Positions 1-24,474 of a stretch of 24,474 nt of DNA are shown here, piece after piece (position 1 is the first letter of the stretch; each line of letters opens with the position of its first letter). Under the pieces are notes generated by a model. It saw only the letters and a program-made list of their open reading frames with translations. It had not been told where the DNA came from and did no database searches. Source of the stretch: Gemmatimonadota bacterium (GTDB lineage Bacteria; Gemmatimonadota; Gemmatimonadetes; Palauibacterales; Palauibacteraceae); NCBI GenBank assembly GCA_046758745.1, contig JBHIAV010000043.1, positions 1-24,474 of the forward strand. The letters are read 5' to 3'. Both the position numbers and the translations under genes were made by a program.

Positions 1-1671
1 CCGCTGATGCTCGCCGTGAAACGTGTCGGCGTATCCCTCGCACAGAGGAACCGTGAGTTCGTACGACTGTCCCACGTACCGCACGTCGAGCTCGCGGTAC
101 ACCGCGATCTCCTCGGCGGGAACTCCCTCCCGGGCGATCTCCCGCGCGCCCAGCTCGGCCAGGGGCGCGACCAGATCCACCAACCGGCCGTGCGGCGTCT
201 CCCCCGGAAGCATGACCGTCTGCACGTAGTCCCTGACGACGTGGGCGACCAGCATCCCGAAGGCCGAAAGCGTCGACGCCCCGCGCGGAACCATGACGGT
301 GGCGGCTCCGAGCGCGCGCGCGAGCTCGCATGCGTGCAGCCCTCCGGCTCCTCCGAACGAGACGAGAACGAAGTCGGCCGGGTCGTGTCCTCGCTCCACG
401 CTGACCCTGCGGAGCGCCCGTTCCATCCCGGCGTTGGCCACGCGGATCACCCCGAGCGCCGCGACCCGGGCGAGGTCCAGGCCGTCCCTCGCGGCCACAC
501 CGGCTTCGCGGCCCAGCTTCTCCAGAGCCGCCCGCGCCGCTTCGGCGTCGAGACGAAACTCTCCCCCAAGGAAGCGATCCGCGGCCAGCCGTCCGAGAAC
601 GAGGTTTGCGTCCGTGATGGTGGGAAGCGTGCCGCCCCGCCCGTAGCAGATCGGCCCGGGCTCGGCTCCCGCGCTGCGCGGGCCGACTCGCAGCGCACCG
701 GCGGCGTCGACCCGGGCGATCGAGCCGCCGCCGGCGCCCACCGTGTGGATGTCGATGATCGGCACCCGGATCGGGATCCCGTCGATCTCCCCCTCGCTCG
801 TCAGCCGGACCCCGCCGTCGGCCAGCGAGACATCGGTAGAGGTCCCCCCCATGTCAAAGCTGATCACGCGCTCGTGTCCGCCCAGACGCGCGACGTGCAG
901 CGCGCCCACCACGCCGCCCGCCGGCCCGGAGAGGAGGGAGCGCACCGCCTGGCTGCGCGCCGTGACCGCCCGTGTGCTTCCGCCGTTCGACTGCATGATG
1001 CGAAGGTCCCGGGCGCGAAGACTCGACTCGAGACGCCCCACATACCGATCCACCACGGGCGACAGGTACGCGTTCACGGCGGTCGTGCTCGTCCGTTCGT
1101 ATTCGCGGAACTCGGGGAGGATCTCGCTCGATGCGGAGACGGCGAAGCCGCCGGCTCGGAGCGTTTCCGCCACGGCCCGCTCGTGGTCCGGAAGGAGAAA
1201 GGAGAAGAGCAGGCTCACCGCGACGGACTCGGCTCCGCACGCCCGGAGCTTCTCGACCAGGCGCGGGAGCTCGCCCGCCTCGAGAGGGATGAGGGCGCGG
1301 CCCTCGTGGGTCACCCGCTCGGTGACCTCGAAGCAGAGGTCGGCCTGGATGAGCGGCCTCGGTCGTCGCGCGGCGAGATCGTAGATGCTCGCCCGGTTCT
1401 GCCGCCCGATGGTGAGGAGGTCGCGAAAGCCCTCCGTCACCACGAGGGCCGTGCGGGCCCCTCTTCGTTCCAGCAGGGCGTTGGTCGCCACCGTGGAGCC
1501 GTGGACCACCGAGGGCGGCTCTCCGCCCGAAAGCTCGGACAGCCCGTGGAGGACGGCCTCCGCCGGGTCGCCGGGCGTGGAGAAGCGCTTGAAGGTCCGG
1601 AGCTCGCCCGTCCTCTCGTCGAAGAGGACGAAGTCGGTGAAGGTGCCCCCGATGTCGACCGCGACGCGCAT
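1..1671 (-). CDS. Hydantoinase A / 5-oxoprolinase family protein (3' end runs off the window)
   Basis: Manual minus-strand translation from ATG at 1671: MRVAVDIGGTFTDFVLFD...; internal FDMGGTSTDV, IIDIHTVGAGGGSIA, GPRSAGAEPGPICYG and DVRYVGQSYEL motifs. Absent from the ORF track because its stop lies outside the window. Confidence 0.93.
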   Translation of the reverse strand, partial: MRVAVDIGGTFTDFVLFDERTGELRTFKRFSTPGDPAEAVLHGLSELSGGEPPSVVHGSTVATNALLERRGARTALVVTEGFRDLLTIGRQNRASIYDLAARRPRPLIQADLCFEVTERVTHEGRALIPLEAGELPRLVEKLRACGAESVAVSLLFSFLLPDHERAVAETLRAGGFAVSASSEILPEFREYERTSTTAVNAYLSPVVDRYVGRLESSLRARDLRIMQSNGGSTRAVTARSQAVRSLLSGPAGGVVGALHVARLGGHERVISFDMGGTSTDVSLADGGVRLTSEGEIDGIPIRVPIIDIHTVGAGGGSIARVDAAGALRVGPRSAGAEPGPICYGRGGTLPTITDANLVLGRLAADRFLGGEFRLDAEAARAALEKLGREAGVAARDGLDLARVAALGVIRVANAGMERALRRVSVERGHDPADFVLVSFGGAGGLHACELARALGAATVMVPRGASTLSAFGMLVAHVVRDYVQTVMLPGETPHGRLVDLVAPLAELGAREIAREGVPAEEIAVYRELDVRYVGQSYELTVPLCEGYADTFHGEHQR

Positions 1672-1791
1672 GGGACGAGGATATCCGGGGCGATCCAGCT
1701 TCGCGAGCGGAGGCTCCGGCTTGGCCAGCGGGCAGTACGGGTCCGAGAGTGGGACGGTTCGGGTCGGTATGCCCGCGCGCCCGACGTCGTC

Positions 1792-3129
1792 CTATCGGAG
1801 CGAGCTCACGATCATCGAGTAGAAGACGAACCCCGTGATCACCGGCATCACGAAGCGGATGAGGAAATACCACCCCGGAAGCAGCTTGCGGGTCAACGGC
1901 CCGGCGCCGTCGGCCAGCTCCGCGACCGGGTCGTGCATGAACCACCCGACGGCGATGGTGATCAGAAAGGCCCCGAGGCCGAGGAGCAGTCCGCCGGCGA
2001 TCTCGTTCATCGAGGCGAGGACGCGGAGCGAGTACGCGGGGGCGATGCCGAGCAGCGCCACCCCGAGCCCCACGGCCATCGTCGCCTTCTTTCGCTCGAC
2101 GTGCATCTCATCGATGACCGAAGAGACCAAGACCTCGAGGAGGGAGATGGTGGAGGTGAGAGCCGCCACCGAGAGGGCGGCGAAGAAGAGCACGCCGATG
2201 CCGCGCCCGAGATCGCCCATGAGCGCGAAGGCGCCGGGGAGGGCGATGAACAGCACTCCCTCCGCCTCGTCCGCCGTGAGGCCGATCACCTGATCGCTGA
2301 ACCCGAGCGCGAACACGATCGGGAAGGTCACCAGGCCGGCGGCGAACGCCACGCTGAAGTCGGCCACCGCGATGATCCCGCTCTCCCGACCGAGGTCGTG
2401 GTTCTTCCCCAGGTAGGACGCGAAGGTGAGCATCGCTCCCATGCCGAGGCTGAGCGAGAAGTAGGTCTGGGCGGCCGCATCCCCGAGGATCTTCAGGTTC
2501 AGGAGCTCGTCGAACCGGGGCGCCAGGTAGAAGGAGTAGCCCTCGGCGGCGCCCGCCAGGGTAGCGGCCCACACGGCCAGCCCCACGAGCATGAGGAAGA
2601 GCGTCGGCATGAGGATGAGCGCCGCCCTCTCGATGCCTGCCCGCACGCCGCCCATCACGACGAGGGCGGTGAGCGCGACGAAGCCTACATGGTAGAGGGC
2701 GGCCGCGGGGCCGGTTGCAATGTTGCCGAAGTGCTGGCCGGGCTCTACGGGGAGGCCGGAGAGGAGCGCCTCCACTCCGTAGCGCACGGCCCAACCGGCT
2801 ATGACCGAGTAGAAGGAGAAGATCACGAAGCCGCCGGCGACGAACATGTAGCCGGCGGGCACCCAACTGCGGCCCGCCACCCGCCGCAGGGCCCCGATCG
2901 GGCTCATGGCGGCCCGTCGGCCGATGGCGAGCTCCGCCAGGAGCAGCGGGACGCCGACCAGGAAGGTGAGGGCGATGTACACCACCACGAACGCCGCCCC
3001 GCCGCTCGAGGACGCCGTGGCGGAGAAGCGCCACATGTTGCCGAGGCCGACGGCGCCCCCGATGGCGGCCAGAAGGAAGCCGAGCTGCGATCCCCACGCG
3101 CCCCGCGACGACCCCCCGTCTCCTTCCAT
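1792..3129 (-). CDS. Sodium-dependent transporter, NSS/SNF (LeuT-like) family
   Basis: GFLLAAIGGAVGLGNMWRF TM1 motif, GGAAF, QTYFSLSLGMGAMLTFASY, many hydrophobic helices; 445 aa. Confidence 0.95.
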   Translation of the reverse strand: MEGDGGSSRGAWGSQLGFLLAAIGGAVGLGNMWRFSATASSSGGAAFVVVYIALTFLVGVPLLLAELAIGRRAAMSPIGALRRVAGRSWVPAGYMFVAGGFVIFSFYSVIAGWAVRYGVEALLSGLPVEPGQHFGNIATGPAAALYHVGFVALTALVVMGGVRAGIERAALILMPTLFLMLVGLAVWAATLAGAAEGYSFYLAPRFDELLNLKILGDAAAQTYFSLSLGMGAMLTFASYLGKNHDLGRESGIIAVADFSVAFAAGLVTFPIVFALGFSDQVIGLTADEAEGVLFIALPGAFALMGDLGRGIGVLFFAALSVAALTSTISLLEVLVSSVIDEMHVERKKATMAVGLGVALLGIAPAYSLRVLASMNEIAGGLLLGLGAFLITIAVGWFMHDPVAELADGAGPLTRKLLPGWYFLIRFVMPVITGFVFYSMIVSSLR

Positions 3130-3210
3130 CTCCCCACCTCGCGGCTGGAGGGTTGGCCCGGTGGCCCCGGCCCGCGTCCGTTCGACGCGTTCGCGGCGGA
3201 GCTGGTCGCC

Positions 3211-3651
3211 TCAGCGGCCCGAGTTCGGTCCCTCTTCTTCCTCGAGTCCCCAAACGGCGGGAGTGGCGAGCTCGATACAGTTCCCGGCCGGGTCCCGCAG
3301 ATAGAGCGAGCGGCCGCCCCCCGGCCACTCCATGTCGGACTCCACGTCCACGCCGTGGTGCCCGAGCCGCTCCCGCCACAGGGTGATCTCACGCTCGGAG
3401 ATGGCGAAGGCCGCGTGGCCTGCCCCCCGCGCCCCATGCAGAGGGACGATGCTCCCGCCGACCGCCGGTGACGGCGCGCTCGTCCTTTCGGGGTTGAAGA
3501 CGAGGAACACCCCCCGGCCGCAGCGGAAGAAGACGTGCCGTCCCGGCTCGCGTGCGATCACCTCCATCCCGAGCACCGTCGAGTAGAAACGCTCGGCCGC
3601 CTCCAGGTCGTCGGCGTACACACACGTCTCCAGAACACGGGAAACCCGCAT
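3211..3651 (-). CDS. VOC family (glyoxalase/bleomycin resistance) protein
   Basis: Likely start MRVSRVLETCVYADDLEAAERFY; GHAAF and GGRSLYLRDPAGNCIELA motifs. Start reassigned from 3789 to 3651. Confidence 0.9.
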   Translation of the reverse strand: MRVSRVLETCVYADDLEAAERFYSTVLGMEVIAREPGRHVFFRCGRGVFLVFNPERTSAPSPAVGGSIVPLHGARGAGHAAFAISEREITLWRERLGHHGVDVESDMEWPGGGRSLYLRDPAGNCIELATPAVWGLEEEEGPNSGR

Positions 3652-3874
3652 CGCGCCGGCCCTTGTCAGACCCCGTGCCTCGCCGACCGCCGCGTGCCTG
3701 CGGCGGCCGGAACCGAGGGGAACATGATCGACGGCTCGGTCATGGATTCCGGCACCCGCGACCTCGGCTCTCTTCCGCCCAATGGCCATGTCGTCCCGAA
3801 CGCAATATAACGTGGACGCGTTGCCGGATGATCACGTGCCCGAAGATCGCCAAGCGTAGGAAGGAGGTTCCGGT

Positions 3875-4522
3875 ATGGTACCCCGCGGAATGATCTCGGC
3901 CGCGGCAGTCGGGGCGATCGCCCTGGCCGGTCCGGCCGGATGCGCGCCGGCCGAAGAGGCAGCTCCGCCGGTCGAAGAACCGGTGCACGGGGCGCTGATC
4001 GAGGCGGATCGTCGATTCGCCGCCGCCACAGCCGAGCGGGGCGCGGAGGGGTGGGCTTCCTCCTTCGCCGAGGACGGTGTCATGCTGCTCCCGGGGGGCG
4101 AGGTCAGGGGTCGGGAGGAGATCCTCGAGCTCATGACCGACTTCTTGGCCGACACCGGCTACTCGCTCACCTGGGAGCCTCAGCGGGAAGAGGTCTCGCG
4201 GGCGCGAGATATCGGCTACACGGTGGGGCGATACGCCACCTCGACGGTGAACGCCGGCGGCGAGCGCGTCGAGGCTGCCGGCGCGTACGTCACCATTTGG
4301 CGGCGGTCGGACATGGGCGAGTGGCAGGTCATCCTCGACGCGGGCGTTCCAGACCCGGGTCCCGCGGACGTTCCGGCCCGGACCTCCGGCGGGGGCGTGG
4401 AGCCGGGGCCGGGCGGAGGTCAAGGGCAAACTCCCGGCGGAGGTCAAGGGCAAGCTCCCGAGGGAGGTCAAGGGCAAGCTCCCGAGGGAGGAAAAGAGCC
4501 GACTCCCGGTGGGATGGAGTAA
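3875..4522 (+). CDS. Lipoprotein with NTF2-like/DUF4440 (YybH-like) domain and Gly/Gln/Pro-rich tail
   Basis: AGGAGG SD at 3862-3867; signal peptide ending in AGC; FAEDGVML, DIGYTVGRY and GAYVTIWRR..GEWQVILD motifs. Confidence 0.85.
   Translation: MVPRGMISAAAVGAIALAGPAGCAPAEEAAPPVEEPVHGALIEADRRFAAATAERGAEGWASSFAEDGVMLLPGGEVRGREEILELMTDFLADTGYSLTWEPQREEVSRARDIGYTVGRYATSTVNAGGERVEAAGAYVTIWRRSDMGEWQVILDAGVPDPGPADVPARTSGGGVEPGPGGGQGQTPGGGQGQAPEGGQGQAPEGGKEPTPGGME
4415..4510 (+). repeat. In-frame 24-bp tandem repeat, 4 copies (GGQGQ[T/A]P[G/E])
   Basis: Units GGAGGTCAAGGGCAAACTCCCGGC, GGAGGTCAAGGGCAAGCTCCCGAG (twice) and a degenerate GGAGGAAAAGAGCCGACTCCCGGT. Confidence 0.9.
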
Positions 4523-4554
4523 CGCGGCGAGTGTTGGGTCAGGAAGGGGGTTCG

Positions 4555-6105
4555 ATGAGGCGAGCGGCTCCGACATTGGCGCTGGCCCTCGCAGCGACCG
4601 TTCTTCCGGGCCGGGCGACGGGACAGACCTTCTACTCCGACGACCCGGTGCTGCGAGCGATCTGGACGGAGGGGATGGAGAAGTCGCAGCTCTACCCGTT
4701 GGCCCAGGTGCTCCTCGACTCGATCGGCCCGCGCCTCACCGGCTCCCCGGGTTTCCTGGCCGGCGGCGACTGGTTGCTCCGCACGTACCAGAGGTGGGGA
4801 ATCGCCGCGCGAAAGGAGGAATACGGAACGTGGGGGAGTTGGCGCAGGGGGGTCACGCACATCGACCTCCTCGCCCCTAGAGTCCGCACCCTCGAGGGAA
4901 CGCTGCTCGCCTGGAGTCCCGGGACGGAGGGCCCGATGGAGGGTGACGCCATCATGCTCCCCGATCTCGCCGACAGTGCCGCTCTGGACGACTGGCTCCC
5001 CATGGCGAAGGGGATGTTCGTGCTGGTCTCGCTCCCCGAGTCCACGTGCCGCGCCGACCAGGAGTGGGAGGAGTACGCCACGCCGGAGTCCTTCGAGCGG
5101 ATGAAGGCCGCGCGCGACTCGGCGCGCCGGGACTACTTGGCCCGCTTGCGCAGCATCGGCTTCCGGGGGCTGCACGACAGGATCGCGCGGGCGGGGGCGG
5201 CGGCGATCGTGACGGCGCGCTGGTCCGGTGGGTGGGGGGTGAACAAGGTCCAGGCCGCCGAGACCCGGGAGGCCCCGACGATCGACCTGAGCTGCGAGGA
5301 CTATGGGCTGGTGTACCGCCTGGCCGAGAGGGGCCAGGGGCCGCGCATCCGGCTGAACGCCGATGCGGAGTTCCTCGGCGTGGTACCCGCCTTCAACGTC
5401 ATCGCAGAGCTCCCCGGAACGGAGAAGCCCGAGGAGTATGTGGTGCTTTCGGCCCACTTCGACTCCTGGGACTCCGCGTCCGGCGCGACCGACAACGGGA
5501 CGGGGACGCTCACCATGCTCGAGGCGATGCGGATCCTGGCGAGGACATATCCCCGGCCGAAGCGGACCGTCCTGGTGGGTCACTGGGGTGGGGAGGAGCA
5601 GGGGCTCATCGGTTCGACCGCGTTCGCGGAGGACCATCCCGAGGTGGTGGAGGGCCTCCAGGTCGCGTTCAACCAGGACAACGGCACGTGGCGGATCGAG
5701 TACATCAAGATGCAGGGGTTCAGCAAGGCGGGGGCGAACCTCGCGCGGTGGATCACCCAGGTGCCGGATGAGATCAAGCGGCACATCGAGCTGGACCTGC
5801 CCGGCCTTCCCGACCATGGCGGGAGCGACCACAAGTCCTTCGTGTGCCACGGCGCACCGGGCTTTCGGCTCCAGTCCAGCTATCCCGAGTACCGGCAGTA
5901 CACCTGGCACACGAATCGGGACACCTTCGACAAGATCGTGTTCGATGACCTGAGGAACAACGCGACGCTCGCGGCGATGCTGGCCTATCTCGCCTCCGAG
6001 GATTCCGAGCGCGTGCCGCGCGACCGCATAGTGCTCCCGGCCGACGAGCAGGGGCGGCCGATGAGCTGGCCGCGCTGCTCGGCTCCGCGCAGGATTCCCG
6101 GGTAG
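4555..6105 (+). CDS. Secreted M28 family metallopeptidase (carboxypeptidase Q-like)
   Basis: Signal peptide MRRAAPTLALALAATVLPG; IGPRLTGS, SAHFDSWD, GATDNGTG, GEEQGLIGS, SDH and WHTNRDT motifs. Start reassigned from 3940 to 4555. Confidence 0.93.
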   Translation: MRRAAPTLALALAATVLPGRATGQTFYSDDPVLRAIWTEGMEKSQLYPLAQVLLDSIGPRLTGSPGFLAGGDWLLRTYQRWGIAARKEEYGTWGSWRRGVTHIDLLAPRVRTLEGTLLAWSPGTEGPMEGDAIMLPDLADSAALDDWLPMAKGMFVLVSLPESTCRADQEWEEYATPESFERMKAARDSARRDYLARLRSIGFRGLHDRIARAGAAAIVTARWSGGWGVNKVQAAETREAPTIDLSCEDYGLVYRLAERGQGPRIRLNADAEFLGVVPAFNVIAELPGTEKPEEYVVLSAHFDSWDSASGATDNGTGTLTMLEAMRILARTYPRPKRTVLVGHWGGEEQGLIGSTAFAEDHPEVVEGLQVAFNQDNGTWRIEYIKMQGFSKAGANLARWITQVPDEIKRHIELDLPGLPDHGGSDHKSFVCHGAPGFRLQSSYPEYRQYTWHTNRDTFDKIVFDDLRNNATLAAMLAYLASEDSERVPRDRIVLPADEQGRPMSWPRCSAPRRIPG

Positions 6106-6130
6106 CGACCATGTTCGATCGCGATCGCTC

Positions 6131-6205
6131 CATCAGGTTGGGCACGAAGCCGTAGGCGTTCTTCGCCGCCTGCAGGGTCTCCCGTGACCCCTCGGGCGCC
6201 GATTG
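6131..6205 (-). pseudogene. Short relic of a carboxymuconolactone decarboxylase/AhpD-like (peroxidase-related) gene
   Basis: Minus-strand QSAPEGSRETLQAAKNAYGFVPNLM resembles the N-terminal APE...GFVPNL segment of CMD/AhpD-like proteins; no start codon or CxxC core follows. Confidence 0.6.
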
Positions 6206-6269
6206 CGCGGCTGGACCTTCGACGTGGCGGCAGCGGCCGTGCCCTGTGGAGGACGGCGGTCGGGAACCT

Positions 6270-6298
6270 TTGACACTCCGGTGACGGTAGACTAGCAT
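6270..6298 (+). promoter_or_regulatory. Sigma70-type promoter of the cysteine operon leader
   Basis: TTGACA (6270-6275), 17-bp spacer, TAGCAT (6293-6298). Confidence 0.8.
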
Positions 6299-6307
6299 GA
6301 GCCGACC

Positions 6308-6406
6308 ATGAGCATGCACGTGACGCGATTCTGGACCGCCGCTTGTATCTGTCCGGGGCCCACCAGAGGGTGGCCGCGGTCGCGCGCGGGTGTGCACGTG
6401 AGGTAG
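6308..6406 (+). CDS. Putative Cys-containing leader peptide (32 aa, MSMHVTRFWTAACICPGPTRGWPRSRAGVHVR)
   Basis: ATG 9 nt after the -10 box (near-leaderless, no SD); TGT-ATC-TGT at 6344-6352; TAG at 6404-6406; lies between the promoter and a terminator. Confidence 0.65.
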   Translation: MSMHVTRFWTAACICPGPTRGWPRSRAGVHVR

Positions 6407-6431
6407 CCGTACCTCGAGGGATCGGAAGCGC

Positions 6432-6468
6432 GACGCCGCGAGCCACCGCTTGCGGCGTCTTCGTTTCT
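6432..6468 (+). terminator. Intrinsic terminator (attenuator) upstream of cysteine synthase
   Basis: 12-bp stem GACGCCGCGAGC / GCTTGCGGCGTC (one G-U pair), loop CACC, followed by TTCGTTTCT. Confidence 0.8.
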
Positions 6469-6501
6469 CAGGCCCGGAGAGTGTTTCCAGGAGAGCCGAA
6501 G

Positions 6502-7515
6502 GTGAGCGATCACGGTGGAGGCACGCGATGGAGGTACCGGCCCCCGGCGGCCGGCCGGCCGGTCCAGCGTGCCGCGCCCCCTCCGCCCGCCCCGGGGGCG
6601 CTCTACGAGACCGCCGACCTGCCCGCGGGCGCCCGGGCCCTGGTGAAGCGGATCGGAGGCACTCCCCTGATCCCGCTTCCCTCGCCCCGTCCCTCGGTGC
6701 GGATCTACGGCAAGGCGGAGTGGTTCAATCCGGGCGGTTCGGTGAAGGATCGACCGGCGTGGGCGATCGTGTCGGAGGCGCTCGCCGCGGGGCGGATCGG
6801 GCGCCGCCGACTCCTCGACGCCAGCTCGGGAAACACGGCCATCGCGTACTCGATGCTCGGGGCCGCGATCGGCTTCGGAGTCACCATCTGCCTCCCGGCC
6901 AGCGCGAGCCGGGAGCGCCGGCGGACACTGGACGCGTACGGCGCGGAGCTGGTCATCACGGACGCGTTGGAAGGGAGCGACGGCGCGATCCGATGGGCAC
7001 GCGAGCTGGCCGGGGCGGAGCCCGACCACTACTGGTATGCCGACCAGTACGGCAACGCCGCGAACTGGCGCGCCCACTATCACTCGACCGCCGAGGAGGT
7101 GTGGCATCAGACGCGCGGTGGCGTCACGCACTTCGTGGCCGGGCTCGGCACGACCGGCACTCTGGTCGGGGCGGGACGAAGGCTGCGCGAGCTGAACCCC
7201 GGGATTCGCGTCATCGGGGTGCAGCCGGCAGAGCCGCTGCATGGGATCGAGGGGCTCAAGCACCTGGAGACGGCGATCCGGCCCTCCATCTACGATCCCG
7301 CCGTCCCGCACGCCCAGGTAGGCGTGGAGACGGAAGAGGCCCAGGCGCGGGCACGGAGACTGGCACGCGAGGCTGGGATTCTCGCCGGCGTCTCCTCCGG
7401 GGCGGCCTATGCGGCCTGCCTCCGAGTCGCGGCCGAGGTGGAGAGCGGGGTCATCGTGACCGTGCTGCCCGACGGAGGGAGTCGCTACCTGAGCGAGAGC
7501 TGGTGGCATGAATGA
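6502..7515 (+). CDS. cysM: PLP-dependent cysteine synthase family protein (CysM-like)
   Basis: KAEWFNPGGSVKDR (PLP lysine), ASSGNT, GLGTTGT, GVSSGAA and VTVLPDGGSRYLS motifs. GTG start at 6502 after AGGAG; exact start uncertain. Confidence 0.9.
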   Translation: MSDHGGGTRWRYRPPAAGRPVQRAAPPPPAPGALYETADLPAGARALVKRIGGTPLIPLPSPRPSVRIYGKAEWFNPGGSVKDRPAWAIVSEALAAGRIGRRRLLDASSGNTAIAYSMLGAAIGFGVTICLPASASRERRRTLDAYGAELVITDALEGSDGAIRWARELAGAEPDHYWYADQYGNAANWRAHYHSTAEEVWHQTRGGVTHFVAGLGTTGTLVGAGRRLRELNPGIRVIGVQPAEPLHGIEGLKHLETAIRPSIYDPAVPHAQVGVETEEAQARARRLAREAGILAGVSSGAAYAACLRVAAEVESGVIVTVLPDGGSRYLSESWWHE

Positions 7516-7969
7516 GCCGGGGCGGCCGGAGATCCTGGTCCTTCCGCAGCGGCTGGCCGAGCGGATCGCGGCCGAGATGGAGAAGGCATATCCCGCCGAG
7601 GGCTGCGGGGTGCTGCTCGGCCTCGTGCGGGACGGGCGGCGCGAGGTCGAACGAACCGTCCCCGTCCCCAACCGCTGGGACGGGCGGAGAGACAGGTACC
7701 GGATCGACCCGGCCAGGCTACGGCGGCTGTTGGAGGAGGAGGATGCCGGAGGGCCGACGGTGCTCGGTTTCTATCACTCTCATCCGGACTGCGAACCGGT
7801 CCCGTCGGAGACGGACCGGGCCAACGCCTGGCGGTGGTATCATTATCTGATCGTCCCCACGAGGGATGGCGTCGCCGGAGGTCCGCGGGTGTGGGAGCTG
7901 GACCCGGAGGAGCACAGATTCGTCGAGCGCGAGCTCCGGACGGCGGTCGGGAGGGAAACCCGCGACTGA
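7508..7969 (+). CDS. JAMM/MPN+ (M67) metallopeptidase, Mec-like
   Basis: YPAEGCGVLLG and FYHSHPDCEPVPSETD (E...HxH-x7-S-x2-D); overlaps the end of the synthase gene by 8 nt. Confidence 0.92.
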   Translation: MNEPGRPEILVLPQRLAERIAAEMEKAYPAEGCGVLLGLVRDGRREVERTVPVPNRWDGRRDRYRIDPARLRRLLEEEDAGGPTVLGFYHSHPDCEPVPSETDRANAWRWYHYLIVPTRDGVAGGPRVWELDPEEHRFVERELRTAVGRETRD

Positions 7970-8030
7970 CGGGTAGAATGCGGTGCGGGCGTGAGACCAC
8001 CGGGTCCGCCTGACAACCGAGGAGAATTCG

Positions 8031-9584
8031 ATGGCCAGAGTGACGATCGCGATCCCGACGCCGCTCCGTCCCTTCGTGGATGGGCGGAGCGAGGTGGAGG
8101 TCGAGGGGCGGACGGTCGCGGAGGCGCTGCAGAGCCTGTTCGACCAGAACGAGCGGCTGCGGGCCCAACTGTACGGGGATGACGGAAGCCTGCGGAACTT
8201 CGTGAACGTATATCTGGATCGGGAAGATATTCGGAACCTCGAGGGCGAGGCGAGCGAGCTGCGGGAGGGCTCTCGGCTCAGCATCGTCCCCTCGATTGCG
8301 GGCGGCACGTCGAAGTCCGTGAGACCGGCGCCTCCCGCCGGCCGCGGGGCGCGCCCGGCCGCGGCACCCCCGTCTCCCGATGCTTCCGGGGCGGCGCCTC
8401 CGGGCGCCACCGAGCCGGCCGCCGGCGCAGGGGGAAACAGCGGGTTCACCCCGGACGAGCTCCGGCGCTACAGCCGCCACCTCACCATGCCGGAGGTGGG
8501 GCTCGAGGGGCAGCGGAGGCTCAAGAACGCCAGCGTTCTCCTCGTCGGGGTGGGGGGCCTTGGTTCGCCTGCCGCGCTGTACCTGGCCGCGGCGGGGGTG
8601 GGTCGCCTGGGGCTCGTCGATTTCGATGTGGTGGAGTTCACCAACCTCCAGAGGCAGGTGCTTCACGACACGCAGTCCGTCGGACGGCCCAAGCTCGAGT
8701 CGGCGCGCCGCCGGATCCAGGGTCTCAACCCCGAGATCCAAGTGGAGGTGCACGAGGCCCGCCTGACCTCCGCCAACGCGCTCGACGTTCTCCGCGGGTA
8801 CGACCTCGTCGTGGACGGGAGCGACAACTTCCCCACCCGCTACCTGGTCAACGACGCCTGTCTCATGCTCGGGATTCCGACCGTGTACGGGGCGATCTTT
8901 CGTTTCGAGGGGCAGGCCTCGGTCTTCGGCGTGCCGGGTGGACCGTGCTATCGGTGCCTCTTCCCCGAGCCGCCGCCGGCCGATCTCGTGCCCAACTGCG
9001 TGGAGGCGGGGGTCCTCGGCGTGCTGCCGGGGATCGTGGGGACGATCCAGGCGGCCGAGGCCGTCAAGCTCATCCTCGGAAGGGGGCAGAGCCTGGCCGG
9101 CCGCCTCCTCCTGGTGGACGCCCTCGCCATGGAGTTCCGTGAGCTGGAGATCCGCCGGGACCCCGAGTGCCCCGTGTGCGGAGAAAGCCCGACCGTCACC
9201 GAGCTCATCGACTACGAGCAGTTCTGCGGCATGGGCGCGAGCGCGGAAGCGGACCGCGAGATCCCCGAGATCGAGGTGGCCCAGCTGAAGGTGCTCCTCG
9301 AGGACGGGGCACCCGTGCAGATCCTCGATGTGCGCGAGCCGTACGAGTGGGAGATCTGCAATCTCGGCCCCCAGGGGGCTCGTCTCATTCCGGAGGGCGA
9401 GCTGGCGGAACGCCTCCGCGAGCTCGATGCCGACGGCCGTCTGGTCGTGCACTGCCGATCCGGGGGACGCAGCCGAAAGGCGGTGGAGTTCCTTCGAGAG
9501 TTCGGGTTCACGAACGCCGTGAACCTGAAAGGCGGGATCCTGGCGTGGGCCCGCGAGATCGATCCCGAGATGAAGGCCTACTAA
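8031..9584 (+). CDS. moeB: Fusion: MoaD/CysO-like ubiquitin-like sulfur carrier + Pro/Ala linker + MoeB/ThiF adenylyltransferase + rhodanese (MoeZ-like)
   Basis: aa 1-92 beta-grasp pattern (IPTPLR...FVNVYL...SIVPSIAGG); RYSRHL, VGVGGLGS, NLQRQ, CYRC and CPVC; C-terminal DVREPYE and CRSGGRS; GAGGAG SD. Confidence 0.95.
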   Translation: MARVTIAIPTPLRPFVDGRSEVEVEGRTVAEALQSLFDQNERLRAQLYGDDGSLRNFVNVYLDREDIRNLEGEASELREGSRLSIVPSIAGGTSKSVRPAPPAGRGARPAAAPPSPDASGAAPPGATEPAAGAGGNSGFTPDELRRYSRHLTMPEVGLEGQRRLKNASVLLVGVGGLGSPAALYLAAAGVGRLGLVDFDVVEFTNLQRQVLHDTQSVGRPKLESARRRIQGLNPEIQVEVHEARLTSANALDVLRGYDLVVDGSDNFPTRYLVNDACLMLGIPTVYGAIFRFEGQASVFGVPGGPCYRCLFPEPPPADLVPNCVEAGVLGVLPGIVGTIQAAEAVKLILGRGQSLAGRLLLVDALAMEFRELEIRRDPECPVCGESPTVTELIDYEQFCGMGASAEADREIPEIEVAQLKVLLEDGAPVQILDVREPYEWEICNLGPQGARLIPEGELAERLRELDADGRLVVHCRSGGRSRKAVEFLREFGFTNAVNLKGGILAWAREIDPEMKAY

Positions 9585-9680
9585 CGGCGCGAGCCGAACG
9601 CCCGAACGACGTGGTCGCCGGCGAGTACCCCGTAGCTCAGCCCGGCTCGCGGAGCGGCGCCACGCCACGCAGGACGTGGA

Positions 9681-9726
9681 ATCGCCCGCCGGCTCGCCCC
9701 ATCGCCGCATCGCCCGCCGGCTCGCC
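9681..9726 (+). repeat. 18-bp direct repeat, 2 copies (ATCGCCCGCCGGCTCGCC)
   Basis: Exact copies at 9681-9698 and 9709-9726 in intergenic DNA. Confidence 0.75.
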
Positions 9727-9756
9727 GACGGAGCGCGAGACCGACGCCGTCCCGCC

Positions 9757-10512
9757 ATGAGCCTCGAGGATCGCTTCTCAGCCTATTCCCGCGACTACGC
9801 CCGCTTTCGGCCCGCCTATCCGCCGCCCCTGTTTGAAGCGCTGGCCCGTGAGACGCCCGCGCGTGTCCTGGCCTGGGACTGCGCCACGGGAAACGGACAG
9901 GCGGCCGTCGGTCTCGCCGGCTGCTTCAAGCGAGTGGTGGCCACCGACGCCAGCCAAGCGCAGATCGCGTGCGCGAGGTCCCATCCGCGCATCGAGTACC
10001 GGGTCGCGCCGGAGGTGGCAAGCGGGCTCGCCAACGGAGCGGCCGACCTCGTCACCGTGGCCCAGGCGCTCCACTGGCTGGACCGTCCGGCCTTCTACGC
10101 CGAGGCGCGGCGCGTGCTGGCGCCCGGCGGGGTCGTGGCGGCCTGGTGCTACGGTCTCGTGCGGATGACGCAGCCGATCGACCGCCTCATCGAGGAGTAC
10201 TACCACGAGACCGTGGGCCGGTACTGGGCGCCGCAGCGGCGGCTGGTCGAGGACGGATACCGGTCGATCGACTTCCCCTTCGAGGAGCTGTCGCTTCCGC
10301 CCTTCGAGATCGAGCGGCCCCTTACGCTCCCCGAGCTCGCCGGCTACGTGCGAACGTGGTCGGCGACCCGCGCCTTCATGGAGAGCGAAGGGTGGGATCC
10401 GGTGGGCGATCTCGAGCGACGGCTGGCGGAAGCGTGGGGGAAGGCGGAGCGCCACCGCGCCGTATGGCCGCTCAGTGTTCGCGCAGGGTGCACCCGCGGG
10501 CCAAGCGGCTGA
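9757..10512 (+). CDS. Class I SAM-dependent methyltransferase
   Basis: MSLEDRFS...YARFRPAYP, WDCATGNGQ motif I, ADLVTVAQALHW, RVLAPGG. Start reassigned from 9676 to 9757. Confidence 0.92.
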   Translation: MSLEDRFSAYSRDYARFRPAYPPPLFEALARETPARVLAWDCATGNGQAAVGLAGCFKRVVATDASQAQIACARSHPRIEYRVAPEVASGLANGAADLVTVAQALHWLDRPAFYAEARRVLAPGGVVAAWCYGLVRMTQPIDRLIEEYYHETVGRYWAPQRRLVEDGYRSIDFPFEELSLPPFEIERPLTLPELAGYVRTWSATRAFMESEGWDPVGDLERRLAEAWGKAERHRAVWPLSVRAGCTRGPSG

Positions 10513-10831
10513 CGGCGTCCGCGCCCACCCCCCTTCGGGAGCAACCGGTGTAGGCGAAGCGGCCGCTCGCGCCGCGCCGGCCCGATCGCCTGAAGCGGCT
10601 CCGACCGCATCCGACCTGTCGACAGCGCCGGGCCGGCGCGTTACGGTATCCGGCGGGACGGGCCGAGGCCCAGCCTTGGAGACGGAAAGCCGACGGTCGA
10701 GTGGCTTCAGGAGGTCATCCATGATCGCGCGACGCCCTTTCGGGGCTTTGCTCGCGACAGGTTGGCACCGTGCCGCGGTGTAGCGGGTTGAAGAAGACGG
10801 AACGGTCCGCGGCTTCATCAGGAGGAAGGAG

Positions 10832-12295
10832 ATGGGACGGATAGCCGCCCGAGCCCGCTCAGGCGGAGTGGTCGGAGGCGGGCTCCTGGCGCTGGGCCTC
10901 GCTGCGTGCGTCACCAACCCTGCGACAGGCGGCCTGCAGCTCTCTCTGATCGGCGAGGGGAGGGAGATCGAGATGGGGCGGGAGGGGGCTGCGCAGGTGG
11001 AGGCCTCCATAGGTCTGTACCAGGACGACGCCCTGCAGGATTACGTCTCCGAAATCGGCCTCCGGATGGCCGCCGTCTCGGAGCGGGCCCACCTTCCCTG
11101 GCGGTTCCGAGTCGTCGAAGATCCCGTGATCAACGCCTTCGCTCTGCCGGGCGGCTTCATCTACGTGGCGCGGGGCATCCTGGCGAACTTCAACTCCGAG
11201 GCGGAGCTCGCCGCCGTGCTCGGCCATGAGATCGGCCACGTGACGGCCCGGCACTCGGTGGAGCAGATCAGCCGCGCGCAGCTCGCTCAGATCGGGTTCG
11301 GCCTGGGATCCATCTTCGCCCCGGAGATCGCCTCCGCCTCCGACTTCGTGGGCCTCGGCCTCAATCTCCTCTTCCTCAAGTACGGCCGCGACGCCGAGCG
11401 TCAATCCGACGAGCTGGGACTCCGGTACATGGGCCGCGTGGGGTACGACAAGCGGGAGATGGTGAGCGTTTTCACCATGCTCGAGCGCACGAGCGAGGCG
11501 CGCGGGGGGAGCTCGATTCCGACGTGGCTGAGCACCCACCCGGACCCGGGAGACCGGCTCGAGCGGACCGCGAGGCTGATCCACGAGTCCGGAGGAATGA
11601 CGGGCGGCATCGTGCGTCGGGAGCAGTACCTGCGGAGGATCGATGGCCTCGTGTTCGGCAAGAACCCGCGCCTCGGCTATTTCCGGGAGGAACTCTTCCT
11701 GCACCCCGAGCTCGAGTTCCAGGTCCGGTTTCCCGATGGCTGGAAGACGCGGAACCTGTCGCAGGCCGTTGTGGGGGTGAGCCCACGGCGGGACGCCCTG
11801 ATCCAGCTCACCATCGAGAGCGCAGACACGCCGGACGACGCAGCGCGGGACTTCTTCTCGCAGAGTGGGGTGGACGGTGGGGTCACTTCGCGGGCGCGGA
11901 TCAACGGCCTGACAGCGGTCTCCGGGGAATTCCGCGCCCGCAGCCAGCAGGGGACGCTTGCCGGTGTGGTGACCTTCGTTCGGCACGGGGGCAACACGTA
12001 CCAGCTGCTCGGATACACCTCCTCCAGGCGGTTCCGGACATTCGAGGGCATCTTTCGCTCCTCCTTCGACAGCTTCGAGCCGCTCACCGATCGGAGCGCG
12101 CTGGCCGTCCGACCCAAGCGCGTCCGCCTCGTCACTCTCGACGAACCGATGACGATCGAACGGTTCGCCGAGCGCTACCCCTCCACCGTATCGCTCGAAA
12201 CACTCGCGCTGATCAACGGCGTGGGGGCGGGTGAGACCCTGCAGGCCGGCCGTACGTACAAGCGCGTGGTCGGCGAAGGAGTGCCGACCCCGTGA
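10832..12295 (+). CDS. M48 family zinc metalloprotease lipoprotein (BepA/YfgC-like) with C-terminal LysM-like segment
   Basis: Lipobox LAAC-VTNPATG, NAFALPGG, HEIGH, ERQSDELG, LSTHP; strong SD (AGGAGGAAGGAG). Confidence 0.93.
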   Translation: MGRIAARARSGGVVGGGLLALGLAACVTNPATGGLQLSLIGEGREIEMGREGAAQVEASIGLYQDDALQDYVSEIGLRMAAVSERAHLPWRFRVVEDPVINAFALPGGFIYVARGILANFNSEAELAAVLGHEIGHVTARHSVEQISRAQLAQIGFGLGSIFAPEIASASDFVGLGLNLLFLKYGRDAERQSDELGLRYMGRVGYDKREMVSVFTMLERTSEARGGSSIPTWLSTHPDPGDRLERTARLIHESGGMTGGIVRREQYLRRIDGLVFGKNPRLGYFREELFLHPELEFQVRFPDGWKTRNLSQAVVGVSPRRDALIQLTIESADTPDDAARDFFSQSGVDGGVTSRARINGLTAVSGEFRARSQQGTLAGVVTFVRHGGNTYQLLGYTSSRRFRTFEGIFRSSFDSFEPLTDRSALAVRPKRVRLVTLDEPMTIERFAERYPSTVSLETLALINGVGAGETLQAGRTYKRVVGEGVPTP

Positions 12296-13362
12296 GGTTC
12301 CGTATCCGCCCGCGGGTGGGCTCGCTGGCCGTGCTCCTCTTGGCGGCTCCCTCACTCGGCACCGGGCATCTCCTCGGCCCCCGGCATCTCCTCGGCGCCC
12401 AGCATTTCGAGGGGGTGGTACGGATGCGCAGCATCACGGTGAGCGTTGAGGCGCTCGAGGACCTCGTCGCCGGCGGGGCCGGACTCGAGCAGGTGCCGGG
12501 TCCACAGCCCCCCTCCCTCGCGGGAGCGCCCGACGAAGGCGCGAGCGACTCCCTCATCGCCGCGTTCGGGGTGAACCCCCGGGCGGCGTTCGACCTTCCC
12601 GTGTCGCGGATCCTCGCCCTGGAGGGAGCCGGCGGCTCCGAGGTCGAAGTCACGGAGTCGCGCCTCTACTTCAAGGGGTCGCGGTTCCGGGCCGACGCCG
12701 GACCGGAGGAAGAGTCCGGTCCGTACATGATCATGGACATCGAGCGCGACGTGATCTGGACGGTCACGCCGGCGCAGGGGCGATACGTGGAGTGGCAGCT
12801 CGCCGACGTGAGTGCGCTGAACGAGTTCTTCCGGCGGCTGCGCGAAGATGAAGCTGAGGGGGAGAAGGCCGAGACGGGCGGGGAGAAGGACGCGGGAGGC
12901 GAGGGAGGAGTACGCGCCGCGGCGGACCGCGGGCCCGCAGGGTCGGCGCGGCTCGAAGTGCGGCCCCTCGATCTGGGCCAGCCGATCAACGGCATCGCGG
13001 CCACCGCCTACGAGGTCGTGGCGCCTGGAGAGATCAGCCGGGCGTGGATCAGCCGAGACTACGAGGATCTCCTCGCCGTGTTTCGGCTGCTCGTCGAGAA
13101 GCGCCGTCAGCTGGACTTCTTCGCGGAAGGGGAGGAGGAGAATCTGCTGGTCCGCATGACGGAGTACGGGCTTCCCGTTCGCGTTCAGACTCTCGACGGC
13201 TGGCGCGCCGACGGCAGCGAGCTCTACCGGATCGAGGAGATCCTCTCGGTGGAGCGTGTCGCCGTGTCCGGCTCCCTGTTCGAGGTGCCCTCCGGCTACC
13301 AGAAGACGAGCCTTCGCGACCTGATGGAGCGACCGCCGGAGCGACCGCCTGAAGGGAGCTGA
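12292..13362 (+). CDS. Exported hypothetical protein, DUF4412-like
   Basis: GTGA overlap with the M48 stop; hydrophobic N-terminal signal; LYFKGSRFR, INGIAATAYEV, AWIS, YGLPV and LFEVPSGYQK pattern. Confidence 0.7.
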   Translation: MRFRIRPRVGSLAVLLLAAPSLGTGHLLGPRHLLGAQHFEGVVRMRSITVSVEALEDLVAGGAGLEQVPGPQPPSLAGAPDEGASDSLIAAFGVNPRAAFDLPVSRILALEGAGGSEVEVTESRLYFKGSRFRADAGPEEESGPYMIMDIERDVIWTVTPAQGRYVEWQLADVSALNEFFRRLREDEAEGEKAETGGEKDAGGEGGVRAAADRGPAGSARLEVRPLDLGQPINGIAATAYEVVAPGEISRAWISRDYEDLLAVFRLLVEKRRQLDFFAEGEEENLLVRMTEYGLPVRVQTLDGWRADGSELYRIEEILSVERVAVSGSLFEVPSGYQKTSLRDLMERPPERPPEGS

Positions 13363-13467
13363 CGCCCCCGGGCCGGGGGTAGTTCCCTGCGTCCAACAGC
13401 ACCGCCCGACGCGGGGCGGCACCGGCCTGCGCGGGGAGGCCATCCCGGTGTCCTGGGGGAGCCGCCG

Positions 13468-13549
13468 GCCCGGCGTCAACCCGCCTGCGCGCCGTGCCCA
13501 GCGTCACCCACCTGCGCCCGCGGCTCGGCGGCGCCCGCCTGCGCCCGGC
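13468..13549 (+). repeat. Degenerate 27-bp tandem repeat, 3 copies (core CCRCCTGCGC)
   Basis: CCTGCGC starts at 13484, 13511 and 13538 (27-nt period), each preceded by GCYCRGCG; a further CCTGCGC at 13426. Confidence 0.65.
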
Positions 13550-13708
13550 GCCCCGCGCCTGTGCGCGAGGCTCACCCCCCGCTGGCGCGCTTCGTGCAGG
13601 TGGCTGCTCCCTCCAGAAACGGTTGATCCGCGAGGGAGCGCGGGGAAAGGCCCATCCCTCGGCATCTCGCCGGAGAGCGTCACGACCCGGGAAGTGAAGG
13701 AGGGACCC

Positions 13709-14341
13709 TTGCAATACGCCAGGAAGATTGGCGCGCTCCTCGCCGCCGCTGCGCTTCTCATCGCACTGCCCAGCGCCGCGACGGCCCAGCATCAGATGCG
13801 GTTCGATGTGGATGGGTGGGGTGGCGTCGCGCTCCCGGCCGGCGCGCTGAACGAAATCGCCGACGTGGGCGCGACGGTCGGCGGCGGGATCGCGTTTCGT
13901 TTCCACCCTCATTTCGCGCTCCGCGGTGACGTCGAGCTCACCTTTCTGACCGAAGTGGAGAGCGCCGGCACCGAAATCTTTGCCGACATGGACCTCATCC
14001 ACTTCAACGGCGGTTTCGAGTTCAACTTCGCCCAGCCCGAAGACCAGGACCAACCGCTCACCTTCTCGATCAATCTCGGCGCCGGGGCCACGCGCATGGA
14101 ATCCGATGCGACGTCTTTCGTCCCCGCGTTCGAGCAGACGTATTTCACGTTGAACGGCGGGACGAGGATCGGATACCAGGTGCACCCGAAGGTGAACATC
14201 TTCGCGCGCGGCACCCTCTACCTCATCCTCGCGGACGAGGATGATACGGCCATTTTCGCCGGGACCCCGCTCCCGGCAGGATTCTTCAGCGAGGGATGGT
14301 CGGTCCCGATCACCGTCGGCGTGAGAGTCTCGGCGCCATAG
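13709..14341 (+). CDS. Outer membrane beta-barrel protein (OmpA/OmpW-like barrel)
   Basis: TTG start after AAGGAGG; signal peptide ...ALPSAATAQ; alternating beta-strand pattern (GGGIAFRF, GGFEFNF, GGTRIGY, VPITVGVRV). Confidence 0.82.
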   Translation: MQYARKIGALLAAAALLIALPSAATAQHQMRFDVDGWGGVALPAGALNEIADVGATVGGGIAFRFHPHFALRGDVELTFLTEVESAGTEIFADMDLIHFNGGFEFNFAQPEDQDQPLTFSINLGAGATRMESDATSFVPAFEQTYFTLNGGTRIGYQVHPKVNIFARGTLYLILADEDDTAIFAGTPLPAGFFSEGWSVPITVGVRVSAP

Positions 14342-14401
14342 CGCGTTGACGAATCCGTCGCCGGTCTTCAAGGGCGGCGGCCGGAGAGCGATGCCGCACC
14401 C

Positions 14402-15205
14402 TTGAGCAGGGCCCGCGGCGGAGAGCGTCGGCTCACCCTCCTGGTGGCGCTCGCCCATCCCGATGACGAAGTCGGCACCGTCGCGGCGATCCTCGCGCAG
14501 CGCGCACGCGGCGACCGAGTCGTCCTCCTGTGGCTCACGCGAGGCGAGATGACCGCAGCGTTCGGCCCCCTCCGAGGCGAGGAGATCATCCGCCGGAGGA
14601 TGGAGCACGGCCGCCAGGCGGGGGAGATCCTCGGCATCGAAACCCGCTTCCTCGACTTCCCCGACACCCGGCTCGTCGCCTCCCCCGAAGCGGCGGCTCG
14701 CGTCGCCCGAGTCATCGCGGAGATCCGCCCCGATGGGGTCCTGACCTGGGGAGAGGCCTGGCAACGGGGGATGCGGCATCCGGACCATCAGGCGTGCGGC
14801 CAGATCGTGCGCGACGCGGTCACCCTGGCGCGCATCAAGAGGGTGGTGGAGCCCCTCGAACCGCACCGCGGGTTCGTGCCCGTCTTCACCTACCGGGGGC
14901 TGTACTCCCGACTGCCTTGCGTCGCGGTCGACGCGGCGCCCCATCGGGAGAAGATTCGCGAGCTCGGCCGCTTCTACATGGGCGAGCTGGAGTTCGGCGA
15001 CCCGGATTGGCTCGACGAGCGTCTGCGCCGCATCGGTGAGCGGTGGGGGCTGGAGTACGCCGAGGAGTTCGACGCGTGGGAGACGGAGCCCGGCCTCGTG
15101 CCGTCGCTGCTACCCGCGACGCCGGTGGGGCTGCGGGAGCATCCGGAGCGTCGAGCCTCCGAAAACCGGCCGGCCGACGGGATCCAAAGGAGGCGGGGGA
15201 GGTAG
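14402..15205 (+). CDS. PIG-L/LmbE family deacetylase
   Basis: AHPDDE, LTRGE, FLDFPD and HPDH motifs; start codon uncertain. Confidence 0.9.
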   Translation: MSRARGGERRLTLLVALAHPDDEVGTVAAILAQRARGDRVVLLWLTRGEMTAAFGPLRGEEIIRRRMEHGRQAGEILGIETRFLDFPDTRLVASPEAAARVARVIAEIRPDGVLTWGEAWQRGMRHPDHQACGQIVRDAVTLARIKRVVEPLEPHRGFVPVFTYRGLYSRLPCVAVDAAPHREKIRELGRFYMGELEFGDPDWLDERLRRIGERWGLEYAEEFDAWETEPGLVPSLLPATPVGLREHPERRASENRPADGIQRRRGR

Positions 15206-15297
15206 CCCGCCTGGCCAACGCCGACCGAGGTGGCCCCTCGCTCGTTCACCTTCTCAGGCTCCCGCTGGAGGAACCCTCCTTAGCCGAGCCGTGTTCA

Positions 15298-15331
15298 TAA
15301 GGTTGACCTTCTATTAGGTAGACCTTATATT
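15298..15331 (+). promoter_or_regulatory. Toxin-antitoxin operon promoter with two palindromic operator boxes
   Basis: TTGACC (15303-15308), 17 bp, TATATT (15326-15331); AAGGT-TG-ACCTT (15299-15310) and AGGT-AG-ACCT (15316-15325), 16-bp period. Confidence 0.8.
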
Positions 15332-15336
15332 AGGGC

Positions 15337-15482
15337 GTGCCGTGCTCCTGTGCGGGGGAATAAAGCTCGATGACAAAAAGTTCTACCGGAGAATGATTCC
15401 CATCGCGGAACGTTTATACGAAACGCTGCTAGAAGAACTCTTAGGCGAGGGATTGATCGATGCCAAAGACGCGAAGCTATGA
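15337..15482 (+). pseudogene. Internally deleted RelE/ParE-superfamily (Gp49/HigB-like) toxin gene
   Basis: Frame 15339-15482 reads AVLLCGGIKLDDKKFYRRMIPIAERLYETLLEELLGEGLIDAKDAKL*, like the C-terminal third of this toxin family; the N-terminal part is missing. Confidence 0.8.
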
Positions 15483-15777
15483 GGAGCTTCGGGCGAGACT
15501 GCCGGCCGACGTGCGCACCCGTGCAGAGGCGGAGGCCCGGAGGATCCTGGCCGACATGCGGCTGGCCGACCTTCGTGCGGCGCTAGAGGTGACGCAGAAG
15601 GAGATCGCAAGGCGGCTCCACAAGAGCCAGTCGGCCGTCTCGCAGATTGAGAACCGGGCGGATATGTATGTCTCCACACTGCGGGAGTACGTGCGGGCCA
15701 TGGGGGGCGAGCTTGAGATTCTTGCGACCTTTCCCGACGCAACCGTCCGCCTGGACCAGTTTCGGCGCGCTCGCTAG
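15460..15777 (+). CDS. XRE-family HTH protein, HigA-like antitoxin
   Basis: LADLRAALEVTQKEIARRLHKSQSAVSQIENRADMYVSTLREYVRAMGGELEILATFP; overlaps the end of the toxin remnant. Confidence 0.9.
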   Translation: MPKTRSYEELRARLPADVRTRAEAEARRILADMRLADLRAALEVTQKEIARRLHKSQSAVSQIENRADMYVSTLREYVRAMGGELEILATFPDATVRLDQFRRAR

Positions 15778-16003
15778 GGTGATGAGGGCGAGGCAGGGTG
15801 TTTTGCCGGCCCACCCTTAACGAACCAGTCACTGTCCTCCTGGCGATCGACCTGCGTGAGGCCGCGCAGGTTCCCTCGCAACATGCGGTCCGGGTTTCCG
15901 GGCCATGGCCCGGCCGGTGCGATCCACGAGCGCCAACAGGGTGTCCTCGACTATCGGAGGTCGGGCGCGAGCCGGTTGGCCCTTACCCGATGGAGCCTTC
16001 CAC

Positions 16004-16044
16004 TTGACGATTTCGATATATCGGTATACTATTCGATATATCGA
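16004..16044 (+). promoter_or_regulatory. Sigma70-type promoter with two CGATATATCG palindromes (probable PadR operators)
   Basis: TTGACG (16004-16009), 17 bp, TACTAT (16027-16032); CGATATATCG at 16014-16023 and 16034-16043. Confidence 0.85.
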
Positions 16045-16080
16045 TTAGGCGCCGCCCGCGCCGGCGGGATAGCCGACCGC

Positions 16081-16166
16081 GGGTCCAAGCCGCCCGGATG
16101 TAGACGGGGGCCGAAGCCGCCCGGATGCGGACCGGGGCCAAGCCGCCCGGATGCCGGATCGGGGCC
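16081..16166 (+). repeat. 26-27 bp tandem repeat, 3 copies (core AAGCCGCCCGGATG), in the 5' UTR
   Basis: The exact 14-mer starts at 16087, 16114 and 16140, each preceded by GGG(G/T)CC. Confidence 0.85.
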
Positions 16167-16215
16167 GCACGCGGCGGCGCGCGGGAGTCCAACCTCCTGG
16201 TCTGGAGCGATGAGT

Positions 16216-16644
16216 ATGTGGTGCGGCAGTCATCGAAACGGGGGTTTCGGCGTGTGGGCCGCCTGCTGCGGCCCGAGCGTCTTCACGTTCGGTCGGGTCG
16301 GCGAGTCGCGGCGGGCGGCCGAGCCGAAGTACGAGATTCTCGAACGCCTGCGCGAGAAGCCGATGACCGGCTACGAGGTGATGGAAGAGCTGGTCCGGGC
16401 CCGCGGCCGGGCCGCCGCGAGCGAGCGGACGGTCTACCCGACCCTGCAGATGCTGGAGGACCTCGGCTACGTCGTCTCCGAAGAGGTGGATGGCCGGCGC
16501 GTCTATCGCATCACCGACGAGGGAGAGGCCTTCCTCGAGCGGAGAGCGCAGGAGACCGAGGAGTCGGAGGACTCGGAAGAGGGCGCGGACGCGTGGGAGC
16601 CGTTGTTGGCGTTCGGGATCGCCTGCTGCCGGGTGGAGCTGTGA
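16216..16644 (+). CDS. PadR family transcriptional regulator, divergent/short copy
   Basis: KYEILERLREKPMTGYEVM...VYPTLQMLEDLGYV...GRRVYRITDEG; GGAG at 16204-16207; start at 16216 or 16210. Confidence 0.85.
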   Translation: MWCGSHRNGGFGVWAACCGPSVFTFGRVGESRRAAEPKYEILERLREKPMTGYEVMEELVRARGRAAASERTVYPTLQMLEDLGYVVSEEVDGRRVYRITDEGEAFLERRAQETEESEDSEEGADAWEPLLAFGIACCRVEL

Positions 16645-17204
16645 GCCGGCGCGGCACGAACCCGTGGGCCGCCTGGTGCGGGCCCGGTGCCTTCGCCTTC
16701 GGTCGGCCGGGCTTCCGGTGGCGCGTATTCGATCGCGGCGACCTCAAGTACATTATCCTCGAGCTCCTCAGCGAGAAGCCGATGCACGGCTACGAGGTGA
16801 TGCGGGCGCTCGAGGAGGAATCGGGCGGCTGCTACTCGGCGAGCCCGGGCTCCGTGTACCCCGCTCTGCAGATGCTGGAGGACCAGGGGTACGTGACCTC
16901 CGAGAAGGCGGACGGCAAGCGGGTCTACCGGATCACGGAGGAGGGACGCGCCTTCCTGAGGGAGCACCGCGAGCGCGTGGAGGACATCTTCGACCGGGTG
17001 TCGGAGTTCAGCGATCACTTCACGGGCCGGGGGATGCGCGACCTCACCCGCTCCTTCGTTCGGCTCGCCCAGGCGAGCTTCGAGAGCGCGGTGCGGATGA
17101 CGGGCGACCCCGAGGCCCTAGGCCGGCTGAAGGAGGTCCTCGAGCGGGCGGTGCGGGAGGTGGAGGAGGCGCGGCGGGCCGCCGCCCGGGGCGAGGAGTC
17201 GTAG
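16641..17204 (+). CDS. PadR family transcriptional regulator
   Basis: GTG start overlapping the upstream stop (GTGA); RGDLKYIILELLSEKPMHGYEV...SPGSVYPALQMLEDQGYV...KRVYRITEEG plus C-terminal helices. Confidence 0.93.
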   Translation: MSRRGTNPWAAWCGPGAFAFGRPGFRWRVFDRGDLKYIILELLSEKPMHGYEVMRALEEESGGCYSASPGSVYPALQMLEDQGYVTSEKADGKRVYRITEEGRAFLREHRERVEDIFDRVSEFSDHFTGRGMRDLTRSFVRLAQASFESAVRMTGDPEALGRLKEVLERAVREVEEARRAAARGEES

Positions 17205-17217
17205 CGCGGGAGGGGCG

Positions 17218-17544
17218 ATGCCGGATTGGCTGATCTGGCTCCTGGTGGGCATCTTCGTGGCGAGCTGCGGCCGCGGCTGCCATGTGGTGTGGCGGCACCG
17301 GTCGCTCGAAAACCCGGGCGATTTGCGGCGCCGTCTGGAGGATCCGGAGGCGCGCGGCCCCGAGGATCGCGGGCGTCGCGGCCCGGAGGATCGCGGGCGG
17401 CGCCGGCTCCACTCCGGTCCTGCGGCGATCGCACCGACGGCGCCTGAAAGCCGGCTTCAGGAGCTCCAGCGCAAGTATGTGGAGGGCCTCATCACCGTAG
17501 AGGAGTACGAGGCCGAGCTCGACAGACTGCACGGGCTGAGGTGA
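17218..17544 (+). CDS. Small membrane-anchored protein with C-terminal SHOCT-like domain
   Basis: GGAGG SD; hydrophobic N-terminus WLIWLLVGIFVA; C-terminal LQELQRKYVEGLITVEEYEAELDRL. Confidence 0.75.
   Translation: MPDWLIWLLVGIFVASCGRGCHVVWRHRSLENPGDLRRRLEDPEARGPEDRGRRGPEDRGRRRLHSGPAAIAPTAPESRLQELQRKYVEGLITVEEYEAELDRLHGLR
17353..17400 (+). repeat. In-frame 24-bp tandem duplication (RGPEDRGR, 2 copies)
   Basis: CGCGGCCCCGAGGATCGCGGGCGT followed by CGCGGCCCGGAGGATCGCGGGCGG. Confidence 0.85.
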
Positions 17545-18173
17545 ACCGACAGCCCGTGTCCGAGACCGGAACCACGACGGCCCGTCCGCTCATCCCCGAG
17601 CTGGAGGAGCGCCGCGCCGAATTCGAGTGGGCCAGGAGTGAGATCCAGGAGCTGGTCTCGGGGGTGACCGACGCCCAGCTCAACTGGCGGCCGCACGAGG
17701 ATGAGTGGTCGATCGCCGAGTGCGTCGCGCACCTCAACCTGATCGGGCGCAAGATGATCCCGAAGATCGATGCCGGGATCGAGAAGGCACGCGCGAAGGA
17801 GTGGTTGAGCGACGGACCGTTCCGCTACGGCCGGCTCGGCAACTGGCTGGTGCGGGCGGGCGGCGCGGACCAGCTACCTCCCCGTCGCAAGATGAGGGCG
17901 CCGAAGCTGTACGTCCCTTCGCCGAGCGAGACGTGGCTCGTCTCGACCACCGTGCCGAGGTTCTTCGCGCTGCAGGAGGAGCTGATCGAGCGGGTGGAGC
18001 GGGCGAACGGCATCGACCTCAGGAAACTGCGAGTCCCCTCCGCGGTCTTGCCCCTGCTGCGGCTGAGCCTCGGGCAGTGGTTCGCCCTGCTGGCCGGCCA
18101 CCAGCGCCGTCACCTGTGGCAGGCGCGGCGGGTGAAAAAGGCGCTCGGGCCAGATGAGCTGACTGCGCAATAA
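17541..18173 (+). CDS. DinB family protein
   Basis: LNWRP...WSIAECVAHL and HQRRH motifs; GTGA overlap with the upstream gene. Confidence 0.88.
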   Translation: MNRQPVSETGTTTARPLIPELEERRAEFEWARSEIQELVSGVTDAQLNWRPHEDEWSIAECVAHLNLIGRKMIPKIDAGIEKARAKEWLSDGPFRYGRLGNWLVRAGGADQLPPRRKMRAPKLYVPSPSETWLVSTTVPRFFALQEELIERVERANGIDLRKLRVPSAVLPLLRLSLGQWFALLAGHQRRHLWQARRVKKALGPDELTAQ

Positions 18174-18427
18174 TGTGTCATCGGTTTTCCGCATCCAGGC
18201 TCTCCACCCGGGTGGGCGAGTGTGCCGTCCTCAGCCGATAGCTACCGGGGGACAACCGCTAGCCACCTCGCCGCCCCACGCCACGCTGCTGATCTCTTCC
18301 GCGTAGATCCAAAGATCGCTGTCGGCTATTCTTTATAAGTGGGACGAATCTCCGACTGTGGCTGAGCTACTGGAGTAGGCGCGCCCGCATCGTTTGGCAG
18401 ACGCATCGGCAACGGACTCTGCGGCGA

Positions 18428-19303
18428 ATGGTCGCACGCGCCCCCGTGGGGGAAGCATGCAGTCTCCTTGACCGGCTGGGGCGCTCTGCCCCCCTGGTGG
18501 CCGTCGAGCTACGCCCGCCGCGAAAAGACCTGCCAAGATCCAAGAGCGTCGATGCCTGGATAGACTTGCACCAGGCCATCTACGAGTTGGGCCAGGGTGA
18601 TACTGCCGTCTTCCTGACGGACAGCGCCGTCGGCGCTGCCGAGGAGGACAGCCTGCATCACGTCGCGGTGAATCTCTCCGGTCAAACCAACCTTTCCCGG
18701 GTGGTTCCGTTTCTCACCTGCAAGCACTCGCTGGAGTACTGCCGACTGTTCGCCGATCGCGCCGCTTCGATCGGTGTCGAGGCTCTGGTCGTTCTCGGTG
18801 GTGACACGTCGGTGGCCACCCCCCGGTGTGTTGAGCACGCATACGAGCTACGCCAGCTCATCCGGCAGCGGGTGCCATCGCTCGTCTTGGGCGGTTGGGC
18901 GAACCCACACCGCAATCCCGTCCGACAGGTCGACTATCTGCTGGATCCCGGCTTGACGGCGGACTTCTACCTGACCCAGGTCGTTTCTCACCACAATCTC
19001 CGGCCGGTGGAGAGCTTTCTCCGGGAGGTCGAGCGGCGGCAGGTGCCCTATCCTGCCGTATTCGGAGTCTTCTATTACCGAAGCGCCAACCCGAGAACGC
19101 TGAAGATGCTATCCAGGTTCATGCCCGTTCCAGCTGACCTGATCACGAGGGAGTTCGAGGCCGGGGCGTCAGCCGACGAGATCTGTGCCAGGTCGATTCA
19201 GGCCCTTCGGAGTTTGGGGGTCAACCACGTTTACGTGAGTAACCTCGGTCTGCACCGGCCGCGGCAGCGCCTGGCGCGGCTACTGGAAGCCGTGGGAGAC
19301 TAG
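18428..19303 (+). CDS. Methylenetetrahydrofolate reductase-like FAD-linked oxidoreductase (divergent)
   Basis: VELRPPR, LTD, PFLTC, LVVLGGD, GGWANP and ADFYLTQ correspond to MTHFR barrel motifs; start uncertain. Confidence 0.7.
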   Translation: MVARAPVGEACSLLDRLGRSAPLVAVELRPPRKDLPRSKSVDAWIDLHQAIYELGQGDTAVFLTDSAVGAAEEDSLHHVAVNLSGQTNLSRVVPFLTCKHSLEYCRLFADRAASIGVEALVVLGGDTSVATPRCVEHAYELRQLIRQRVPSLVLGGWANPHRNPVRQVDYLLDPGLTADFYLTQVVSHHNLRPVESFLREVERRQVPYPAVFGVFYYRSANPRTLKMLSRFMPVPADLITREFEAGASADEICARSIQALRSLGVNHVYVSNLGLHRPRQRLARLLEAVGD

Positions 19304-19367
19304 GGAGGCAGGCGGCTCGGAGATCGGTGTTCCGCTTCTATGGCAGGCGCGGCAGGTGAAGGACACC

Positions 19368-20534
19368 CTATCCTGCCGCTCGCGTCTCCTCCACCTCGTC
19401 GATCGAAGTCAGCCGCGGCTCCCACTGTTGGATCATGGTGAGAAACGCGCTCACGAACTCCGGGTCGAGCTGTTCGCCGGAGTGTTCCTCGAGGTAGTGC
19501 GTGGCCTGCGCCACGGACCAGGGCGGGCGAAAGGGACGCCGGGTGCGGAGCGCATCATAGATGTCGCACACCTGGATGAGCCGGCTCAGCCGGTGCGGCT
19601 GCCGGGGGTAATGCAGCACGGGGTAGCCCTCCCCCTTCCACGTCAGGTGGTGCTCGTAGGCGACGATCGCCGCGAGCTCTAGCCGTCCCCCCGCCTTGAG
19701 GAGAATATGGGCCCCCTCGACGGTGTGGTGCTTCACGATCTCCCACTCGTCGCGGGAGAGCTTGCCCGGCTTGTTGAGGATCTCGACCGGAATGCGCGAC
19801 TTGCCGACGTCGTGCAGAAGCGCCGCTTCGCCGACGGCGCGCACATCCGTCGACGCCAGGTTGAGAAACTCGCTGAGCGCCATGGAGAGAACCGAAGCGT
19901 TGATGGAATGGGTGGTCGTGTACTGATCCACCTCCTTGAGCTGGACGAGGGGAACGACCAGCTCTCGCTCGCTGTGCATGGCCACCGAGAGGAGCCGTAC
20001 GACCGCCTCGGCCTCGTCCACCGGAACCTCGCCCCTCCGTCCGGCCTCTCCGTGCAGCCACCCGACGACCTGCGCCTCCTCGCGCAGGTTGAGGCCCATG
20101 GTGGCGGTCGGCAGGTCGTCTCGCTTCTCTACGCCGCGAATGGTGACCGGTCCGAAGCGGATGCTCGTGTGGCGCGCGAACTCGCGCTCGTGGATGTCGA
20201 ACTCCGGCAGGGTGAGCCGGGCGTGGATCTCGTCCAGGAAGCTCTCGAACTCGCCGCGGGTCACGGCGCCGTTCATCTCCACTCGCTCGACTCCGATCTC
20301 GGCGAGGCGGGTCGCCCACTCCCATTCCCGTAACTCCCGGAGCGGCTGCTCGCCGTACACCACCTCGCCTTCGATGAAGGAGAACACGGGGCGCGGCGCC
20401 TCTTCCAGAAGAGTCCGTAGCTCGCCGAACGCGGTGTCGAGGGCCTGCTCGCGGGCCGGGTGGCCGGGACGGTACAGGCCCATCGTCGAGATGAGCTTCG
20501 CGAAGGATCCGAGGAAGCGGGCGGGCTGGCTCAC
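19368..20534 (-). CDS. HD-GYP domain protein (putative cyclic di-nucleotide phosphodiesterase) with uncharacterised N-terminal domain
   Basis: GTG start overlapping the upstream stop; THSIN, LLHDVGK.RIP.EILNKPGKL, HHLTWKGEGYP, CDIYDALRTRRPFR. Confidence 0.92.
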   Translation of the reverse strand: MSQPARFLGSFAKLISTMGLYRPGHPAREQALDTAFGELRTLLEEAPRPVFSFIEGEVVYGEQPLRELREWEWATRLAEIGVERVEMNGAVTRGEFESFLDEIHARLTLPEFDIHEREFARHTSIRFGPVTIRGVEKRDDLPTATMGLNLREEAQVVGWLHGEAGRRGEVPVDEAEAVVRLLSVAMHSERELVVPLVQLKEVDQYTTTHSINASVLSMALSEFLNLASTDVRAVGEAALLHDVGKSRIPVEILNKPGKLSRDEWEIVKHHTVEGAHILLKAGGRLELAAIVAYEHHLTWKGEGYPVLHYPRQPHRLSRLIQVCDIYDALRTRRPFRPPWSVAQATHYLEEHSGEQLDPEFVSAFLTMIQQWEPRLTSIDEVEETRAAG

Positions 20535-22696
20535 GGCGAGGCTGCCCTCCGAAGCTCCGGGTCCTCGGACTGCATCGCTCGGCTGAGCACCGCCGCGGCC
20601 CGCGGGTCCTGCGGCCATCTCTGCGCGAGTCCGCCGATCGCGGCCACCACCCAGGGGCTGGCCTCCGGCAGCTCCGACCGGCGGAACCAGCGTCGCTTTC
20701 CTCTGGTGAGCCGGAGGAGAGTCTCGAGGGCGCCCTCCGAGCCGAGCGACACGAGGGCGCGCACGGCCGCCTGCCGGAACTCGGGGCGCGCCCCCCGGTC
20801 CGTGGCGACAGCCACGAGATGCGGTTCCGCATCTGGAGGACAGGCCTTCTCGGCCTCGGCGAGGCCGAGGGCGACAGAACGGTCGCTCTTGTCCGTCAGG
20901 GCCGCCACCACCGCAGCGTCCCGGTCGGCCGCCACACGCATGGACAGCTTGAGGGCCTCCCAGCGGACGAGCTGGTTCTCGTGCGTGGTGTACGGACGGG
21001 GCGAGAATCCTTCGGGCCACTCCGGGAGCTCGCCGAGAAGCGCCAGCATGTTGCGCAGGACGTACCAGCGTGGGTCCTTCATCCGCTCGACGAGGAGCGG
21101 GGCGAGCGCCGATCCCATCGCGGCCAGGCGATCGAAGAGATTCCGGCGTGTGGAGCGCGAGGAGGAGGTGACGAGGGCGTCCAGGAGATCGCCCGCGACG
21201 TCGATCTCCATCCGGGGGAGAAGCCGATCCAGAGCGGCGAAATCCGGGGGTTCCGTTTCCACCACGCTCCGCACGGTCTCGCGGGAGGCCAGATGCTCCC
21301 ATATCTCCCCCTCGACGCCGTTCGACGGGGGGGCGTCATCCAGAATCTCGATGAGCGACGAGACCTCCCCCCGCCGGACCATCTCTTCCACCGAGCGCCA
21401 CACCGGGTCGCCCACCGCGCTTACCTCCAGGCTCATCTTGACGATGCGGTCGGGCTCGGGAGCGTGTGCGGGTCGAGTCTGCATGGTCACCATCGGGGCG
21501 CCGGCCGACATCCGCTCGAGGGCCTCCTCGTATGCCTCCGGATTCGGGTTCTCCAGCTTCCAGCCGGACACCAGCCGGTGGACCTGATCGCGCAGCGCCG
21601 CGTCGGCCTCCTTGTGGGCGGGCTGGCCCTCGACCTCCGCGTGCCTCGCCATCTTGGAGAGGAGACGGAGCATCGAGCCGGAGATCCCGGTGTTCCAGCT
21701 CTGCGAGGCGGCCTCGACCAGCTCGAGGACCGCGTCCACGCCCATCCCCTCCGACGAGTCGAGGAGGAACTGCCGCCGCTGCGTCGCGTTGCCGCCCATG
21801 TGGAGGAGACGGGAGAGGGTCCCGGGTTGGAGCTGGGCGATGAGGCTCGACATGCGATCGCGCAGCTCCTGCGCCTCATCGCCGCTGGTCGTCTTGAGCT
21901 CCTCGGCGATCTGCAGCATGTAGCCGACGATCACCTGGTCGTACGCCTCCTCGCCCGAGCGCCGATCGATGGCGCGCGCCACCGTGCCCGGGTCCGCCGA
22001 ACCGGCATCATCGGAGCTCTCGGCTGCCATCGCCGCCTGGGCGAGCCCGATCCACAGGTGCGAGGCGTGGCCGGAGCGCTCTGTCCGCTCCCCCCCATCC
22101 TCCTGCAGCTCGAGCCGCTCGAAGCGCAGGGCGTGGAGGTGCACGTGCGGCCGGCCGCGAAGAACCTCGTCGGCCTCCAGGCCGAGCGGGTGACCCGTGC
22201 GCTCCGGCTCGGTGGCGATAAGGGCGAGGACTTCGCCTAGCTCCTCCGTCTCCACGCCGCGGTTGAAGGATAGCGCGCCGATCTGGTGCCGGTGCAGCCG
22301 CTCGGCGAGGCTCCGAAGGAGAGGGTGGTGGGAGTCGGTGGCCACACCCTCGATCACGAGCTGATCGCGCGCCACCCCGAGGTTGAGGGTGATCCGGTCG
22401 TGCAGGAGGCTGGCCAGCCGGCGGGCCACGCCCAGCGCCGTCGGCTCGAGTGCAGGGTGGCCCGGCGGGTACATGGCGTACTTCTGGATCGCCGAGGAGA
22501 GCTCGATCAGGAAGTCCGCGAGGTCCCCCGAGAGCTTCGCCTTGGCCTTGGAGCCGTGCGGACTCTCGGTGGCATCCGGAGCGTACGGGCCGGCCCCGGG
22601 GCCGTGCGGTGCGCCACCGGTGCTCGGAGCGCCGGTATGCCCGCCGTTTCCCCGCGCGTGCGGGCTCGGGGCGGGGTGGGACGTCGGCCCGGTCAT
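20531..22696 (-). CDS. HEAT-repeat-like alpha-helical protein with N-terminal 'YPPGHP' domain
   Basis: DPRWYVLRNMLALLG, HENQLVRWEALK, RQAAVRAL and EDPELRRAA repeats. Start placed at MTGPT (22696), downstream of the sigma54-type site; uncertain. Confidence 0.8.
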   Translation of the reverse strand: MTGPTSHPAPSPHARGNGGHTGAPSTGGAPHGPGAGPYAPDATESPHGSKAKAKLSGDLADFLIELSSAIQKYAMYPPGHPALEPTALGVARRLASLLHDRITLNLGVARDQLVIEGVATDSHHPLLRSLAERLHRHQIGALSFNRGVETEELGEVLALIATEPERTGHPLGLEADEVLRGRPHVHLHALRFERLELQEDGGERTERSGHASHLWIGLAQAAMAAESSDDAGSADPGTVARAIDRRSGEEAYDQVIVGYMLQIAEELKTTSGDEAQELRDRMSSLIAQLQPGTLSRLLHMGGNATQRRQFLLDSSEGMGVDAVLELVEAASQSWNTGISGSMLRLLSKMARHAEVEGQPAHKEADAALRDQVHRLVSGWKLENPNPEAYEEALERMSAGAPMVTMQTRPAHAPEPDRIVKMSLEVSAVGDPVWRSVEEMVRRGEVSSLIEILDDAPPSNGVEGEIWEHLASRETVRSVVETEPPDFAALDRLLPRMEIDVAGDLLDALVTSSSRSTRRNLFDRLAAMGSALAPLLVERMKDPRWYVLRNMLALLGELPEWPEGFSPRPYTTHENQLVRWEALKLSMRVAADRDAAVVAALTDKSDRSVALGLAEAEKACPPDAEPHLVAVATDRGARPEFRQAAVRALVSLGSEGALETLLRLTRGKRRWFRRSELPEASPWVVAAIGGLAQRWPQDPRAAAVLSRAMQSEDPELRRAASP

Positions 22697-22870
22697 GATG
22701 CGGGCGTCCGCCTCCCCGAGCCGCACGGGAGGCGCGGTGAGCTCGGGCGGGTCCTCCCGAGCGCACACAGCCCCCGCTCGGCCGGGCGGTTTCGGTCGGC
22801 TGGTCTGTTCACGACTGTCCCGTGCATCCGTCCTCGAGACGCTCCGTTCGCGCGCGGCGCCGTGCATCAC

Positions 22871-22886
22871 AGCAAAAGACGGGCCG
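22871..22886 (-). promoter_or_regulatory. Sigma54-type (-24/-12) promoter of the HEAT/HD-GYP operon
   Basis: Minus strand CGGCCCGTCTTTTGCT: GG-N10-GC with TTGCT. Confidence 0.65.
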
Positions 22887-23151
22887 CACCTCAACAATGG
22901 CTCAACTTCATGTGCCGTCGGGCGTTATCTGTCCTCACCGGGGCTGCCGCCGCGCGTACCGAGCCGGGCCGTGCTGCGCTCGGCCGCCCGGGTTGGCAGA
23001 AAGCCATGGGGCGGGAGCCGAAGGCCTATGGCGCCAGGTTCTTTCGGTTGTGACCAGCTCGGCCGAGAACTTGGAACGTAGCGCTAGGAAGCGAGCTCGA
23101 CGGCGCCAAGAAACGAGCAACCCGCGCTCGAGGAAGGGAGCAGACCGCCGC

Positions 23152-23898
23152 TCAGGAAACGAGCCGCTTGCCGTGGCTCGGTGAGCCCCGAAACTCCTCC
23201 AGGCGCTTCCGGGCCTTCCGGATCTCGGCATCCGTGAAGAGGCCCTCCTGCTGGTCGAGGAGGAGCTCCTCCAACTGCGAGGTCGTGATCAGGTCGAGAT
23301 CGACCGCGAGCTCGCCGAAGCGCCGGTCCGGCTGCCGCTCTTGCTCGAGAAGGACCCGCGCGACCTGGGAGGGGTTCAGCAAGCCGCGGATCAGCGCCAC
23401 CGTTCCGAGCGCGAAGTGGCGCGGAATCGGGACCTCCGGTGGGCGTCCCTCGGTTCCTGCGGCCTCCGCCGCGTCTCCGGCAGCGCCTCCTACCACCGCA
23501 AGGTCTTCAGCGGCGGTCGCGATCACTGCCTCCCTGGCGATCCACGCCTGGAGCCCGCGCGGCCCCAGGCCACCGGAGGGCGTGTCGCCTTCCCCTCCGC
23601 GCGGCGGCTCCGGTTCTGAAGTAGCGGGCCGGTCCCCCTCAGGTTGGTTGCCCGTCCCGAGCAGCTCATGCAGCAGCTCGAACTGCTCGCGGAGTGCCGC
23701 CTGCTGCCTCCGCTGCGCCTCCAGGATGAAGCGGATGCTGAGCAGGTGGAGGAGGTACAGGCCGAGGATCGCCGCGGCGAGCGAGAGCCCCGCGTTGCGG
23801 ATGTACAGGGCAACCCCGCTCATGACGAGCGTGGCCAAAACGATCGCTGCCAGGTAGTGCGCGCTCCCGAAAGAGCGGCTACCGGAGCGAAGGGTCAT
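23152..23898 (-). CDS. Two-TM membrane protein with C-terminal MshEN-like tandem motif
   Basis: GGAGG SD 7 nt before ATG 23898; two hydrophobic helices, a short coiled coil, a low-complexity linker, then ALGTVALIRGLLNPSQVARVLLEQ-x6-RFGELAVDLDLITTSQLEELLLDQ. Confidence 0.75.
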   Translation of the reverse strand: MTLRSGSRSFGSAHYLAAIVLATLVMSGVALYIRNAGLSLAAAILGLYLLHLLSIRFILEAQRRQQAALREQFELLHELLGTGNQPEGDRPATSEPEPPRGGEGDTPSGGLGPRGLQAWIAREAVIATAAEDLAVVGGAAGDAAEAAGTEGRPPEVPIPRHFALGTVALIRGLLNPSQVARVLLEQERQPDRRFGELAVDLDLITTSQLEELLLDQQEGLFTDAEIRKARKRLEEFRGSPSHGKRLVS

Positions 23899-24029
23899 GT
23901 GCGCGCCTCCAGCGCTCCTGCTCATTCTCGCCGAGATCCCTTACGGAGGCGCAGCCAGGCTTCCGAGAGAGCCCTCTGCCGCGGCTCCTCCATTCGCATC
24001 CGTATGGTCTTAGAACACTTTACCAGCCG

Positions 24030-24045
24030 AGCAAGAGACGGGCCG
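24030..24045 (-). promoter_or_regulatory. Sigma54-type (-24/-12) promoter of the MshEN-like gene
   Basis: Minus strand CGGCCCGTCTCTTGCT; 15/16 identical to the 22871-22886 site. Confidence 0.65.
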
Positions 24046-24412
24046 CGCGGGGCGGCCGCTACCCGGGTCAAGGGCAAAAAACCAGGATCTTCCATCGTTG
24101 TGGCCGATGATCGCCTGAGCGCCCGTGCACCTCGGCGGCGCGTCGTTCCGGCGGTTTGGCCGGCCGGTGGCAAAACGCGAGAGGATCGCCGGCCGCGGGC
24201 GGCGTGTGCGAACGGGATTCGAGCCGGCGCGATCCGCACCGACAGGGGAGCCAAACGAAGGGCACGATTCCTGTATCGGTGCGTCCGCGAAGCTGTGGCG
24301 TGGGGCGGGATGTGTGGGAGACGAGACGAGGGGCGTCGGCGGGCGTCTGCAACCCCGACGCTCTCGCTGGATGGGGAACGAGAAGCGGATCGATTGCGCC
24401 CGGAGACGGATG

Positions 24413-24441
24413 TTGACAGGGCGCACCGTGCGCTATACGCT
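24413..24441 (+). promoter_or_regulatory. Sigma70-type promoter reading out of the window, with a palindrome in the spacer
   Basis: TTGACA (24413-24418), 17 bp, TACGCT (24436-24441); GCGCAC-C-GTGCGC at 24421-24433. Confidence 0.7.
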
Positions 24442-24474
24442 AGTGTGGTCCCGCCCAATGAGTTGGCAGCACTC

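Follow-up and report, generated by a model that had tools for sequence, protein, structure and literature searches.

The amino-acid operons of E. coli and Salmonella are governed by the classical attenuators trpL, hisL, pheL, thrL and leuL, and to our knowledge cysteine has long been an amino acid without a classical attenuator. The classical leader-peptide mechanism is summarised in a study of mycobacterial leaders (bioRxiv 10.1101/834739), which also describes experimentally studied Cys sORFs, the polycysteine leaderless sORFs of mycobacteria (Ms5788A and others; Canestrari et al., bioRxiv 10.1101/834739, published as Mol Microbiol 2020). According to that preprint, these sORFs sense cysteine via ribosome pausing and act on translation through base-pairing of the poly-Cys tract with the SD of the downstream gene; cysteine did not affect transcription beyond the leader. 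Comparative genomics also predicted candidate Cys leader peptides in Actinobacteria, encoded by small reading frames that contain Cys-codon runs and precede cys operons; they were described as 'without obvious terminators', and Rho dependence was suggested (Seliverstov et al. 2005, PMC1262725). The uORFC-8-2 motif, restricted to Rhodobacterales, one alphaproteobacterial order, precedes the cysteinyl-tRNA synthetase gene cysS: its uORF has two conserved tandem Cys codons (positions 14-15) located in a stem, an intrinsic terminator comes next, and read-through is predicted at low Cys-tRNA (Brewer et al. 2021, PMC8632094). For mec-cysO-cysM and moeZ of Mycobacterium tuberculosis, the cited parts of the literature report SigH/AosR control, which is exerted at the promoter by a sigma factor together with a transcription factor, without attenuation (PMC4803200; PMC8280819).

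The window examined here is a stretch of 24,474 nt of bacterial DNA. An actinobacterial placement of its source was not borne out, the closest named relatives being Gemmatimonadota MAGs. A look-up of sequencing runs containing this DNA gave four DNA runs of a single study, two of which may be its source, and no RNA run. Upstream of a CysM/JAMM/Ubl-MoeB operon in this window, an initial annotation made from the letters alone had read a Cys leader peptide, a terminator and a mutually exclusive antiterminator. The comparative test described below supports this reading, from which we infer the function, and we consider it likely that the element is a trp/his-type ribosome-mediated transcription attenuator sensing charged tRNA-Cys and controlling this operon. 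The initial annotation knew of no description of a terminator-type Cys attenuator on this operon type in this lineage. No paper was found on such a Cys attenuator for Gemmatimonadota or for a CysM/JAMM/MoeB-type operon; elsewhere, one of terminator type has been predicted for cysS in Rhodobacterales (PMC8632094). The features of the locus are listed in Table 1.

Table 1 Predicted elements of the leader and genes of the downstream operon (positions within the window)
Feature	Position	Strand	Description
GGAACC, possible ECF-sigma -35 element	6263..6268	+	read from sequence; imperfect match
Sigma-70-like promoter	6270..6298	+	TTGACA 6270-6275, 17 nt, TAGCAT 6293-6298
Leader sORF	6308..6406	+	ATG start, 32 codons + stop, MSMHVTRFWTAACICPGPTRGWPRSRAGVHVR
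Region 1	6312..6344	+	5' strand of protector (anti-antiterminator) helix; MFE
Region 2	6366..6395	+	protector 3' strand; core 6369-6385 = antiterminator 5' strand
Small hairpin GAGGTA-GCCG-TACCTC	6400..6415	+	holds sORF stop TAG 6404-6406; in MFE
Region 3	6428..6447	+	pairs with region 2 (antiterminator) or region 4; covers terminator 5' arm 6432-6443 and loop 6444-6447
Intrinsic terminator (predicted)	6432..6469	+	12-bp stem 6432-6459, 9 GC pairs, 4-nt loop, tail TTCGTTTCTC
CysM-like PLP cysteine synthase, proposed first regulated gene	6502..7515	+	PF00291 9.2e-64
JAMM/Mec+-like metalloprotease	7508..7969	+	PF14464 Prok-JAB 2.7e-24; start overlaps cysM end
ThiS-like sulfur carrier + MoeZ/MoeB-like adenylyltransferase + rhodanese, one ORF	8031..9584	+	PF02597, PF00899, PF00581

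The near-consensus promoter proposed for the leader is present, matching at 10/12 positions, and is the sole TTGACA-17-TAGCAT-like site in 5800-7000, where shuffles give 0.1. Only 9 nt separate the end of its -10 element from the ATG, a spacing that suggests a nearly leaderless sORF with a predicted transcription start just upstream of it. A pattern of ECF type, GGAAC-N18-GTT, was found upstream of 15/28 related leaders and is not matched in the window, where GGT instead of GTT stands 17 nt on from GGAACC. Together with the shared gene set (CysM, JAMM, sulfur carrier, MoeZ), this motif is a likeness to the M. tuberculosis SigH/AosR system as the cited sections present it.

The near-leaderless 32-codon ORF with Cys-Ile-Cys was found as annotated. 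Its Cys codons are TGT 6344-6346 and TGT 6350-6352, at codon positions 13 and 15, and both are invariant in alignment A3 (the first as TG, the second in all three bases). As in classical leader peptides, codons of the presumed end product are over-represented in this small ORF: Cys makes up 8.7% of sORF codons in the window's family (31/355) vs 0.82% in the genome's long ORFs. The rare codon TGT accounts for 2/2 Cys codons in the window's sORF, 60/109 in the 28 leaders and 15.5% genome-wide. The number of Cys codons in the window's sORF is low, two and non-adjacent, while relatives carry up to 9, and many relatives have runs from CC to CCCCC; two regulatory codons suffice in trpL.

The putative intrinsic terminator, a 12-bp hairpin with a U-rich tail, was found downstream of the sORF and ahead of the first structural gene, with a hairpin energy of -24.6 kcal/mol; its U-tract TTCGTTTCTC has interruptions, and the relatives have stronger ones. 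The terminator core CCGCGAGC...GCTYGCGG has a single occurrence in the 3.07-Mb genome and is invariant in 10/10 family leaders. Strong hairpin+TTTT sites are scarce in this genome (11 matches, about 8 distinct, in 3.07 Mb). The whole leader (6305-6470) has an MFE of -82.4 kcal/mol (z -2.18 vs shuffles). The small stop-codon hairpin of the initial annotation is part of this structure, and it lies inside the antiterminator when the antiterminator forms. The protector had been proposed as pairing between GACCGC 6334-6339 and GCGGTC 6376-6381; both motifs exist, but the MFE takes a different and much longer register of about 30 bp between regions 1 and 2, with the Cys codons at the apical end, and the isolated 1:2 hairpin has -40.5 kcal/mol. 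A 1:2 anti-antiterminator including or adjoining the regulatory codons is thus predicted, its geometry coming from in silico folding.

The antiterminator of 6369-6385 with 6428-6447 pairs exactly as had been described and is mutually exclusive with the terminator in silico, with weak or absent covariation. Its duplex energy of -35.8 kcal/mol compares with -24.5 +/- 3.0 in 1000 dinucleotide shuffles (3/1000 reach it) and -21.5 +/- 4.1 in 1000 random genomic 73-mers (1/1000 reaches it). Folding with and without a mask on the Cys-stall footprint, which the initial annotation had proposed as a check, gave results that in part count against the model. RNA cut at 6447 has the antiterminator in its MFE with the mask but also without it, and full-length masked RNA keeps the terminator. 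When everything 5' of 6362 was masked, the terminator fold won in full-length RNA (-58.5 kcal/mol) and the antiterminator fold in RNA cut at 6447 (-48.0 kcal/mol). Since the terminator state is favoured in full-length RNA even with the stall mask, the model needs kinetic, co-transcriptional control.

Under this model, transcription would start just upstream of the sORF. When Cys-tRNA is plentiful, the ribosome would pass Cys-Ile-Cys, and region 2 (6366-6395) would be held by region 1 or occluded; the terminator stem 6432-6459 would then form and transcription would end short of cysM, near 6465. Under Cys-tRNA shortage, the ribosome would stall with TGT in the A site, covering or melting region 1 to about 6362-6365. 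Region 2 would be freed by the stalled ribosome and could pair with 6428-6447 once this is transcribed; the antiterminator would take the 5' arm of the terminator, and RNA polymerase would go on to transcribe cysM and the genes for JAMM and ThiS-MoeZ-rhodanese. Most probably, then, cysteine shortage switches the operon on through this element. The layout shares with classical attenuators the alternatives of 1:2 plus 3:4 (terminator) or 2:3 (antiterminator) and the position of an intrinsic terminator before the first biosynthetic gene. Unlike the classical attenuators, the present element is predicted to sense cysteine, belongs to an unrelated sequence family (no Rfam match) in the phylum Gemmatimonadota, targets a cysteine operon of the CysM/JAMM/sulfur-carrier type, has a probably near-leaderless sORF, and carries Cys codons that are split by Ile and lie at the apex of the 1:2 helix.

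The same sORF sensor could act on another output, namely initiation of cysM translation by RBS unmasking or Rho-dependent polarity, with a hairpin that is only structural or stabilising. This is how the only experimentally studied Cys sORFs act (M. smegmatis Ms5788A; transcription there is cysteine-insensitive by the account in bioRxiv 10.1101/834739), and the imperfect U-tract of the window would fit it. We regard it as improbable here, as a GC hairpin and T-run follow 28/28 leaders, with clean T5-7 tracts in most relatives, strong hairpin+TTTT sites are otherwise rare in the genome, and the cysM SD 6490-6495 is mostly unpaired in the fold of 6305-6540 (mean unpaired probability 0.65), where its pairing with the Cys tract 6344-6352 is absent. 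The locus is also set apart from the mycobacterial type by Cys-Ile-Cys in place of the two or more adjacent Cys codons of a leaderless sORF, and by an unpaired SD with a terminator in place of pairing between Cys tract and SD without one. It resembles the mycobacterial sORFs in having a Cys-codon sORF at the predicted mRNA 5' end, in the proposed sensing of cysteine by ribosome pausing, in its association with sulfur or cysteine operons and in the occurrence of several such operons per phylum, and differs from them in the conserved terminator and antiterminator and the SD that is not sequestered in silico. The Actinobacteria candidates of PMC1262725 have a similar arrangement of Cys-codon ORFs before cys operons; unlike them, the present leaders universally have terminators. 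With uORFC-8-2 (PMC8632094) the leader shares a pair of conserved Cys codons in a uORF, their place within a stem and an intrinsic terminator downstream; a cysM-like target, Gemmatimonadota relatives and Cys codons at 13/15 distinguish the present leader from it by description.

Returning to the proposed transcription attenuator, its elements are conserved together with the operon. A Cys-cluster sORF was found at the syntenic position in 24/28 orthologous cysM loci of the order; of the other four, one could not be read (N), one carries a degenerate sORF and two lack it. The leader is absent at two orthologous loci, L004 and L029. In all 28 leaders examined, the sORF stop is followed at 17-46 nt (80 nt in one) by a GC hairpin (-16.9 to -29.9 kcal/mol) and its T-rich tail. 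The search for a Cys sORF and terminator upstream of orthologues, which the initial annotation had named as its comparative test, therefore gave a positive result (sORF at 24/28 loci, terminator in 28/28 leaders), in counts that overstate independence since the relatives are kin. Among 76 cysM loci of other phyla used as background, a CC/CxC sORF occurred in 14 at scattered positions, by the sORF criterion alone, and at least 3 Cys within 8 codons in 4. This frequency (14/76 unrelated upstream regions) would speak for the possibility that a GC-rich intergenic region holds an ORF, a hairpin and complementary stretches by chance. At 68% GC, stable helices and small ORFs containing two Cys codons are frequent, and shuffled upstream segments also pair with the free terminator arm. 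Chance is scarcely credible, as two families and more retain the complete set of elements, and the antiterminator energy is reached by so few of the shuffled (3/1000) and genomic (1/1000) segments.

Complementarity of the antiterminator strands is kept in both families, with weak or absent covariation. The 18 leaders of the sister family have a protector helix that begins 5 nt after the last Cys codon; 80.8% of its cells are paired, 5/9 pairs show compensatory changes, and the covariation score of protector plus terminator was reached by 0/500 shuffles; the antiterminator has 88.3% of cells paired vs 25-51% in slid controls. The alignment of the window's own family comprises 10 leaders, of which one genus contributes 4, with 98.2% of cells paired for the terminator and 78.9% for the antiterminator (29-48% when slid). 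No antiterminator covariation was detected in these 10 leaders because region 3 never varies, so the support within this family is conserved complementarity; region 2 carries a conserved CCGCGGT-type motif in A3 columns 56-64. For the duplex between the post-Cys segment and the terminator 5' arm, 40 leaders gave a median z of -1.46, with 34/40 below 0, 18/40 below -1.64 and 6/40 above 0; the window has -3.89. These z-scores of duplex energy were used instead of an arm-pairing count (terminator-arm nucleotides paired upstream after the stall mask), which did not beat mononucleotide shuffles (8/100 reach the window's value) and was dropped as uninformative in GC-rich RNA.

At the level of plain sequence the leaders are too diverged for BLAST: with the 261-nt leader as DNA query against 61 relatives, only one 33-nt match was obtained, the terminator in G023. 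The leader peptide is poorly conserved except for the Cys cluster and the stretches doubling as helix strands. An Rfam 15 scan of 5800-7000 (E <= 10) gave nothing at the gathering threshold, the best match being ASdes with 13.9 bits vs 40 (E = 8.1). A ligand-binding, riboswitch-like fold or an RNA-binding protein might set the same terminator/antiterminator switch, with the Cys codons incidental. RNA-level constraint on much of the sORF, such as the covarying protector helix, would agree with this, and translation of the sORF is only predicted. It is distinctly unlikely in view of the missing Rfam family match, the roughly ten-fold enrichment of Cys codons, a frame, start codon and in-frame Cys cluster kept in leaders so divergent that model R2 (below) misses that of the window, and unrelated-looking poly-Cys sORFs before other sulfur genes.

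The wider occurrence of Cys-codon leaders was examined with two models. Covariance model R1 was positive in 26/114 family genomes, with exactly one copy in each. All 16 strong matches stand before CysM-type ORFs, which were assigned by the tblastn anchor where seen earlier and by eye where new. Seven weak matches (6 in genus g16, plus G028) lack a Cys sORF and are counted as false positives. Genus g2 has the gene order JAB-ThiF-cysM, and there the first gene is preceded by a poly-Cys sORF and a terminator; the leader unit stays with the operon under altered gene order. Its strand is always that of the operon, and it lies 60-150 nt upstream of the first gene. An independent small gene, a Cys-rich micro-protein or sRNA acting in trans with a non-regulatory place before cysM, is very unlikely in the light of this fixed position and its tracking of changed gene order. 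The peptide is moreover poorly conserved outside the Cys cluster and helix strands, and the conserved antiterminator would have no role. Such a gene would match the self-contained layout of promoter, sORF and terminator, and attenuator RNAs and leader peptides with trans functions have been described in Sinorhizobium.

Attenuation by Cys-codon leaders may extend to other operons. In other families of the phylum, model R2 found a poly-Cys sORF with a terminator before tandem-rhodanese, PAPS-reductase and JAB ORFs, and also before FMN-reductase, OsmC and ATP-grasp ORFs. The mycobacterial target cysA2 is a rhodanese, which we take to be of the same type as the tandem-rhodanese ORFs of Gemmatimonadota found here. 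Of the 17 R2 matches, 8 are without a Cys sORF and are counted as false positives, caused, like the weak R1 matches, by the terminator part of the models; extra weak R2 matches in five genomes, L158 and L163-L165, are not convincing. In the window's genome R2 gave nothing at E <= 1, leaving the window's own leader undetected. A generic scan of the same genome (CC/CxC sORF, hairpin, T-run) returned 24/1165 candidates, of which only the window's is leader-like and the rest resemble coding or other sequence. Neither the scan nor R2 demonstrates a multi-operon set in this genome, which is 87% complete.

Across the phylum, we lean slightly towards a transcriptional 'Cys ribulon' in Gemmatimonadota, in which terminator-type Cys-codon attenuators sit on separate cysteine and sulfur operons, many behind an ECF-sigma (SigH/SigE-like) promoter. 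The operons proposed for it are cysM-JAMM-sulfur carrier/MoeZ, tandem rhodanese, APS/PAPS reductase, ATP-grasp ligase and FMN reductase. If it exists, thiol stress would set initiation and Cys-tRNA supply would set read-through. Cysteine biosynthesis would then have its first classical attenuation system, one that converged with the translational system of mycobacteria on the same gene set, with the same sensor logic and a different output. The full trp-type layout of sORF, protector, antiterminator and terminator is kept across two families of an under-studied phylum; a textbook mechanism would be placed in a new family and phylum, leaving the understanding of attenuation itself unchanged. 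The attenuator would offer a ready explanation for how cysteine synthesis is matched to demand in these bacteria, and the leader a compact natural Cys-responsive switch for reporters.

The gene order of the downstream operon is as the initial annotation gave it, and its genes are predicted from domain content to make cysteine via a sulfur-carrier-dependent pathway. The cysM start is proposed at GTG 6502, preceded by the putative SD GGAGAG. The best NCBIfam match of the CysM-like ORF is cysM TIGR01138 (9.9e-96), below the model's cut-off, and MoeB/MoeZ models match the ORF at 8031-9584 at 1e-141 to 1e-150.

The leader upstream of the CysM/JAMM/ThiS-MoeZ-rhodanese operon is a real and strongly conserved feature and, judging from its sequence and modelled folds, very probably a transcription attenuator that senses cysteine. 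The gap between the peptidase-M28 gene and the CysM-like gene is 400 nt long and holds, in order, a promoter match, a short ORF (sORF), a stop hairpin and a terminator stem. These elements, the Cys codons and the downstream genes all agreed with the initial annotation, and its observation was confirmed as written except for the protector helix. No Rfam match was obtained for the leader region. According to excerpts of PMC4803200, the same gene set in M. tuberculosis is mec-cysO-cysM plus moeZ, with cysO and moeZ as separate genes, whereas in the window the carrier and the MoeZ-type enzyme are fused in one ORF. A carrier joined in this way to the enzyme that activates it would have to be cleaved off or act in cis, and the neighbouring JAMM protease is possibly a candidate for such cleavage. 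Two long ORFs of the window, 7-3471 (+, 1154 aa) and 9778-11010 (-, 410 aa), had no Pfam match; at such a GC content they could be either genes missed by annotation or spurious frames.

Features of the leader and operon, and the ATP-grasp-like ORFs found behind poly-Cys units at other loci (L-numbers)
Feature	Position	Strand	Remark
Peptidase-M28 gene	ends 6105		upstream border of the gap before the CysM-like gene
Sigma-70-like promoter TTGACA-17 nt-TAGCAT	6270-6298	+	10/12 positions match; sole match of the region vs 0.1 expected
sORF, 32 codons, MSMHVTRFWTAACICPGPTRGWPRSRAGVHVR	6308-6406	+	ATG 9 nt past the -10 hexamer
sORF Cys codons, both TGT	6344-6346, 6350-6352	+
Small hairpin spanning the sORF stop codon	6400-6415	+	predicted fold
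12-bp GC stem, then TTCGTTTCTC	6432-6459	+	terminator-like
PALP enzyme	6502-7515	+	top NCBIfam match cysM
Prok-JAB/JAMM protein	7508-7969	+
ThiS + ThiF/MoeZ + rhodanese domains	8031-9584	+	one ORF of 517 aa
ATP-grasp-like ORF family, N-terminus ..IYYEHPDWFRPLFAELDRRG	L142:1989-2945, L143:1675-2634, L144:525-1490		after poly-Cys leader/terminator units

The source assembly, of which the window is one contig, comprises 3.07 Mb in 130 contigs (68% GC, 87% complete). The nearest named carriers of the window's CysM protein were MAGs labelled Gemmatimonadales or Gemmatimonadota (65-72% identity), followed by Armatimonadota and Acidobacteriota, so the actinobacterial frame in which the leader had been placed was wrong. 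A protein search (60 relatives, E <= 1e-100) gave 28 orthologous cysM loci including that of the window, ten from the window's family and 18 from a sister family. A short upstream ORF with CC or CxC was present at the same place at 24 of the 28, as the initial annotation had led one to expect, for example MRRRDRICSCPCICRHG..., MVKLCCKCRHCICRHG... and MKGVNRCGCPCPCGCHGCAC... The remaining four were a degenerate case (L016, C-x4-C), a locus that N bases make unreadable (L008), and a pair without a leader, L004 and L029, where another gene lies directly upstream. At 76 cysM loci of other phyla the loose CC/CxC criterion was met 14 times, in long ORFs of little plausibility that were scattered in position, and a strict one (>=3 Cys within 8 codons) four times. 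Three Gemmatimonadota MAG loci from a named collection have leaders near the window's (..AACYCPGH.., ..AACACPS..), but they duplicate genomes of genus g15 counted in the covariance search below and are not independent.

Terminators were equally regular: in each of the 28 defined leaders a hairpin with a T-rich tail (-16.9 to -29.9 kcal/mol) follows the sORF stop, at 17-46 nt or, in L013 with its truncated sORF, at 80 nt. A single copy of the terminator core exists in the window's genome, and perfect 9-bp hairpin plus TTTT sites gave 11 matches (about 8 distinct) across its 3.07 Mb; the element is thus not a generic terminator. In the genome's long ORFs 0.82% of codons are for Cys, and 15.5% of these Cys codons are TGT; in the ten leaders of the window's family Cys takes 31 of 355 codons. 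The rare TGT supplies 60 of 109 Cys codons over the 28 leaders and both in the window, and it is the second Cys codon in 10/10 rows of the window-family alignment. This preference could sharpen stalling or reflect a constraint of RNA pairing.

For folding, region 1 (6312-6344), region 2 (6366-6395), region 3 (6428-6447) and region 4 (the terminator 3' arm) were distinguished. The isolated helices 1:2 (protector), 2:3 (antiterminator) and 3:4 (terminator) had energies of -40.5, -35.0 and -24.6 kcal/mol. Pairing of the 5' part of the sORF with region 2, as had been proposed, was predicted, but as a helix of about 30 bp (6312-6344:6366-6395) rather than the 6-bp pairing suggested. The free full-length leader RNA folded into 1:2 plus the terminator (-82.4 kcal/mol, z -2.18). 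When the RNA was cut at 6447, before the terminator 3' arm, the MFE contained the postulated antiterminator (6369-6385:6428-6447), and did so for every tried mask leaving region 2 free, the Cys-stall footprint included. Its duplex energy, -35.8 kcal/mol, was attained in 3/1000 dinucleotide shuffles of the segment upstream and in 1/1000 73-nt stretches drawn at random from this genome. Two results count against a switch: in the full-length RNA the terminator state was more stable even under the stall mask, and in the truncated RNA the antiterminator formed even without it. The decision would therefore have to be kinetic, as in classical attenuators, with a free region 1 causing 1:2 to pair first.

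Conservation of the helices was examined in 18 leaders of the sister family and ten of the window's family, four of the latter from one genus. The sister-family protector (CACGGCG... / ...CGCCGTG) begins 5 nt past the last Cys codon; 80.8% of its cells are paired, and five of its nine pairs show compensatory changes. The covariation score of protector plus terminator was reached by 0/500 shuffles, and slid controls paired at 29-56%. The antiterminator there, GCCGTGCCGG with CCGG-C-CGCGGC, was paired in 88.3% of cells vs 25-51% when slid, and three pairs show a double change; its covariation score was unexceptional (93/500 shuffles reach it). In the window's family the terminator hardly varies in sequence (98.2% paired), and its 5' arm is matched by complementary bases of region 2 (G-Y-T/C-CGCGGT) in 78.9% of cells vs 29-48% slid. 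No antiterminator covariation whatever was seen in these ten leaders, because the terminator 5' arm never varies. In their MFE folds region 2 forms the 3' strand of a hairpin, with the Cys codons on the opposite, 5' strand. By eye, each of three terminator sequences (the two families and genus g2) is accompanied by an upstream near-copy of its own 3' arm, a clade-level pattern that supports the putative antiterminator. In 40 leaders the duplex of the terminator 5' arm with the post-Cys segment had a median z of -1.46 (34/40 below 0, 18/40 below -1.64; window -3.89), in six it was no better than shuffles, and a cruder pairing test failed to separate leaders from shuffles.

The elements are thus present, conserved and mutually exclusive in silico, and we consider it likely that the window's element works by classical ribosome-mediated attenuation reading Cys-tRNA. 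Translation of the sORF, the transcription start, stalling and Cys-dependent termination are presumed here. A ribosome waiting at TGT 6344 or 6350 would cover the RNA up to about 6362-6365 and leave region 2 (from 6366-6369 on) free to pair with 6428-6447 before the terminator 3' arm is made, and RNA polymerase would continue into the operon. Given abundant Cys-tRNA, the ribosome would move on, region 2 would be caught by region 1 or occluded, and the terminator would form. Leaderless poly-Cys sORFs that sense Cys in mycobacteria have a translational output, as described in parts of Canestrari et al. (bioRxiv 10.1101/834739). Such an output is less likely here, since the cysM SD is mostly unpaired in the predicted fold, not paired to the Cys tract, and terminators are universal among these leaders. 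The same parts of that preprint state that attenuation through a uORF was previously undescribed for cysteine. Excerpts of Seliverstov et al. (PMC1262725) give predicted Cys leader peptides "without obvious terminators", and those of Brewer et al. (PMC8632094) a predicted Cys-codon uORF that is followed by an intrinsic terminator and lies upstream of Rhodobacterales cysS. In the full-text literature, most subscription journals and supplements aside, no paper was found tying Gemmatimonadota or a cysM/JAMM/sulfur-carrier operon to leader-peptide attenuation. The mechanism is a textbook one; new to the searchable literature are the family, the combination of amino acid and operon, and the phylum.

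A covariance model of the window-family leaders (R1) matched 26 of 114 family genomes, once in each. All 16 strong matches (E <= 2e-7) precede CysM-type ORFs, seven seen before and tied to cysM by tblastn, nine new and assigned by eye from a downstream GK.EW.NPGGSVKD motif. An in-frame CC/CxC sORF was found in 11/11 newly examined leaders preceding a CysM-type ORF, one being cut by a contig end. Seven weak matches had no sORF and were rejected as false positives. In genus g2 (gene order JAB, ThiF, cysM) a CCC.C sORF plus terminator precedes the JAB gene, so the element belongs to the operon and not to cysM as such. The element is lost or replaced at the two window-family loci without a leader, L004 (genome G011) and L029 (G008): coding region reaches cysM, and R1 finds no copy in either genome. 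The DNA upstream of L029, translated by eye (...YDGSWTEYGSLVDVPVERG), is rhodanese-like in appearance.

The sister-family model (R2) fails to detect the window's own leader, which shows the extent of divergence between the two families, and no second copy was found in the window's own genome (87% complete assembly). Weak matches of R1 or R2 at L131, L133-L136, L138 and L154 (genus g16) and at L130 share a conserved element of about 60 nt (...GGCGTCGCGTCGAGTCAGG...) with a GC hairpin and a T-run and no Cys sORF. In the g16 loci examined, the ORF of L154 not among them, this element immediately precedes a dapF-like ORF (MSLFSKYTGAGNDFV...); the ORF behind L130 differs in look. Across 151 evenly sampled genomes of the phylum, R2 had 17 matches, of which nine carry a poly-Cys sORF and terminator (e.g. 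MTCTVLRRCGSQCCCCCRGTCC..., MTCCRSLCLCCCPCPCC...); no cysM lies within about 1.5 kb of any of the nine. The ORFs that follow encode tandem rhodanese (2), PAPS reductase, Prok-JAB, OsmC and FMN reductase (1 each) and an ATP-grasp-like protein (2, a third by N-terminal similarity); these mostly sulfur or thiol functions point to phylum-wide use of the predicted device. The ATP-grasp-like family, which comes from three genomes in a different family of Gemmatimonadota, could be a cysteine-using ligase, e.g. for a low-molecular-weight thiol.

In 15 of 28 leaders (listed loci L011-L013, L016-L022, L024, L025, L028 and L030) the sORF start is preceded, at a distance of 20-105 nt, by a motif of ECF-sigma type, GGAAC-N18-GTT, and in L033-L035 a GAAAC-N18-GTT is visible by eye some 10 nt 5' of the ATG. 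The motif is similar to the GGAAYR-N17-18-GTT consensus of SigH, which in M. tuberculosis exerts direct control over mec-cysO-cysM and moeZ, as reported in excerpts of PMC4803200. The window has an imperfect match, GGAACC-N17-GGT (6263-6290), which overlaps the sigma-70-like promoter.
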